64,000 nt of DNA, taken from assembly GCA_964494205.1 (NCBI GenBank), contig CAZBRD010000016.1:11077-75076 (forward strand). The letters run 5' to 3'. Both the position numbers and the translations under genes were made by a program. Under the pieces are notes generated by a model that was given only the letters and a program-made list of their open reading frames with translations, was not told where the DNA came from and did not search any database. Source of the stretch: an uncultured Phycisphaeraceae bacterium (GTDB lineage: Bacteria; Planctomycetota; Phycisphaerae; UBA1845). Shown piece after piece: positions 1-64,000 of this stretch (the stretch's first letter is position 1; each line of letters starts with the position of its first letter).

Positions 1-301
1 GCCAATTTAATCGAGCAGCACCAGATAAGTCAAGCACTTGAAATCCAATTCCACGAAGAAAATTTTACAGCCTTATCAGTCTGAGGCGGATTTGCGGACT
101 GTGACGCGCCCGTCGGCAACCCGCTGCCTGCAATTCGAGAGTGCCGATATGGCCGCGAGGAATCTCTAAGTTCGTTCTAATAAATGATTTGTGGGCTGGT
201 TATCGGTTGGTCCGCTAGGTCCGGCGCTTGGAATCAGCTCATGTCTTACCGCAACCCAAACTTGCTACCGGACCTCATGGATCGCTCACCATGGAAGCTT
301 G

Positions 302-2110
302 TCACTTGTTCCGCAAAGCCCGCTTGCGATCGTTCTCGGTCAACAGTCGTTTTCTCAGGCGAATGCCCTCGGGAACCACTTCAACAAGCTCATCATCTTC
401 GATGAACTCAAGCGCTAGTTCGAGAGTCAAGATGCGTGGCGGTTTGAGGACCACGGTCTTATCAGCCCCAGCCGCGCGCATGTTCGTTAGCTTCTTCGCT
501 CGCGAGACATTGATATCGAGATCATTCTCCCGGCAGTGCTCTCCGACAATCTGGCCTGTGTATACCTGTTCACCCGGCGCGACAAAAAACACGCCGCGAT
601 CCGCCAAACCTTCGAGAGCATAAGCAGTCACTTGCCCACTTTCGCTGGCGACCAGCACGCCGTTGGCGCGTCCGGGGATGGCGCCGCGAAGGAACTCATA
701 CTCATAGAAATTGTGGTGCATGATGGCCGTGCCCTGTGTGGCTGTCATGAGGCGATTGCGCACGCCGATAAGTCCGCGCGCGGGCACAGTAAATTCAAGA
801 TGGGTACTTTCGCCGCGTGACTCCATATTCAAGCAAATGCCGCGACGGCCGCCGAGCAATTCCATGACAGCCCCGACGCTGTTGCTGGGCACGTCAATCA
901 CGCAGTACTCGATTGGTTCCGTCTTTTTTCCAGCCTCTTCGTGAAAAATGACTTTCGGCTTTCCGACCGCTAATTCGAAGCCCTCGCGGCGCATGTTTTC
1001 GATCAACACGCCAAGATGCAACATGCCGCGGCCCGACACATGGAACTCTTCGGGCGTATATCCCGGCTCCACGCGCAGCGCGACGTTCTTTTGCAGCTCT
1101 TTTTCAAGACGATCGCGAATATGGCGACTTGTCAGGAATTTGCCTGATCTACCAGTAAACGGCGAATCATTCACGCGAAATGTCATGTGGAGGGTCGGTT
1201 CGTCGATCGCAATCACCGGAAGCGGGACGGGATGTTCGGGATCGGCGATGGTGTTCCCAATGTCGACCGAGCCCAGCCCGATAACCGCACAGATATCTCC
1301 CGCTGTAACCTCGTTGGTCTTAACCTTTCCCAGGCCGTCAAACAGGTATAGTTCGTTCAACGTCTCCGTCGCTTGTGTGCCGTCGTGGTGGATCACCGTC
1401 ACGCGAGTGCCGGCCCGTAGTGTGCCGGCGAAAACGCGACCGATGCCGATGCGGCCCACGTAATCGTTGTAATCCAGCGTAGTAATCAGCATCTGGACGG
1501 GGGCCGTGGGATCGCAGACCGGCACGGGCACTCGCTCCATGATGGTGTCGAACAAGGCGTACACGTCGGTCGCCGGCTCCGTCATCGATTTCGACGCCCA
1601 GCCTTTGGTCGCGGATGCGTAAACCACCGGGAAATCAAGGGCTTTGTCATCAGCCCCCAGCTCGATGAACAGATCGAAAACTTCTTCCAGCACTTCGGCT
1701 GGGCGAGCATCGGGACGGTCCATTTTGTTGATAACGACGATCGGACGCAGTTTGAATTCGAACGCCTTGCGCAGCACGAATCGCGTCTGCGGCATCGGGC
1801 CTTCAAAGGCATCGATGAGCAGCAGGCAGCCGTCAGCCATCTTGAGCACGCGCTCGACCTCGCCGCCGAAGTCCGCGTGACCCGGCGTATCGATAAGATT
1901 GATCTTGGTGTCCTTGTAACGAATGGCGATGTTCTTCGCGAGAATGGTGATGCCGCGTTCGCGCTCGAGGTCGTTGGAGTCGAGAATGCGCTCGCCCTTG
2001 AGCTGGGCATCACGAAATTGCCCGCATTGACGGAGCATCTGATCGACCAGCGTGGTCTTGCCGTGGTCTACGTGAGCGATAATGGCGACGTTACGGATGT
2101 TTGCTTGCAT
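302..2110 (-). CDS. typA: Translational GTPase TypA/BipA
   Basis: [20 protein letters not shown]-loop, [18 protein letters not shown], and C-terminal [10 protein letters not shown]...[12 protein letters not shown] typical of BipA; ATG at 2110 chosen as start. Confidence 0.97.
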
Positions 2111-2293
2111 GAACCCGTGGGTACTCCCTTGATTGTTTGGATTCTGTCGTAACCAGACGCGAAACAAGGCTGGCTAGTCCTGCTTTGTATGCTGCAAACC
2201 GTAAACAAGCAAATCGACGAAGCATGCGCGAGCACCGTGAAGTGTGTAAGAAAACGCTTTGTGCACGATGATTTGCCTGTATATTCCATGATC

Positions 2294-3793
2294 ATGGCAA
2301 GGACTCATCTGCGAGCATTTCATTACCTGTTTGTGGTTACGTTTGTCATTGGCGGTTCTGCATGCACGCGCCCCATTACCAAGAACGGCCCACTCCTCAA
2401 TTACGATGGCCAATCCGGTTATCGCCTTGAGAACATTCCACCCGGGCCGGGGAACACAGATGAGACTTTTGTCGTGCTGCTGTTTTCCGGCGGCGGGACG
2501 CGCGCTGCTTCCGTGGCCTATGGCGTGTTGCAGGGCTTGCGCGACACGGTCATTCCGCTGCATGGGGTGAGAAGAGACATCGAGAAACGCGATTACATTC
2601 GGCTGCTGGATGAAGTGGACGTCATTTCGTCGGTTTCGGGCGGCTCGTTCACAGCCATGTACTACGCGCTGAATCGCGACGCGATTTTTGATGGGCGATT
2701 TGAGAAGAGATTTCTGACGCAGAACATTCAGGGACGACTTCTCAATCTCGTATTCGAGCCGCTCAATCTCCTGCGGATTGTCTATTCCGTGTTCGATCGC
2801 ACCGATCTGGCCGCCGACTACTACGACCGGGAAGTCTTCGATCACAAGACATACGGCGACCTGATGGCGCAAGGCTATCGGCCGTTCGTGGTGATCAACG
2901 CAGCCGATATGTCGCGCGGCGAGCGCTTCGAGTTCACTCAGGATGACTTCGACCTGATTGGTTCAGAGCTGACCACCGTGCCGGTATCGCGCGCGGTGGC
3001 TGCGTCATCAGCGTTTCCCGTGTTATTGAGTCCGCTTCGCCTTCAATACCACGAAGGCGAGCCGATTGATCAGGCGATTGCAGCCACTCTCGCGCCGGAG
3101 GATGCTCACTTGCGGAACCGTCGCCGATTCCGCTGGGCGAGAAACCTGTGCTCTGATTCCTTCGACTCCAGCACGGAACAGCCGCATCTCGACGCCGCCA
3201 ATCATCGGTATCTCTATCTGCTGGACGGCGGCGTGGTGGACAACCTCGGTTCCCGCTGGGTGATTGACGAATATCGCTACGGTGTCCTGCGCGAGAAGTT
3301 CAACAATGGGTCAATCAAGAAGCTCGTGGTCATCGTCGTCGACGCCGGCACCGAAGAGCCAAATGAAATTGAAAAGAAAAACTCCGCCCCGGGTTTATTC
3401 ATGATGGGTATGCGGGCAGGTGAGATCGGCGTTTACAACTACACGACAGCCATGTCGGCCGTGCTGCGCTTGTTCCTCCGCGAGCAGCCGGCGGAAGCGA
3501 AAAAGCTGCACGTACAATACGAAGCGGAGATCACCAAGAAATGCCCAGAGTGCCTGCCGCTCGCGCCGCCCAATGGAAAACCGATCGAAACTTATCTGAT
3601 TGAGGTGAACTTCCGCTGCATCGAGGACCCGAAGGTTTGTCGCAGGTGCCTCACCATGCCGACGACATTGTTTCTGTCAAAGGACGATGTCGAAACACTG
3701 ATCGATGTGGGAAAGAAGTGTCTGGCCGCAAATCCGGAGTTCCAGAAGTTGGTTACGGACTTGTCACCACGTTCGACGCAACAGAAGGAATAA
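2294..3793 (+). CDS. Patatin-like phospholipase, probably an exported lipoprotein
   Basis: FSGGGTRA glycine loop, SSVSGGS nucleophile elbow, ASSAFP and LLDGG motifs; hydrophobic N-terminus ending GGSAC; start uncertain (2288/2294). Confidence 0.88.
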   Translation: MARTHLRAFHYLFVVTFVIGGSACTRPITKNGPLLNYDGQSGYRLENIPPGPGNTDETFVVLLFSGGGTRAASVAYGVLQGLRDTVIPLHGVRRDIEKRDYIRLLDEVDVISSVSGGSFTAMYYALNRDAIFDGRFEKRFLTQNIQGRLLNLVFEPLNLLRIVYSVFDRTDLAADYYDREVFDHKTYGDLMAQGYRPFVVINAADMSRGERFEFTQDDFDLIGSELTTVPVSRAVAASSAFPVLLSPLRLQYHEGEPIDQAIAATLAPEDAHLRNRRRFRWARNLCSDSFDSSTEQPHLDAANHRYLYLLDGGVVDNLGSRWVIDEYRYGVLREKFNNGSIKKLVVIVVDAGTEEPNEIEKKNSAPGLFMMGMRAGEIGVYNYTTAMSAVLRLFLREQPAEAKKLHVQYEAEITKKCPECLPLAPPNGKPIETYLIEVNFRCIEDPKVCRRCLTMPTTLFLSKDDVETLIDVGKKCLAANPEFQKLVTDLSPRSTQQKE

Positions 3794-3852
3794 ATGCAGC
3801 GGCCCGATCCGTTTGCGGTGAGTCGAATCGGGCCGCCGCAAATCTAACCGAA

Positions 3853-4182
3853 TTATTCGAAGTCTGATTTGCCGATGACGGCAGACACAAACTTGAAGTC
3901 AACCACAACCTCGCCGCCACCCAGATCTTGATTGACTTCTCCGCGGGCGCGATCGTTGATCTCAAACCCGATGTCCTTCGTCAGTTTCTTCTTCAGCCAA
4001 CCAGTGGTGCCAGGTGGTGGCTTCGCGTTCTTTTTTAGGTCACTGTTCGAAGCCGTCTCGGTCAATGAAACGGCAGCGACCCACAACAGTCCATCCAACA
4101 TGGACTCCGGAAAAATCCTCACGCTGCTTCCGGCAGTCACGGTCGTAACGCCGAGCGAGCTTTTGGGGCTTACCCACGCCAT
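3853..4182 (-). CDS. Small hypothetical protein (109 aa)
   Basis: ATG at 4182 preceded by GAAAGGAAG RBS; same strand as the two upstream lipoprotein genes; no recognisable domain. Confidence 0.6.
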   Translation of the reverse strand: MAWVSPKSSLGVTTVTAGSSVRIFPESMLDGLLWVAAVSLTETASNSDLKKNAKPPPGTTGWLKKKLTKDIGFEINDRARGEVNQDLGGGEVVVDFKFVSAVIGKSDFE

Positions 4183-4276
4183 ATGTTCTTCCTTTCGGTT
4201 TTGTTCAATTCTAGTTTTCAGAATGCCTTGCGATTCACCATCGCGAAGCGGTTGATCGGTCAAGTTCTGCGCTCCG

Positions 4277-5410
4277 TCATGAAGTCGGCGCGGGCGCAGT
4301 TGGATTTGCAACGACCGATTCCAGTTGTTTCAACTTGGCAAGCAGTTTCGCCAAATCGTCCGGCGATATGGGAGCTGAGGGGTTCGCCTTGATTTTCTGA
4401 ATGATCGCCCTGAGTTCCGGATCATCGATCTTGTTCAAAGCTTCATCGAACATGGCGATCGCTGACTCTGCTGCTTCCGGCGAAGCGGAGTCACCTGGAG
4501 AAGCCGCGCCGCCTGTACCTGGCTTGGCAGTCCCCAGCGCAGCGCCCACGCCTTGCACCGCTGGAACGAACGCGGTGGCTACACGAAGAATGCGATTGGT
4601 GGCGATCAACATGTTTCGAACAACTTCGGTCGGATCGGCACTGACATATCGCATGGTGAAATAGGCCGGGTTCTCCTGCACAGCCAGGAGGACGGAGTCG
4701 CCTGCGGCGATCGCTTCCACCTTGCTGAAAACGAGTTTCGGCTTTTGCGCGCGGCGCTCGGAAGTGACTTTTTCATACTCGCGAGAACCGGGATTGATCA
4801 GAAAGACGGTATCTGACCGGAAACCACCGTACTTCAGTCGCTTGTTCATTTCGCCTTCGACGATGATAAACCTCGTCATAGCAAGCTCGATCTTCTTCAT
4901 CGTTTCATCGAGCTCATTTTTCTTGCTGCCCTCGGTAAACTTGGCGGTCTTTTCTGCAATTACATCTTCCGTGTCGCCGAGTGCCCGGAAGAAGCTCGCT
5001 GGGTCGGAGTATTTTGACAGTCTCTTCAGCCGATCACGCTCCTCATTGACCAGCTGCTGCAATTGCCCAACAGTCAGCGGCGATGCCAAGTTCAGAAAGG
5101 CCTCTCGATTGCCTTCTGCCTGCGCGCGTAACCTCGCAAGCGGATTGCTTGCACCGACGCCATAGGCTCCATCGAGTGTCTCGTTGATGGAATCGATGGA
5201 TTCAATCGTTAGCAGCGACAGTTGCGCCGCAGCCGTGCGCGCCGTGTTCGGCGCCTGCTCGTTATCAGCCAGTCGTTGTCCACGAACGTAGGGGTCTACG
5301 TTGGCGTCGCAGATTCGCTCCACTTTCACCTTGAGCGTCTGACCGCACGCGCCAACAAAGAACAAGCAGCACGTGGCCGCGAAACATTCAAGATTGAGTA
5401 TTCGCTTCAT
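4277..5410 (-). CDS. Hypothetical lipoprotein, helical
   Basis: 377-aa ORF with lipobox-like VGAC, GGAGG RBS and TGATG stop/start overlap with the upstream gene. Confidence 0.8.
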   Translation of the reverse strand: MKRILNLECFAATCCLFFVGACGQTLKVKVERICDANVDPYVRGQRLADNEQAPNTARTAAAQLSLLTIESIDSINETLDGAYGVGASNPLARLRAQAEGNREAFLNLASPLTVGQLQQLVNEERDRLKRLSKYSDPASFFRALGDTEDVIAEKTAKFTEGSKKNELDETMKKIELAMTRFIIVEGEMNKRLKYGGFRSDTVFLINPGSREYEKVTSERRAQKPKLVFSKVEAIAAGDSVLLAVQENPAYFTMRYVSADPTEVVRNMLIATNRILRVATAFVPAVQGVGAALGTAKPGTGGAASPGDSASPEAAESAIAMFDEALNKIDDPELRAIIQKIKANPSAPISPDDLAKLLAKLKQLESVVANPTAPAPTS

Positions 5411-6183
5411 CAAGCACCTCCCAGGCCGGCAGTGGCGAAAAGTCCCAGAAAATCATGGGCGGTCACGGACTTAGGGTCAGCGGCGTGTTTGGTGATTATC
5501 GATTGCACCTGACCGAACAAAGCTTGTCGCAGTTTGCCGCGCTGTTCCGCCTTCGCTTTGGCGGCTTCGGCTTTTGCTTGCTTCGCCTGAACGAATGCCT
5601 TGGCAAGATCAGAAGTCGACTTCTCTAGTTCGTTGAGTTCCTGTTCGAATTCCTGCAGCTTGATCACTTCCGCGCTCGCATAGAAAACGAGCTTGCGATA
5701 CGCGTAGACATCAGTGCTGCCGGTTTGTCCAATGCTGATCTGTTCGTTGTTGGACATGGCGGCCGCGGATTTGAGCGCGCCAAAAACTCGAATGGCGTTG
5801 TCGATCTTCAGCAGCGCGCTGTCCACCGCTTTGGGATCATCAAGGTCTTTTGATTTTGGTAGCAGTTCCTTCAATGTTTCGCCGCGTTGTTCTTCAAGCT
5901 TGTCATTCAGCTCAGCTTGTCGTTGGGAAAGGGACGTCGTCGAGAACAAATCGGGCGGCTCACCAACTTTTCCCGAAAGGGCGTCGATGACGTTCATGGG
6001 AACGTAGCCTTCGTTGAGCTTGTACTTGACACCACCCCATCCCTCGAGCGTGGCCGTCGCACGCATGATCGCGCCCGCACCTTCTGCCTTCTCCACCACC
6101 ATGAAATACTGTTCGCGCCGCCGACGAGCGACGCAGCCAGTTAACAGTAACGTCATGGCTACACACACAATTACTTGTCTCAT
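5410..6183 (-). CDS. Hypothetical lipoprotein with coiled-coil C-terminal half
   Basis: MRQVIVCVAMTLLLTGC lipobox, GAGGAG RBS, heptad-like E/K/A-rich segment. Confidence 0.8.
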   Translation of the reverse strand: MRQVIVCVAMTLLLTGCVARRRREQYFMVVEKAEGAGAIMRATATLEGWGGVKYKLNEGYVPMNVIDALSGKVGEPPDLFSTTSLSQRQAELNDKLEEQRGETLKELLPKSKDLDDPKAVDSALLKIDNAIRVFGALKSAAAMSNNEQISIGQTGSTDVYAYRKLVFYASAEVIKLQEFEQELNELEKSTSDLAKAFVQAKQAKAEAAKAKAEQRGKLRQALFGQVQSIITKHAADPKSVTAHDFLGLFATAGLGGA

Positions 6184-6365
6184 TAGGTACTCCTCTCTAT
6201 AAAACATGCGGCCCCGACGGATGAATATGATAATTAACCGCGAACTTGTCGCAATAAAATACTGTGATGCTTTATCTTGGTTGAGTGCCAAGATGGTTGC
6301 TGTTGGCAAAACCCCGTAATCGCTATACTTACACGTCTATCAATAACAAGGAGCCTGCTCGCCCC

Positions 6366-7838
6366 GTGAACTCACCTACTCGTGTTGCCTTTGTCTCGCT
6401 CGGCTGCGCTAAGAACGTGGTCGATTCGGAAAAAATGCTCGGCCAGCTCGCCGAAGCCGGTTGTGAATTGACGGCAGACGAGGCTGACGCCGACGTGATG
6501 GTCATCAACACCTGCGGGTTTCTCGAAGCCTCGCGAATCGAAGCAGACGACGTCATTCGCGATGCGGTCAAACTTAAACGCAAAGGCAATCTCAAACGCA
6601 TCGTGGTCGCGGGCTGCCTCGTGCAGCGCGACAAAGAAGCCATTCTCGAACGCGTTAAAGGCATCGACGCGCTGGTCGGCGTGAACAATCGCGACGACGT
6701 GGTGCGCGCGGTGCTTGGGAACCCGACTCAATCGGATTCGGAAGCTGGCGCCACCAAGAATGGTACGGGAAAATCGGGTCGCAGCTTGGCCGTAGTGAGT
6801 GCCAACGGCAGCGGCCGATCGGGCAAGCTTGCACGTTCGCGCAAGAAACCCGACATCTATCTCGCCGACTACCACCCCTTCGTGCAGATGGACACGGCGC
6901 GACTCCGCATCACGCCGAAACATTACGCGTACCTCCGAATCAGCGAAGGCTGCGATCAGAAATGCACGTTCTGCACCATCCCGTCGATCCGCGGCCCCAT
7001 GCACTGCAAGCCGCCGCAGCTGGTTATGGCGGAAGCCCGCGAACTCGTTACCGACGGTGCCGTCGAGATCAGCCTCATCGGACAGGACACGACCAGCTAT
7101 GGCATCGGCGACGACCCGATCGAAGGTGGCCTCGGCTCGTTGCTTCGCAAACTCAACACGGTCGGCGGTCTCGCGTGGGTGCGACTCATGTACGTCTATC
7201 CATCGATCATGAGCGATGACATCATCGACGCCATCGCCGAGAGCGACCGCGTCTGCAAGTACATCGATATCCCGCTGCAGCACATTAACGATCGCGTGTT
7301 GAAGGCCATGCACCGCCGCATTGATCGCAAAGACACAGTGAAGCTGATGGAGAGGCTGCAGAAACGCATCCCCGGCGTGACGATTCGCACGACCATGATC
7401 GCGGGTTTCCCCGGTGAGACAGACGCGGAGTTCGAGGAGCTTGTTCAGTTCGTCAAGGATTTCCGATTCTCAGCCTTGGGTGTCTTCCCGTATTCGCTGG
7501 AGCCGGACACGCCCGCCGGTCGAATGAAGAATCAGATTCCCGACAAGGTGAAGAAGGAACGAGTCGAGGCTCTCATGCTCGCACAACAGGATGTCGCATT
7601 TGCTCTGGCCGACGAAGCGATCGGCAAGAAGTTCGACGTGCTGGTGGATGAGCGCATCGAGGAGGGCGTCGTTCGCGGCCGTCACCAGGGTCAGGCGCCG
7701 GGCGTGGACAGCGTCTGCATCATCGAAAGCTGCGATGCCAACCCGGGCGACTTCGTGCAAGTTCGCTGCGTGGCGAGAAGCAACTATGACCTGATCACCA
7801 CGCCCACCCGCGTCTCACTACCAATGCTCCACGCATGA
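6366..7838 (+). CDS. rimO: Ribosomal protein S12 methylthiotransferase RimO
   Basis: SLGCAKNVVDSE, INTCGF, radical SAM CDQKCTFC, C-terminal TRAM domain with APGVD; GTG start after AAGGAG. Confidence 0.95.
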   Translation: MNSPTRVAFVSLGCAKNVVDSEKMLGQLAEAGCELTADEADADVMVINTCGFLEASRIEADDVIRDAVKLKRKGNLKRIVVAGCLVQRDKEAILERVKGIDALVGVNNRDDVVRAVLGNPTQSDSEAGATKNGTGKSGRSLAVVSANGSGRSGKLARSRKKPDIYLADYHPFVQMDTARLRITPKHYAYLRISEGCDQKCTFCTIPSIRGPMHCKPPQLVMAEARELVTDGAVEISLIGQDTTSYGIGDDPIEGGLGSLLRKLNTVGGLAWVRLMYVYPSIMSDDIIDAIAESDRVCKYIDIPLQHINDRVLKAMHRRIDRKDTVKLMERLQKRIPGVTIRTTMIAGFPGETDAEFEELVQFVKDFRFSALGVFPYSLEPDTPAGRMKNQIPDKVKKERVEALMLAQQDVAFALADEAIGKKFDVLVDERIEEGVVRGRHQGQAPGVDSVCIIESCDANPGDFVQVRCVARSNYDLITTPTRVSLPMLHA

Positions 7839-8455
7839 TGCGGCAATTGAACCTTCCGAATCGGATCACGCTCGCACGGCTCGTGCTCGCGATTATCTTC
7901 TTCATCCTCGTCGCCCAATACTCGCAACGTTCGCCCGACGTTTTGATGCTTGATCTGGCGGTCGTACTGTTCATTGTGGCTGCGGTCACCGATATTCTCG
8001 ACGGCTACATCGCCCGCAGTCGCGGCCTCGTGACGCCGCTGGGTCGCGTGCTCGATCCCTTCGTCGACAAAGTCCTCGTGTGTGGTGCGTTCATCCTCTA
8101 TGCGGGCCACGGTTTCGTCGACGTCAATGGTCATAACGTAACCGGCGTCTCCGCGTGGATGGTCGTGGTTATCGTCGGTCGCGAACTGCTAGTCACCGGC
8201 CTGCGCGGTTTCAGCGAATCCGGCGGAAAATCCTTCGCAGCCACCCTGCACGGCAAGCTCAAAATGTGGGTGCAGAGCATCACCGCACCTGCGATTCTCA
8301 TCATCATCGGCCTGCAAGTCCGCGGCCACATGCATGAAGTCGGCGAAACACTCAAGACGCTCTTCGTCTGGATCACGGTCATCGTGACAGCGTTGTCGAG
8401 CATTCAATACATCATGCTCGCGAAGCCGATGCTCGAAGAAAGCGCGCCGAAGTGA
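7835..8455 (+). CDS. pgsA: CDP-diacylglycerol--glycerol-3-phosphate 3-phosphatidyltransferase
   Basis: NLPNRITLAR and DILDGYIAR...GRVLDPFVDK CDP-alcohol phosphotransferase motif; rimO-pgsA synteny. Confidence 0.95.
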   Translation: MMRQLNLPNRITLARLVLAIIFFILVAQYSQRSPDVLMLDLAVVLFIVAAVTDILDGYIARSRGLVTPLGRVLDPFVDKVLVCGAFILYAGHGFVDVNGHNVTGVSAWMVVVIVGRELLVTGLRGFSESGGKSFAATLHGKLKMWVQSITAPAILIIIGLQVRGHMHEVGETLKTLFVWITVIVTALSSIQYIMLAKPMLEESAPK

Positions 8456-9027
8456 ATCATAGTCACAGCCCGAAGAGACTCTCAAAGGCGCACGCCGCTG
8501 TCATATTGTCCGTTGCCGGAATGTTGTTGATCCTATACTTCGTGTTGGTATTTCTTATTTCCAAAGAACCGAAACCACCTGCCCCGGGCTCTTCCATGGT
8601 GCTCTTGGCGGGATACGTAAGACTGATGAGCGGCGGAGGTATGCTCGTTGGAGTCTACGGCCTAGTCCGGTGGCCGATCAGTAGTGTGGAGGACGAATCT
8701 AGGTCTCACAGACGCGACCGACGTCTGATCATCCCCGCAGTTTGTCTCTTGCTCGTTAGTCTGTTCTTCTTCGTGGTGCCTATTATCATTGCTAGCTATA
8801 GCAAGCCCAGCATCATGATCATCGACGCCAGTGCCTTCCTCTTTGTCATTTGCTGGCCCATCGGCGCATTCTTCGGAGTTGCCGGACTCTATTGTCTATT
8901 CAAGAGACTCGACAATGTTGGAACCGTGGTGCCTCGATCCCATCAGTTTGCCTGCCACGCATGCGGTGCTCAGGGGTTCACCGCAATCAATGATCGTTGT
9001 CCTTCGTGTGGTACTCCGCTTAATTGA
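8452..9027 (+). CDS. Hypothetical membrane protein with C-terminal zinc ribbon
   Basis: About 4 hydrophobic segments followed by CHACG...RCPSCG; GTGA overlap with the pgsA stop. Confidence 0.75.
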   Translation: MNHSHSPKRLSKAHAAVILSVAGMLLILYFVLVFLISKEPKPPAPGSSMVLLAGYVRLMSGGGMLVGVYGLVRWPISSVEDESRSHRRDRRLIIPAVCLLLVSLFFFVVPIIIASYSKPSIMIIDASAFLFVICWPIGAFFGVAGLYCLFKRLDNVGTVVPRSHQFACHACGAQGFTAINDRCPSCGTPLN

Positions 9028-9080
9028 TCGCCTATCGAACGCTGGAGTCTATTAGCAGGGAGGATCACGAGATAAGGAAA

Positions 9081-9686
9081 ATGAAACGCGCATTAGTCAT
9101 CCTTCTGGTAGCAACGGCGTATTATGCAATCATCCCGTTCTTTCTAATGTTTATTCCGATGCGATCATTCGTTGGCTCTGGAACGGCATTTGTTTTCTTC
9201 TTCGCATGGTTTTTCGCTGCCGTTTTCGGCGTCTCGGCGCTGGCATGCTCGGGAAAAATGGGTTGGCGGAAACTAAGTATCGAGAGAAAAATCGGTCAGG
9301 TCATTCCTGACAACGAGTACGGCCTGAAACCGCGTGAAGCAAAGAGTGATTCGATTGCCATCGGATTGATCGGCCTTCTATCGATGTGCTATTTCTTCAA
9401 CGCGACCATTCCGAATATTCGTTCCGTTCCTGGTATCAATCCCGACGCTACAATGATCATTCTCTGGCTTACTTCTCAACTTCCCATCGGCCTCATCGGC
9501 GTTGCATTGTTCGTCATAAGCGTTTACGGCTTTACCAAATGGCCGACCAAGAAACAACTCCTCGAACAGCTTAGCCCGCACAATTGCCGCCAATGCGGTT
9601 ACAGTCTCTTCGGCCTATCCGAGAAGCGTTGCCCGGAATGCGGAACTTCATTCGAACAATCGCCGCCTGAAACGCCGATGAACTAG
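9081..9686 (+). CDS. Hypothetical membrane protein with C-terminal zinc ribbon
   Basis: About 4 hydrophobic segments followed by CRQCGYSLFGLSEKRCPECG; ATG 9081 after AAGGA (ORF open from 9024). Confidence 0.8.
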   Translation: MKRALVILLVATAYYAIIPFFLMFIPMRSFVGSGTAFVFFFAWFFAAVFGVSALACSGKMGWRKLSIERKIGQVIPDNEYGLKPREAKSDSIAIGLIGLLSMCYFFNATIPNIRSVPGINPDATMIILWLTSQLPIGLIGVALFVISVYGFTKWPTKKQLLEQLSPHNCRQCGYSLFGLSEKRCPECGTSFEQSPPETPMN

Positions 9687-9720
9687 CGGATGCCCCGGAT
9701 GGGGCATCGGTTGTTAGTGT

Positions 9721-9741
9721 GTAGGGTCCGCCGTGCGGACC
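9721..9741 (+). repeat. GTAG-type REP-like palindrome
   Basis: GTAG-GGTCCGC-CGT-GCGGACC; related GTAG/GTCG/GCAG-headed hairpins at 26564, 55007, 55133, 55283 and 55881. Confidence 0.6.
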
Positions 9742-9777
9742 AACCTTGGTTCGCAAACGGAAAGGACTCCGAGTCGT

Positions 9778-10617
9778 TTGTCCGACCTCACTCTCACCAA
9801 AGCCATCATCCTCGGCATCGTGCAAGGCCTGACCGAGTTCCTGCCGGTCAGCAGCAGTGCCCACCTCGTCTTCGCGCAGAAGCTGCTCAACCTCGACCCC
9901 AAGAGCGATACGCTCATCCTGTTCGACATCCTCGCGCATGTCGGCACGCTGATCGCGATGGCTGTCGTGTTCGGCCACACGCTGATGCTCTATCTCAAGC
10001 GGCTCGTGCGTGAATCGTCACCCGCGTGGACGCGCGAAAGGTTGGCGTGGCGATTCATGATCCTCGGCATCATTGCATCGATCCCGACGGCCGCCATCGG
10101 TCTTGCGTTCAAACATCAATTGGAAGAATCGCTTTCGGACATCAAGAGCGTCGGGTTTCAGCTCATCATCAGCGGGGTGTTGCTGGTCGTTGTCATCATG
10201 CTGCCGCGCGGGAAGCGCGGCTGGCGGGAGTTCAAATGGACTCACGCGTTGCTGATCGGCGTGGGGCAGGGGGCAGCACTCATCCCCGGCATCTCGCGCA
10301 GCGGCTGCACCATCAGTGTCGCTGGGTATTGCGGCATCCGGCGCCGCTGGGCAGCCGACTTCAGCTTCTTCATCGTAGCCCCAGCGATCCTCGGCGCGCT
10401 CGCGCTGGAGATGAAAGACGTGCTCGAACTTCCCAAGGATCAACTCGCACAACTACCCTGGTCAGCCATGATCTGGGGCAGCGCGATCTCGATGATCGTG
10501 GGAATCCTCTCCCTCTGGCTACTCCTCCGCGTCGTCCGCCGCGCCCACCTGCACTGGTTCGCGCCGTATTGCTGGGTCGCGGGTTTGCTGGCAGTGTTGG
10601 GAGTGTTCTCGAATTGA
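9778..10617 (+). CDS. uppP: Undecaprenyl-diphosphate phosphatase (BacA/UppP)
   Basis: GIVQGLTEFLPVSSSAH and ALIPGISRSGCT motifs; TTG start after AAAGGA. Confidence 0.95.
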   Translation: MSDLTLTKAIILGIVQGLTEFLPVSSSAHLVFAQKLLNLDPKSDTLILFDILAHVGTLIAMAVVFGHTLMLYLKRLVRESSPAWTRERLAWRFMILGIIASIPTAAIGLAFKHQLEESLSDIKSVGFQLIISGVLLVVVIMLPRGKRGWREFKWTHALLIGVGQGAALIPGISRSGCTISVAGYCGIRRRWAADFSFFIVAPAILGALALEMKDVLELPKDQLAQLPWSAMIWGSAISMIVGILSLWLLLRVVRRAHLHWFAPYCWVAGLLAVLGVFSN

Positions 10618-10636
10618 TTCGATGAGAATGTGTAAA

Positions 10637-10669
10637 GGGTGGCACGGTCAAGCCGCAGCTTGGCCGTGG
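10637..10669 (+). repeat. REP palindrome family A, left flank of RAYT
   Basis: GGGTGG-CACGGTCAAGC-CGCA-GCTTGGCCGTG-G; exact inverted copy at 11280-11312. Confidence 0.93.
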
Positions 10670-10686
10670 TGATCGAAGTCAGCCTT

Positions 10687-11259
10687 TCAAGGAACAGGTG
10701 GCGCCGAATCAACTTCGAGCACCACACCATCCATACCCGCGTACTGTCGCGCGCTCGACCAAACCCAATCCGTAGGTGACGCAACCAAACCTCGTTTGAC
10801 AGGATTTCGATGAAGGTACTCAACTGCTTGCCATGCCGTCTTCGCATTAACCATATTTCGATCGTAACCGCCGCCCATCTGCCAAAAATGAAAAGACGAC
10901 TTGCCATTGGAGTCTCGTGTTTCCAATTTCTTCAAAAAAGTCGATTCCAATTGTTTCAGGAACGCAATCGCTTTCCGCGCGACAGGCTGCTTGATGGATT
11001 GCAATAAGACAGGCACACGATAATCGGGACGTCGTGGCAGCAGAAGCACATGAACATGTTCGGGCATAACAACATAAGCCCAAAGTTCAAACTCGTGTTT
11101 TTGACGCGCCGCATCCAAGGATTCGAGAAACCATTGGCGCGTACGATCGCGAGATAGCAAAGGAAGTCGCTGATAACAAGAAAATGTCAGTTCATGGGCA
11201 TTGCCGGCGAAACTCTCACTTCGGCGAAGTTTCTTGACTCTGCCATCGGCGAGGTACAT
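10687..11259 (-). mobile_element. REP-associated tyrosine transposase (RAYT/TnpA-REP, HUH Y1 family)
   Basis: HELTFSC, YVVMPEHVH (HUH), FWQ..GYDR, EYLHRNPVKRGL (catalytic Tyr) and WVWSS motifs; flanked by inverted REPs. Confidence 0.93.
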
Positions 11260-11279
11260 TCGCACCCTTCAGACAATTC

Positions 11280-11312
11280 CCACGGCCAAGCTGCGGCTTG
11301 ACCGTGCCACCC
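11280..11312 (-). repeat. REP palindrome family A, right flank of RAYT
   Basis: Perfect reverse complement of 10637-10669; shares its last base with the stop codon of the protease gene. Confidence 0.93.
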
Positions 11313-13441
11313 TAATCCGCTGCCAGTATTCGCACATTATCGATGAGCGCCTCAAGCAGCGTCTCGCCGCCCGCGTCTTCGATGGAGAAGCGCAGCTGCA
11401 CCTGGTTCGTCGGAGTTATCACCGAAGGCACACCGTTGAAAATCTGCGATCGCCACTCGCGAGATTTTTCTTCATGGCGAATGAGCTGAGTCCACGATTG
11501 TCCCGCGTCGTTGGAGATGGAAACCTCCAGCCCGTCGTCGCCGTCGTCGTTGTCGCGATAGAACCAATAGTCATAGATGAGCGAAAGGTTCGCATGTCCC
11601 GTGAGATCGATCATTGGTGAGTAAAGCACGGTCGGGCCGCCGTCCACGTCGTTGGAATCGGCCTGTCCGCCGAACGGTCCAGTGCCGTAACAGCGGCCGT
11701 CCGCATCGTACGGGCTGTCGAAACCGGGCTGCACGATCTGGTCAACGTAACCGTTAAACAACGTCTGCGTCGGATTGTGACGGAACCATTGCCCGCGAAT
11801 CATGTTTGGGTCGCTCACGACGATCCAATCAGTGTCTTCCGCAAACGTGGCTGAAAACACATGCGCCGAACAAAGCGTGATCTCAGCCGACTCGCTGAGC
11901 GATTCGCCACACAGGTTGGCGGTGAGCAATGAATAATTACCACCGCCGTCACCCTCCACGCTATCGATGACGAGCGTCGGCCCATCAGCCCCCTCAATCG
12001 GCACGCCGTCGTGCCACCACGCGTAGGTCAGCTCGTGATTCGAGGTGGCGTCGGAGAACAAAACCAGATTGTTGAACTCGCAGACGATTTGACTCTGAGA
12101 TGAAAGATCGATTTCCGGAACCGTGCACAGGTTGCCCGTTTGGCCGTTCTGCAACAGGTACACGTCGAACAAATCAATGTGCGTGTCGCCGTCGTAATTG
12201 TTGCACGAACACGATGACGGCGGCGGACCGACGCGCGGGCCTGTCGCGCACGAAGCCCAGTTGGTGATGTCGAACGCGTCGGTGTCTTCATCGAGATCGC
12301 AATCGCCGCGGCGAGCAGGGCAGGCGCTTCGCGCATCCACGAAGTCGGATTGATTGATCAGTGTGCCGATATTGGGGCAATCCGTTGTGCAATGTGAAAC
12401 GATGCCGATGATCTTATCGTTGTAGGTGATCGATGAGCCGGAGTTGCCGCCGGTCGTGTCGACGCGGTGATACCACGCAGGCTCCTGACTACCGAAACCG
12501 GACTCGATGCCGGCGAGCGCGCCCACGCCGCGCTTCTGGGCTTGGCTCAGCTCGCCAACCTCTGCCACTCCGTAGCCAACGACAACAATCTCCACCGGAA
12601 ACTCATCGGGCAATTCAGTCGCGATCGGGCGGTAATCGCCTTGCGCCTCGATGGCTGTCAGTTCCGTCTCCGTGTTGGCAAAACAAGTGAAATAACCCCA
12701 ATCCAGACCCACGCCGCCGTTGATGAAAGCGATCGAGCTCTCGCGCACCATGTACTGATCTTCGGGACCGGGGTGTTGCAGTGAACCATCAGGGTTACTC
12801 AGCGGGACCTGAAACTGCTGCACAAACGCGAACCCCATGCAGTGCCCTGCGCTCACAAAACAACCTGACGTGTTATACATCGACGCCGTGCAACCCACAG
12901 GCATCAGACGGCCGGTCCATCGCTCTTCTGTCGGAAGTCGATCATCAACATCGCAGATACCGCACAAACTTCCCGCCACCGATCCGCCGGCCATTTGATA
13001 AGCGACCTGACCGAGAATGAAACGATTTCCGGTCGTGCCGGCCCCAGCGATCAATTCAATCTCAACCGCGTTGCCGTTGAAATAGGCCGACGTGTTGTAC
13101 CACTCCGCGATCGTGTCGGCTGAGTGGTGCTGCTTCGCATTGTCCGCTAGCGAAGTCACGATCATCGTGCTGCCTTCCCGCAGCGTGACGTCGTCAAAAT
13201 ACAACCGCAGCCAGGCCGCGCCTTCGATTTGAACAACCGCTCGAAACACCGATTGCGGATCGTTCGAGGCATTATCCAGCGGACCCGAATCGAGCGGATA
13301 ATCTTGAAGTTGGCCGACCGGCGCGGTCAGGATGTTCTGTCCGAACGCGCTGGCAGCCGCCAACGCAAAAATAGCAATGCCAAGCATCTGGCACTTTGTA
13401 AGAATCGAAGTCGTCCCTGCGGTAGTTGATAGACCGATCAC
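11312..13441 (-). CDS. Secreted trypsin-like serine protease with dockerin-like, Ig-like and C-terminal beta-sandwich domains
   Basis: SAGHC / D / TTGGNSGS triad motifs; signal peptide; GDCDLDEDTDAFD...NYDGDTHIDLFD pair; YAWWHDG...GNYSL Ig-like segment; GGAGG RBS before GTG. Confidence 0.85.
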   Translation of the reverse strand: MIGLSTTAGTTSILTKCQMLGIAIFALAAASAFGQNILTAPVGQLQDYPLDSGPLDNASNDPQSVFRAVVQIEGAAWLRLYFDDVTLREGSTMIVTSLADNAKQHHSADTIAEWYNTSAYFNGNAVEIELIAGAGTTGNRFILGQVAYQMAGGSVAGSLCGICDVDDRLPTEERWTGRLMPVGCTASMYNTSGCFVSAGHCMGFAFVQQFQVPLSNPDGSLQHPGPEDQYMVRESSIAFINGGVGLDWGYFTCFANTETELTAIEAQGDYRPIATELPDEFPVEIVVVGYGVAEVGELSQAQKRGVGALAGIESGFGSQEPAWYHRVDTTGGNSGSSITYNDKIIGIVSHCTTDCPNIGTLINQSDFVDARSACPARRGDCDLDEDTDAFDITNWASCATGPRVGPPPSSCSCNNYDGDTHIDLFDVYLLQNGQTGNLCTVPEIDLSSQSQIVCEFNNLVLFSDATSNHELTYAWWHDGVPIEGADGPTLVIDSVEGDGGGNYSLLTANLCGESLSESAEITLCSAHVFSATFAEDTDWIVVSDPNMIRGQWFRHNPTQTLFNGYVDQIVQPGFDSPYDADGRCYGTGPFGGQADSNDVDGGPTVLYSPMIDLTGHANLSLIYDYWFYRDNDDGDDGLEVSISNDAGQSWTQLIRHEEKSREWRSQIFNGVPSVITPTNQVQLRFSIEDAGGETLLEALIDNVRILAAD

Positions 13442-13900
13442 TCGGCACCCTCCTGTACACTATGACGCCCCATCGGGCATGTTTTCTTGCGGGATCCGCC
13501 AGCAGCGGAATTCGTGGGAGAGAACTCGCCCCCTAGCTTAGCAGATTATAGCCCCCGAAAACAGCTTGCGGCTCGCAGGTCAGTTGGTCAGCGCTTTGTA
13601 ACAACAGTGAACGGTTGCTCATCCAAGCCGAAACCCATCAAACCGCCTCAGTGGGATGTGCCGCAGTCTGGTCGGCCTTGCAACGGCCTGTAAAACGCCA
13701 CGAAAACGCCTGCGACTTCAAGAATTAGAGGGATTAGGTTACACTGGCGGATCAGGAACATCGGGGACGACACTCCGCCGATAGCTTGATAGTAGGTCGA
13801 TAGCCTCGTGCGGCTCGGCATACCGTACATCCGGTCAGCCAATTGTTTCGGACTTTTCAGCGAGGCCGCGCGATCGACGGGCGAGCACATCGCCTAAGGG

Positions 13901-14398
13901 TTGAGAGCAAGGAGATTGAACGTGACGTCGAGGAATAGGTGGCAGTTGGCGACGGGCACCGTCGTGATGGCGTTGGTAGTAACATCGTTCGCGTTTCCAC
14001 CGCGCCAGGAAAAACAACCGAAAGTGAAGCTGGTGACGCTGCATGGCACCGTCGTGGATTTCTACTCCTACATGACCGGGCAGGGTGCTGCAGCCGCCAA
14101 GAGCGAAGAAGATCACTTGAAGCTCACCCGCGAGAGCCTCAAGAACGGAGTGCCGGCTTGTCTGGAAACCGATGACTCTTTAATCGTTCTCGGTAAAGGC
14201 GCCAAAGGCGCGGTCGAGCTCGTCATGCCATTAGCCGGACAGGAAGTCGAAGTACGCGGCAAGCTCTACGAAAAAGACGGCATGCAGTTCATGGACCTCG
14301 TCGCGATCAAAGCCGCCCAGCCGGAAGAAAAAGAAGGCGAACCGCAGGCTGAAGAACCGGAAGAGGGCGAAGCGGAAGCAGAAGGCGAAGAACCATAA
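13901..14398 (+). CDS. Hypothetical exported protein with acidic tail
   Basis: N-terminal hydrophobic segment, VTLHGTVVD...VEVRGKLYE beta-rich core, E-rich C-terminus; start uncertain. Confidence 0.65.
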   Translation: MRARRLNVTSRNRWQLATGTVVMALVVTSFAFPPRQEKQPKVKLVTLHGTVVDFYSYMTGQGAAAAKSEEDHLKLTRESLKNGVPACLETDDSLIVLGKGAKGAVELVMPLAGQEVEVRGKLYEKDGMQFMDLVAIKAAQPEEKEGEPQAEEPEEGEAEAEGEEP

Positions 14399-14464
14399 CA
14401 GCCCACTCACACATCGTTCGCCCATTCGTCTTGCACAACACAGCCTCAAAGCATGCAATAACTG

Positions 14465-14505
14465 CTCCCTCTCCCTTTTAGGGAGAGGGTAGGGGTGAGG
14501 GTCTC
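14465..14505 (+). repeat. Palindromic repeat family B (CTCCCTCTCCC...GGGAGAGGG..GGGGTGAGGG), short form
   Basis: Near-identical copy at 37971-38011; variant with compensatory change at 52181-52219; long forms at 30419, 44531 and 48335. Confidence 0.8.
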
Positions 14506-14570
14506 TCGGGCTGTCTTCATTTAGTCATTGTTACTGCGCCTAATTCACTCACGTCGATCGCAACTCAACC

Positions 14571-14592
14571 GAGCCCCCTGCGCAAGCAGGGG
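14571..14592 (+). repeat. Palindromic repeat family C (GAGCC..GCGCAAGC..)
   Basis: GAGCCCCCTGCGCAAGCAGGGG, identical at 25688; variants at 22509, 22531, 51127, 52078, 52108 and 61624. Confidence 0.8.
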
Positions 14593-14723
14593 AATTCAAC
14601 ACTTCTTCACCACAACGTAGAATCCAAAACAAGCGAACTCGCCCCGCGGGTTCGTCGTATCTCTAGTAGCTGCGTGTAAGCAGGCGACTGTTCGCCGCCT
14701 GCCAATACGAAAGGGCCGGGCGC

Positions 14724-15062
14724 ATGAATTATTACCACATCTGGTGCAACCTGAGTGGCCGACTCTCCGACGTGGAATTCGCCACAGCTGTCGACGCCTA
14801 TCTCGGAGCGCTGAAGCAACGCGGAACCGTCGAAAGCTTCAAGCTCTCGCGCCGCAAGTTCGGCTTCGGCCCGCCGGAATTGGGCGAGTTTCACATCGTG
14901 ATCGAAACCCGCGACCTCGAACAACTCGACCGCGCGTTCGACGTAGCCGCCGCCCGCGAGGGCGAGATCGAATCCCTGCACGCGCGCGTGTACTCAGCCG
15001 TGAAGGACTTCCGCAGCGGGTTGTTTCGTGACTTTCCGGACCCGGTGCGCAAGACAAATTGA
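14724..15062 (+). CDS. Conserved hypothetical protein (DUF6614-like)
   Basis: MNYYHIWCNL...RRKFGFGP..LGEFHIVIE...FRDFPD resembles the DUF6614 family as recalled; native codon usage. Confidence 0.7.
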   Translation: MNYYHIWCNLSGRLSDVEFATAVDAYLGALKQRGTVESFKLSRRKFGFGPPELGEFHIVIETRDLEQLDRAFDVAAAREGEIESLHARVYSAVKDFRSGLFRDFPDPVRKTN

Positions 15063-15084
15063 TACCCGCAATTGAAGGTGAAGA

Positions 15085-15579
15085 ATGCGTTCAGCGATCC
15101 TACTCGTGCTGGCTGGTGCGGGATGTACGACCTCGCAAACACTGAACAGTCCCAAACCCAAGCCGACGACGCATAAGCTCTCGATTTGTAGGACGCTCCC
15201 TCAAGCTGAAGGCGGTTCCTACAATCTTTGTGGATACGACGGCATCATGTGGGATGACGAGTCAAAAACGATTGACCTCGATACGCTTCGAACGTGCCTG
15301 GAATGGACCGACGGCTCAACCACAGTTGATGCCTATGAATTACCTTTACGAGATTGTGATAACGCTGTGCTCGTTGCAGAGGAGTGGTACGGCGATCCAA
15401 ACTCCCGATCCTTAATTGGTCCCAAAATAGCCTATGAATACCATGATCAAGCTCGCGCCGCAGTCTTAAGAAGACTGTTCGGTGTTGAAGCTCCACCATT
15501 TCCAGAATACACGTATATGCAAGACGGCGAAGATATTTCTGACGAATACAGGCGAATCATGTGCCCGTGTTGTCCGTAA
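15085..15579 (+). CDS. Hypothetical lipoprotein, Cys-containing
   Basis: MRSAILLVLAGAGC lipobox, GAAGGTG RBS, ends CPCCP; TAATG overlap with the next gene. Confidence 0.65.
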   Translation: MRSAILLVLAGAGCTTSQTLNSPKPKPTTHKLSICRTLPQAEGGSYNLCGYDGIMWDDESKTIDLDTLRTCLEWTDGSTTVDAYELPLRDCDNAVLVAEEWYGDPNSRSLIGPKIAYEYHDQARAAVLRRLFGVEAPPFPEYTYMQDGEDISDEYRRIMCPCCP

Positions 15580-16184
15580 TGCGAAACCAACGCGTCAATC
15601 GCAAAACCACACCGCGCGTTGTTGACGGAAAGGTCCAACGTAAGAATCGCTCCGCACTCACGCCGAGCTACTGGAACACGCCGCAGGAATTTCCCGTCAT
15701 TGATCGCGAGCGCCCCGGGCCGGGGCATCGACACCTGCTCAAGAAACGCGACATCGAGAACTTCATCAGCATACTGCCCGATTGGTCGGAATTGTCCAAG
15801 GGTTTGGATGCCATCCTGCTCGCCCGGTACGAACAAGGCACAGCCGGCTGGCACACGCCGGGAATCGTAGGCATCTGCGCCTGGGAGCGCGAACTGCACG
15901 TCGAACAAGACCTTGAGTTCTTCAACGAGCACAAGGGCGTGTACGATCGAATCGGCGTCGAATACGAACCGGTTGAAGACGGCATGCTTTGTCGCTTCAC
16001 TGAGAATCAGGCGAAAGCCTATCAATTGCTGCACATTTTGCTTCATGAACTTGGGCATCATCACGATCGAATGACGACTCGCTCAAAGCGCGAAGCCGCG
16101 CGCGGCGAGAACTACGCCGAGCAATACGCGCTGACGTATGAAAAGGTGATTTGGAATCGCTACGTGGAAAACTTCGATCTTTAG
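15579..16184 (+). CDS. Hypothetical zinc metallopeptidase-like protein
   Basis: LLHELGHHHD (HExxH) plus a downstream E in GENYAE; basic N-terminus. Confidence 0.7.
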   Translation: MRNQRVNRKTTPRVVDGKVQRKNRSALTPSYWNTPQEFPVIDRERPGPGHRHLLKKRDIENFISILPDWSELSKGLDAILLARYEQGTAGWHTPGIVGICAWERELHVEQDLEFFNEHKGVYDRIGVEYEPVEDGMLCRFTENQAKAYQLLHILLHELGHHHDRMTTRSKREAARGENYAEQYALTYEKVIWNRYVENFDL

Positions 16185-16191
16185 GGTTCGC

Positions 16192-16932
16192 TCAATGCGG
16201 CAGTTTTCGCAACTGGTTCAACGTCACACGAAAATCCTTCGGCGGCGCGGCTTCGAACGTAACTCGCGCGCCGGTTGTGGGGTGGTCAAACGAGATGCGC
16301 AGCGCGTGCAGAGTCAGCCGATCAATCAGCGGCCGTTCGTCGCGATTGAAATGCACACGATAGTTCGATTTTAGTCGCGACAGGTAAAGCGGCTTCGGAC
16401 TCCCGTAAATCGGATCGATCGCCAGCGGGTGGTCGATGGCAGCCAGGTGCACGCGAATCTGGTGCAGCCGGCCCGTCAGCGGTTTGCACTCCACCAGCGT
16501 GTGCTCGGCGACGTGCTCAATAACGCGATAAGTCGTGGTCGAAGGCTTACCTTCGGCAGCCACTTTCGCCCGCGAACGATTGCGATCGACAGCCAACGCC
16601 AAGTCGACTTGCCCATCGCCCTTCAACAAGCCATCAACTAGCGCCCAGTAGATTTTCTCCACCGTGCGCGAAGCGAATTGTTCAGTGAGCTGTCGCTGTG
16701 CACGAAGCGTGCGCGCAAACACAATCACACCGCTCGCGTCCCGATCCAATCGATGAACCGATCGAAAGGCCTCATCCGCGGGAATCCCATCTCGCCCCCG
16801 AAGCAAGTCCGCGATGCACGCTTCATCATTGCGTCCGGGAACCGACAAAAGGCCGGCGGGCTTTTCAACAACGATCAAAGCTTCGTCGAGGTGAAGTATG
16901 GAAGGTGCTAAAGCACGTCGTTCGATAGACAT
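16192..16932 (-). CDS. RluA-family pseudouridine synthase
   Basis: VVEKPAGL, VHRLDRDASG (catalytic Asp), TGRLHQIRVHL and LHA motifs. Confidence 0.93.
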   Translation of the reverse strand: MSIERRALAPSILHLDEALIVVEKPAGLLSVPGRNDEACIADLLRGRDGIPADEAFRSVHRLDRDASGVIVFARTLRAQRQLTEQFASRTVEKIYWALVDGLLKGDGQVDLALAVDRNRSRAKVAAEGKPSTTTYRVIEHVAEHTLVECKPLTGRLHQIRVHLAAIDHPLAIDPIYGSPKPLYLSRLKSNYRVHFNRDERPLIDRLTLHALRISFDHPTTGARVTFEAAPPKDFRVTLNQLRKLPH

Positions 16933-17067
16933 GCTCGAATCATAGCGTGATCCCGGGCTAATGGAGCAATCGGCGTAATCGTCGCGCATTCAGACCCCCC
17001 TTTATCCCCCCTTGGCAAGGGAGGAACGTGCGGGGGTGCCGCCACGCGAGATCGAAAGATACTCCAT

Positions 17068-17110
17068 AAACAAAAAGACCATGACCCGCCAATCACGGGC
17101 CATGGTCTCA
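17068..17110 (-). terminator. Rho-independent terminator of the cheW-MCP operon
   Basis: Minus strand AGACCATGGCCCG-loop-CGGGTCATGGTCT followed by TTTTGTTT, about 30 nt after the MCP stop. Confidence 0.8.
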
Positions 17111-17141
17111 TCAAAAAGCAAGTTCTTGTGCCTGCGTCCGC

Positions 17142-19292
17142 CTACAGCTTGAACTGCGCGACCAGCTCCTTCAGTTGCTGCGATTGCCCCGCCAATTCCT
17201 CTGCCGAGCCGGACATTTCTTCCGCCGCCGAAGCATTGTTCTCGGTGATCGACGCGATGTTCTGAATGCCCGTGTTCACCTCGCTGGCGGTCTGCGACTG
17301 CTCGGTGGTCGCTTCAGCGATTTGCGCGATTCCCTTGGCCGTCTTCTCGACGCCCTCGATGATCTTCTGCAACGCCGCTCCGGTTTGTTCACTGAGCGCA
17401 GCACCTTCCTTCACGCGCTGCGTCGATTCCTTGATCAGCGTGTTGATCTCTTTCGCTGCCTGGCTTGATCGCTCCGCCAGCTTGCGAACTTCATCAGCCA
17501 CCACCGCGAAACCAAGCCCGTGCTCGCCCGCCCGCGCGGCTTCGATCGCCGCGTTGAGCGCGAGAAGATTCGTCTGCGCCGCGATCTCGGAAATGACGCC
17601 GATGATCTCGGATATCTGTTCCGCCGACTTATCGATCAGTTTCATCGCTTCGATGTTCTTGCTGACCGCCGCGCCGCCTTCTTCAGCACGCGAGCTCGTA
17701 TCCCGCGCAATACCGTTGGCGTCATTGGCATTCTTAGCCACGCCCGTGATGTTGCTATTGAGTGATTGGATGGCTGCCGACATCTGCTCCACGTTGGCCG
17801 ATTGCGTCTGAGCGCCATCGGAGAGTGACGTCGAACCTTCCGAGACGACGCGCGCCCCTTCGACAAACTGATCCGCCGATTCAACGATCTGCGTGATGAC
17901 CGCTTTGAGGCCATTGATCATTTGCTCGAGCCCTTCCCCGAGCTGACCGATCGAGTCCGACCCCTTGACGGTTACCGCTTGGGTGAGATCGCCGGACGCC
18001 GCCGCCTTCACGGTAATTAGCAGCCGAGCGACTTTTGCTTGCAGATCGTCAGCCATCGCCTTGGACTCAGCTTGCATTTTCGCAACCTCAGCCCGCTGCT
18101 GAACGGCAGCCGTGATGTCCGAGGCGTACTTGACCACTTTGTGCAGCTTGCCCTTTACGTCTGCGATGGGGTTGTACGACGCCTGAATCCAAATCGACGA
18201 TCCATCTTTGCGGGCACGCTCGAATTCGCCGACCTGGTTTTCACCGCGGTTCAGCTTCGCCCAGAATTCTCAATACTCTGCGCTGTTGCGATAAGCGGGC
18301 GGGCAGAAGATGCTGTGATGCTTGCCGCGAATTTCTTCGAGTGAATAACCCACAGCCGCACAGAAATTGTTGTTGGCGGTGATGATGGTCCCGTCAAGGT
18401 TGAATTCGATGACCGCCTGCGATTTGCTGATGGCGTTCAGCTGATTGGCGTAATCCGCGTTCTGAACTTTCTTCTCCGTGATGTCAATCGCATACTTCAC
18501 GACCTTGAAGAGCTTGCCGTTGATGTCGGGAATGGGACTGTAGGAAGCCTGAATCCAGATGGCCTTGCCGTCTTTTCGGATTCGTTCAAATTCGCCAATC
18601 TGGTTTTCGCCGCGATTGAGCTTCGCCCAGAACTCGCGGTACTCAGTGCTGGTGCGATATTCCGCAAGACAGAACATGCTGTGGTGTTTGCCGCGGATCT
18701 CTTCGAGCGAGTATCCCAACGCGGTGACAAAATTCTCATTCGCATCAACGATGGTTCCGTCCAGATTGAATTCGATCACCGCTTGCGACTTGCTCAGCGC
18801 CTTCGCGCGTTCCTCGAAGTCTGCGTTTTTCACTTCCAGCGATCGGCGCTGGGTGGCATCCTCCCAGTTGACGATCTGCCCGCAATACTCGCCTTCTTCG
18901 TCAAGGAGCGCGTGCACTTCCAGCGCAAGCGTTAACGGTCCAAGCTTGATGTCCGCCTTAATGGGGAGGTTCTTCGGGCTGGAGAGTATCTTGCGAATTT
19001 CCTTGGCGCGCGTGCCGTGAAAGCGATCGAGCGAACCGCCGACCAATTCGTCAACGGAAAGCCCCAGCTCCTTCTCGATGATGTCTTCGATCGAGCGCAG
19101 CGTCTCTTCCGACCGTTCGTTCATGTACACGAGCTCTAGATCGGCGTTGCTGATCAGCACGTTTGTACCGAGAGCATCAACGGCGTTCTGAAGTCGTTTG
19201 AACGCGCCGGCTGCCGCCCCGTCATCTCCGATGAACTGTGAAAATCGACTTCCGTTGTTTGCGTTTGCTTTCTTGCTGTTTGAAGTGCCCAT
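17142..19292 (-). pseudogene. Cytoplasmic multi-PAS methyl-accepting chemotaxis protein interrupted by one in-frame TGA (18270-18272)
   Basis: ORFs 18270-19292 and 17142-18137 are in the same frame. After the TGA the reading continues [23 protein letters not shown], matching the preceding PAS repeat. MCP signature [38 protein letters not shown]. Confidence 0.9.
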
Positions 19293-19380
19293 GCGTTACC
19301 TCAAAAAGAACCAATGTGACTCGGTCCGACACCGGGCGTTTCGTCGAGAGGCAATGACCCTCGCGCCGGCGTTCGGTTTT

Positions 19381-19920
19381 CTAGGCGGCGACCTCAGCGC
19401 CTTCACCCTGCGATGCGTGCTCAACCTGCGATAACACGCACTCCATATTGAGAAGAATCATGATTTTGTCGTTCATCTTGACTAGGCCTTTAATGTACGC
19501 CTGCTCAAGCCCGACGATCCCGCGAGGCGGCGGTTCGATTTGTCCCGCCTCGATGCGAAGTACTTCGTTCACGGCATCGACGACGACACCAAACGTAGCG
19601 CCCGCAGCGTTCACAACGACAATGCGTGTGTGTTCCGTGGTTTCCCCGCCGCCAAGTCCAAATCGTCTGCGCAGATCAATGATGGGAATGACTTTCCCGC
19701 GCAGATTGATCAGTCCACGAACATAGTCAGGAACCTCAGGAATGGCCGTGATCTCACCCATCAGGATGATTTCCTGGACGGCCATGATGTCGAGGCCGTA
19801 CTCCTCGTTCGCAAGCCGAAAGCTGACGACTTGCGACGTCATTCCGCTCTCCGTACGAAGAGTGTCAGTTCCTGTATTTCGTGCATGCAGGGCGCTGCCC
19901 GCCGCCTGAAGGGTGCTCAT
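19381..19920 (-). CDS. cheW: Chemotaxis coupling protein CheW
   Basis: VVSFRLANEEYGLDIMAVQEI and GLINLRGKVIPIIDLRRRF; adjacent to the MCP. Confidence 0.95.
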   Translation of the reverse strand: MSTLQAAGSALHARNTGTDTLRTESGMTSQVVSFRLANEEYGLDIMAVQEIILMGEITAIPEVPDYVRGLINLRGKVIPIIDLRRRFGLGGGETTEHTRIVVVNAAGATFGVVVDAVNEVLRIEAGQIEPPPRGIVGLEQAYIKGLVKMNDKIMILLNMECVLSQVEHASQGEGAEVAA

Positions 19921-20122
19921 ATGTATCTACCCAAAGACTTGTAGTATTCACCATGACCCTAAAGATGACATGGTCGCCATTACATCGAACGAATCCGGGG
20001 TGATCTTGTGTTAAGATGATCGCCTGTGCGGCGGGAATGGCGAACGAGTTTCAGCACCGGGGCTGAACACTCGTTTCAGCCTTCGGCGCAAGCACCCCGG
20101 GACGCGACCGTAAAGCCTGCGA

Positions 20123-20149
20123 CTATCGGACATTCACTCGTGCATTTGA
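20123..20149 (-). promoter_or_regulatory. Putative sigma-28 (FliA) promoter for cheW-MCP
   Basis: Minus strand TCAA-N15-TCCGATAG versus consensus TAAA-N15-GCCGATAA; upstream of chemotaxis genes. Confidence 0.55.
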
Positions 20150-20176
20150 CGACGATCACCCACGCCGGACAATTCC

Positions 20177-20917
20177 TTGTGGCGTCTTGTTGGAATGTGC
20201 CGACTTGTTGAAGGCGAGCAACTTGGAAAGTCTCTAGATTTGAGTGCGATAAAAGCAGTCATATTCGACCTGGATGACACGCTCTATCCCGAACGGATGT
20301 ATGCGGTGGGGGGGTATCGCGCCGTCGCACATGAGCTTGTCGATCGCTTCGGAAACCCCGCTGTGACGCTGGCACGCCTGACTGCATTGTTGGATTCGCC
20401 GCATCGATTCCGCGTGTTTGATGCGTTCCTGGAAGAACGCGCGACGCAAGACCGCGAAGACGTCCTTCTGCAGATGTTGAAAGCCTATCGTGCGCACAAA
20501 CCCACGCTCGAATTCCACCCCGACGCAGACGCAGCCATCTCGCGACTCCGTGCAACCCACCGCCTCGGCCTCATCACCGACGGCCGATCTGAAGGACAGT
20601 GGAGCAAGATCGACGCGCTCGATCTTCGAACGAGAATCGATGCGATCATCGTCACCAGCGATCTAGGCGAAGGCTTCCACAAACCGAACGCCCGAGCTTT
20701 TGAATTGATGTCAGAAAAACTCCACGTTCCACATGCCGCTTGCGCGTATGTCGCGGACAATCCCGGCAAGGACTTCGTCGCGCCCAACGCACTCGGGTGG
20801 CGATCGATCCGCGTCCTTCGCGCGGACGGACTGTACCGCGATGTGCGAAGCGCCGCGTCGGGCGAACCACATTACGTCGTGAAGAATCTCGACGATCTCG
20901 AAGTGTTGCTAGCGTAG
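20177..20917 (+). CDS. HAD-family hydrolase
   Basis: IFDLDDTLY (motif I), LITDG, KP and YVADN..KD; true start probably further downstream. Confidence 0.9.
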   Translation: MWRLVGMCRLVEGEQLGKSLDLSAIKAVIFDLDDTLYPERMYAVGGYRAVAHELVDRFGNPAVTLARLTALLDSPHRFRVFDAFLEERATQDREDVLLQMLKAYRAHKPTLEFHPDADAAISRLRATHRLGLITDGRSEGQWSKIDALDLRTRIDAIIVTSDLGEGFHKPNARAFELMSEKLHVPHAACAYVADNPGKDFVAPNALGWRSIRVLRADGLYRDVRSAASGEPHYVVKNLDDLEVLLA

Positions 20918-21191
20918 ATTCAGTCGAAGCTGCGCGAGTCGCGGGTCAACACATGCTTGCCAATAGGCTTACATCTCGGTTCAACAAAGATAACTTTCCT
21001 CGATAGCAGAATTCACTTGCGCGTCAGCCAATGTCGTTTTGCAAAGTTCGTCCCAACCACGTTCCTAACTAATTCGCGCCGCACAAAAGCGCACATCGCG
21101 CCCTTCTGTCAAGTGTGCGAAATGAATTACAAAATTTGTTCGTCGCGCCTACCTCTTGCATCGCTTCGCGCGCATCGGTAGATATGAGCAC

Positions 21192-21536
21192 ATGCTCTCG
21201 ACGACGAATCCCATGCCGCATTCTCCCGTGCAACCGTACGTACGGAAACGCGACCAATCGCAATTCGTCCCGCCGTATCACGTGATTCTTTTCGACGATG
21301 ACGACCACACCTACGAGTACGTTGTCGGCATGATTCGCAAGATCTTTGGCCGCTCGCAGGAGGAAGCCATCCAGCTGGCCAACCAAATCGACGACGACGG
21401 CAAAGTAATATTAGAAACCACAACGCTGGAACGCGCCGAGTTGAAACGCGACCAGATCATCTCCTTCGGCCGCGACTGGCGCCTCGACCGCTGCAAAGGC
21501 AGCATGACCGCCATGATCGAACCAGCGGCTGCTTGA
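21192..21536 (+). CDS. clpS: ATP-dependent Clp protease adaptor ClpS
   Basis: PPYHVILFDDDDHTYEYVV...AELKRDQI...MTAMIEP. Confidence 0.88.
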   Translation: MLSTTNPMPHSPVQPYVRKRDQSQFVPPYHVILFDDDDHTYEYVVGMIRKIFGRSQEEAIQLANQIDDDGKVILETTTLERAELKRDQIISFGRDWRLDRCKGSMTAMIEPAAA

Positions 21537-21726
21537 ACGAACTGCTCTGAACCGCTTACACTATTCAAAGATCCGGCATTTTGCAGGAATTGATCTGTTT
21601 TCATGCCGAAGATGGAGCACTTCCCATTTTGCGGTGTTGAATTGCAGGATCCAAAACCCTTCACTTCAAGTGACGTCCCCAAATTCGTGCGTTCAGTAAT
21701 CGTTCTAGATAGTTGTTCAGTGCTTC

Positions 21727-21813
21727 CGCCCGGCAGGGCACACGATAGTTGCCAGAGGCTTCAGCCTCTGGTCAGATGTCATCTCTAAATTGCTGCGTCC
21801 GGAGGACGGACGA
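21727..21813 (+). repeat. Three-hairpin repeat family E (TAGTTGCC subtype)
   Basis: GCCCGGCAGGGC..GATAGTTG-CCAGAGGCTTCAGCCTCTGG..CGTCCGGAGGACG; sister copy at 38799-38890. Confidence 0.7.
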
Positions 21814-21856
21814 AATCCTAGAAGGCAGAACAGTCTGCTCATCCGCCAATGCAAAT

Positions 21857-22462
21857 ATGAACCAGACTCGAAGTAACCAACCCAACCTCATCCTCGCCTC
21901 AGCCAGCCCGCGACGCGCTCAGCTTCTTCGCGACGCCGGTTATTCCTTCACCGTGCAACCGTCCACGCTCGACGAGCCAAGCGATTTGTCGTCTGACCTT
22001 TCCCCCGCCCAAACAGCCGAAGCGATCAGCTATTTCAAGGCGCGAAACGTCGCAGCCGACGCTCCCGACGTTGTGATTCTCGCAGCCGACACGCTCGTGG
22101 CACTTGGCAATGAAATCTTCGGCAAACCGCGCGATCGCGCCGACGCACGCCGCATCCTCTCCGCACTCCTCGGCACCACGCAAGAAGTCATCACCGGCGT
22201 GACAGTGCTGCCCTCGGCGAACCCGGCTGACCGCATCATCACCCACGACGTTACGCGCGTTCGCATGAGAAGCATGAGTGAAAACGACCTTGAGCGCTAC
22301 CTCGACACCGGAGACTGGCAAGGCAAAGCCGGGGCCTTCGGCATCCAGGATCAGGCCGATCCGTTTGTTGAGTGCGTCGAAGGCAGCTTCACCAACGTCG
22401 TCGGCCTGCCTATGGAGTTGGTCACGGAAATCCTCAGCCGTGTCGGCGTGATCCCTCGTTAA
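21857..22462 (+). CDS. maf: Maf-family nucleoside triphosphate pyrophosphatase
   Basis: LILASASPRRAQLL, ILAADT, GKP, KAGAFGIQ and NVVGLP motifs. Confidence 0.95.
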   Translation: MNQTRSNQPNLILASASPRRAQLLRDAGYSFTVQPSTLDEPSDLSSDLSPAQTAEAISYFKARNVAADAPDVVILAADTLVALGNEIFGKPRDRADARRILSALLGTTQEVITGVTVLPSANPADRIITHDVTRVRMRSMSENDLERYLDTGDWQGKAGAFGIQDQADPFVECVEGSFTNVVGLPMELVTEILSRVGVIPR

Positions 22463-22508
22463 CTCTATTTCGTCCGTTCGAGGTCGGCAATCGGATCTTT
22501 ACCAATCC

Positions 22509-22559
22509 GAGCCCTTTGCGCAAGCAAAGGCATCAGAGCCGGGAGCGCAAGCGACCGGT
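22509..22559 (+). repeat. Family C doublet
   Basis: GAGCCCTTTGCGCAAGCAAAGG followed by CATCAGAGCCGGGAGCGCAAGCGACCGGT; the same doublet occurs at 52078-52132. Confidence 0.8.
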
Positions 22560-22598
22560 TGGTATGCGTTTGTCCTGTATGTTCGACGTGAGGTCTAT

Positions 22599-23696
22599 CT
22601 AGGTAAGGACTGCAAAGGCAGCCATCGCTTCATTTTCGCTGACGTTATCATGAACTTTTGGGGTGCCAATCCCGTCAAGCAGTACGAACCGCAGCTTACC
22701 TGCTTTGTTCTTCTTATCGTTTTGCATCGCGTCAATAATCCGCGCAGGCGCAACCTGTTCCGTTAATCGCGTCGGCAACCCGAGAGCCTCCAACAACTTC
22801 ACGACGCGGGCAACCAGAGCGTCATGAACAAGCCCGCGCCGTCGCGAAATCTCCAGCGCTGCGACCATCCCCAACGCAACGCACTCCCCATGACGCAATC
22901 GGTAATCGCAACAAGCTTCGATGGCGTGGCCGATCGTGTGTCCGAAATTCAGCGCAACCCGAATCCCTTTTTCGTCATGCACATCGCGCTCCACAAAGCT
23001 CGCCTTGATGCGAATGTTGCGTGCAACGAAATCCTCCATGACACGCTTATCACACTGGAGTAGCGCGTCAGCCGACTTCTCATGCCACCCAAGGAACTCC
23101 TCTGAAGTAATCAGCGCATGCTTCACGGACTCTGCCAGCCCCGCCCGCACATCCCGCGCGGGTAACGATCGAAACGTGTCGGGATCAACAACAACCATCT
23201 CCGGCTGCTTGAAGGTGCCAACGATGTTCTTCGCGCCGTCCAGGTTGATCGCGTTCTTGCCGCCGATGGCCGCATCAACCGCAGCCTCGACCGTCGTCGG
23301 GCAGAGCACGAGCTTGACCCCTCTCATCCATGTGGCTGCTACAAAACCGGCCAAGTCGCTCACCGCGCCTCCCCCCAGCGCGACAACCAATGCGTCCCGA
23401 CCCAAACCTCGCCATACAAGCGTCGAATAGGTGTTTTCAACTACCCGAAGGCTCTTGGCTTCTTCGCCGGCGGGGACGATCCACTCTGAAACGCGAAACC
23501 CACCTTCCTGAATGGCGCGAACGCACGCAGCTCCATACTTCGGTCCCACGTTGGCATCCGTCACCACTAGGACCGATCCGATTCGTGTGTGCGAATGGAT
23601 TTGATCGCGGATCAGCGCTCCCAGCCGCGCCAACGCGTCCGCTTCGACCACAACTCTGGTAGTTGCCTCCCCGAATTGGAAAACCTGGTCTAACAA
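22599..23696 (-). CDS. aroB: 3-dehydroquinate synthase
   Basis: GEEAKS, ALGGGAVSDLAGFVAATWMRG, DAAIGGKNAIN, LNFGHTIGHAIE and HGECVALGM motifs. Confidence 0.96.
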   Translation of the reverse strand: MLDQVFQFGEATTRVVVEADALARLGALIRDQIHSHTRIGSVLVVTDANVGPKYGAACVRAIQEGGFRVSEWIVPAGEEAKSLRVVENTYSTLVWRGLGRDALVVALGGGAVSDLAGFVAATWMRGVKLVLCPTTVEAAVDAAIGGKNAINLDGAKNIVGTFKQPEMVVVDPDTFRSLPARDVRAGLAESVKHALITSEEFLGWHEKSADALLQCDKRVMEDFVARNIRIKASFVERDVHDEKGIRVALNFGHTIGHAIEACCDYRLRHGECVALGMVAALEISRRRGLVHDALVARVVKLLEALGLPTRLTEQVAPARIIDAMQNDKKNKAGKLRFVLLDGIGTPKVHDNVSENEAMAAFAVLT

Positions 23697-24094
23697 TCGT
23701 CACCCTTTACACTTTGAACTGACGCCGGCCAAGTTGCGGACGGCGGGTGTGCCACTGCTCTGTGAGCAGTGCCGGTCATTGAATGATTCACCGCCAGTTT
23801 CGTCGCGCACACTGGCTGTAAGCATGTTCCATCGAATGCAACCGTCCGACACATTTACACAGTAACAACCCCCGAAAGCCCCTCACCTCCGTTTATTTCT
23901 AAGGCAGTTTCGCCTATAATTCTCACAATGGAACACTCGCCGAATGCAAGGTTTGGCGTTCCCGCCGACCGCGACGCCTACCGCCACAGGCCCGCCAGGA
24001 AGGACTGACGTAAACATATACAAATGTTGATGTTATGGAGAACAAATTCCAGGTTTCGCGCATATTCCGCCGATACATTATCGGCTCAAAATCG

Positions 24095-24123
24095 TTGACG
24101 AATTCGTGAAAGAAAGGTACAAT
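24095..24123 (+). promoter_or_regulatory. Sigma-70 promoter of folC (near-leaderless)
   Basis: TTGACG-N17-TACAAT ending 8 nt before ATG 24132. Confidence 0.7.
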
Positions 24124-24131
24124 CCGCCCCG

Positions 24132-25619
24132 ATGAGTAGGGTCACAATAACTAAACCCAAGAAGAAGACCAAGCCAAAGGTTAAGGCCAAACCCGCGCCC
24201 AAAGCTCGCAAGGAGACGGTCGCCAAAGCTCCGCCCGAGCCCGGCCGTTCGTTCAGGTCAGCTTTGCAGTTTCTTAATTCGCTGACAAATTACGAGCGCG
24301 TCCGTAGCGTTGAGTACAACCGTCAGAACTTCGGTCTCACACGCATGACCCGACTTTTGGCGGCGATGGGCAATCCGCATCGCGCCTTTAAGTCGGCCCA
24401 TGTCGCGGGCACGAAAGGCAAAGGGAGCACGTGCACTATGCTCGCACAAATGCTCCAGGCCTGCGGTTACAAGGTCGGTCTTTATACCTCTCCACACATT
24501 TTGGACATCCGCGAGCGCATCGCCGTCAACGGCGAACTGATTTCAGAAGCGGCCTTCTCTAAAACCATAGGCGCCGTCATGGCTGCCTTGCCGAAGGCCA
24601 AGCTGACCGCGCCCACTTACTTTGAAGTGCTGACAGCCGCCGCCTTCCGCTATTTCGAGCAGCAGGGCGTCGAGATCGCCGTTGTCGAAACAGGCTTGGG
24701 TGGCCGGTTGGATTGCACCAACGTTATTACTCCGGAAGTCGTTGGCCTCACCAACATCAGTTTTGATCACATGGCTCAGCTTGGTAACACGCTGGAGCTG
24801 ATCGCCGCTGAGAAGGCAGGCATCCTGAAGAAGGGCATCCCAGCCGTTAGCGCCCCGCAGCGTCCAAACGTTCGCGAGGTCTTTCGCCGCGTCGCTGACG
24901 AAGTGGGCGCTCCTCTTCGATTCTCTGATGAGGGCGTCGACTTCAGCTATCGCTTCGAGTTCTCACGCTCCATCGGTCGTCACGCACGCATCTGCCTGAC
25001 AACACCGACCAGCCGGTTCGAGCACCTGCACGTGCCTCTGCTCGGCGAGCATCAGGCTGCCAACTGCGGCCTCGCTTTGAACATGCTTGATGCCATGAAG
25101 CAACGCGGCTTCAAGATTGACGATCAACTCGCGATGGCCGGCCTGACAAGGGTTGAACTGCCGGGCCGAATGCAGTTGATCTCCGAGTCGCCGCGTATTC
25201 TGGTGGATGGTGCACACAACGCAGCCAGCATTGACGCGCTCATGCGAGCCATCGGCCAGAACGTCACGTACGATTCCATGATCGTGATCTTCGGTTGCCA
25301 GCGAGACAAAGATATCTCCGGCATGATCCGCCGAATTCAGCTTGGCGCCGATAAGATCATTTTCACCAGCACCGGTTCGCCGCGCTCAGCCGACCCGGCA
25401 GAGTTAGCCGCTGAATATGTCGATCGTTCCTCCGGCAAGATGGCCCAGGTCGCTCGCCGACTTGAAGATGCCATGCAGATCGCCACCAGCGCTCTGACCC
25501 GCGAGGACCTGATCTGCATCACCGGCTCCTTCTATCTGGTGGCGGAAGCCATCCAGAAGTTCACCAAGAAGCCAGGCGAAAAGCCCGCTGCCGTACTCGA
25601 AGCCGTCGGCGCGAATTAG
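24132..25619 (+). CDS. folC: Folylpolyglutamate/dihydrofolate synthase FolC
   Basis: HVAGTKGKGS, YTSPHI, ETGLGGRLDCTN, DGAHN and TGSFYLV motifs; Lys-rich N-terminal extension. Confidence 0.95.
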   Translation: MSRVTITKPKKKTKPKVKAKPAPKARKETVAKAPPEPGRSFRSALQFLNSLTNYERVRSVEYNRQNFGLTRMTRLLAAMGNPHRAFKSAHVAGTKGKGSTCTMLAQMLQACGYKVGLYTSPHILDIRERIAVNGELISEAAFSKTIGAVMAALPKAKLTAPTYFEVLTAAAFRYFEQQGVEIAVVETGLGGRLDCTNVITPEVVGLTNISFDHMAQLGNTLELIAAEKAGILKKGIPAVSAPQRPNVREVFRRVADEVGAPLRFSDEGVDFSYRFEFSRSIGRHARICLTTPTSRFEHLHVPLLGEHQAANCGLALNMLDAMKQRGFKIDDQLAMAGLTRVELPGRMQLISESPRILVDGAHNAASIDALMRAIGQNVTYDSMIVIFGCQRDKDISGMIRRIQLGADKIIFTSTGSPRSADPAELAAEYVDRSSGKMAQVARRLEDAMQIATSALTREDLICITGSFYLVAEAIQKFTKKPGEKPAAVLEAVGAN

Positions 25620-25687
25620 TCGCGTCGATTTCGAAAAGCCGGGTCGTGCCCGTCTTGTATTCGACAAAAATATATCCAAACTAACCA

Positions 25688-25715
25688 GAGCCCCCTGCGC
25701 AAGCAGGGGGCTTTT
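25688..25715 (+). terminator. Family C palindrome positioned as the folC terminator
   Basis: GAGCCCCCTGC-GCAA-GCAGGGGGCTT followed by TTGTTT, about 70 nt after the folC stop. Confidence 0.6.
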
Positions 25716-25791
25716 GTTTACGGCAACCAAAATCAGGTTGATTCCACTTTGACCAAACGGTTGCTTGGTAAATCGGCTTAACTAAGGCCCG

Positions 25792-26322
25792 TCAAACCGC
25801 CACTCGCATCCTCGATGGCCTATGTAGTCGCCGCATCTTTGTTGATGTGTTCTCAATGACGCCAGCCAATCGCGTTGTAGTCCCTGTCGTCGGCGTAGTC
25901 GTGGGACAAGTCGAGGTTCCAACGGCTCTGCTTTTCGCTCGGGCCACCGGGATATGCAAAATCCGGCGTACCATCATCTCCGACAGCCGATCAACGACCT
26001 CTAGCATCACGTCATCTTTGACCAGCAGTGTAATGCATCGACGGCCGGCGTCGCGAATGTCGCTACCCAATTGCAGAAGGCGAATGCCGGAGCCGAACCG
26101 CTCAACCAGCTCGCCGCACCGAACACTGGCCCTTTCATTCGACTCCAGCGTGACCCGCAAAAACCAGAACTCGCTATCAGCAATATCTGCCGTTTCAATC
26201 GCCGAATCATCCAAGACAACTTCGTAGCCCCATCGCTCGATCGTCTTTCGGTCAGCCTCCTCGGCAGCGGTCAATCCCTTATGCAAACCATTGGCCCTTG
26301 CCTGCATTTCAATCATGGACAA
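25792..26322 (-). CDS. Hypothetical protein
   Basis: 176-aa ORF, GGTGGTGG upstream, Thr-rich tail; no motif recognised. Confidence 0.5.
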   Translation of the reverse strand: MSMIEMQARANGLHKGLTAAEEADRKTIERWGYEVVLDDSAIETADIADSEFWFLRVTLESNERASVRCGELVERFGSGIRLLQLGSDIRDAGRRCITLLVKDDVMLEVVDRLSEMMVRRILHIPVARAKSRAVGTSTCPTTTPTTGTTTRLAGVIENTSTKMRRLHRPSRMRVAV

Positions 26323-26635
26323 CCACCACCGATTAGTGTCGCACTCAGACCCGAAAACAATTCACCCCGCCCACATTCGGCATGGTTGCGACGAATCCTT
26401 GACCAATTCCGAAGTATCACTTCGCAGCCGCGTTTTCAATGTCACTCAATCTGTTTCATCTGTTCGTGCAACACAGGTCACAACGCAATCCGAATGCAAT
26501 AAGCAGAGAGGCTCGGCTGATGATCCCGAGCGTTGAGTTCTTTGCTCAGCAGGGGGTAAGCAGGTAGGGCGGGTTCCACCCACCGCGACGATTCTCGATT
26601 TCCGCCGGCAAACAACTCCCCGCATTCAATCAATG

Positions 26636-26678
26636 TAAAAAGAATCGCGGGGCTGAGATCATCAATCTCAACCCCGCG
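26636..26678 (-). terminator. Rho-independent terminator
   Basis: 14-bp stem CGCGGGGTTGAGAT/ATCTCAGCCCCGCG followed by ATTCTTTT on the minus strand, after the Tyr/Pro-rich gene. Confidence 0.75.
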
Positions 26679-26721
26679 TAGAAATTTAGGTTTTAGGCTT
26701 TAGGCGTTTAGGTTTTTATTC

Positions 26722-27243
26722 TCATCCACCGAGCGAGAAGCCCCATGCGCGACGACCGTGGCCGTTCGACGCATACCCGAAGCTGATGCCCGACGAATAA
26801 TACGGGCGGCTGTAGTACGCCGGGCTATAGGTCACCGGCGCGACATACGGTTGCGAATAAACCGGCGCCGCATACGGCTGGGTGTACACCGGAGTCGCAC
26901 AAGGCTGCGAGTAAACCGGAGCTACGTACGGTTGCGAGTACACCGGCGCGCTATAGACGACTGGCGCGGAGTAGTACACCGGTCGCGAGTAGACGATTGG
27001 CTGTGGGTAACAGGCCGGCCGTGCGTACACGTGACCGTAACCGTAACCGTGCCCATGTCCGTAGCTCGGGCGATAGTAGCTTTGCGAATAAGCCGGACGA
27101 CCCCAGCCACCTCCGCCACCATGATAGCCACGACCACCACCGTTATATCCACGACCAGCCTCAGCAGTATTGGCTGCGAACATCGAGGCAGCCGCGCCCA
27201 CCAGGGCCATCACCACAACATTCTTGCAGCTCATACTAAACAT
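26722..27243 (-). CDS. Secreted Gly/Tyr/Pro-rich low-complexity protein with 9-aa repeats
   Basis: Signal peptide ending AEA, AAGGAG RBS, PVYSQPYVA-type repeats (27-bp period, 26833-26949). Confidence 0.8.
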   Translation of the reverse strand: MFSMSCKNVVVMALVGAAASMFAANTAEAGRGYNGGGRGYHGGGGGWGRPAYSQSYYRPSYGHGHGYGYGHVYARPACYPQPIVYSRPVYYSAPVVYSAPVYSQPYVAPVYSQPCATPVYTQPYAAPVYSQPYVAPVTYSPAYYSRPYYSSGISFGYASNGHGRRAWGFSLGG

Positions 27244-27426
27244 GGTTCTAACTCCTTGGCTTTCTTTAGCCTTTGCGAATCACCCCCGGGCTTCCCACAT
27301 CGTTCCACCGCAGTAGTGACTTTCTAATAGACAGTCCTTGGGAACCGAGGTTAGGGAACGAGCAAAATCCGTTACATATAGACCTTAGTCCGAAAATATG
27401 CCTATTCTGATCATTGAGAATCGGTT

Positions 27427-27780
27427 TCAGGGGCGATTGGGTCTTCCGAATCCAACTTCCGGTACTTTGGCCCAAATCGTGAACGGCAGTCCCAAAATCA
27501 TGATGGGAGCCAGGAGGAGAATCATGAAGAAATAGAACACCTTACGACCTTTCGTCACATCGGCGTCAAACCATGTTCGTTTCCACATGGTTCCAAAGAT
27601 GCCGTAGTTATGCCGAATGTTGACGAACGGAATGTAGGGACTGAGTTGGCCCACCGTCTCGCCGCATTCCTCGCAGTAGTGTTGCAACGGCTGGTACGGA
27701 GTGAAGCACTTCAGGCAAACCGGCGTGCCTTCAGCCGGCGTGTCGCCCGAGGGCCGAGTCTCAGAATGGGGCATGTTCAA
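27427..27780 (-). CDS. Small membrane protein with N-terminal zinc ribbon
   Basis: CLKC...YCEECG plus a C-terminal hydrophobic helix. Confidence 0.6.
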   Translation of the reverse strand: MNMPHSETRPSGDTPAEGTPVCLKCFTPYQPLQHYCEECGETVGQLSPYIPFVNIRHNYGIFGTMWKRTWFDADVTKGRKVFYFFMILLLAPIMILGLPFTIWAKVPEVGFGRPNRP

Positions 27781-27883
27781 ACAACCAAATCAAAAACTGC
27801 TCATACGCCATCACAGCTCGTCGAAGTCACATCAAGAAACAAAAAAGGCAATTCACTATTCAGATCAGTCTTGGTTCGCGAAG

Positions 27884-28267
27884 TTACAGATCCTTCCCTG
27901 TGCGCGCGACGGGAAGTGGCTTCGCTCCCCCGCCGAACCACTTGCTCCGCATCCAGCTCAATGAGAAGGCAATGAGGCCGCCCGCGACAACCACAGCCAG
28001 AAAACCAACGACAAGCAGGAAGAAAGGAATCGCCAGCAGAACCGCCGCGATCGCAAAAAGCGCCGCGAGCAACCGATGTCCACCAGACAATTGGCCCGAG
28101 TGCAAGGTGAACACGACGCGCTGGTGGAATGGCTGAAGGGTTTCAACGCGTTTTGTCGTCACAAACTCGGGCTGGCTCGCTTCCGAATTAACGGGCGACA
28201 CGGATCCAATGGGCGCGAGTAATTCTCGTCCCTCTACAGTTTCCTCTTGTTGATCGCTCAAGTGCAT
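27884..28267 (-). CDS. Hypothetical membrane protein
   Basis: Long hydrophobic hairpin segment; ATG start. Confidence 0.55.
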   Translation of the reverse strand: MHLSDQQEETVEGRELLAPIGSVSPVNSEASQPEFVTTKRVETLQPFHQRVVFTLHSGQLSGGHRLLAALFAIAAVLLAIPFFLLVVGFLAVVVAGGLIAFSLSWMRSKWFGGGAKPLPVARTGKDL

Positions 28268-28393
28268 CGCTAGCCGCTAACATCAAACAAATGGCGCGCT
28301 TACTTCGTACAGCAGCGCATTCGACTCAACGCCAACCAATCATAGGCCAAATACCGTGCTATAGCGCTCGCCTTATCACCGGCGGCCCTCAGC

Positions 28394-30322
28394 CTATTTC
28401 ACTTCACTCTTGGCACCGGCTGCCGACGCCGTAGTTCCCATCAACTCGCGCAGGATCGACTTGGTTGCCTCAACATTGTGCAACGGACCGGCCTTGCGCA
28501 ACGCCTCCAGAACTTCCCGCCCATGCGCATCGGTCCTTGTCTCCGCCTGCCGCAACAATTCCTCAACGTCACTCTTCCACGTTGTGAGCATGCCCTTGTA
28601 CTTCGCCTCCTCATCCTCATGGCATTCCATGCACAGCCCGTCGATGGCCGCCAACGTCAGTTTCTTCGACACATCGTGGCAACCGTCGCACGTGACAATC
28701 TCAGCCATCGGTTCCGCATCGCGCTTGAACTTCTCGAACCCGATCAGGTTTCCGTTGCGAAACGCTGTGGTGGCCGCATGACAACCGTCGCAGGAGTTCA
28801 CCGGCGCAGACCCGCCCGTGTGACACTCATTGCATCGCAGCGTCGCGTGAACGCCTTCCAGTGGCACCGGGTGTGTGAACCCGCCGACCTCGACACCTTT
28901 CGCCCCGCCGGCCGCGGGCACGATGAACTCATGACAGGCAGAGCATTCATGCGTGATCGCGACACCCTTGTCATCCACGTGCTTCCCCTCATGGCATCGA
29001 AAACACCCGGGGTAAAACATGTGACCAATATTGTTCGGATACGACTCCCACGACGCATTCATCGCAGGGAAAATGTTCGACGAGTAAACCGATTGCCCCA
29101 TGGCCACTAATTGATCCACGTCCTTCGCGCGATCGGTCGCGATACCCGCGTGGTTCTTCTGATAAAACTCCCTCAACGAGGTATCGATACTCTTCAGCGC
29201 CTCATCCTTCGTGGCATAGTCTTTGGTCAATGCGCTTACCATCTCGCGCTTGGCGAACGGCATCGTTTGCAGTGCGGGGTGAACATCCAGCGCCTTGTTC
29301 ACCGCGCGGTCCGGCGGGTGGAAAATGTGCGTCGGCCGATTGTGGCAATCCATGCAGTCAATGGTGCGATGCGTTCCTTCCGGAGGTGCTTCCGTGTGCG
29401 CTTTGCCGTCCGATCGAAACACTCGCTTCTCGCCCGTGTTGTGGTTCACCATCTGCACCCACGGAATCACCTGCAAATCGTGATCCGTAGCTACGTATTC
29501 CACCGAGAATCCCTCCGCCATATGCCAGTGGATTCCAGACGGCGGGCCCATGCGCGGATCGCTGCCACCCGTCTTCAGCAACATGCGAAGTTGACCACGC
29601 GTGTTGGCTTCATCCGACGCGTAGTGATTCTGCGTCACCAATTGATCGCCATAGAACCGTGAAGGCCAATGGCATTGCCCGCAGGTCTCCGTCGCAGGGC
29701 GCAACTCGTGAATCGCAGGCGGTATCGGTCGCGGAAACGAACCTCGCGCCACCGCCCACACCTGCCGCAATCCCGACAGTTTCGCTTTCACATACCACGT
29801 GGCGCCCTCGCCGATATGACACTCCGCACAATCGACGTGTGCGTGCGGCGAATGCTGATAGGCGGTGTACTGCGGCTCCATCACCTCGTGGCACACCTTG
29901 CCGCAAAACTCGTTCGAATCGGTGTAGTGATAACCGCGATAACTCAGCAGCCCGATGATCGGAAGCGAACCCAACGTCGTCGCCGCCCCCAGGCTGAGCA
30001 CCCGCCGCTGTCGTGGGTCGTTGAAATCAATGCGCGGCAGGTAATAAGCCGTCGCCTTGATTCCCTCGCGCAGGTGTTTCCTTCGCGCCACCCACAACCC
30101 GATCGTTATCATCAGCAGCCCGATGACCAAGATGATCGGGAAAATCAGGTACGTGAACACGCCCAGATACGGGTTGGGATTCGGCGCGAGCAGATCAAAG
30201 AAAAGAAAGCTCAGGAGAAAAAGCGTCGTAACCCCGCTGATCAATCCGCCGGCCACCGTCAGCGAATTCCGCCACAGGTGTCGAATGTTTTCACCAACCG
30301 ATTGAAGAGGTGTTGTTGCCAT
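28394..30322 (-). CDS. Membrane-anchored multiheme cytochrome c (NapC/NirT-like N-terminus, 10 heme motifs)
   Basis: 3 N-terminal TM segments; YTDSNEFCGKVCH (CX3CH) plus 9 CXXCH motifs. Confidence 0.92.
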   Translation of the reverse strand: MATTPLQSVGENIRHLWRNSLTVAGGLISGVTTLFLLSFLFFDLLAPNPNPYLGVFTYLIFPIILVIGLLMITIGLWVARRKHLREGIKATAYYLPRIDFNDPRQRRVLSLGAATTLGSLPIIGLLSYRGYHYTDSNEFCGKVCHEVMEPQYTAYQHSPHAHVDCAECHIGEGATWYVKAKLSGLRQVWAVARGSFPRPIPPAIHELRPATETCGQCHWPSRFYGDQLVTQNHYASDEANTRGQLRMLLKTGGSDPRMGPPSGIHWHMAEGFSVEYVATDHDLQVIPWVQMVNHNTGEKRVFRSDGKAHTEAPPEGTHRTIDCMDCHNRPTHIFHPPDRAVNKALDVHPALQTMPFAKREMVSALTKDYATKDEALKSIDTSLREFYQKNHAGIATDRAKDVDQLVAMGQSVYSSNIFPAMNASWESYPNNIGHMFYPGCFRCHEGKHVDDKGVAITHECSACHEFIVPAAGGAKGVEVGGFTHPVPLEGVHATLRCNECHTGGSAPVNSCDGCHAATTAFRNGNLIGFEKFKRDAEPMAEIVTCDGCHDVSKKLTLAAIDGLCMECHEDEEAKYKGMLTTWKSDVEELLRQAETRTDAHGREVLEALRKAGPLHNVEATKSILRELMGTTASAAGAKSEVK

Positions 30323-30418
30323 GTGTGATTCCTAGGTTGGCCCTACTTAGAAAATCGTACCAGAGGACCGCGAGTACTGACGCCATCCATTGCCTGTTGC
30401 CGATCGGCTAATGCCGAT

Positions 30419-30534
30419 GGGTGTGTAACAATACCTCCCTCTCCCTCTTAGACGAAGAGCGACCGATTAGGGAGCACGACGGGGTTGGGGTGAGGGTCTC
30501 TTTGGAATTAGGCTCCCGTTCTTGTTTCAGGCTC
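30419..30534 (+). mobile_element. MITE-like element, family B long form
   Basis: About 83-bp core nearly identical to 44535-44616; right end AGGCTC-TAA as in the 44531 copy; left end degenerate. Confidence 0.7.
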
Positions 30535-30605
30535 TAATGCTAATGCCAATTGCTTAATGCCTACCGAATCAAATGATCCCACAAAAACGCGCTTCCGTAA
30601 AAACC

Positions 30606-30640
30606 AAAAGCCCCCGGCCGTTGATTCGACCAGGGGCTTT
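30606..30640 (-). terminator. Rho-independent terminator after the CHRD gene
   Basis: AAAAGCCCC...GGGGCTTT stem; T-tract on the minus strand. Confidence 0.7.
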
Positions 30641-30695
30641 CGAAAACTTCGGATCGTCGACCAACTCACCATTGCGCGAATTGGCTCACATAGAA

Positions 30696-31301
30696 CTATT
30701 CGTCATCATCGGGAAAGAGAATCTGTCCTCGAATCTCGCCGGTCGGGTTATTCTCGGTGTGCAGGTTGACGTACAAGCCGTCGGCGAACAAAGCCGCAAC
30801 TGCATCTTCAACTGAGATCGTCTCAGACGTTGATTCCAGGTCCCACACGCCGTTGATCGTCACCATATCGTCCTGCTGCTGCACGAGATCGGTGAAGTTG
30901 AACACGATCATTCCGTTCTCACCCAACGGAGCCATGTGGAAATGTGCGCCCACGATTGTTCCCGACAAGCCAGCCGCGCTGATTTGGAACGTGACCTGCG
31001 TCATGGATGCATTCAAGAAGAGCGCCGCCGCGCCGACCGCTTCGGTTTCGACCGGTGCAACCTCTTGGCCTCCCGAAAGCTCAGCCACAAACGAAGCGCT
31101 GGGCTCTTCATCGCCGTTTTCGTTTACGTTCTCGCCGGTATTCTCATTGACGTTTCCGCCGCCGGTGTTGTCATTCGACTGGTTCTCATTCTGATTGGCA
31201 GCGGTGTTGTCGTTGCCGGTCGGTGCGCCCGGCGTGCATCCCCACACGCTGATCAACAACCCCGAAAACAAAGTAAGCAAACTCGCACGTGATGCTGTCA
31301 T
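30696..31301 (-). CDS. CHRD-domain lipoprotein
   Basis: LSGGQEVAPV, GAHFH and LYVNLHTENNPTGEIRGQI motifs; lipobox VWGC; Asn-rich linker; GGAGGA RBS. Confidence 0.9.
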   Translation of the reverse strand: MTASRASLLTLFSGLLISVWGCTPGAPTGNDNTAANQNENQSNDNTGGGNVNENTGENVNENGDEEPSASFVAELSGGQEVAPVETEAVGAAALFLNASMTQVTFQISAAGLSGTIVGAHFHMAPLGENGMIVFNFTDLVQQQDDMVTINGVWDLESTSETISVEDAVAALFADGLYVNLHTENNPTGEIRGQILFPDDDE

Positions 31302-31452
31302 AAAGTCCTCCCTGAAGGAAAATGCGTAACTCTGTAGATCCCTGTCCGCGCTGAAACCTATTATCCACCCCATGTCGATTCCCGCAACCGCCCTTGCGAG
31401 CCGACAAGTTAAAGCGCCAGAGCTTTCTAGATTACCAATAACAATATTGACA

Positions 31453-32775
31453 CTAGTCGCGTGGCTTTGATCGAGGTTTCTCTTCAATCGCTTCCAATCG
31501 CACGCAAGCATCCCCGTTGTGCAATTCAACCCGAATCGACCGCCGTCCTGCGAGAATATCATCGAGCATCACGCCCACTGCCTCGCCGCGCCATCCAGTG
31601 AGCAGTTCAACGTCAGCCTGCTGAGTCTTGTTGCCTTTTCCACGAGACTTACCTGAACTCGTCGGGGCGTCTGCGTCTCCTGCCACTGCTCGGGCTGATG
31701 CAGGTGTTTCGCCTTGCGAACGATGCCTGATCAATTCCTGAATCGACCGCTTCGTCGCCACCAGGCTGTAAGCGATGTTCTGTTCGAGACAATAGCTCCT
31801 TAGTACAGCCGTCATCAGCGAGATCAGCGCCGTCTCGCCCGGCGTCTCGATCTCACGATGTTCCACATCGTTAGACTTCTCCGCCGGCTTGGCCATTGTT
31901 TCTTTGACCACCTGCGCCAGCGAGACCACGTCGCGATCGCCCAAATTGATCCCGCGCAAGTGGCGAATCTCGTCGCGCGTCGTCAAACCCTGCCTCGCGA
32001 TCTCAACCAGCAGATGATCCTTGAGCAGAATCCTCGCCGGTCGGTTGTACTTCTTGGCGACTTTGTCACGCCATACGACCAACTCCCGCGCAACAGCCAG
32101 ATGCTGCCCACGCAACGCACCGACACCTTTCAATCTCCGAACCCGATCCTCATCTTCTTTCTGATAGAGCGACATCACCTCGAACTTGGCAAACTCTTCA
32201 TGCGCCCAGGTGATTCGCTTTCGCTTCGTGAGCTGCTGAACCAGTTTCTTGTGCGCCGCGGGCAAATAGGCCACATCCTCAGCCGCATAGCGAATCTGCT
32301 CCGCCGTGAGCGGTCTACGTCGCCAATCGGTCAACGTCTTGGATTTGTGCAGTCGGATGTGGAGTATCGATTGCACAAGCTTCTGCAGACTGAGCGGATA
32401 CTCGATTCCCACCAGCCCAGCCGCGATCTGCACATCGAACACGCGCTGCGGCACCGTATTCGAATGCTGCACGCACAAGGCGAGGTCCTCCTGTCCGGCG
32501 TGGACGATCGTCTCGATCTCGTCGTCGTGAATCAGTCGCCAGATGGGGTTGAGGTCCAGCCCGAGGTTGGGGTCGATGATGACCACGCTCGATTCGGTAG
32601 CCGCCTGAATCAGACAGAGGTCCGACTGATAGCGGTCCTCCATCACGAACTCGGTGTCAAAAGCGAAGCGGCCGAGCGTGCGCACCTCAGCCGCAAATTG
32701 ATCAATCTGATCCTGTGATTCCACCAGGAGCGTTTCAGGGACTTCCTGTCGACGAGGTGCGGCTTGTCGTTTCAT
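31453..32775 (-). CDS. rnd: Ribonuclease D (3'-5' exonuclease plus HRDC)
   Basis: AFDTEF, LCLIQ, HAGQEDL, FDVQIAA, TDWRRRPL..EQIRYAAEDV and LLTGWR motifs. Confidence 0.93.
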   Translation of the reverse strand: MKRQAAPRRQEVPETLLVESQDQIDQFAAEVRTLGRFAFDTEFVMEDRYQSDLCLIQAATESSVVIIDPNLGLDLNPIWRLIHDDEIETIVHAGQEDLALCVQHSNTVPQRVFDVQIAAGLVGIEYPLSLQKLVQSILHIRLHKSKTLTDWRRRPLTAEQIRYAAEDVAYLPAAHKKLVQQLTKRKRITWAHEEFAKFEVMSLYQKEDEDRVRRLKGVGALRGQHLAVARELVVWRDKVAKKYNRPARILLKDHLLVEIARQGLTTRDEIRHLRGINLGDRDVVSLAQVVKETMAKPAEKSNDVEHREIETPGETALISLMTAVLRSYCLEQNIAYSLVATKRSIQELIRHRSQGETPASARAVAGDADAPTSSGKSRGKGNKTQQADVELLTGWRGEAVGVMLDDILAGRRSIRVELHNGDACVRLEAIEEKPRSKPRD

Positions 32776-33069
32776 CGGCGATTCGAATCTCCACCGGAAC
32801 ATCCTGTCCCGGCACTATTGGTATAGCGGCTAGGTTGTTGTATCCCTAGAGCGGTTTGTCTCCGACATTTTGGATCATGCTCAAAGCGTTATGTCGGCTT
32901 ACCCCCAAGACATAATGTCAATCGATTTCCTAAGCTTGTAAACCCTTAAACTAAAACCATGTTTCGACGCCGGGCTCACAGACAATGCAAGGGCTTGGCT
33001 ATAATGCCCATTCAGATACAATACTCGCAAGTTTTGCGCTAGTCGGTTTAAAGCGAATTGAGAGACTTC

Positions 33070-35670
33070 ATGGCAGACACCCCGCAGCCGTTTCAGGAGA
33101 ACATTGTCGACCATCTGCTGGTCGATGAAATGCAGGATTCCTACCTCACCTACTCGATGAGCGTCATCATGTCGCGCGCCCTGCCCGACGTGCGTGACGG
33201 CCTGAAACCCTCCCAGCGACGAATCCTCGTCGCCATGAACGACCTGAACCTCACCCCCCGCGCGCAAACCAAGAAATGCTCCAAAATCTCCGGCGATACC
33301 AGCGGTAACTATCACCCGCACGGCGATGCCGTGATCTACCCCACCCTCGTCCGCATGGCCCAGCCCTGGAACATGCGCGAACCGCTCATCGATGGCCAAG
33401 GCAACTTCGGCTCCATCGACGGCGACCCACCCGCAGCCATGCGTTACACCGAAGCCCGCATGACCGAGGCGGCCGTCGCGCTGCTGGACGATCTCGAATT
33501 CGAGACCGTCGATTTCGTTCCCAACTACGACAACTCGCGCGAAGAACCGACCGTTCTGCCCGGCAAGTTCCCCAACCTGCTCGTCAACGGCACCACCGGC
33601 ATCGCCGTCGGCATGGCCACCAACCTCGCCCCGCACAACGTGGGTGAAGTGTGCGACGCACTGCTAGCCTACATCAGCAAGCCGGAAATCGAGCTGGCTG
33701 AATTATTGAAGATCATCCCCGGACCTGACTTCCCAACCGCAGGCCAGATTTGCGGCCGTCGCGGCATCGTCGATGCCTATTCCACCGGTCGCGGCAGCGT
33801 CACGATTCGTGGCCGTTGCCATGTCGAAGAGAGCAAGACCGGCAAGAAGACGATCATCATCGACGAAGTGCCATACACAGTCCTCCGCAGCACGATCGTT
33901 GAAAAAGTGGCTGCCGGTGTCAAAGCCGGGCACATCAAGGATGTGTCGGGCGTCAACGATGCTTCCGATCGCAAAGCCAGCGTCCGCATCGAAATCGATC
34001 TGAAGCGCGACGCCAACGAAGAAGTCGTCATCAACCAGCTTTTCGAATACACGCCACTTCAGTCGCAGTTCCACATCATGAACATCGCGCTGGTCGATCG
34101 CCAGCCGCGTACGCTCACGCTCAAGGAAATGCTGCGGCTGTATGTTGAGCATCGCAAAGATGTCATTCGTCGTCGCACGTCGTTCCTGCTGCGCCGCGCG
34201 AAACAGCGAGCGCACATACTCGAAGGTCTAATCCTCGCGGTAGGGGACATCGACGAGATCATCGCGATTATTCGCAAGTCGCCCGACCCCAACGCCGCGC
34301 GTGCCAACCTCATGGCCCGTCCGCTCAAGCTCGTCGAGCACGCGCAACTGCGAAAACTGTTGCCGAAGACGTTCGTCGATCGTTATTCCACCAACGTGCA
34401 TCACCTGACCGCCGTGCAGGCGAACGCCATTCTCGCGATGCAGCTTCAGAAGCTCACTGGCTTGGAAATCGAAAAGCTCGCCGGCGAGTACTCAAAACTC
34501 GTCGAAGAAATCGAAAAATACGAAGCCATCCTTCGCGAAGAGAAACTTGTTTTGAACATCATTCGCGAAGATCTCGCAGAGCTGAAGAAAAAGTTCCCAA
34601 GCAAGCGCAAGACGGAAATCGTCGAAGCCGTCGGCGAATTCCGCATGGAAGAATTGATTCCCGACGAGCAGGTCGTGGTCACGATCTCGCGCGAAGGCTA
34701 TATTAAGCGCACGGAAGTCACCGAATACCGCAAGCAAGGAAGAGGCGGAAAGGGTGTTCGGGGAAGTTCCGCCAAGGAGGGTGACTTCCTCGAACACCTG
34801 TTTGTTGTCTCCACTCACGATTACTTATTGGTGTTCACCGACCGAGGCCGCATCTACTGGGCCCGCGTCTACGACATCCCCGATATGAGCCGCACCTCTC
34901 GCGGTCGATCCATCGCCAACCTCCTGCAAATGCAGGACGGCGAGTCGCACCGCGCGATTTTGCCCGTCAAGCAGTTCGAAGAGTCCTACGTCTTCTTTGC
35001 GACTGCCAAGGGCACCGTCAAGAAAACACCGATCGCAGCCTACAGTCGCCCGCGTCCCAGCGGCATCATCGCGATTGGCCTCGACGCTGACGATCAACTG
35101 ATCAACGTCGAGCGCACCACCGGCACCAACGAAATCGTTCTCGGCTCGCGCAACGGCATGGCCGTTCGTTTCGACGAAGCCAACGTGCGCGCAATGGGCC
35201 GCAACGCACACGGCGTCCGCGGCATGAGCCTCGAAGAGGACGATGCGGTCGTTTCCATGGTGGCGATCGATGCCGGCGGTTCGCTGCTCACCGTCTGCGA
35301 AAACGGTTACGGCAAGCGCACCAGCATCGACGAATACCGCAAAACCAAACGCGGCGGCAAAGGCGTCATCAACATCAAGACCACCGAGCGCAACGGCAAC
35401 GTGGTAGCCATCCGCGCCGTCGTTGACACCGATGAACTCATGCTCATCACCGCCAAGGGCATGATGCTCCGCACCGATCTTTCCGCCGTCCGCGAAATCG
35501 GCCGCGCGACCCAGGGCGTCCGCCTCATCAAGCTGGATGAAGACGACAAAGTGGTCGCTGTCGCCAAGCTCGCGCCGGAAGATGAAGTTGCCGAAACCCC
35601 AGAAGGCTCAACCGGGGCTGAATCGAGCCCGGAAGGAAATGGCCCAGGCGAAGCTACTCCGCAGGATTAA
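33070..35670 (+). CDS. gyrA: DNA gyrase subunit A
   Basis: [28 protein letters not shown] (catalytic Tyr), GyrA box QGRGGKG and C-terminal pinwheel repeats. Confidence 0.98.
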
Positions 35671-35824
35671 CCGAGAACGTTTGTAACAAACCGCCTGAAC
35701 GGCTGTTACAATTAACCCTGCTCTTGCCCAGCCACTCCGCCTGCCGAATAATACTGCATCGGAACGCGCGGTTTTCCATACAATGAGCTGGACAAACCTG
35801 ACTGCTTCCTAAAGGAGATTGACT

Positions 35825-36223
35825 ATGACGCGCATGAAATCGACTCTATTCATCTTGGCCTTTGTCGCCGTCACATGGGGCACAACAAACCCAGTCCGCG
35901 CTCAGTCAATGCCCGGCGTCAATCCTCCCGGCACCACAGCCTTAGAAGACGCAGGCGGCGGGGCCGTTCGAGGCCGTTCACCCGGCAATATGGTTCAGGA
36001 AGGCGTAGCTCGCCATCAGGAATTCACGGATTTCGACTTCGGCATCACCGAAGAACCAGCTCCATCACCCCGCGCCGCCGCACTCGTCGAAGTCTTCAGC
36101 ACGCTTTTCGAGGAATTGAACGCCGCGATCGAAGCTTTCACCGCGTTACTCATCGCACGCAGCGGCGGTAACCCATTTACATCGTCGTCCTTGGTCTCCG
36201 GTTTTCTGAACAATAACAGCTAA
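35825..36223 (+). CDS. Hypothetical secreted protein
   Basis: AAGGAG RBS; signal peptide ending VRA. Confidence 0.65.
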   Translation: MTRMKSTLFILAFVAVTWGTTNPVRAQSMPGVNPPGTTALEDAGGGAVRGRSPGNMVQEGVARHQEFTDFDFGITEEPAPSPRAAALVEVFSTLFEELNAAIEAFTALLIARSGGNPFTSSSLVSGFLNNNS

Positions 36224-36554
36224 GTGGGTTGTTTCTCTTACCTGCCAAAAAATAAGGTCCCGTAGCGATCCGGGTGCCTTAGCACCCAACACCTTCTTGA
36301 AAACCTGAACTGCGCCTGATCGCATTAAGTCACCGGAAGAAGAGCAGCCGGACCGGTTATAGGACTCAGCCGCACTTTCCCATCGCGCCCGAACTTATCT
36401 CCTCTTTCCGCTTGGGCGATCCAATAACAACAAGCGCAAAACCCCGCTTCTTCTAGTTGGGGAAATGTCCGCGCCCAAAGTCGGATTTGGATTCGCGTCC
36501 GTCCACGTCCACAGAAAGGTCCCGAGAATCGTGGCCAGTACAACGACGTCATCC

Positions 36555-37841
36555 ATGCATCCCGCCATTGCGCGCACCACGCGCTATGCGGTCCTTTTCG
36601 TTCTCGTTGTCTCTGTGCTCGCCTTCAGCATCGCCGGCGAACGTCTCGCCAACGACCTCAGCGTTCAACTAGCGGGCGAGCAGGCGCGACTCCTCGCCAT
36701 CGCTATGCTGCCCGACGCGGACGGCGGTCTGACCACGTCCTTTGAACGCATCCACTCACAGACCGATCGCCTCATCGCCATCGGCACCCTCGACGAATCG
36801 GGCACCGTGAAAGCTGTCTATCCCGACGAAATCGCTTTTCGCTCAGCCGTCTCCGCAGCCACTCGACAACAAAGGCCACTCGCCGCCAGCGTCGAAGTCG
36901 ATGGCGTGTTTCAATCCGCGTGGATCATGCACGACAACGTCGTCGGCGAAGACGGCACAAACATACCCGTCGTATTCCTGCTTCGCCGCCATACCCATCT
37001 AGCCGGTTGGGCGCTGATCTCTACGTCCATCGCAGCCGTTGTCGTCGTCCTCGCGCTCGGCGTCAGCCGCCTCACCTCAAGATGGTTCGAAAGAAAAGTC
37101 GTCCGCCCGCTGCGCAACCTCGCCGGCCTGCTCGAACACGGCACACCCATCGGCGACAAGAACGGCAAGCACATCAACGGCGGCTGGGAGGAAACCGAAC
37201 GCATCGCCACTCGTCTCGATGAACTCTTGCAGGAGCTCGAAGAAAGTCGCGACCGCACCGCCCGCCTCGAGCGTGCCAAGCAATGGGAAATGCTCAAGAA
37301 AGAAGAAGGCTTCAACTCTCAGCTTCGCCGCGTGAAGACTCAGGCCACCACCGACCAGCTCACGCAGCTACGAAACCGCGCCTTCCTCGACGAGAGTCTC
37401 ACCACCATCGTCGAGCATCAGCGCGAAACGGGCGAGGACATGACCTTCGTCATGATCGATATTGATAACTTCAAACACCACAACGACACGCGCGGTCACG
37501 CTGCCGGCGACGAAGTCCTGCGATTCGTCGGCCAGTTGCTCCGCGGCGCAATCCGCCCCGTCGATCACGCGATCCGCTACGGCGGCGACGAGTTCACGCT
37601 GCTCCTACTCGGCGCGAACGAGCGACAGGCCACCTCCGTCGTCGAGCGTATCGTCAAAATGTTCGCCCAATACGCCTCGCGCTTTTCCTCAGCCAAGCCC
37701 ATGACCATGAGCGCGGGCGTCGCCACCCTCGACCAGATCAAATCCGGCGACATAGAGAAACTCATCACCGCCGCCGACGAAGCCCTCTACACCGCCAAGA
37801 GCAGAGGCAAGAACACCGTGGCCGCCCACTCCGTCGCGTAA
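36555..37841 (+). CDS. Membrane-bound diguanylate cyclase
   Basis: 2 TM segments, coiled coil, DQLTQL, DIDNFK, RPVD I-site and YGGDEF; start uncertain. Confidence 0.93.
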   Translation: MHPAIARTTRYAVLFVLVVSVLAFSIAGERLANDLSVQLAGEQARLLAIAMLPDADGGLTTSFERIHSQTDRLIAIGTLDESGTVKAVYPDEIAFRSAVSAATRQQRPLAASVEVDGVFQSAWIMHDNVVGEDGTNIPVVFLLRRHTHLAGWALISTSIAAVVVVLALGVSRLTSRWFERKVVRPLRNLAGLLEHGTPIGDKNGKHINGGWEETERIATRLDELLQELEESRDRTARLERAKQWEMLKKEEGFNSQLRRVKTQATTDQLTQLRNRAFLDESLTTIVEHQRETGEDMTFVMIDIDNFKHHNDTRGHAAGDEVLRFVGQLLRGAIRPVDHAIRYGGDEFTLLLLGANERQATSVVERIVKMFAQYASRFSSAKPMTMSAGVATLDQIKSGDIEKLITAADEALYTAKSRGKNTVAAHSVA

Positions 37842-37970
37842 CCTCGCCTCGACACCTTCTCTCTCGGATTGTGAATTTCAAATTGGCAGGTTACGCTCCA
37901 TCACGCCTATGTAAGCCGAGTGAATAGTTGAAGCGGATGGAGAGGTTTGTTATTTGCGATCACGTTTCAA

Positions 37971-38011
37971 TCCCTCTCCCTCTTAGGGAGAGGGGCAGGG
38001 GTGAGGGTCTC
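37971..38011 (+). repeat. Family B palindrome, short form
   Basis: TCCCTCTCCCTCTTAGGGAGAGGGGCAGGGGTGAGGGTCTC. Confidence 0.8.
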
Positions 38012-38064
38012 CGTATGTCGTCAAACTCACGCTTTCAATTGTCTCGCGCCTGCAAACAAAGCTA

Positions 38065-38799
38065 ATGAAAGACAGCGCCAATTCAACCCGTCGCAGCTTC
38101 ACCGCCTTCTTTCCCTGCTACAACGAGGAAGCCAACGTCGAGCGCGTCACGCTCGCCGCCGTCAAAGCCTTCAGCCGTGTCTGCGACGACTACGAAGTCA
38201 TTATCGTCAACGACGGCAGCAAGGACCGCACCGGCGAGATCGCCGATCGGCTTGCGAATGAAAATCCCCACGTCCGCGCCGTGCACAACAAACCAAACCG
38301 CGGCTACGGCGGCGCGCTGCAGCGCGGCTTTCGCGAAGCCACCAAGGACTTCATCTTCTATACCGACGGCGACGGCCAATTCGACTTCGAGGAAATCGAC
38401 AAGCTGCTCCCCGTGCTCGACCAATACGACATCGTCAGCGCCTATCGCATCAACCGCCAGGATTCCTGGGTTCGCAAGCTCAACGCCTTCTGCTGGGGCC
38501 TGCTGGTCGACGCACTCTTCCGCCTGCGCATCCGCGACGTCGACTGCGCGTTCAAGATTTACCCGAAACGATTCATCGATGAGATCGAAATGAAATCAAC
38601 CGGCGCGCTGATCGACACCGAAATGCTCGCCCGCGCTCGAAGGCTCGGCTACACCATCGGCCAAATCGGCGTCACGCATTATCCGCGCACCGCAGGCCAA
38701 CAAACCGGCGCCAATATCCGCGTCATCCTCCGCGCCTTTCGCGAGTTATTCAAATTAAGAAAAGAAATCGTGCGCACGACGCCGAAGCGGAACCGCTAG
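38065..38799 (+). CDS. Glycosyltransferase family 2 (DPM1-like)
   Basis: FFPCYNEE, VNDGSKD, NRGYGGA, YTDGDGQF and DVDCAFK motifs. Confidence 0.93.
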   Translation: MKDSANSTRRSFTAFFPCYNEEANVERVTLAAVKAFSRVCDDYEVIIVNDGSKDRTGEIADRLANENPHVRAVHNKPNRGYGGALQRGFREATKDFIFYTDGDGQFDFEEIDKLLPVLDQYDIVSAYRINRQDSWVRKLNAFCWGLLVDALFRLRIRDVDCAFKIYPKRFIDEIEMKSTGALIDTEMLARARRLGYTIGQIGVTHYPRTAGQQTGANIRVILRAFRELFKLRKEIVRTTPKRNR

Positions 38800-38890
38800 T
38801 CGTCCGGAGGACGATCGATAGTTGCCAGTGACTTCAGTCACTGGATGTGAGTCATCGCCCCAAAATCTCCCCGCCCGGCAGGGCGGACGA
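38799..38890 (+). repeat. Three-hairpin repeat family E (TAGTTGCC subtype)
   Basis: CGTCCGGAGGACG..GATAGTTG-CCAGTGACTTCAGTCACTGG..CGCCCGGCAGGGCG. Confidence 0.7.
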
Positions 38891-38905
38891 ACGCCGGCGC
38901 CATAG

Positions 38906-39736
38906 TTAAAACTCGCACCATTCAAACCCCTGCTCCTCATACGAAATGAGCACAACGTTGCCGTTGCTGTTCACTTCGATCTCCCACAACCGGTGGCAAT
39001 CGCAACCGTCGAAGCAGTCCCAGAAGCCGTCATCAATCGAGTAGCGATACGTCGTGCCAAGTGCTGTCACCGTAATCTGATCATCCAATCCAATAAACCC
39101 GTTTGGCTCCGCATAGTTGACTGCCGCCAACGCCGTATACTCCTGCGCCAGCAACGGCACATTCAGACTTCCACAGAAAGTCAACACAAACGTCGTGCCG
39201 AACAACACATCCTCTTCAGTCACCTGATAGAACCGGTTCAACTCCTTGTATTGCAGCAGCGATTGCCCGTTGATCAACGCTACGATCATCTCGTTCGGAA
39301 CGTAGTCCTCATCGTCCACCACCGAAACCAGCGCCGGATACTCTTCGCGAATCAACGCAAGGTCTTCAACGATGCGCTCGTATTCCTCATCCGGCGCTCG
39401 CAATTCGCCCGAGACAGCCATCGCCAGTTGTTCCGCTTCCGCGTTGGCGCGAGCCAACCCGTAATCGAAATAATCCAAACCAAAGTACTCAAGCTCTTTG
39501 CGATAATCGCGCAAATCCACGTCGCCATCATCGTCGACGTCGGCAATCTGCCCATCCGTCGGGTTGCAGACAGCCGATTGCTGCGGACCGCCCAGGCAAC
39601 TCGCGATCAATGAGTAATCGCCCAGGTCAACCGCGGCATCGCCGTTCAGGTCGCCAAGCCCGACGCAGGTCTGCTGTGCGAAAAGTGCCGCGGAGTTCAC
39701 GCCGAACAGAATAATTGCAGCCAGAAATGCTTTCAT
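38906..39736 (-). CDS. Secreted protein with N-terminal dockerin-like (paired EF-hand) module
   Basis: Signal peptide; GDLNGDAAVDLGDY...ADVDDDGDVDLRDY; C-terminal DCFDGCDC; GGAGG RBS. Confidence 0.8.
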   Translation of the reverse strand: MKAFLAAIILFGVNSAALFAQQTCVGLGDLNGDAAVDLGDYSLIASCLGGPQQSAVCNPTDGQIADVDDDGDVDLRDYRKELEYFGLDYFDYGLARANAEAEQLAMAVSGELRAPDEEYERIVEDLALIREEYPALVSVVDDEDYVPNEMIVALINGQSLLQYKELNRFYQVTEEDVLFGTTFVLTFCGSLNVPLLAQEYTALAAVNYAEPNGFIGLDDQITVTALGTTYRYSIDDGFWDCFDGCDCHRLWEIEVNSNGNVVLISYEEQGFEWCEF

Positions 39737-39899
39737 GTTTCCAACCTCCTCTAGACCATCGTGGCCGATCACCGATGCGATCACCAGTGCCATCATTGTA
39801 ATGGGTCCGTATCCGTCACGTCATCGACGATCTGCGATTTATACGCTAAATTACAGGTTTACCGCGTCGCGCGGTTTGGCAGGGGGGAGGGAATGCGAA

Positions 39900-41498
39900 G
39901 TGCGTGTCGCTCAGTTTGTAGCCGCTCTCATCGCCGCCACAATTTTTGTTTCAATTCGTCCAGTACGAGCCGACGTCAATCTCGAGTGGCGACCTGCCTA
40001 TCGCGCCGCCTCGCACAATCAGCTTGTCGACATCAGCCTTTACGCAGTCTCTGACAATGGAACAAATCAGCCGTTCGGTTTCGTCGACGCCGTGCTTCAT
40101 TGGGACCCGACCAAGCTTCAGCTGAACGCCAAGATAAACAACAACGCATACAACTGGACCGTCTCCGATTTTCCAAATGACTCCGCACTCGATGGCCTTA
40201 ACGAACCATTTACCGGTCCGTCACCGTTTCTCCCCGCCAACGATGGCGACGCGTTCTATCAGGCGAGCCGCGCGTTCGAGCCCAATCCACCGCCGATCGC
40301 CACGCCGCAGGGCCTGCTGATCGTCACGTTTCGTTTTCGCGCCATCATGAACTGCGGCCCATCATCGCTGGTCCTGGCCGCAACCGGCGGCCCCAACACC
40401 GAGTCTCGCGTTCTCGACAGCGAGGTTCCAGGGTTTGTGATCACTGGAACGCTCGGCCCGCCTTCGGTCGTCGAAGTGTCATGCAGTGACACTCTTTTTT
40501 GCAACGGACTGGAAACCTGCAGCAACAACGCGTGCGTCTCGGGAACGCCTCCCTGCTTCGGACAAACACCCTATTGCTCCGAGCCCACCGACACCTGCGC
40601 CGAATGTCTCAATGACTTTCAATGCGACGACGGCGTGTTCTGCAACGGCGTCGAGCATTGTATCAGTGGAATATGCAATGCAGGCAGTGACCCCTGCCCC
40701 GGCAAATTCTGCAACGAAACAACCAACGTTTGCTTCGAGTGTTTCTCAGTTGCCGAGTGCGACGACGGCGTAGACTGCACGCTCGACATTTGCAACAACG
40801 GCCAATGCATCAATTTCACCGACCATTCGATTTGCGATGACGGCATCTTCTGTAACGGCCCCGAGTATTGCCATCCCGTCAACGATTGCACCTCAACCGG
40901 CAACCCTTGCCACGATCCCGATTCGTGCAACGAAACCAAGCTCACGTGCGGCTATTGCCCTGGCCCGACTGTAACCGCGGTAGGCCCCCGATACTTCACC
41001 GTTACCGCACAACCCGGGGTCAATCCCATCCTGATGCTCGTCACCGGCGACGCCACCGACGAAACGATTTCCTGCCTTTCGCAGTACATTCAGCCAAGCG
41101 GCTTGCTCGGCGACATTCCCGTCATGCAAACGCCCGATCAATGGGCCACCACGATTGTCGCCGATCTGGAAATTCGCCCTCGAAAAAAGTACCGCGTCTG
41201 CACCACCTGCGAAGATGGCCGGTACTCCGATATCACCGAAATCACCACCTGGCGATATGGCGACGGAAACAATACGGGAACTGTGACGCTCGATGACGTC
41301 CTCTGCATGTTGAATGGATTCTCAGGAACCTTCGGCGACCCACCGGTGAATTGCACGCTCTACGGCGTCGATCTACAAGGTCCAAGCTGCGTCCCCAACA
41401 AGGTCATCAGCATTGACGACATATTGGGAGTCCTCAACGCCTTCAGCGGCCAGACCACACTTCCGCCCAACTGTCCAGATACATGCACCGTACCTTGA
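39900..41498 (+). CDS. Secreted protein: cohesin-like domain, Cys-rich repeats and C-terminal dockerin-like module
   Basis: Signal ending VRA; VDISLY..VLHWDPTKLQL..LLIVTFRFRA; CDDGxFCNGxExC repeats; GDGNNTGTVTLDD...VISIDDILGVLNAF; GTG start after GGAGG. Confidence 0.75.
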   Translation: MRVAQFVAALIAATIFVSIRPVRADVNLEWRPAYRAASHNQLVDISLYAVSDNGTNQPFGFVDAVLHWDPTKLQLNAKINNNAYNWTVSDFPNDSALDGLNEPFTGPSPFLPANDGDAFYQASRAFEPNPPPIATPQGLLIVTFRFRAIMNCGPSSLVLAATGGPNTESRVLDSEVPGFVITGTLGPPSVVEVSCSDTLFCNGLETCSNNACVSGTPPCFGQTPYCSEPTDTCAECLNDFQCDDGVFCNGVEHCISGICNAGSDPCPGKFCNETTNVCFECFSVAECDDGVDCTLDICNNGQCINFTDHSICDDGIFCNGPEYCHPVNDCTSTGNPCHDPDSCNETKLTCGYCPGPTVTAVGPRYFTVTAQPGVNPILMLVTGDATDETISCLSQYIQPSGLLGDIPVMQTPDQWATTIVADLEIRPRKKYRVCTTCEDGRYSDITEITTWRYGDGNNTGTVTLDDVLCMLNGFSGTFGDPPVNCTLYGVDLQGPSCVPNKVISIDDILGVLNAFSGQTTLPPNCPDTCTVP

Positions 41499-41560
41499 AA
41501 CCGGCGGATCAGGTTAATCGACTATGTGCTCTTTGAAGTAGCAATAGCGTTATCATGTAC

Positions 41561-41647
41561 TGTCACGTAGTGACATCGCGAGAATAGCCCAGCATTTCAA
41601 TGCTGGGTACTGGGTCGATACGCGAGCAGAAGTGCCGTAGGCACGAC
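41561..41647 (+). repeat. Three-hairpin repeat family E (TAGCC subtype)
   Basis: TGTCACGTAGTGACA..AATAG-CCCAGCATTTCAATGCTGGG..GTGCCGTAGGCAC; copies at 51479 and 51811. Confidence 0.8.
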
Positions 41648-41791
41648 TGAAGGTCCTTGCTCAATGCACCAGTTTCAGATGGGATGCGTGTCAGCTGAAT
41701 AATAACCAGGTTCGTTCGCACCCAGCTCAATGGCCTGCTGCCCAATCCCAATTGCCTCTTCACAAAATCGCCCAGATGAATAAGCGTTCGC

Positions 41792-42283
41792 TCATTCCTT
41801 CACAACCTCATGAAAGAACACTTCATCCGTGGTCGTGTTCAAAATCGCCACCGTCTTCGGATTCGCTCGCTGCAGCGCGCCCGGATTGATCACCCGCCGC
41901 CGACCAATCTTTTCATTTCGCCACACATGCGTGTGACCGTGCAGCAGATAATCCACGTCCATCGTCCGCACAGCGTGGTCAAACCCGGGCTCATGTCCGT
42001 GATACACGGCGAACGATTTGCCATCGATCTCAAAACGCAACGGGACTTCTTCCGGAATGGCAATTCCCACGGTTTGAAGATACGCAATCAACGGACCATC
42101 AGGATCGTCCGTGTTTCCCCACACGAACCGCACATCGCGCCCTACGAATTCATCGAAAACCGCACGATCGCCCACATCTCCGCAATGCACAAAGATTTCG
42201 ACGTTCTCTGCGTCGAACAATTCCAGCGCACGCCGCACAGCCTTGCGCTTCCCATGACTATCCGAGAGAATCCCAACCAACAT
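41792..42283 (-). CDS. YfcE/MJ0936-family metallophosphoesterase
   Basis: SDSHG, HCGD, GNTD, YHGH, HGHTH and NPG motifs. Confidence 0.92.
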   Translation of the reverse strand: MLVGILSDSHGKRKAVRRALELFDAENVEIFVHCGDVGDRAVFDEFVGRDVRFVWGNTDDPDGPLIAYLQTVGIAIPEEVPLRFEIDGKSFAVYHGHEPGFDHAVRTMDVDYLLHGHTHVWRNEKIGRRRVINPGALQRANPKTVAILNTTTDEVFFHEVVKE

Positions 42284-42316
42284 GACGCGAGTCTACCACG
42301 CCCCGACCCACTCCGG

Positions 42317-43153
42317 TCAATCATTCTCCGGCAAATATCCCCAATAAAGTTTCGGGTGATCCCAGATGCGCACAGGATTGCGGAATTTCGCGTCCTTAAC
42401 GAAATCTTTGTCTTTGAAGTCCGCGACGCTGCCATCGAGATACAGCACATTGGCAGCCTTGCGATGCAGCGTCCCATGACCGGTGAATGTATCCCCCACG
42501 CTCGCAGGATCACCGTTGGGCGTATTCGGCAAAGTGTCCAGCATGAACACGGTGTGCGGTTTGCGATCAAAGTCCGACGCGCGCACGTGTCGCCCGACCG
42601 CATCCGGAAACCCCGGCGTAATCCCCGAACCGTCACTGCCGCCCGTTCCGTCGAGTACGCGATTCATCGCATAGTGGAACTGATTCTTCCCCGACTCACT
42701 CGTGTTCAAATGACTGATGTTCTTCGAAGGACAAATCCACACGTGCGCCTCGGGCAATTCGCGAATGTCTATCCCCGCGCCTTCAATGTCTTTGTATTTG
42801 CGCATCTCCAGATACGGCGGAAGCAGATTGTACCAGGCCTTCTTATCGTTGATCGCTTCGACGGTAGGGATCGCCGATCCTTCCGTGGGAAGAAAATCCT
42901 TGTTGTCGCAGCGGTATTGGTACATCGCGATTCCCCATTGACGCAGGTTCGTCTTACAGAGAACCAACCGCGCCTGGTCCTTCGCCCGCCCAATCGAGGG
43001 CAGCAATATCGCAATGAGCAACGCGACGATCGCAACAACCACCAGCAGTTCAATCAGCGTAAATCCGCTGCGCACATATTGATTCGCTCTTGATCCGCGA
43101 AAGTAACGATGGCGACCGTTCCCTAAAACGGAATTCCCATTCACCATAAACAT
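42317..43153 (-). CDS. Prepilin-type N-terminal cleavage/methylation domain protein with H-X9-DG motif
   Basis: GFTLIELLVVVAIVALLIAILLPS..CKTNLRQ; C-terminal HRKAANVLYLDG. Confidence 0.92.
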   Translation of the reverse strand: MFMVNGNSVLGNGRHRYFRGSRANQYVRSGFTLIELLVVVAIVALLIAILLPSIGRAKDQARLVLCKTNLRQWGIAMYQYRCDNKDFLPTEGSAIPTVEAINDKKAWYNLLPPYLEMRKYKDIEGAGIDIRELPEAHVWICPSKNISHLNTSESGKNQFHYAMNRVLDGTGGSDGSGITPGFPDAVGRHVRASDFDRKPHTVFMLDTLPNTPNGDPASVGDTFTGHGTLHRKAANVLYLDGSVADFKDKDFVKDAKFRNPVRIWDHPKLYWGYLPEND

Positions 43154-43273
43154 GCACGCACACTCCTTAAAGCAATGCGCACATCGTGCCATTCCATTAG
43201 CCGCGAAAGTGCAAGTGATTTTCAGAAAGGATGCGACCGCGCCCGTCGCGAAGGAGAAATTATACAAACGCGC

Positions 43274-43861
43274 TTATCGCTTGCCAGAAGTATTTAGGCG
43301 TACGGATCGACAACTCAAATCAAATACGTCATACAATGCTTGATCAATTGCCCCGTTTTTCACAGACATGCAAACAATGCAAGTCGCGCGCGAGTTAATT
43401 GCGGCAATTCGTGCGACTACACCATCAGCCAATCCCGCCAATTCCACGCCAGTGTCTTTGCCAATTTCACCTTTGCGATCAGTGATCGCAATGTCGCGTG
43501 TTCCGCCGCCCAACTCCTCAGGCAATCCGAGGATCGCGTCACGGGCCAGTTCATGCAATTCAGCCGGCTCGACGCTCGGTAGATACCAGACCGTGATAGC
43601 GGCATAATCGCCTTGATTCGCATAACCCACCAAGGTGGCGCGACGTCGCTCCAAGTCGATGCCAATACGGTTGAACCCCTTGGGGGGATTGAACTCAATG
43701 GGGAGGGGGTGAAGCGAAACCGCAGCCCCAAGCGGGTTCTTCCGCCGCTCTTCCGTCAACCGATACGCCAACCCCGTCGTTACCACTAGCAACCCGATCG
43801 CCATCAGTAACGCACGCCTTGGCTTGGCCTCCTTCAGAGTGGAATGCACCGTAATGAGCAT
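43274..43861 (-). CDS. Hypothetical membrane-anchored protein
   Basis: 195-aa ORF with one N-terminal TM segment. Confidence 0.6.
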   Translation of the reverse strand: MLITVHSTLKEAKPRRALLMAIGLLVVTTGLAYRLTEERRKNPLGAAVSLHPLPIEFNPPKGFNRIGIDLERRRATLVGYANQGDYAAITVWYLPSVEPAELHELARDAILGLPEELGGGTRDIAITDRKGEIGKDTGVELAGLADGVVARIAAINSRATCIVCMSVKNGAIDQALYDVFDLSCRSVRLNTSGKR

Positions 43862-43945
43862 GGCGCGATGCTAGGCTGCGAGGAGGCAGCAAACAAGCGT
43901 AGGATCACGCAGCAGTAACGGCCACATTAGTCCCTTTGGATAGCG

Positions 43946-43974
43946 TTGACGGCGGCACGCGCCTTGCATAGATT
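43946..43974 (+). promoter_or_regulatory. Sigma-70 promoter of the hpf-PTS operon
   Basis: TTGACG-N17-TAGATT. Confidence 0.7.
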
Positions 43975-43980
43975 CTTAAA

Positions 43981-44206
43981 GTTCGGCAGCGAGCTAAACC
44001 GCGCGGATAGGATCTCTAGAGAACCTGCCGAAAGTCGCGGGGTTCGACCCTAAGTGCGGGCCGCCGTAGGGGCGGATCGCTTGTAAGCTTCGATGATTAA
44101 ATTACTTATCTCCGTATCCGTGCCGCACGACCTGAATGTCGCACGCGTCGGGGTGCGTCTTCGCTCACTGAAAGTCAAAGACGCCTCGCTTTGGGAGGAT
44201 TGAGCC
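43981..44206 (+). ncRNA. Candidate structured RNA or long 5' leader upstream of hpf
   Basis: ORF-free 225 nt between promoter and RBS with several helices, e.g. 44001-44009/44115-44123 and 44155-44161/44178-44184; family not identified. Confidence 0.4.
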
Positions 44207-44530
44207 GTGCAAGCAATTATCACAGGCCGCCATGTCGAAATGACGGACGAAGTTCGTGCTCAAGTCAACGAAAAAGTCCAGAAGTTAACCCGCTTCTACG
44301 ACCGTATCCACGAAATCGAAGCCATCTTCGACCACGAGTCCGACCAGTTCACCTGCGAACTGATCGTGCGTGTGGATCATAAGAACACGTTCGTAGCCAA
44401 GGAGCTGGGTCCCGATGCCTTCTCGCTGGTTGATCTATGCGTGGACAAAGTCGAGCGCCAGATCAAAAAGCACAAGGAAAAGAGCAGAAGTAAAAAGGGC
44501 GGCGTCTCCGCGGATGGAACAACGCACTAA
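44207..44530 (+). CDS. raiA: Ribosome hibernation factor HPF/RaiA
   Basis: MQAIITGRHVEMT...KVQKLTRFYD...VDKVERQIKKHKEK; GGAGG RBS. Confidence 0.93.
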   Translation: MQAIITGRHVEMTDEVRAQVNEKVQKLTRFYDRIHEIEAIFDHESDQFTCELIVRVDHKNTFVAKELGPDAFSLVDLCVDKVERQIKKHKEKSRSKKGGVSADGTTH

Positions 44531-44635
44531 GAGCGTGTAACAATACTCCCTCTCCCTCTTAGACGGAGAGCGACCGATTAGGGAGCACGACGGGGTTGGG
44601 GTGAGGGTCTCTTTGGCAACGATACCCAGAGGCTC
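44531..44635 (+). mobile_element. MITE-like element (105 bp), family B long form, with TAA target-site duplication
   Basis: TAA|GAGCGTGT...AGAGGCTC|TAA; the left TAA is the hpf stop codon; core nearly identical to 30423-30505. Confidence 0.75.
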
Positions 44636-44725
44636 TAAGTCGACGCGCCCCAGTTCTTAATGGTCGAAAGCGTGCGAAGTGCCCATCTCGTGGGTCAACA
44701 GGCAATCACCGGGTGAGTGCGGACT

Positions 44726-45211
44726 ATGGCATCAGGGTTTAGACTTTCCGACGTAATCCAAAAAACAGCGGTCATCCCCGAATTGGCTTCCACCGAACGC
44801 AACGGCGTCATTCGCGAGATGATTCAGGCGATGGCCAACTCCGGCGCTATCACGCAGGAGCATGTCGAAACGCTCAGTCGCTCTGCCATCGCCAGAGAGA
44901 ATCAGGGTAGCACAGGTTTCGGCAAGGGCGTAGCCGTCCCGCACGTGAAGCACGAGAGCTTGCCGAAGCTGTTTGCAACGGTGGCCCGATCCAGTGCGGG
45001 CGTCGACTTCGCCGCTCTAGATCGCGCCCCCGTGTATACAGTGTTCATGTTGCTCAGCCCAACCAACGCTCCCGAGCAGCACTTAGCCGCCATGGAGCGA
45101 ATCTTTCGCTATTTGCAGCGCGACAATTTTCGAAAGTTCCTTCGTCAGGCGGACTCCGCCGAAGCCATACTTGATCTCATCAAGGAGGCCGACGACCAGC
45201 AAGATGGGTGA
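44726..45211 (+). CDS. PTS EIIA component (Fru/Ntr type)
   Basis: RENQGSTGFGKGVAVPH and GVDFAALDRAPV motifs. Confidence 0.93.
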   Translation: MASGFRLSDVIQKTAVIPELASTERNGVIREMIQAMANSGAITQEHVETLSRSAIARENQGSTGFGKGVAVPHVKHESLPKLFATVARSSAGVDFAALDRAPVYTVFMLLSPTNAPEQHLAAMERIFRYLQRDNFRKFLRQADSAEAILDLIKEADDQQDG

Positions 45212-45268
45212 TCGCCTCTCGACGAACCATGCGAACCGGCCAATGCTCAAACTTGAATCAGAAAAGGC

Positions 45269-45586
45269 TTGCCATCCTTGTCCAACACCGAAAACCATGC
45301 CGTCCGTGATGTCTCCGTTCCGAACAGGGAAGGGTTGCACGCGCGCCCGGTTATGCGTTTTGTCGAGGTGGCAAGCCGGTTTCAGGCATCTGTGTCGGTG
45401 ACCAACATCACCCGCAACCAGGAAACCGTAGACGGAAAAAGTCCGATGCAGATGATGTTGCTGGAAGCCACGCAGAACAATGTTCTGCGAATCGAAGCCA
45501 AAGGGGCGGATGCAGAAGCATTGGTTGAGGCATTATCGGCCCTCGTTGCCTCCGGCTTCGATCCGGAGAAAGTCAAAAATCCGTGA
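45269..45586 (+). CDS. ptsH: Phosphocarrier protein HPr
   Basis: GLHARP and DGKSPMQMMLL motifs. Confidence 0.93.
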   Translation: MPSLSNTENHAVRDVSVPNREGLHARPVMRFVEVASRFQASVSVTNITRNQETVDGKSPMQMMLLEATQNNVLRIEAKGADAEALVEALSALVASGFDPEKVKNP

Positions 45587-45713
45587 ACGGCGGCCGGTCG
45601 CGAATACCGGACGCAAGGCACGGGAAGGAAGCGAGAAAATGGGGCGTGAGTGTGTCGAGACGCAGCAGGCAAAGAATGGATGCGTCGAGTCCCCCCGCGC
45701 CACGTTAGACGCA

Positions 45714-45747
45714 GGGTGGCATGGTCAAGCCGCAGCTTGGCCATGGC
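45714..45747 (+). repeat. REP family A copy upstream of ptsI
   Basis: GGGTGGCATGGTCAAGCCGCAGCTTGGCCATGGC; differs from the RAYT-flanking copy by one compensatory pair (C-G to T-A). Confidence 0.9.
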
Positions 45748-45798
45748 AAATGGCCATAGCGAATGCAGGATCGTTGTTCTGGAATCTGAGTATCAATC

Positions 45799-47541
45799 AT
45801 GGAAATCCTTCGCGGAACCGCAGTCGCCCCGGGAATCGCCATTGGCGAAGCGGTCATTCTTGACGCAGAGGATTACCGCATCCCTTATCGCACAGTCCCC
45901 TCGACCGAGATTCCCAACGAGTTGGCCAAACTCGACGAAGCCTTCAAAACTTCCGTCGCCGAACTGCACGAACAAACCTCCTCTTTGGGCAACCAGTTAG
46001 GCAAGGACGCCGCCAATGTCTTCGAGTGGCACATCGGTGTCCTCAATGATGAACGTCTCCGCAAAAGCATCGAACAACTTATCAGTGAAAAATCAGCCGC
46101 AGCCGCTTACGCCACCAGCAGTATCATGCGCAACTACCAGCGCCGCTTCATGCAGATGAGCGATCCGCTGCTGGTCGAGCGCATTCGCGACGTTCAGGAT
46201 ATCGAGCGACGTCTGCTTCGGCACATTCTTGGCGATACGCGCGAAGACCTCGCGCACTTGACCAAATCGGTCATCGTCGTCGCGCACGACCTCACACCGA
46301 CGCAAACAGCCCAGCTCGCGGGCACCAAAGTCCTCGGCGTCGCATTGGATGTGGGTGCTGCGACGTCACACACCGCCATTCTCCTTCGCTCATGGGGTCG
46401 CCCCGGCGTCATCGGACTCAAGGACGTGACCACGCGCATCAGCGGCGGCGATACGCTCATCATCGACGGTTCGAACCAGCTGATTATCGCCAATCCCACT
46501 GACATCACACTGGAAGAATATCGCGTCCGGCAGGAGGCCTTCGAACGCCTCTCGCACGAGCTGGATGAACTAAGAACTCTCCCCGCGATCACTCGCGACG
46601 GCGAGCGCATTAACCTCAACAGTAACATTGAGTTTCCGCAGGAGGCCGCCAGCGGCATCGAAAAGGGTGCTGACGGTGTTGGCCTGTACCGCACCGAGTT
46701 TCTCTACCTTCGTCCGCAAGGCGCCCCGTCAGAAGACGAACAATTCGAAGCCTACAAGGAAGCGATCGTCGGTGCGCAGGGCGCTCCGGTGACCATCCGC
46801 ACCTTCGACCTGGGTGCCGACAAATACACCCAACAGCGAAACTACGAACAGGAGCGAAACCCGATGCTGGGGCTTCGGTCGATCCGTTTCAGCCTCCAGC
46901 ACCTTGACGTTTTCAAGGTTCAGCTCCGCGCAATTTTGCGGTCATCCGTCTTTGGAAACGTTCGCGTCATGTTCCCGCTGATCTCCAGCCTGATGGAGTT
47001 TCGCCAGGCCAAAATGGCCCTGCACGACGCGATGGAAGACCTTGAGGATTCAGGAGTTCCGTTCAAACGGGATATTCCGGTCGGCATGATGCTCGAAACC
47101 CCCGCCGCAGCCATTCAGATCCGTGAATTCTGTCGCGAGGTCAATTTCGTCAGCATCGGAACCAACGATCTGGTTCAATATCTACTCGCCGTTGACCGAG
47201 GAAATGAGCGGGTCAGCATCTTCTACAACCCCTCACACCCCTCGGTGTTGAGGGTACTAAAAGACGTCGTCCGGGCATGTACATCGGCTTCCATAGACTG
47301 TAGCCTATGTGGTGAAATGGCGGGGCAGCCGCTCTACACGATGTTCTTGCTCGGCATAGGGTTGCGGAACCTGTCCATGGCTCCGGGAAATATCCCGGAA
47401 GTGAAAAAATTGATTCGGTTGATACGGTTGCCACAGGCACAACGGGTCGCTCGACGCGCGCTTAGCTTTGAAACAGAACGTCAGGTAACGAACTATCTGC
47501 GCGACCAGACGAAGAAGCTTCTTCCCGAGGATCCGTTTTAG
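45799..47541 (+). CDS. ptsI: PEP-protein phosphotransferase enzyme I
   Basis: TSHTAI, GLYRTEFLY, NPMLGLRSIR, SIGTNDLVQY and LCGEMAG motifs. Confidence 0.96.
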   Translation: MEILRGTAVAPGIAIGEAVILDAEDYRIPYRTVPSTEIPNELAKLDEAFKTSVAELHEQTSSLGNQLGKDAANVFEWHIGVLNDERLRKSIEQLISEKSAAAAYATSSIMRNYQRRFMQMSDPLLVERIRDVQDIERRLLRHILGDTREDLAHLTKSVIVVAHDLTPTQTAQLAGTKVLGVALDVGAATSHTAILLRSWGRPGVIGLKDVTTRISGGDTLIIDGSNQLIIANPTDITLEEYRVRQEAFERLSHELDELRTLPAITRDGERINLNSNIEFPQEAASGIEKGADGVGLYRTEFLYLRPQGAPSEDEQFEAYKEAIVGAQGAPVTIRTFDLGADKYTQQRNYEQERNPMLGLRSIRFSLQHLDVFKVQLRAILRSSVFGNVRVMFPLISSLMEFRQAKMALHDAMEDLEDSGVPFKRDIPVGMMLETPAAAIQIREFCREVNFVSIGTNDLVQYLLAVDRGNERVSIFYNPSHPSVLRVLKDVVRACTSASIDCSLCGEMAGQPLYTMFLLGIGLRNLSMAPGNIPEVKKLIRLIRLPQAQRVARRALSFETERQVTNYLRDQTKKLLPEDPF

Positions 47542-47564
47542 TGTTCCGTCAGTCGCGTATCGAT

Positions 47565-47598
47565 GGGTGGCATGGTCAAGCCGCAGCTTGGCCATGGC
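47565..47598 (+). repeat. REP family A copy downstream of ptsI
   Basis: Identical to 45714-45747, same orientation. Confidence 0.9.
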
Positions 47599-47877
47599 GA
47601 ACGCAATAACGCCTTCAATACCCCGTCGATGTCACGCTGATCACCACACCGTGCCCAAGTGGCTTGCCTGAGCAATGCTCGGGCGTGTGATTCGCCAGGA
47701 ACTCTTGGCCTTTGGTTGCGTGGTCAGGCTCATCTTGATCGCGAACCGAGGGCTTCTTCCGGGGTAACCCTTCGCACGATCGCATCAACCGATTTGTGAC
47801 CATACCGCGCCGCGTCCATGATGGGCCGCGATGCTGCGGTTGAAATCGGCGACAGCAAGAGTCAGAAAGTTCGGCGC

Positions 47878-48687
47878 ATGTCATACGAGACGGAACCCGC
47901 GGTCGACGTGGCGACCCTGGACAAACCGCAACCACCAGCGGCTCGCTTCCGCCACCTGTTTTGCTATCGCATCGACGGCGACCTTCGCTACATCTCGCAT
48001 CACGACACCGTCCGCATGTTCCAGCGCGCCATCGCCCGCGCGGATTTACCAGTGAAATTTTCCGAAGGCTTCAACCCGCATTCGCGCATTCAGTTTCCGC
48101 TGCCGCGCCCCGTGGGCATCGCCTCAGACGCGGAATACGTCTTGATCGACTACGCCGAACAGATTGACCCCCAGCGCGCCATGGAAGCCTTGGCCGCCAA
48201 GATGCCGGCCGACATAACACTACTGAGCGCGCGCGAAGTTGTTCTGGGCGAGAAGTTCCTCCCGAATTTCGTCAGATATCAACTTCAACTTAGTTTGTCC
48301 GAAGGGACTCCTACTACCGTTGATGCAGTTCTTTCTCCCTCGCCCCTTTGGACGGAGTGCGACCAAAGCGGGAGCACGACGGGTCGGGGTGAGGGGCTCT
48401 CGAATGAGGAGCCTGTTAGCAGGAACGACCTCCTCGCCCGCATCGCCCATTGCAACACCGCCGACTCGCTTCCCGCCACACGAGTCGACAACAAACACAA
48501 AACAAAAAAAACCATCGACGTGCGACCTTATCTGACTAACGTCAGCCTCAAAGACAACGCCGTCGAGTTTACGTTAAGAGTGACAACAACAGGCACTGCC
48601 AGACCCGCGGAGATTGCGGAGCTTCTGGGAATTAGCGCGGTTTCGATCAATCATCGAATCCGCAGGATGGAGATTCAATGGCTCTAA
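47878..48687 (+). CDS. TIGR03936/DUF2344 radical SAM-linked protein carrying an in-frame repeat insertion
   Basis: LRYISHHD...RAIARADLPVKFSEGFNPH..PVGIAS and KTIDVRPY motifs; upstream of rne as is usual for this family. Confidence 0.88.
   Translation: MSYETEPAVDVATLDKPQPPAARFRHLFCYRIDGDLRYISHHDTVRMFQRAIARADLPVKFSEGFNPHSRIQFPLPRPVGIASDAEYVLIDYAEQIDPQRAMEALAAKMPADITLLSAREVVLGEKFLPNFVRYQLQLSLSEGTPTTVDAVLSPSPLWTECDQSGSTTGRGEGLSNEEPVSRNDLLARIAHCNTADSLPATRVDNKHKTKKTIDVRPYLTNVSLKDNAVEFTLRVTTTGTARPAEIAELLGISAVSINHRIRRMEIQWL
48335..48401 (+). repeat. Family B long-form repeat inside a coding sequence
   Basis: CTCCCTCGCCCCTTTGGACGGAGTGCGACCAAAGCGGGAGCACGACGGGTCGGGGTGAGGGGCTCTC aligns with the intergenic copy at 44546-44611. 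Confidence 0.85.
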
Positions 48688-51080
48688 ACACCGATGGGGC
48701 AAAGGACGCCCCTGCGAGCAAAGATAAAACAAAAGCAAAAAAGACAACGGCGCGAACGCCCAAGAAAACCACGCGCACCACAACAAAAGCAGTAAAGGAA
48801 ACAGCCGCGCAAACGGAAGTCGCTGCGCCTGCCTCACGCAAGAAAACAACCGAAGCAGATCGACCCGTGAAGGTTCCGCGCGCCCGTCGCACGCGCCGCA
48901 ACCCCAAAGCCGCAGTCACAGAACCAGTCGTCGCGGATGTTTCCACCACCGCAGCGCCAATCGTCGAATCTGAACCAGTCGTCGTCTGGCCCATGAACGA
49001 AAATGACGAAATGGAAGACGCTCGCGCCATGGTCGCGCACATGACCAACATCATCGTCGACGCGCCGATGGATCGCACTTCCCGCTTCGACTTCGACCGC
49101 GAAGCGCCCAACGATCGCACCGATCACGATTTCGAATTCCCGATCCGCGGCGAACCCGACGACAACGGTCAGGACGTAGCCCTCGAAGACGCCCCCGCCG
49201 AATTCGTGGATGACGAGCCAACCGACGAACCCGCCGCGCCGTCCACCACCGATCGCCGACCGCCGGACAGGGACGATCGACGCGATCGCCGCGGCCCGCG
49301 CCGTCGTGGTCGTCGAGGTCGAGGCCGCGATGCCGCCAAGAAAGAACCGACTCCGGTCGAAGAACCCGTCGACGAGGACGAAAGCGACGTCCCCACGCTG
49401 ACCGAAATCTCCCGCTTCGTCACCACCAGCGCCCCCGGTCGCGGCGGTCAATCCATCCGCGAGATGGTCATCAACGTCTCCGGCACCGACGAATGTCGCA
49501 TCGCCGTACTTCAAGACAACCGTCTCGAAGAACTCTTCATCGAGCGCCGCTCCACCGAATCCCACGTCGGCAACATCTACAAAGGCCGCGTCGTCAACGT
49601 CGAGCCCAGCATCCAGGCCGCCTTCATCGACTTCGGCCTCCCCAAGCACGGCTTCCTGCACATCTCCGACGTGCAGCCGCAGTACTTCCCCGACAGCAAA
49701 GGCCAACCCGAAGAGGTCGGCCGCAAAACCCCGCGACACCACCGCCCACCCATTCAACGTTGCTTCCGTCGCGGCCAGGAGGTCATGGTCCAGATCATTA
49801 AGGAAGGCGTCGGCACCAAAGGCCCCACGCTCACGACCTACCTCTCCATTCCCGGCCGCTTCCTCGTCATGATGCCCGGCATGAGTCGTTCCGGCGTCTC
49901 GCGCAAAATCGAAGACGAAGACGCCCGCCGCCAGATGCGCGTCATCATGGACGAGCTCAAACTCCCGCAGAGCATGGGCTTCATCCTTCGCACCGCCGGC
50001 ATGGGCCGCACCAAGCGCGAGCTCCAGCGCGACCTCAACTATCTCATGCGCCTCTGGAAAACAGTCGTCGATCGCGTCAAGACCAACCCCTCCCCAGCCG
50101 AGCTCTATCGCGAATCCGACCTCGTCACGCGCACCATCCGCGATGTCTACTCCGCCGATTTCACGCGTCTCGTCATCGACGACGCCAAAACGGCGCAGAA
50201 AGCATTGGAGTTTCTGCAGATCGCCATGCCTCGCGCCAAAACCGTCGTCGAGCTATACCTCGAGCGCGAGCCGATCTTCCACCGCTTCGGCATCGAAGAC
50301 GAAATCGACCGCATCAACCAGCGTCACGTCCCGCTGAAGTCCGGCGGCTCGCTCGTCATCGACAGCACCGAAGCCCTCGTCGCCATCGACGTAAACAGTG
50401 GCAAGTTCCGCTCACCCGAAGACGCCGAGGAAACAGCCTACAAACTCAACCTCGAAGCCGCAGAGGAAATCGCCCGCCAACTCCGCCTTCGCGATCTCGG
50501 CGGCCTCATCATCTGCGACTTCATCGATATGCGGCAGGATCGCCACAAGCGTAACGTCGAACGCGCCCTCCGCGACGCACTCAAGAAACACAAGGAGCGC
50601 GCCCGCATCCTCCGCATGAGCGCCTTCGGCCTCATCGAAATGACCCGCCAGCGCCAAGGCCCATCCATCAAGCGCAACATCTACTTCGATTGCCCGCATT
50701 GCAAAGGTGCAGGCCAGGTGAAAATGCCAGAGTCTGTCATCTTGGACGTGATGCGCCTCATCCAACTCGCCACGCATCAGCAACAAGTGCAAAAGGTGAC
50801 CGCCGCCGTCGCCAGCACCGTCGCGTTCCAGTTGCTCAACACCAAGCGCGCCGCCCTTGCGGAGATCGAAACCCAAACCGGCAAGACCATCATCGTCCGC
50901 AGCGACCCGGGCTTCACCAGCGATCAGGTCGAAATCACCTGCACCGACGCCCGCGCGCAAATCGTCACCATCCCCGGCCTCAAAGCGTCCGACCTCTCCT
51001 TCGAACGCCGCCCCCGCGGCTGGGGCAAAAACAGAGAGGTCGTCGAATCGGCAGACACGAACGGCGAATTCGAGGTGTAA
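48678..51080 (+). CDS. rne: Ribonuclease E/G family endoribonuclease with long disordered N-terminus
   Basis: VGNIYKGRV..EPSIQAAF, AIDVNSG, RLRDLGGLIICDFIDM, EMTRQR and CPHCKG motifs. Confidence 0.95.
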   Translation: MALNTDGAKDAPASKDKTKAKKTTARTPKKTTRTTTKAVKETAAQTEVAAPASRKKTTEADRPVKVPRARRTRRNPKAAVTEPVVADVSTTAAPIVESEPVVVWPMNENDEMEDARAMVAHMTNIIVDAPMDRTSRFDFDREAPNDRTDHDFEFPIRGEPDDNGQDVALEDAPAEFVDDEPTDEPAAPSTTDRRPPDRDDRRDRRGPRRRGRRGRGRDAAKKEPTPVEEPVDEDESDVPTLTEISRFVTTSAPGRGGQSIREMVINVSGTDECRIAVLQDNRLEELFIERRSTESHVGNIYKGRVVNVEPSIQAAFIDFGLPKHGFLHISDVQPQYFPDSKGQPEEVGRKTPRHHRPPIQRCFRRGQEVMVQIIKEGVGTKGPTLTTYLSIPGRFLVMMPGMSRSGVSRKIEDEDARRQMRVIMDELKLPQSMGFILRTAGMGRTKRELQRDLNYLMRLWKTVVDRVKTNPSPAELYRESDLVTRTIRDVYSADFTRLVIDDAKTAQKALEFLQIAMPRAKTVVELYLEREPIFHRFGIEDEIDRINQRHVPLKSGGSLVIDSTEALVAIDVNSGKFRSPEDAEETAYKLNLEAAEEIARQLRLRDLGGLIICDFIDMRQDRHKRNVERALRDALKKHKERARILRMSAFGLIEMTRQRQGPSIKRNIYFDCPHCKGAGQVKMPESVILDVMRLIQLATHQQQVQKVTAAVASTVAFQLLNTKRAALAEIETQTGKTIIVRSDPGFTSDQVEITCTDARAQIVTIPGLKASDLSFERRPRGWGKNREVVESADTNGEFEV

Positions 51081-51110
51081 GAATCTGACGCCAACGGCGA
51101 TTTCGAAATG

Positions 51111-52342
51111 TCGCCAGCATCGTATTCATCAGAGCCGCGAGCGCAAGCGACCGGTTCTGCCAATCCTCGTTTGAACATGCCGATTCATTGTCAATCAATC
51201 GGCCCATTCGGGAGGTGTCTGCGATGTAGAGACACAGCCCCCATTCGCACTGAAAGTGCGTTGGTAGCCCAGCCCAGGGCAACGCCCTGGGTCGCCTCGC
51301 ACAACGGTTCTCGCTCTGAAAGAGCGAGAGCGCAAGTTCGGCGTAACACGATGGGGCAAGACCGAAACGAATCAATCCATTGGAAGACTCGATTTGGCAT
51401 CATATTCACGTCTTGATTCGCGATTCGCGGAATGTGCCTTATACGAATCCCAGTATTCATTCGCTGGTTGCCAAGTCATGTCACGTAGTGACAGCGCGAG
51501 AATAGCCCAGTCTTTCAAGGCTGGGTAATGCGTTGATAGGCGAGCCGAAGTGCCAAAGGCACGACAGATCGATTAATAAGAGCGCCGTTCCCTAATGGAG
51601 TGCGTATTACTCTCCCACGGTGCTTATGCTCGCACGCCCAATGCCCCCAACGGGGGCACAGGTGTGTAGCCAGTGGTGCAGCGCAGCGAAACCCCTGGAC
51701 ATCAATCCCCCAAAAACGCCAAGCCCCAATCGGGGCGAAGGATCTCGGGTGCGGTATCCATATCCTGTACTCAACGAGTTTGTTTCAACTGTTTGCGCGT
51801 ATGCGTCATCTGTCCCGTTAGGGACAGGCCGAAAATAGCCCAGCATTTCAATGCTGGGTAAGCATACGGCGCAACAAGTTTGAGTGCCGTAGGCACGATT
51901 GAACGGCGGCGATAAGAGCGCAGATATCTAATTGGATTGCGCAGGAAAGTCCTGCTACTAACGTCGACTTTTGGGCGTAAGAATCCGAACTCGTTGCGTA
52001 GGTAAAGGATCCATCAAGGCGGCGAATCCGCCTGCACGAACAGCGCTTTCGGTGTTTAGCCAGCAGCGTATTCATCAGAGCCCTTTGCGCAGGCAAAGGT
52101 CCCATTAGAGCCGCGAGCGCAAGCGACCGGTTCAACAGGACGAGATTCGCGAAATCCACCATCAAAGCAAGCAACCTAGTTCCCTCCCCCTCTTAGGGGG
52201 AGGGCAGGGTGGGGGTCTCTCGCCAGCGTTAACCTCGCCGCTCCTGTGCCCCCAACGGGGGCAAAGGCATGTAGCCAGGGGTGGAGCGCAGCGAAACCCC
52301 TGGACATCAATCCCCCAAAAACGCCAAGCCCCAATCGGGGCG
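51111..52342. repeat. Cluster of at least nine palindromic repeat elements from families B, C and E
   Basis: C at 51127, 52078 and 52108; E-like at 51246, 51479 and 51811; 96-bp near-identical pair at 51642-51737 and 52247-52342; B at 52181. Confidence 0.85.
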
Positions 52343-52479
52343 CAGTAAATTCCAACCTGCATCGCAGAACAAACCGCCGACAACCATCGTATAGTTTCCT
52401 GTACACGCGTCACAATTCGTCGCATAGTAGAAAGCAGATTCCACGCGGACGCCTGCGTCCTGATCATTGGAGCGAAGCC

Positions 52480-54990
52480 ATGTCGCCAATTATGCTGATG
52501 ATGAGTTTTGCATTCCAAAGTTCTATTGTTCCTTTCCTGACCATCTCCCCACAACTTGACCCTGAATCTTGCGACACCCCCAAATGGATCGCGGGCCTCT
52601 TTGGTTTCCCCGGTCCATCAGGAGGTGCGTTTTCGTTGGCCGTCTATGACGAGGGAGCGGGCCCGATGCTCTTCGTGAGTGGCGGTCTCACAGCTTCTGG
52701 GCTGCCTGCCCCGGGAATCGCAAGATGGGATGGGCGAATTTGGTCGAACGTCGGCGGAGGAATGTCTAACAATTCACCCCTCACGACATACTCATTTCCT
52801 GTCAATGCCCTGACTGTATTTGATGATGGAACCGGTGCGGCGCTCTATGCGGGCGGCAATTTCGACATAGCTGGAGATTTTCCAGCAAACAACATCGCCC
52901 GCTGGGATGGCCAAAACTGGACGCCTCTTGGGTTGGGTGTAAACGGGGCAATCTCTTCGATGACCACATTCGATGGATCGCTCGTCGTAGGCGGCACCTT
53001 TTCCATGGCAGGAGCTGCGATGGCAAATCGCGTAGCCAAATGGGACGGGCAGACTTGGTCGAACCTCGGCGAAGGTCTTACCAGCGGTACCCTCACAGCA
53101 CTGATCTCGACTTCAAATTCGGAAGGCGACTTCCTGTTTGCGGCACGTCGTTTCGCAACCACTCAGACAGGTTCTGTTGACCGATGGGATGGTATCACAT
53201 GGTCACCCTTGGGTTCGGGAATGGAAGGCTACGTTCTCGCGCTGGCCTGGTTTGACGACGGCACGGGTCCGGCACTATTTGCGGCGGGCACGTTCACGCT
53301 TGCGGACGAAGTTCCTTGCGAACGAGTCGCCAAGTGGAATGGAAAAACGTGGGAACCGCTCGCAAGCGGAATCAATAATATTGTCTATTCACTCAACGTT
53401 TTCGATGACGGTCAAGGATCAAGGCTATTAGCGAGCGGGCAGTTTAATCACGCGGGCGGAATCGATGTGCAGGGCGCTGCGACATGGGATGGGCATGCTT
53501 GGTCGCCGGAACCAGTGATCGACGGTTATCCCATAGTGAGGCAAGTAGGGAGCTACAACGATGGCCAATCGGATTCTCAATACGCTGTCGGCCAGTTTCA
53601 CTATTTTGAAGACTTCGGTGGTAACGGAAACGCCCTCAGTATTCTCAGTTGGAATGGCTTTGAGTGGCAAACGGTCGGGCTAGGGCTGAGGTCCGAGGAA
53701 TTCGTCGATTTGTATCAAGTCATTACGGGTCTCAAGGCGTTTGATGACGGCTCAGGAACGGCGCTTTTTACCACGCGATTCGAAAATGCCTCGCAAGCGA
53801 TCATTGCAAAATCGAACGGTCGCTCATGGGAGCCGGCAAATGAAGGAATCACTTGGAATTCCAATTCCTATAACCGCAAGTCTGTTTTCGCTGAATTTGA
53901 TGATGGAACAGGAAGCGCCCTTTATTTGGGCGGAGATATCTCCGTAACAGGTGATCGACCCGGTTCGCATATCGCGAAATGGAACGGTGAGTACTGGGAA
54001 TCCGTCGGTGGTGGTACCGACGGTCCCGTGGCCGCAATGATTGTGTTTGACGACGGAGGTGGTCCCGCACTCATTGTTGCTGGTGGGTTCCAACAGGCGG
54101 GTGACATACACGCGAACGGTATTGCAAAGTGGGATGGTCAAACCTGGCACGCATCTTATGAAGGATTGCCGCTCGGTTATTTATACACCTTGGCCGTCTT
54201 TGATGATGGGACCGGGTCCAAAATCTATGCAGGCGGAGTTTGGGGCCAGCAGGTATATGTTTATCGCTGGAGCGGAGAACACTGGGAACCTTTTGGTACA
54301 TGGGGTTCGGAACTGGGCTTGGGGCCTGTTCGTTCGCTTGCAGCATACGATGACGGCAGCGGACCGAAGCTGTTCGCCGCAGGTGAACCGCATCAGTCGG
54401 GCCAGAGTGGTTGGACTTCACGAGTGCTTCAATGGTCCGATGGACAATGGTCCGCACTGCCCGGCACTTTCACTAGGGGCAGTGATTTCTTAGGCCCGAC
54501 AGTGCTTACATTGGAAGTCCTCAATGACGGCAGCGGCTCCGCGCTCTATGCCATGGGCCCTGTCAGCAGAATGGGCGGCTTCACGACGGGAGACCTCAAT
54601 GTGAACGGCATCGTTCGTTGGAACGGATCGCAATGGAGCACTCTAGATGGCGGCCTGCGGCATCGTAATTCTGGTACAGCCCCAATGGTTTATGGAGCCG
54701 CCACATTCGACGATGGAACCGGGAATGCCCTTTTCTTCGGCGGCACTTTCAAGACCGCTGACGGCTGGCCCTCTGTAGGACTTGCCAAGTGGGGCTGCGA
54801 TGTCCGCCAACCAATCCACGGCGACCTTGACTTTGACGGCCATGTCGCACTCGACGACTTGGCTGTACTGACCAATTGTTTCAACGGTCCGAACCCGACA
54901 AATAACGATTGCGCCGAGTTCGATCCGCACCCCGACTTTGATATGGACTTGCAGGACTTCGCCGTACTCCAGCGCAATTTCTCAGAATAA
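52480..54990 (+). CDS. Beta-propeller repeat protein (14 FDDGxG...WDG repeats) with C-terminal dockerin-like module
   Basis: 14 repeats of FDDG(T/S)G(P/S)ALY.GG..IA(R/K)WDG..W counted (two degenerate); GDLDFDGHVALDD...DFDMDLQDF; ATG 52480 after GGAG. Confidence 0.85.
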   Translation: MSPIMLMMSFAFQSSIVPFLTISPQLDPESCDTPKWIAGLFGFPGPSGGAFSLAVYDEGAGPMLFVSGGLTASGLPAPGIARWDGRIWSNVGGGMSNNSPLTTYSFPVNALTVFDDGTGAALYAGGNFDIAGDFPANNIARWDGQNWTPLGLGVNGAISSMTTFDGSLVVGGTFSMAGAAMANRVAKWDGQTWSNLGEGLTSGTLTALISTSNSEGDFLFAARRFATTQTGSVDRWDGITWSPLGSGMEGYVLALAWFDDGTGPALFAAGTFTLADEVPCERVAKWNGKTWEPLASGINNIVYSLNVFDDGQGSRLLASGQFNHAGGIDVQGAATWDGHAWSPEPVIDGYPIVRQVGSYNDGQSDSQYAVGQFHYFEDFGGNGNALSILSWNGFEWQTVGLGLRSEEFVDLYQVITGLKAFDDGSGTALFTTRFENASQAIIAKSNGRSWEPANEGITWNSNSYNRKSVFAEFDDGTGSALYLGGDISVTGDRPGSHIAKWNGEYWESVGGGTDGPVAAMIVFDDGGGPALIVAGGFQQAGDIHANGIAKWDGQTWHASYEGLPLGYLYTLAVFDDGTGSKIYAGGVWGQQVYVYRWSGEHWEPFGTWGSELGLGPVRSLAAYDDGSGPKLFAAGEPHQSGQSGWTSRVLQWSDGQWSALPGTFTRGSDFLGPTVLTLEVLNDGSGSALYAMGPVSRMGGFTTGDLNVNGIVRWNGSQWSTLDGGLRHRNSGTAPMVYGAATFDDGTGNALFFGGTFKTADGWPSVGLAKWGCDVRQPIHGDLDFDGHVALDDLAVLTNCFNGPNPTNNDCAEFDPHPDFDMDLQDFAVLQRNFSE

Positions 54991-55000
54991 GACTTGCGAG

Positions 55001-55250
55001 AGCCATGTAGGTCGGGTCCGCAGACCCGACGCATCCTGTTCTTGTGTACGTCGATCTGTTACTTCCCCGCCCGCTCCCTCCCCTGAAACACCCCAGCGAT
55101 CACCGGTGTTGTTATCGCACAGGCGCAGCCATGTAGGTCGGGTCCGCAGACCCGACACATCCGCTTCTTGCACATATCGAGCTGTTACTAACCGTCCGCT
55201 CACCCATCTTTGAAGATCCCAGCGATCACCGATGTTGTTATCACATATGC
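55001..55250 (+). repeat. Tandem 126-bp duplication, each unit headed by a GTAG REP hairpin
   Basis: AGCCATGTAGGTCGGGTCCGCAGACCCGAC at 55001 and 55127; tails also similar (CCCAGCGATCACCG.TGTTGTTATC). Confidence 0.85.
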
Positions 55251-55590
55251 GAAGATAATTCACCGATCGCACCCAACGGGATGTCGGGTGGGTTCTCTGA
55301 ACCCACCTGCTTGAATCGTCTACTGGATTCGATCGTAAGAGGCACCACCATGCGCCAACCGCCGCTTCATCGAACCTCACTATCTCCCGCCCACAACATC
55401 GCCTCCGAAATTCTGCGCGAAAAAAGAATTCTCATTTCAAATTCCTCGCTTCCAACCTCCCAGCCGCGAATTTCGCTTGCGCCGCGCAAGAAGGCAGAAA
55501 CAAAAACCCGCGTTTTCAGCGAAAGAACAAGCTCTCTTCAACGCCGCGCAACGCCAACTCTTCGACGTGATCTCCATCCGGTCACTTATT

Positions 55591-55953
55591 CTTGGTGTCT
55601 TTGTGCCTTTGTGGTTATGTACTTCCAATTATCAATCGCCAACACTCCGACTTTAGGCGTTTTGGTTTTAGGCTTTAGGTTTTCAATGGCTCTTCGTAAT
55701 TCGTCATTAGTAATTCGTAATTCTGAAAAGTGCCACACCGTGTCACTACTTAACGAAATTTTTCACGCGTAGCCATTTAGCCATTTGCATGCACCGCTTT
55801 ACAAAATCCGGCCCAGCCAAACAAAAATGGCGAGGTTCAATCCCCGCCATGAAGAGTCGCTAATCTGGGCCGGAAAAGATGCAGGGTGGGTTCGCAAAAC
55901 CCACCCCCAAAAAGTGTTTGGACGTTTAGACTTTTCGACGTTTGGACGTTTAG
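55591..55953. repeat. Cluster of short tandem repeats (7-9-mers)
   Basis: CTTTGTGCC-type 55591-55616; TTTAGGC-type 55652-55683; TTCGTAA x4 55693-55723; TTTGGACG-type 55917-55953. Confidence 0.7.
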
Positions 55954-55954
55954 T

Positions 55955-56353
55955 TTACGCCCCAACCGTCGCCAGCTTGCTGTTGACGTAATTAACCACG
56001 GCATTCACCGTGAACAAGTTCGAAAGGTTCGCCACCAGCGGCTGCTGCTCGAGCTGCGAAAAATCAGTATGCGGCATCGCGCTCTTGATCTTCGCCATAC
56101 CCGCTTCGGTGATGCGGTCGCCCTCACGATAGGCCGCGTTGCTCAGCACATCGTCGGGGAACAACTCGCCCTTGGGGATCTTGAACCCAAAGGCCTTTTC
56201 CAGGCGGAACACAATGTCGAGTATGTCGATGCTCTCCGCTCCCAGGTCGCCAAACAGCGTAGCCTCCGGCGTCACTTCGTCGTCGTCGACGCCCAGCGCG
56301 TCGGTCAGCACCGCCCGAACCTTCTCAAACACTTCGTCTCGGCTTGTTGCCAT
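55955..56353 (-). CDS. Acyl carrier protein, long form with internal insertion
   Basis: DLGAESIDILDIVFRLEKAF (Ser attachment site) and C-terminal FTVNAVVNYV. Confidence 0.9.
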   Translation of the reverse strand: MATSRDEVFEKVRAVLTDALGVDDDEVTPEATLFGDLGAESIDILDIVFRLEKAFGFKIPKGELFPDDVLSNAAYREGDRITEAGMAKIKSAMPHTDFSQLEQQPLVANLSNLFTVNAVVNYVNSKLATVGA

Positions 56354-56378
56354 ATCCGCCAACTACCTCCGTCATCAA

Positions 56379-56861
56379 TCAAACAATTCGACCGCTTGGC
56401 CGAATCAAAGCAAATCGCTCACGGGCCGCCGAAATCATTCGAGCGTCCTGCTCCCGGCTCCCGGTTCCCTTCTCGAAAAGGCAAAAATGCCTTAACCCGA
56501 ATTTCGCCCGGACCACTTCCTGCTGGCCGCAAAACCCGACGCCGTCGAACTCGCTCTCAGCCAGTTCCAGTCGACGACAGTTTACTTCAATCCGCAGCAG
56601 ATTGCCCGGTTTCACAAAGCTCTTATATGTTACGTTTCTCGCCTCGCGGAGCAAGATCACGCTGTTCGCAAAGTCCTGTGCATCCCGCACAAGCCACGCA
56701 GCTGATTCAGCCAGCGCCTCCAGCATCAGCACACCGGGCAACACCGGAAACGTAGGAAAATGGTCCGCCAGATATTCCTCGGAAAGCGAGACAGCCTTGA
56801 CCGCGATAATCCGCTGCCCACGTTCCAACTCGACGATGCTGTCAACCAATCCGAATTTCAT
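56379..56861 (-). CDS. 3-hydroxyacyl-ACP dehydratase, FabZ family
   Basis: EEYLADHFPTFPVLPGVLMLEA and FVKPG motifs. Confidence 0.9.
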   Translation of the reverse strand: MKFGLVDSIVELERGQRIIAVKAVSLSEEYLADHFPTFPVLPGVLMLEALAESAAWLVRDAQDFANSVILLREARNVTYKSFVKPGNLLRIEVNCRRLELAESEFDGVGFCGQQEVVRAKFGLRHFCLFEKGTGSREQDARMISAARERFALIRPSGRIV

Positions 56862-56922
56862 TGCCGCCAGTGCCGTGATCAACCTCGGATCGGTTCAACA
56901 TGCGAGCGTCGATGTTGTTCTA

Positions 56923-58476
56923 TTACCAGTCGAAGTGGCTCGACAAGCCGCCGCGAAGCTGCTTCTTTCGCTTCTTCGCCTGATGTTGCTTCTGGGCTTC
57001 CGCCATCGCAATGTCATCGTGGCTTGGACCAGACGCAGTCGGTGCAGCCACTTGCTTGATGGACAACGAAATTCGCCGGTTTTCCCTGTCGACGCCGAGC
57101 ACGCGGGCTTCGATTTCCTGTCCCTCGCTGACGACGTCGGCGCAGGTTCTTACCCGCTTGTCCGACATTTCGGAAATGTGCACCATGCCCTCAACGCCGG
57201 GGACCAGTTCGACGAACGCGCCGAAATCAGCGAGTCGCGTGACCTTGCCCCTCACCAGCGATTGCGGCGTGAAGCTGTCGAGCACATTCGCCCACGGATC
57301 CTGCTGTGCCTGTTTCATGCTGAGCGCGATGCGCCGCTTGTCAGCCTCGACGCGGATAATCACCGCGTCCACCAAGTCGCCGGGCTTCACCGCATCCGAC
57401 GCAGCCCGCACGCGCGACCAGCCCATCTCGCTGATCGGAATCAAACCCTCGATGCCCGATTCCAATTCCGCAAACGCGCCGAAATCGGCGATTCGCGTGA
57501 CGCGCACTTTCATCGGTTGACCAACAGTGAATCGATTTTCGACACCGGTCCACGGATCGGGTTGTGCCTGCTTAAGACCAAGCGAAATGCGATCGCGCTT
57601 GCGATCGACTTTGAGCACGAGCACTTCGACTTCCTGCCCGGGAGACAGAACGTCGGACACTTTCTCGACGGGCCTCCAGCTGACATCGCGAATATGAATC
57701 AAGCCATCCACGCCGCCGAGATTCACGAACGCGCCAAACTCAGTAATGTTTCCAACGATACCTTTTCGTGTTTGGCCCGCTTCGAGCTCAGCCAGCAATT
57801 TGTCTTTGTTTTCCGCAAGCTCGCGCTCCATGATCTTGCGGCGGCTGATGAGCACGTTCTTGCTCTTGCGATCAAGTTCGATCACTTCGGCCTTGATGTT
57901 CTGGCCGAGCAATACGGAGATATCTTTCATCGGCACCGCGTCAGCCAGCGAACCCGGCATGAACGCGCGGATGCCCTTGAGATCAACTTCGAGACCGCCC
58001 TTGATCAAACCGGTGACGCGACCTTCGACGATTGTTCCCACCGCGATGTTCGTCCATGTCGCGCGGATGGCTGCACCCTTGCGATTGACCTTGAGCATGC
58101 CGGACTCGGAATCGAGCCCTTCGACTACGACATCCACGCGGCGGCCGATCTCGATCGGTTCCTTCTTGCCGAATTGCGTACGCGGCATCACGCCCTGCGA
58201 TTTCGCGCCGAACTCGAGGAAGATGTCATCATCGGTTATCCCGACAACCGTGCCGATCATCTCCGCGCCTTCGGTGGCTGAATCACTGGGCACTGCACCA
58301 CCGGAAAGTTCCGCAAGGTCGCCAGCATCCATCTGAGCCATCGCGGCAGCCACTTCGCGATCGATTTCATCCATCATCGAATGCGAACTCTTGGTGCCGG
58401 AGGCGGGTGTAGACGGCGAGCCGGGATGAAGCGAAGAACTTTCACCCGCAGATTCGTGAATATTCGTCATAGTCAA
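56923..58476 (-). CDS. Ribosomal protein S1-like protein (five S1 domains)
   Basis: Repeated FGAFV.L..G.DGLIH/RISL.LKQ..DPW units; may be the second planctomycete S1 paralog rather than the main rpsA. Confidence 0.9.
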   Translation of the reverse strand: MTMTNIHESAGESSSLHPGSPSTPASGTKSSHSMMDEIDREVAAAMAQMDAGDLAELSGGAVPSDSATEGAEMIGTVVGITDDDIFLEFGAKSQGVMPRTQFGKKEPIEIGRRVDVVVEGLDSESGMLKVNRKGAAIRATWTNIAVGTIVEGRVTGLIKGGLEVDLKGIRAFMPGSLADAVPMKDISVLLGQNIKAEVIELDRKSKNVLISRRKIMERELAENKDKLLAELEAGQTRKGIVGNITEFGAFVNLGGVDGLIHIRDVSWRPVEKVSDVLSPGQEVEVLVLKVDRKRDRISLGLKQAQPDPWTGVENRFTVGQPMKVRVTRIADFGAFAELESGIEGLIPISEMGWSRVRAASDAVKPGDLVDAVIIRVEADKRRIALSMKQAQQDPWANVLDSFTPQSLVRGKVTRLADFGAFVELVPGVEGMVHISEMSDKRVRTCADVVSEGQEIEARVLGVDRENRRISLSIKQVAAPTASGPSHDDIAMAEAQKQHQAKKRKKQLRGGLSSHFDW

Positions 58477-58869
58477 ACCTTACTCGATACAATTGATTGG
58501 ATGGATGAGAATAGCTAGGCCATCGGTGTCGTGTCATGCAGCTCGGGCAACAACCCGTGCGGATACAGAAACCGCTTCGTCCGCGCCAAGTTTCAGGATT
58601 CGATTTCGACCACTCGGCTGATGAGTCTGCGGTAAGGGACATAAGTAGCCTGCCCCCCCCGTCAAGTCAAGCGAGCGCAACCCGCGTTAATAGTAGTGAA
58701 TCAACGGATTTTAGCCTGTTTTCGACTTTTTCATCACAAAGTTTGCGCAATTGGATAAGGAATCAAGGGAAAGTAATCGTCGGGCAACTTTGATACCCAG
58801 GTAACAGGTTGTCCTTTGGTGGCATTCGCTCAAGAATAATGCCCCGACCACAAAAAGGGGCGAGCGGAA

Positions 58870-60096
58870 TCATGGCGAGCCGCTGGGGGCCATCGTGGTG
58901 ATGACCTTCGCGCGAATTCGGTTACCGCTCTGCTCTACGATTTCGAAGGACAATCCGTTGGCAGAGAGTGACTCAAGCTCGTTGGCCAGCGCATTCAGGT
59001 CATACGCCCAATAGAGTTGGGCGTTGACCGTGTTGTTCACGAACTCGCGCAACTTCACGCCCTCGGAGCCCTGCTGCACACCACGCAGCGCGAGCAACGC
59101 CGGAGTTACCTTCTTCGTAAAGTCAGAGCGCGAGCATCCATCAAACTGGACTTCATAAATCTGGTACGAGGTCAGTTTCTTCTTCCATGCTACTGCTACG
59201 TCGTTAAGAATCTCAGGCGCTTTCTCTTCAGCCAGTTTGGTAAAGCCGCCGTCGCCCGATGCGCCGGGTGACGTCGACATGAACGGCTTGATTGGCTTAT
59301 AGGTATTCGACGCGAGCATCTGACCGGAATCAGCCTGGAACACGCGAACGGTCAGCGTGATGTCCCATTGATAGAGGTCGTGACCGTTCAAGCTCACCAG
59401 CCCGCCGCGACGCGCTTCTGCCTGGCCCATGACGAGCACGTCCGCTTTGAATCCTGCAGCCATGGCGGCTGCCCGGGCGGAATCGCCCTCGGTGGCAGCT
59501 AGGTCGAAGTCGCGCTTCTTCGTGCTGTCGATCGTCGTCTTGTCCATCAGCTGCACGTTGTTCTTGACGAAGAAGTTTTCGATTTTCGACTGCGTGACTC
59601 CGTTGATTTTCGGTGGGATGGGATCGTCGATGTCGTTGTCTTCGGTGATTACCACCACGCAGCGCGGGTTGCCCGCGTCCTCGCGGATGTGCTCGAACAT
59701 GGCTGCCCAATCGACAATGAACTTGCCGACGGAAACGGTGACGAAAGCTTCGCAATAGGAGATCTGGCCGTCGTTCCACTCTCGTTGGACTTTGAAGTCG
59801 GTGATGTAACCGGCGGCTGTGGAGAGAATGCGGTCCTTCTTTACTTCAAAGTCTTGAACGCCGGTTTGTGCGTTGATGTACTCGCCGCAGGCTTGGGACA
59901 CGGCATTGCGCTTTGCGTCTCTCTTGGCTTCATCCTGCGCCTTGAGGTCTGTGCCCGCTGCTTTGCCGGTGACTGTCAGGGATTTGCCCGAACCTTGTGC
60001 ATGCGCGGTGGATGAGCCAAGCCCCATCGGGCACAGCAGCGAAACACACATGGTGAGAATCAACGGTGATGCAAAAGGGATTCGAAGAGACTTCAT
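58870..60096 (-). CDS. Exported protein with FlgT-like N-terminal domain
   Basis: Signal ending AHA; AQDEAKRDAKRNAV..G.YI..ILSTAAGYI resembles FlgT_N/LPP20-type domains; GAGGA RBS. Confidence 0.6.
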   Translation of the reverse strand: MKSLRIPFASPLILTMCVSLLCPMGLGSSTAHAQGSGKSLTVTGKAAGTDLKAQDEAKRDAKRNAVSQACGEYINAQTGVQDFEVKKDRILSTAAGYITDFKVQREWNDGQISYCEAFVTVSVGKFIVDWAAMFEHIREDAGNPRCVVVITEDNDIDDPIPPKINGVTQSKIENFFVKNNVQLMDKTTIDSTKKRDFDLAATEGDSARAAAMAAGFKADVLVMGQAEARRGGLVSLNGHDLYQWDITLTVRVFQADSGQMLASNTYKPIKPFMSTSPGASGDGGFTKLAEEKAPEILNDVAVAWKKKLTSYQIYEVQFDGCSRSDFTKKVTPALLALRGVQQGSEGVKLREFVNNTVNAQLYWAYDLNALANELESLSANGLSFEIVEQSGNRIRAKVITTMAPSGSP

Positions 60097-60190
60097 TATG
60101 ATTCCTCGTATTGGAGCGTCGTCCTTTGTGGGCGACGTTGCGCCGGGGATAAGCCCTGACGCTATAGTTGACCGCTACACGCTCTAATAG

Positions 60191-60649
60191 TTAGACCAAT
60201 TCAACCACCAGCTCCACCTCGACCGGCGAGTTACGCGGCAGCTCCGCAGCGCCCACAGCCGATCGCGCGTGCTTGCCCGCTTCCCCAAAAATCTTGCCGA
60301 GCAAGTCGCTGGCGCCGTTGGCCACCTTGGGTTGATCGGAAAACCCGGGACTGCTGTTGACGTAGACACAAACTCGGACCACGCGCGCGATGCGATCCAC
60401 CCCGCCGGCCACCTGAGCGGCGGCTGCGAGTCCGTTCAGGGCTGCTTGGGCGGCGCATTCGATGGCCTGATCGACGCTGACGTTGCCCGGCACTTTCCCC
60501 GTGTGCGGGAGCGAGCCGTCGATGAACGGCAATTGGCCCGAGGTGAAAACATGCTGGCCGCTGCGCAATGCGGGCACATACATCCCGATCGGTGCAGCCA
60601 CGTTGGGCAACGTGATGTTCAGCTCGCGTAGTTTGTCACTCGGTTTCAT
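60191..60649 (-). CDS. RidA/YjgF family protein
   Basis: YVP...FTSGQLP, ANGASDLL..IFGEAGKHARSAVG..LP..SPVEVE. Confidence 0.93.
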   Translation of the reverse strand: MKPSDKLRELNITLPNVAAPIGMYVPALRSGQHVFTSGQLPFIDGSLPHTGKVPGNVSVDQAIECAAQAALNGLAAAAQVAGGVDRIARVVRVCVYVNSSPGFSDQPKVANGASDLLGKIFGEAGKHARSAVGAAELPRNSPVEVELVVELV

Positions 60650-61616
60650 GCAGCTTCTCCGTCGATCGTTTTCGCTTTTTGTGCCCATTTGCTCCATTTG
60701 TCCCGCCGCGCAGAAAATCGGAATCAACGCCGAGGTCGTCAATGGATGTTTCGCGAATGTTGTCCAATTCTTCGAAGCGATCTTCATCATCACCTATTTC
60801 AAGCTCGTGCGATTCTTCCGTCGCGACAAACTTGGAGCGATCGAACTCGTGGTACTCCGGTCGATCTGCTTCGGCTGCACCGAGGGCAGCCACTTCTTCT
60901 TCCGTGAGGCGGCGAAGCTGAATGGTCGCGAAAGATCGATCTTGCTCCGCGCGTACTTTTCGCTGACGGATCAATTCGAGCAATGCGAGGAAGAGGCCGA
61001 TCATTTCGGGGCGAGCGCGGCCGCGGAAAATCTCTTCGAAGTTCTGCTGCCCGCCTGAGCGATCGAGTGAATCGAGAATGTCGGCTGCATGAAGTGCCAG
61101 GGGTGTGTCATCAACGCCGACCTGATGGAACGGCCCGGTCTTGCCCGTCTGTTCTAGCAGTTTGTTGAAAGCTTCGAACAGGTCCCAGATGTCGACATTG
61201 TCGAGTTCGATTTCGTTTTCGTCGCGCGGAGGCAGCACGGGCGTTCGGGACCATTGCATGGCGCGTTCGTCGGCAGCGTGTTCGAGTGCACGGGCGGCGT
61301 CTTTGATGTCTTTGTATTCGAGGAGTTGTCGCACGAGTTCCGCGCGGGGGTCGAGCATGATCGAGTCGGCTTCCTCCGGTGGCGGCTTCGGCAGCAGCAT
61401 GCGCGACTTGATCTCGAGCAGAGTAGCTGCAAGCACGAGGAACTCACTGACAGCCTCCGGGTCGAGGTGTTGCAGGAGCGCGACGTATTCAATGTATTGC
61501 TCGGTGACCTTTGCGACGGGAATGTTGTAGATGTCCACCTCGTTGCGGCGGATGAGATAGAGCAGCAAGTCGAGCGGGCCGCTGTAGACGTCGAGTTGAA
61601 CTTTGTAGTCTGGCAC
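60636..61616 (-). CDS. scpA: Segregation and condensation protein A
   Basis: YSGPLDLLLYLI, EFLVLAATLLEIKSRMLLP, DPRAELVRQLLEY and FLALLEL motifs. Confidence 0.95.
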   Translation of the reverse strand: MPDYKVQLDVYSGPLDLLLYLIRRNEVDIYNIPVAKVTEQYIEYVALLQHLDPEAVSEFLVLAATLLEIKSRMLLPKPPPEEADSIMLDPRAELVRQLLEYKDIKDAARALEHAADERAMQWSRTPVLPPRDENEIELDNVDIWDLFEAFNKLLEQTGKTGPFHQVGVDDTPLALHAADILDSLDRSGGQQNFEEIFRGRARPEMIGLFLALLELIRQRKVRAEQDRSFATIQLRRLTEEEVAALGAAEADRPEYHEFDRSKFVATEESHELEIGDDEDRFEELDNIRETSIDDLGVDSDFLRGGTNGANGHKKRKRSTEKLHETE

Positions 61617-61623
61617 GTCAACA

Positions 61624-61652
61624 CATCAGAGCCGGGAGCGCAAGCGACCGGT
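61624..61652 (+). repeat. Family C palindrome
   Basis: CATCAGAGCCGGGAGCGCAAGCGACCGGT, identical to 22531-22559. Confidence 0.85.
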
Positions 61653-61664
61653 CAATCCCACCCC

Positions 61665-62057
61665 TCATCCAATCCTCTGCCCGAACGAAAACTCCACCAT
61701 GTTTCCGTCGGGATCAGGCACGCCGCTGTAATACCCGACAATCGGGCCCGCGTCGATCGGCGGCCAAAGGCCCGTTATTCCGTCGGCTTCGCCCTTGCGG
61801 TAAGCGTTGTCGACCTCACTCCGCGAATCGACAGCCATGCCGATGTGCTGCCAGCGAGGCTGAATGTTCTTCTCGTAGGCCTCCTCGATCAGCACGATCA
61901 CGAATTTGGGTGGGTCTTCTCCCCAACCGAGCCAGACGACGCGACTTCCATCGGTGCTGTTGCGATCGTGAACGACGCGCATGTTGCAGAATCGAAGGTA
62001 AAAGGCGATCGATGCATCGGCGTCGCGAACTTGCAGAGCGATGTGCGTGCATTTCAT
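61665..62057 (-). CDS. VOC (glyoxalase/bleomycin resistance) family protein
   Basis: THIALQV.D..ASIAFY, HIGM and DPDGNMVEFS motifs. Confidence 0.92.
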   Translation of the reverse strand: MKCTHIALQVRDADASIAFYLRFCNMRVVHDRNSTDGSRVVWLGWGEDPPKFVIVLIEEAYEKNIQPRWQHIGMAVDSRSEVDNAYRKGEADGITGLWPPIDAGPIVGYYSGVPDPDGNMVEFSFGQRIG

Positions 62058-62225
62058 GGCATCAACCAACCGTGTTGCGTTCAGCAATGAACTGACGGCT
62101 CAAACTGATACGTTGCGATTGATGATACGGTTTCTGTCAAACGCGATGCAATGGCGCGGTCTTGAAAGCGAAGCGGCAATCTGACCGTGAATAAGAAGCG
62201 CGCGTTCTGAAAGGAAGCGTGGGTC

Positions 62226-62495
62226 TTAAGCAAGTATGTCGAGCAAGCGCTCTACGGTGCCGTCGATGCGCCCCGGTGTTTCGAACGTGCCTTCGTTGAT
62301 TTCCGAACGAATGGATTGAACCCATGCGTTTCGAAAGCTGGATGGCGCGAGATTATCTTGCTCGGTTTGTTCCAATTTGCGCGCATCTGCAACGGGCTGC
62401 GGGCGCGGGTGGGGGTGTAATGTGGACTTCGCAAGACTGATCGCAGGAGTTGATTCTGCAATACCGGAGTAGTTCAAGCTGATCGAATAACTCAT
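62226..62495 (-). CDS. flgM: Anti-sigma-28 factor FlgM
   Basis: 89 aa; C-terminal R..WVQSIRSEINEGTFET..RIDGTVERLL matches the FlgM pattern. Confidence 0.75.
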   Translation of the reverse strand: MSYSISLNYSGIAESTPAISLAKSTLHPHPRPQPVADARKLEQTEQDNLAPSSFRNAWVQSIRSEINEGTFETPGRIDGTVERLLDILA

Positions 62496-62985
62496 GACTG
62501 CACACCCCTTACTCTTGCCGGTGGACCTTGTAGTGCTGACCTAGTTTGCCGGTCTTTGATTCCCTTTTGCAAGCACATTTCGCGAGGCAAATTCTGCTCA
62601 TTTTTGCGGGCAATTCGACTCGTTTCGAAGACGCGTTGTTGGTTACCCAGGTTGTTTCAGCACTTCAGTGTGTCGGGCGTCTTCGCGGGAGTTCCGATAT
62701 TGCTTCAACGCTGTTTCTAGTATCGTCGCGGCGGTTTTTCGCGCTTGAACGAAACTACAAAGCTGACATGATTTCACAATTGCGACACACAATACCTAGC
62801 AAGGAGAATCGCTGTTTCCAACGAGATATTGCGGTTTATGTCGTTTTCGCGCGGCGGAAATTGCCGCGATTTCATAGAAGCGTAATTTAGTCGTAATCTC
62901 GATGGATCTCAGTTTTTCGCGAACGCGTTTCCCAATACTGAAAACGCGGTACGTATTTTTCTGCTGATTTGAAGGAAATTCCAGC

Positions 62986-64000
62986 CTAATTGTCTAGCGC
63001 CTGAAGCGTGACTTTGGTTTGGCGCTCCTTGCCGTCACGGATGTAGGTCACCGCGACTTCGTCACCGACCTGAAAGCGGGCCAATGCGTCGAGCAGATCT
63101 GATTGTTGCTGAATACGATCATTCGCAACTTGAACGATGATGTCGCCGAGTTGCGACGGCAAGCCATTCGCAATCGTCGTACCGCGAAGCCCCGCGCGAC
63201 CGGCTGCACTCTGGGGCGAGACTTCCAGAAGCAGCACGCCCACGATGTTCATTCGTCTTGTGTACACGTCGGGCACGGTGGTTACGCCCAGGCCAGGTCG
63301 AGTCACGCGACCGAATCGTATGATCTCGAGCACAACCTGGTTGACCGTATCAATCGGCACCGCGAAGCCGATTCCCGCGCTCACGCCCGACGGGCTCGCA
63401 ATCTGCGTGTTCACCCCAATGAGCCGACCCGCGCTGTCGAGCAACGGTCCACCGGAGTTTCCCGGGTTGATGGCTGCGTCCGTTTGAATCACGTCGGAGA
63501 TCCGGCGATCGTTGACGGACGTGATTTGACGACCCAATGCGCTGACCACGCCGGTCGTCAGTGTTTGATCCAGGCCGAATGGGTTGCCAATGGCAATGAC
63601 CTTTTGGCCCACCTGCAAGTTGTCGGATTGGCCGATGGGAAGCGGCGTGAGTTTGTCGCGTGGCGCATCCACTTTCAGGACCGCGATGTCCTTGTCGGGG
63701 GCGCGTCCCACAATCTTCGCAGGATAAGAGGTCTGATCGGCGAAGGTGACTTCAATGGCGTCGGCTCCGTAGACCACATGATAATTGGTGACGACGTGAC
63801 CTTCGGTATCATACACGAATCCCGAACCTGACCCGCGCGGGATTTCGAAGACGTCGAGGCTCAGCATGTTCCGCCGGACGTTCAGGCTTGTGATTTGAAC
63901 GACAGCCGGTGACGATTGGCGGAACACGTCGATCGTGGCCTTCTCGTCGCTGGCCAAATCGCCACGGGCAGCAACAGGCTGCGGCTTGTAATGCGGGTTG
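62986..64000 (-). CDS. HtrA/DegS-like S1C serine protease with one PDZ domain (5' end outside window)
   Basis: GSGSGF, TNYHV, DIAVL and IQTDAAINPGNSGGPL motifs; frame stays open to the window edge. Confidence 0.95.
   Translation of the reverse strand, partial: NPHYKPQPVAARGDLASDEKATIDVFRQSSPAVVQITSLNVRRNMLSLDVFEIPRGSGSGFVYDTEGHVVTNYHVVYGADAIEVTFADQTSYPAKIVGRAPDKDIAVLKVDAPRDKLTPLPIGQSDNLQVGQKVIAIGNPFGLDQTLTTGVVSALGRQITSVNDRRISDVIQTDAAINPGNSGGPLLDSAGRLIGVNTQIASPSGVSAGIGFAVPIDTVNQVVLEIIRFGRVTRPGLGVTTVPDVYTRRMNIVGVLLLEVSPQSAAGRAGLRGTTIANGLPSQLGDIIVQVANDRIQQQSDLLDALARFQVGDEVAVTYIRDGKERQTKVTLQALDN

Follow-up and report, generated by a model that had tools for sequence, protein, structure and literature searches.

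A gene for a small HUH transposase, enclosed by two identical hairpins in inverted orientation with further copies of the hairpin some 35 kb away, raises the question of whether enzyme and hairpins belong together and, if so, in which kind of element. The window considered here is a stretch of 64,000 nucleotides from one contig of an uncultured Phycisphaeraceae bacterium. By taking into account the window, the rest of the genome and homologous loci, the locus is best explained as a REPtron, namely a single-copy RAYT gene between two cognate REPs in inverted orientation, a reading to which we assign a probability of about 0.85. A cognate REP-RAYT system with a head motif of its own is well supported, with adjacency and comparison between loci as the grounds for linking repeat and enzyme.

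The RAYT gene and its flanking hairpins

The RAYT ORF is intact and encodes 192 residues when read from the GTG at 11265; the likely start is the ATG at 11259 (190 residues), as in the homologues and in the database copy of the protein. It matches the NCBIfam profile NF047646 (REP_Tyr_transpos) with 88.8 bits (cut-off, 80) and PF01797 with 26 bits (cut-off, 23). Both the HUH motif (P-E-H70-V-H72) and the catalytic Y-x3-NP motif (Y150-L-H-R-N154-P155-V) align with those of 4ER8, the E. coli TnpA-REP structure, and H70, H72, Y150, N154 and P155 are invariant among 23 sequences of the clade to which the protein belongs. The WxWSS motif (W167-x-W169-S170) is conserved, and the segment F127-W128-x2-G131-G132-G133-x-D135-R136-N137 is invariant in the clade. 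4ER8 is the best sequence match in the PDB (E 1.8e-4; identity, 22%) and also the first Foldseek match of the AlphaFold2 model of the protein (pLDDT, 91.9; 4er8_A, E 6.8e-8, TM 0.63/0.73), followed by the ISDra2 and IS608 transposases. The gene is single-copy in the genome, with no near-identical paralogue.

Each of the inverted arms (10636-10669 and 11280-11313) measures 34 nt; the two are 100% complementary and lie 610 nt apart, at 15-18 nt from the ends of the ORF. In reading order, the REP consists of a GGGTGG head, an 11-bp stem including one T.G pair, a 4-nt CGCA loop and a closing G. Since the copy at 10637 reads head-first on the forward strand and that at 11280-11312 on the reverse strand, both heads are directed away from the gene. 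As single-stranded DNA the head strand folds with -12.5 kcal/mol (z -4.2) and the complementary strand with -9.7 kcal/mol. With up to three mismatches allowed, the 33-mer occurs four times in the window (10637+, 11312-, 45714+ and 47565+) and 0 times in 100 dinucleotide shuffles. The two distant copies differ from the flanking ones at C9>T and G30>A only, which turns one C-G pair into a T-A pair (table 1). The preliminary description, made from the sequence of the window, had recognized the intact transposase with RAYT motifs, the perfect inverted repeats around it, the hairpin with its single G-T mismatch and the compensatory exchange in the two distant copies; each of these observations was borne out by the profile and fold matches, the alignment of the arms and the single-strand folds. 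Within 10300-11700 no Rfam family was matched at E<=1.

Table 1. Coordinates of the RAYT locus, its neighbours and related repeats in the window.
Feature	Position	Strand	Remarks
uppP-like ORF	9733-10617		stop 20 nt before the REP copy at 10637
REP copy 3' of the RAYT gene	10637..10669	+	identical to the commonest variant in the genome
RAYT (TnpA-REP-like, class 2 Y1 HUH transposase) CDS	10687..11265	-	ORF, motifs and profile match
REP copy 5' of the RAYT gene	11280..11312	-	15 nt upstream of GTG 11265
709-aa ORF, convergent with RAYT	stop codon 11312-11314		stop codon overlapped by the last REP base
Family C REP	23747..23772	+	consensus GTGTGC + CACTGCTC..GAGCAGTG; 63-64 copies
Dispersed singlet REP, T-A subfamily	45714..45746	+	T-A for C-G at stem pair 9/30
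Dispersed singlet REP, T-A subfamily	47565..47597	+	T-A for C-G at stem pair 9/30

Repeat families of the genome

The repeat, first described from four copies, is dispersed through the genome, in which 153 copies of the 33-mer were counted with up to six mismatches allowed, 50 of them exact and 27 more with a single base change. The absence of further copies, which the preliminary description had named as a ground for rejection, is thus clearly contradicted. A 16-mer inside the repeat is the commonest 16-mer of the genome (106 copies). The two copies flanking the RAYT gene have the commonest, or master, sequence, from which 103 of the 153 differ. The boundaries of the unit are sharp, with information falling abruptly at bases 1 and 33; weak signals are seen in the flanks (C at -1, YGAA after base 33). 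As many as 139 copies, including all 50 exact ones, are singlets, and only 14 form inverted doublets (seven pairs). The unit that spreads here appears to be the 33-nt singlet REP. Five of the six reading frames of the REP are open, which confounds the use of a stop-to-stop spanning ORF as a proxy for an intragenic location; a mid-ORF test was used instead, and placed 17/153 copies, as opposed to 881/1500 random positions, in the middle of ORFs. With respect to neighbouring genes, 36 copies are in sense and 34 in antisense orientation. Many copies adjoin gene ends, and that at 11312 touches a stop codon.

Among the REP copies 99 stem cells are changed, of which 67 are still paired and 32 break pairing; 43 of the former are changed on both sides, a value that none of 1000 shuffles reached (mean, 4.6; maximum, 11). 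As the compensatory cells are shared by descent among members of a small number of subfamilies, they stand for few independent events. Of the 153 copies, 146 retain the T.G pair. Substitutions per site per copy amount to 0.023 in the head, 0.040-0.045 in the stems and 0.18 in the loop, so that the head is the least variable part although it lies outside the hairpin.

The preliminary description had also listed two more distant hairpins of the window as possible relatives. That at 23745-23771 carries GTGTGCCACTGCTCTGTGAGCAGTGC and is a real repeat; however, it belongs to a separate family (C), the head of which fits the pattern G[GT]GTG[GC]CA[CT] found across the clade. The hairpin at 47659-47687 had to be discarded, being unique in the genome (one match at up to five mismatches) with a fold (z -1.9) no better than that of shuffled sequences. 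Neither for family C nor for a further family with a clade-type head, A' (33-34 copies), was a separate RAYT detected in the genome, which implies either an enzyme shared between families or a loss of paralogues.

Two further RAYTs are encoded in the genome, with NF047646 scores of 189 and 181 bits, far above that of the clade RAYT, to which they are 23-24% identical. They are of canonical type, carry WQRRFWEHxxRDE where the clade RAYT instead has FWQMGGGYDRN, and are flanked by GTAG-headed REPs (GTAGGGTCCGCC... and GTAGGGTGGGTGC..., respectively), so that the three RAYTs are matched by three flanking REP families, one for each. On a modest reading, the G[GT]GTG[GC]CA[CT]G head and the GGGYDRN segment would constitute a recognition code orthogonal to that of GTAG and FWEHxxR, the two coexisting in one cell.

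The singlets of all five REP families show a strand polarity, in that 83-100% of them, depending on the family and on the size of the interval over which composition is taken, have the head on whichever strand is locally poorer in G. The polarity is independent of the direction of neighbouring genes, and G-rich control words have no such strand bias. The five families serve two different RAYT types. In the GTAG families with perfect stems the two strands differ only in head and loop, so that whatever establishes the polarity must recognize the head, a property that points to a RAYT acting on single-stranded DNA. That the orientation of the singlets records a replication-coupled step of RAYT action is a tentative proposal, which we regard as somewhat less probable than its opposite. 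Should the leading strand be the G-rich one, the polarity would be opposite to that predicted by the IS608 model, and either copies on the lagging-strand template would be preferentially excised or REPs would insert by a route unlike that of IS200/IS605 elements. The orientation is readable because the copies are singlets; in one closed genome the heads occur in inverted doublets approximately 155 nt apart and there is no net orientation. The strong link with GC skew may be an in-genome trace of the long-proposed, and unproven, coupling of REP spread to replication.

Homologous loci and phyletic distribution

The best 80 of 571 confirmed loci with a RAYT homologue (46-64% identity) were compared; by record title, 79 are of planctomycete lineage and one is from Acidobacteriota. 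A relaxed head (G[GT]GTG[GC]C) with a stem of 7 bp or more beginning at base 7 is found in 76 of these 80 loci, and such a stem follows 276/465 heads as compared with 241/2000 random positions. Behind the conserved head, 71 distinct stem starts were counted and the hairpin interiors vary between loci, which, along with the compensatory changes within the genome, supports the view that the hairpin, and not only its sequence, is conserved. In 57 of the 80 loci both flanks of the gene contain the strict head GGGTG[GC]CA[CT]G at a distance of up to 350 nt; eight loci have it on one side and 15 on neither, and its density is 3.76 per kb near the RAYT gene and 0.23 per kb further off. Thus, one RAYT clade keeps the head and the position of the hairpin while the interior of the hairpin turns over completely.

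A sample of 251 genomes from the phylum includes 28 with the clade RAYT (E<=1e-30). Enrichment of the head, defined as at least 25 copies of the strict 10-mer and at least 2.5 times the reversed control, was detected in 14/28 genomes with the gene and in 11/223 without it (Fisher p 3e-9, with related genomes not being independent); the other 14 genomes with the gene lack enrichment of this strict 10-mer. Nine of the 11 head-enriched genomes without the gene belong to one family. When five genomes without the gene were searched again (four of that family and one of another), only weak RAYT matches were obtained (E 1e-6 to 1e-14). In one genome, 81% complete, 95 copies of a near-identical 17-mer occur with no RAYT detected, and a same-genus genome without the RAYT gene has three copies of the REP 17-mer as opposed to 160 in the genome under study. 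The distribution of the gene among relatives is patchy: there is no match in the same-genus genome, while 9/18 genomes of the same family have one; for the matches listed, identity is at most 54%.

Neither the uppP nor the peptidase gene is present in any of the 80 homologous loci (flanks of up to 1.5 kb). Among the other loci compared, the peptidase gene occurs only in that of the window itself and uppP only in loci chosen for this gene, in no case next to a RAYT. The UppP protein of the nearest, same-genus, genome is 48% identical, so that the relatives are too distant to judge synteny or an empty site. Domestication, which the preliminary description proposed for this transposase, would imply that the gene is inherited vertically and keeps its place in the genomes of related bacteria, as Bertels et al. 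reportedly put it in 2017, and is at most a possibility here.

Alternative explanations and known systems

On the model of its homologues, E. coli TnpA-REP and the IS200/IS605 transposases, the RAYT would bind the REP folded as a hairpin in single-stranded DNA and recognize its unpaired 5' portion, the head (GGGTGG in this genome and G[GT]GTG[GC] across the clade), together with the first stem pairs (CAYG/CRTG). It would then cut nearby with Tyr150, aided by a metal ion held by His70 and His72, and rejoin the strands so that REP units are spread or removed. Binding, cleavage and mobilization of REPs by this enzyme are thus predicted by analogy, as is the role of the head as guide, from which CC or CA, rather than CT, is the expected cleavage dinucleotide.

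The gene and its two hairpins could instead be an autonomous IS200/IS605-type insertion sequence moving as a 676-bp unit, the dispersed hairpins being solo ends or chance relatives. The enzyme does belong to the same Y1 HUH superfamily, judging from the PF01797, ISDra2 and IS608 matches, and four IS200-like genes are present in the genome. However, IS200/IS605 elements are multi-copy units, often with tnpB, and their ends are directly oriented, with left and right ends that differ; the flanking hairpins here are identical and inverted. There is also one gene copy for 153 hairpins, the space between the arms contains no second gene and has no room for tnpB, and the score against NF033573 (transpos_IS200) is only 22.7 bits with a cut-off of 55. 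The catalytic motif, moreover, is the Y-x3-NP that marks class 2 TnpA-Y1 and not the Y-x3-Q of class 1 (PMC6006769), and we consider this explanation highly improbable. Hairpins selected by the host as terminators, mRNA stabilizers or protein binding sites, which persist or spread without the RAYT, would fit the known host roles of REPs (PMC3733652, PMC3479197), the head-enriched genomes without the clade RAYT and the many copies at gene ends, one of them on a stop codon; the gene would merely lie among them, for example because REPs attract insertions. Yet a chance neighbourhood does not predict a head and hairpin beside the homologous gene in 76/80 loci with 71 different stems, nor three RAYTs each with its own flanking family. 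The balance of sense and antisense copies is unlike that expected of terminators, and the head is the best-conserved part in spite of being outside the hairpin, all of which makes a purely host-selected origin very unlikely.

The relation between enzyme and repeats might also be historical, with the RAYT now inactive or repressed and the REPs a fossil kept by drift or gene conversion. E. coli TnpA-REP has an inhibitory C-terminal tail (PMC3479197), two-thirds of the copies (103/153) have departed from the master sequence and the gene is patchily distributed among relatives. On the other hand, the ORF is intact with all catalytic motifs conserved, 50 copies are identical over 33 nt with 27 more one base off, and the copies adjoining the gene are those with the master sequence; we therefore regard a fossil system as unlikely. 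Several observations speak against the REPtron reading itself: the co-occurrence of RAYT and enriched head is imperfect, families A' and C have no detected RAYT of their own, some stem changes break pairing and the compensatory ones stand for few events, the polarity would be opposite to the IS608 prediction if the G-rich strand is leading, and the copies are predominantly singlets, which in the REPIN model are what is left after decay of the mobile doublets (PMC3116915). Inverted doublets, the predominant and best-conserved unit of REPINs according to Bertels and Rainey, are neither of these here. The features of a REPtron, namely flanking cognate REPs in high copy number and mostly extragenic, with a gene of low copy number, are all found.

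The closest known system is the E. coli TnpA-REP/BIME REPtron (4ER8; PMC3479197, PMC3333891), with which the locus shares the Y1 HUH fold with its HUH and Y-x3-NP motifs, the single-copy gene, the inverted flanking REPs and an unpaired 5' motif at the foot of an imperfect hairpin. The head is GTAG in E. coli and GGGTGG here, the imperfection is a bulge there and a T.G pair here, and the E. coli REPs are arranged in BIMEs, whereas the present copies are mostly singlets. The residues of E. coli TnpA-REP in contact with GTAG are W94, Q95, E100, H101 and R104 (PMC6006769). As a set, these residues, which typify subclass 2.2 (the E. coli type), are absent from the clade RAYT, the corresponding segment of which reads FWQxGGGYDRN. 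The HMMER register retains W and Q, has D135 and R136 in place of E and H, and puts R104 at a variable position; the MAFFT register differs, and in neither has R104 a conserved counterpart. The two GTAG-type paralogues keep FWEHxxR.

In canonical REPs a 5' GT[AG]G precedes, at a distance of 0-2 nt, a hairpin whose basal stem is GC-rich and whose loop has 2-5 nt (PMC6006769). The present repeat, with GTGG at bases 3-6, 0 nt from the 11-bp stem, and a 4-nt loop, conforms to this definition, the stem being fully paired only if G.T counts as a pair; many repeats of its relatives, which read GTGC, fall outside it. The non-GTAG guide of the preliminary description stands in so far as the head differs from GTAG, but the GTGG next to the stem is within the published range. 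The different cleavage specificity that it also proposed is a fair inference by analogy with REPtron Mb of Marinomonas sp. MWYL1, in which the head was identified as the guide by experiment (Corneloup et al. 2021, PMC8266576). In that system cleavage occurred at CC once GTAG had been altered to GTGG, and CA sites were read via T2 and G4 (PMC8266576). The change was engineered there in a GTAG system, whereas GTGG (GTGC in some of the repeats of relatives) is the natural head here.

The novelty of the system is limited, as REPs and RAYTs are of a known kind and the variant head is already tabulated for related bacteria. Of the genome codes under which it is found, we take PmikA01 to be Phycisphaera mikurensis, PlimA01 Planctomyces limnophilus, AcapA01 Acidobacterium capsulatum and TsaaA01 Terriglobus saanensis. 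So read, the phyla match those of our own set, namely planctomycete-lineage records and one Acidobacteriota locus. Under these codes, Additional file 2 of Quentin 2018 gives GGGTG[GC] feet (MCL subclass 2.2; RAYT entries BAM05346.1, ADG68431.1, ACO33629.1 and ADV81227.1, respectively), with the same head (GGGTGCCACGCC..., GGGTGGCTGGGG..., GGGTGCCCCA...) directly 5' of a hairpin beside a class 2 RAYT. From their repeat signature, these RAYTs probably belong to the clade of the window RAYT; in the parts of that work considered here, neither the longer form of the head nor its phylum-wide conservation is discussed.

High-copy REPs with GTGG by the stem and a cognate flanking RAYT are also those listed for P. 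fluorescens SBW25 (PMC2817692) and the GTAG-20 repeats of Opitutus terrae (PMC3733652), the RAYTs of which belong to other subclasses (Pseudomonas group 3/subclass 2.5; PMC6006769, Table 1). In SBW25, 61% of the REPs are in doublets and 18% are singlets (PMC3116915), unlike the present 139/153 singlets, and the listed SBW25 consensus sequences have no GG before the tetranucleotide, which is present here. Rhodopirellula baltica resembles the present genome in having coexisting REP families (GTAG-20/21/22), occasionally inside ORFs (PMC3733652, Additional file 3), and several tyrosine transposases with repeats of their own, including TIRYT/TIRtrons (Di Nocera et al. 2013, PMC3733652). Its families are GTAG-tagged, unlike the REP of the RAYT locus, and are probably distinct from it; compared by eye, the TIRYT motif GGGG[AT][CG]A[CG] does not match GGGTGGCA. 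With respect to these systems, the locus adds a well-documented REP-RAYT system in a phylum where such elements have been little studied, in a genome that combines three RAYTs with two kinds of head and in which the GTAG-contact segment differs accordingly, thus offering natural orthogonal enzyme-substrate pairs for determining how Y1 transposases read the guide and choose the cleavage site.

The RAYT-REP unit and its protein

The single-strand-DNA transposase gene of the window (RAYT) had been described as an intact reading frame enclosed by perfect inverted repeats, and this was confirmed by the complementarity of the two arms (table) and by the scores of the encoded protein against Pfam Y1_Tnp (26 bits, cut-off 23) and NCBIfam REP_Tyr_transpos NF047646 (88.8 bits, cut-off 80). 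The flanking REP, the 33-mer GGGTGGCACGGTCAAGCCGCAGCTTGGCCGTGG that defines family A, is present in the window in four copies at up to 3 mismatches, and none of 100 dinucleotide shuffles matched it at all. Folding of the strand bearing the head, i.e. the unpaired GGGTGG at the hairpin foot, as single-stranded DNA again gave the CGCA loop and the 11-bp stem, with its one T.G pair, reported earlier (−12.5 kcal/mol, z −4.2); the complementary strand, in which A.C replaces T.G, gave a weaker fold (−9.7 kcal/mol). The compensatory change ascribed to the two distal copies was also found, their sole differences from the 33-mer turning the C-G pair into T-A. As for the more distant hairpins of the preliminary description, that at 23745-23771 is a real repeat, of another abundant family, and that at 47659-47687 was rejected as a REP relative, being unique in the source genome and folding no better than shuffles (z −1.9). 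The latter lies 62 nt downstream of the REP copy at 47565 and may be an ordinary terminator-like hairpin. The RAYT-REP unit wholly occupies the gap between two convergent genes, a uppP-like ORF and a 709-aa ORF, the stop codon of the latter (11312-11314) sharing one base with the outer end of the upstream REP.

RAYT genes and REP repeats of the window and of the source genome (G000; C, contig; L, fetched locus)
Feature	Position or sequence	Strand	Remarks
RAYT ORF, 192 aa	10687-11265	-	within 10637-11312
Inverted-repeat arms, 34 nt each	10636-10669 and 11280-11313		bracket the ORF; 100% complementary, 610 nt apart
Family A REP	10637	+	beside RAYT gene
Family A REP	11312	-	beside RAYT gene
Family A REP	45714	+	distal copy; bases 9 and 30 changed
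Family A REP	47565	+	distal copy; bases 9 and 30 changed
Canonical RAYT, L001	G000:C27:5098-5547		189 bits, NF047646
Canonical RAYT, L002	G000:C12:162583-163032		181 bits, NF047646
Family A' REP	GGGTGGCATGGCCAAGCGCAGCGCCGCCATG		33-34 copies in G000; clade-type head, no RAYT of its own there
Family C REP	GTGTGCCACTGCTCTGTGAGCAGTGC		63-64 copies in G000, including window 23747-23772; clade-type head

The nearest sequence in the PDB is that of E. coli TnpA-REP (4ER8, E 1.8e-4), with which the HUH and tyrosine segments align. The same structure was the best Foldseek match (4er8_A, E 6.8e-8, TM 0.63/0.73), ahead of the ISDra2 and IS608 transposases, for an AlphaFold2 model obtained from an alignment of 23 members of the clade of homologues (pLDDT 91.9). 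Invariant in this alignment are H70, H72, Y150, H152, N154, P155, V156, W167, W169 and S170, along with the segment F127-W128-x2-G131-G132-G133-x-D135-R136-N137. The Y-x3-NP signature of the protein is that of class 2 (TnpA-REP-like) as defined by Quentin et al. 2018, in which class 1 (IS200) carries Y-x3-Q (PMC6006769). Database proteins matching at E ≤ 1e-3 number 5023, the best non-self matches being 61-63% identical and, where named, assigned to Phycisphaerae, Humisphaera and 'Planctomycetota'. Homologues and a 190-aa database copy suggest that the true start is the ATG at 11259.

Family A in the source genome

The genome-wide count of the 33-mer, set beforehand as a check, yielded 153 copies at up to 6 mismatches in the 5.36-Mb assembly (42 contigs, the window being in C16), distributed as 50, 27, 23, 21, 17, 10 and 5 copies with 0 to 6 mismatches, respectively. 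The commonest variant is that of both copies adjoining the RAYT gene, and the commonest 16-mers of the genome are those of the 33-mer (106 copies). An alignment of the copies with 20-nt flanks shows an abrupt loss of information on leaving the unit at base 1 and at base 33; outside it there are two weak signals alone, C at −1 (69/153) and Y-G-A-A after base 33. Inverted pairs number only 7, their heads facing out and their spacers measuring 9-14 nt, and the remaining 139 copies are singlets. Mid-ORF positions, defined as those that a long open frame extends beyond by 80 or more open codons in either direction, account for 17 of the 153 copies versus 881 of 1500 random positions.

The head is the least substituted part of the unit (0.023 substitutions per site per copy) and the loop the most (0.18), the stem arms being at 0.040-0.045, and the T.G pair is retained in 146/153 copies. 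Among the 99 stem-pair cells that differ from the master sequence, 67 are still paired and 32 unpaired; both sides are changed in 43, a number reached in 0/1000 shuffles of partners (mean 4.6, maximum 11). These compensatory cells are confined to a few subfamilies (T-A at pair 9/30, 20 copies; TT/AA at 14-15/24-25, 8 copies), so that the independent events are few.

Several long ORFs contain family A REPs in frame. Three of these, at L123 (G000:C6:218864-220612), L127 (G000:C17:57709-59250) and L126 (G000:C5:262230-263870), have clear Pfam domains: an ABC-transporter ATPase ORF with two copies, one within the ABC_tran match and one after oligo_HPY; a GT4 glycosyltransferase ORF with one copy between its two domains; and an ORF with tetrapyrrole-methylase and HemD domains, the linker of which holds one copy. 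Depending on the frame, the encoded peptides are GWHGQAAAWPW, VARSSSSLAV or TAKLRLDRAT. For four more long REP-bearing ORFs Pfam gave no match, and these may not be real genes.

After removal of inverted doublets, the head strand was scored against the local GC skew in 10-kb windows. It was found on the locally G-poor strand for 122/139 copies of family A (116/139 with 100-kb windows), 31/33 of family A', 59/61 of family C, 37/37 of family GTAG1 and 55/61 of family GTAG2; G-rich control words score 39-55%. REP orientation bears no relation to which way the neighbouring genes run; in tandem gene contexts family A is sense in 36 cases and antisense in 34. By crude gene calls, genes do not favour the G-rich strand (52%), and the skew of a gene depends far more on that of its region (coefficient 1.09) than on the strand it occupies (0.017). 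Regional skew is strong and patchy: it reaches ±0.19 in 20-kb bins and changes sign several times, both inside contigs and from one contig to another. It switches from minus to plus beside dnaA (C8) and a DnaA-like gene (C1), and the locally G-rich strand carries the 23S rRNA gene, the L16 gene (taken as the marker of the S10 operon) and rpoC. There is, thus far, a weak indication that the G-rich strand is the leading one; if it is, the REP polarity is the reverse of the IS608 rule. No statement on such polarity was found in the papers searched, with one exception: the tandem REP arrays of strain SBW25 are reported to point in opposite directions on either side of the genome (PMC3116915).

Head, protein segment and gene across the clade

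Relatives are encoded in 571 stretches, drawn from a single representative genome for each species, and the best 80 of these (46-64% identity) were examined. By record title all but one of the 80 are of planctomycete lineage (Planctomycetota, Planctomycetales, Pirellulales, Phycisphaerae, Isosphaeraceae, Gemmataceae, Ca. Kuenenia and others), the exception being Acidobacteriota. Local alignment of upstream versus downstream flanks revealed inverted repeats in most of them, nearly all starting with GGGTG[GC]CA[CT]G. Of the 80 loci, 57 have this strict 10-mer within 350 nt of the gene on both sides, 8 have it on a single side and 15 lack it there; for the 68 loci whose flanks both measure 300 nt or more, the numbers are 50, 4 and 14. 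It gives 201 hits in 53,497 nt near the gene versus 37 in 157,707 nt further out. Heads point outward in 74 cases and inward in 28 upstream, and in 63 and 36, respectively, downstream. From flank alignments read by eye, loci without the strict motif mostly carry close variants, e.g. GGGTGGCACT, GTGTG[GC]CATG or GGGTGCC[GC]xG. A contiguous stem of at least 7 bp starts exactly at base 7 for 276/465 relaxed heads (G[GT]GTG[GC]C) versus 241/2000 random positions; at least one such head-hairpin is present in 76 of these 80 loci and at least two in 73. For the first eight bases of the stem 71 distinct sequences were counted, nearly all with CA[CT]G at the start. These counts show that the clade conserves the head, the spacing between head and hairpin and the first stem pairs, the remaining hairpin being free. 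The 71 stem forms and the 43 both-side changes in the source genome support a conserved hairpin, and not a conserved sequence alone, much as proposed earlier. Conservation across the clade is also the strongest evidence that the enzyme may read the head plus the stem base on the folded strand.

Three genes of the source genome exceed the NF047646 cut-off, namely the window RAYT and the two canonical RAYTs on C27 and C12, and four others are IS200-like. The canonical genes are bordered by classical GTAG-headed REPs, GTAGGGTCCGCCGTGCGGACC for L001 (short form GTAGGGTCCGCC..., 45 copies) and GTAGGGTGGGTGCTCTGCACCCACC for L002 (short form GTAGGGTGGGTGC..., 72 copies). Base-specific binding of GTAG by E. 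coli TnpA-REP has been confirmed (PMC3479197, in part), and W94, Q95, E100, H101 and R104 are the contacting residues listed in PMC6006769. The corresponding segments of the two GTAG-type RAYTs, WQRRFWEHMIRDE and WHRRFWEHVVRDE, contain FWEHxxR, which is missing from that of the window RAYT, FWQMGGGYDRNMV; HMMER and MAFFT align the latter in different registers, with the E-H-x2-R triad kept in neither. Within one cell, head type thus goes with segment sequence, a correlation that covers three genes.

The clade-type head is found in two more families. Copies of family A' (e.g. C4:222722, C17:58357 and C18:170) are often 50-130 nt from one of family A, and the repeat is near-identical to that flanking a 50%-identical RAYT homologue in another MAG (L064:1394-1429), a likeness that would fit either a lost paralogue or long conservation of the repeat. 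Family C is sharply delimited on its 5' side at GTGTG. The source genome yielded no RAYT belonging to this family, which is either cross-mobilised or orphaned. Other short repeats abundant in this genome showed no tie to a RAYT: a TCCCTCTCCCTCTTAGGGAGAGGGA-type palindrome (16-mer, up to 68 copies), AAGAGACCCTCACCCTGCCCTCTCCC (about 35) and CGAGAAGGGATTCTCG (31).

The gene and the head do not always occur together. Among the 30 nearest genomes, 14 have a protein match at E ≤ 1e-20, and the same-genus genome (94% complete) has none at this threshold. The REP 17-mer at up to 1 mismatch is found 160 times in the source genome, 3 times in the same-genus genome and 220, 62, 40 and 22 times in four same-family genomes, the RAYTs of which are only 45-54% identical; one genome without a detected RAYT, 81% complete and with many copies at contig ends, has 95. 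In a phylum-wide sample of 251 genomes, each at least 90% complete, a clade RAYT was detected at E ≤ 1e-30 in 28, in single copy in 19. Head enrichment (at least 25 copies of the head 10-mer and at least 2.5 times the reversed control) was found in 14/28 genomes with the gene versus 11/223 without it (odds ratio 19, Fisher p 3e-9, related genomes not being independent). Nine of these 11 exceptions belong to one planctomycete family (f42), three other members of which have the gene, and five exceptions searched again (four of f42, one of family f68) gave weak RAYT matches only (E 1e-6 to 1e-14). Because head-enriched genomes without the gene occur, REPs seem able to outlive it, as has been reported for E. 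coli strains (PMC3733652, in part). Of the domestication criteria of Bertels et al. 2017, single copy and vertical descent, the copy number agrees with the former. A closed 4.1-Mb genome of another planctomycete family (G267:C1) contains 109 head 10-mers (control, 11), mostly as REPIN-like inverted pairs about 155 nt apart, and the clade RAYT profile gives weak matches only there (best E 4.5e-14).

Comparison with known REP-RAYT systems

The element belongs to a known REP-RAYT kind, since GT[AG]G heads, the general description of the REP head, GTGG REPs and GGGTG feet have all been published previously. The genome codes PlimA01, PmikA01, AcapA01 and TsaaA01 are taken here to denote Planctomyces limnophilus, Phycisphaera mikurensis, Acidobacterium capsulatum and Terriglobus saanensis, respectively. 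Under these codes (PlimA01, GGGTGGCTGGGGTTGA...; PmikA01, GGGTGCCACGCCC...; AcapA01; TsaaA01), Additional file 2 of Quentin 2018 gives subclass 2.2 hairpins with feet GGGTG, GGGT or GGGTGC, so that the GGGTG[GC]-type head is common to these and to the clade loci. It is established that single-copy RAYTs are flanked by REPs whose hairpin foot bears a 5' tetranucleotide (PMC2817692, PMC3333891, PMC3479197). GTGG-headed REPs are included by Nunvar et al. in their list for P. fluorescens SBW25 (PMC2817692), and passages of Di Nocera et al. describe degenerate heads, with GTGG in O. terrae GTAG-20, and, for R. baltica, several REP families and many tyrosine transposase genes with corresponding flanking repeats (PMC3733652).

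By homology with known systems, the enzyme would bind the folded head strand, Tyr150 would cut it and the strands would then be rejoined. Corneloup et al. report that changing GTAG to GTGG in a Marinomonas REP moved cleavage to CC (PMC8266576, in part), and for the window RAYT the guide model predicts cleavage at CC, read through G3 and G4 of GTGG, or at CA, read through T2 and G4. Four points, which were not found discussed in the literature searched, are added here to the known kind: how large the family is and that it consists mostly of singlets; the conservation of the longer signature G[GT]GTG[GC]CA[CT]G in 76/80 homologous loci; the pairing of this signature with the GGGYDRN protein motif; and the co-residence with two GTAG systems.
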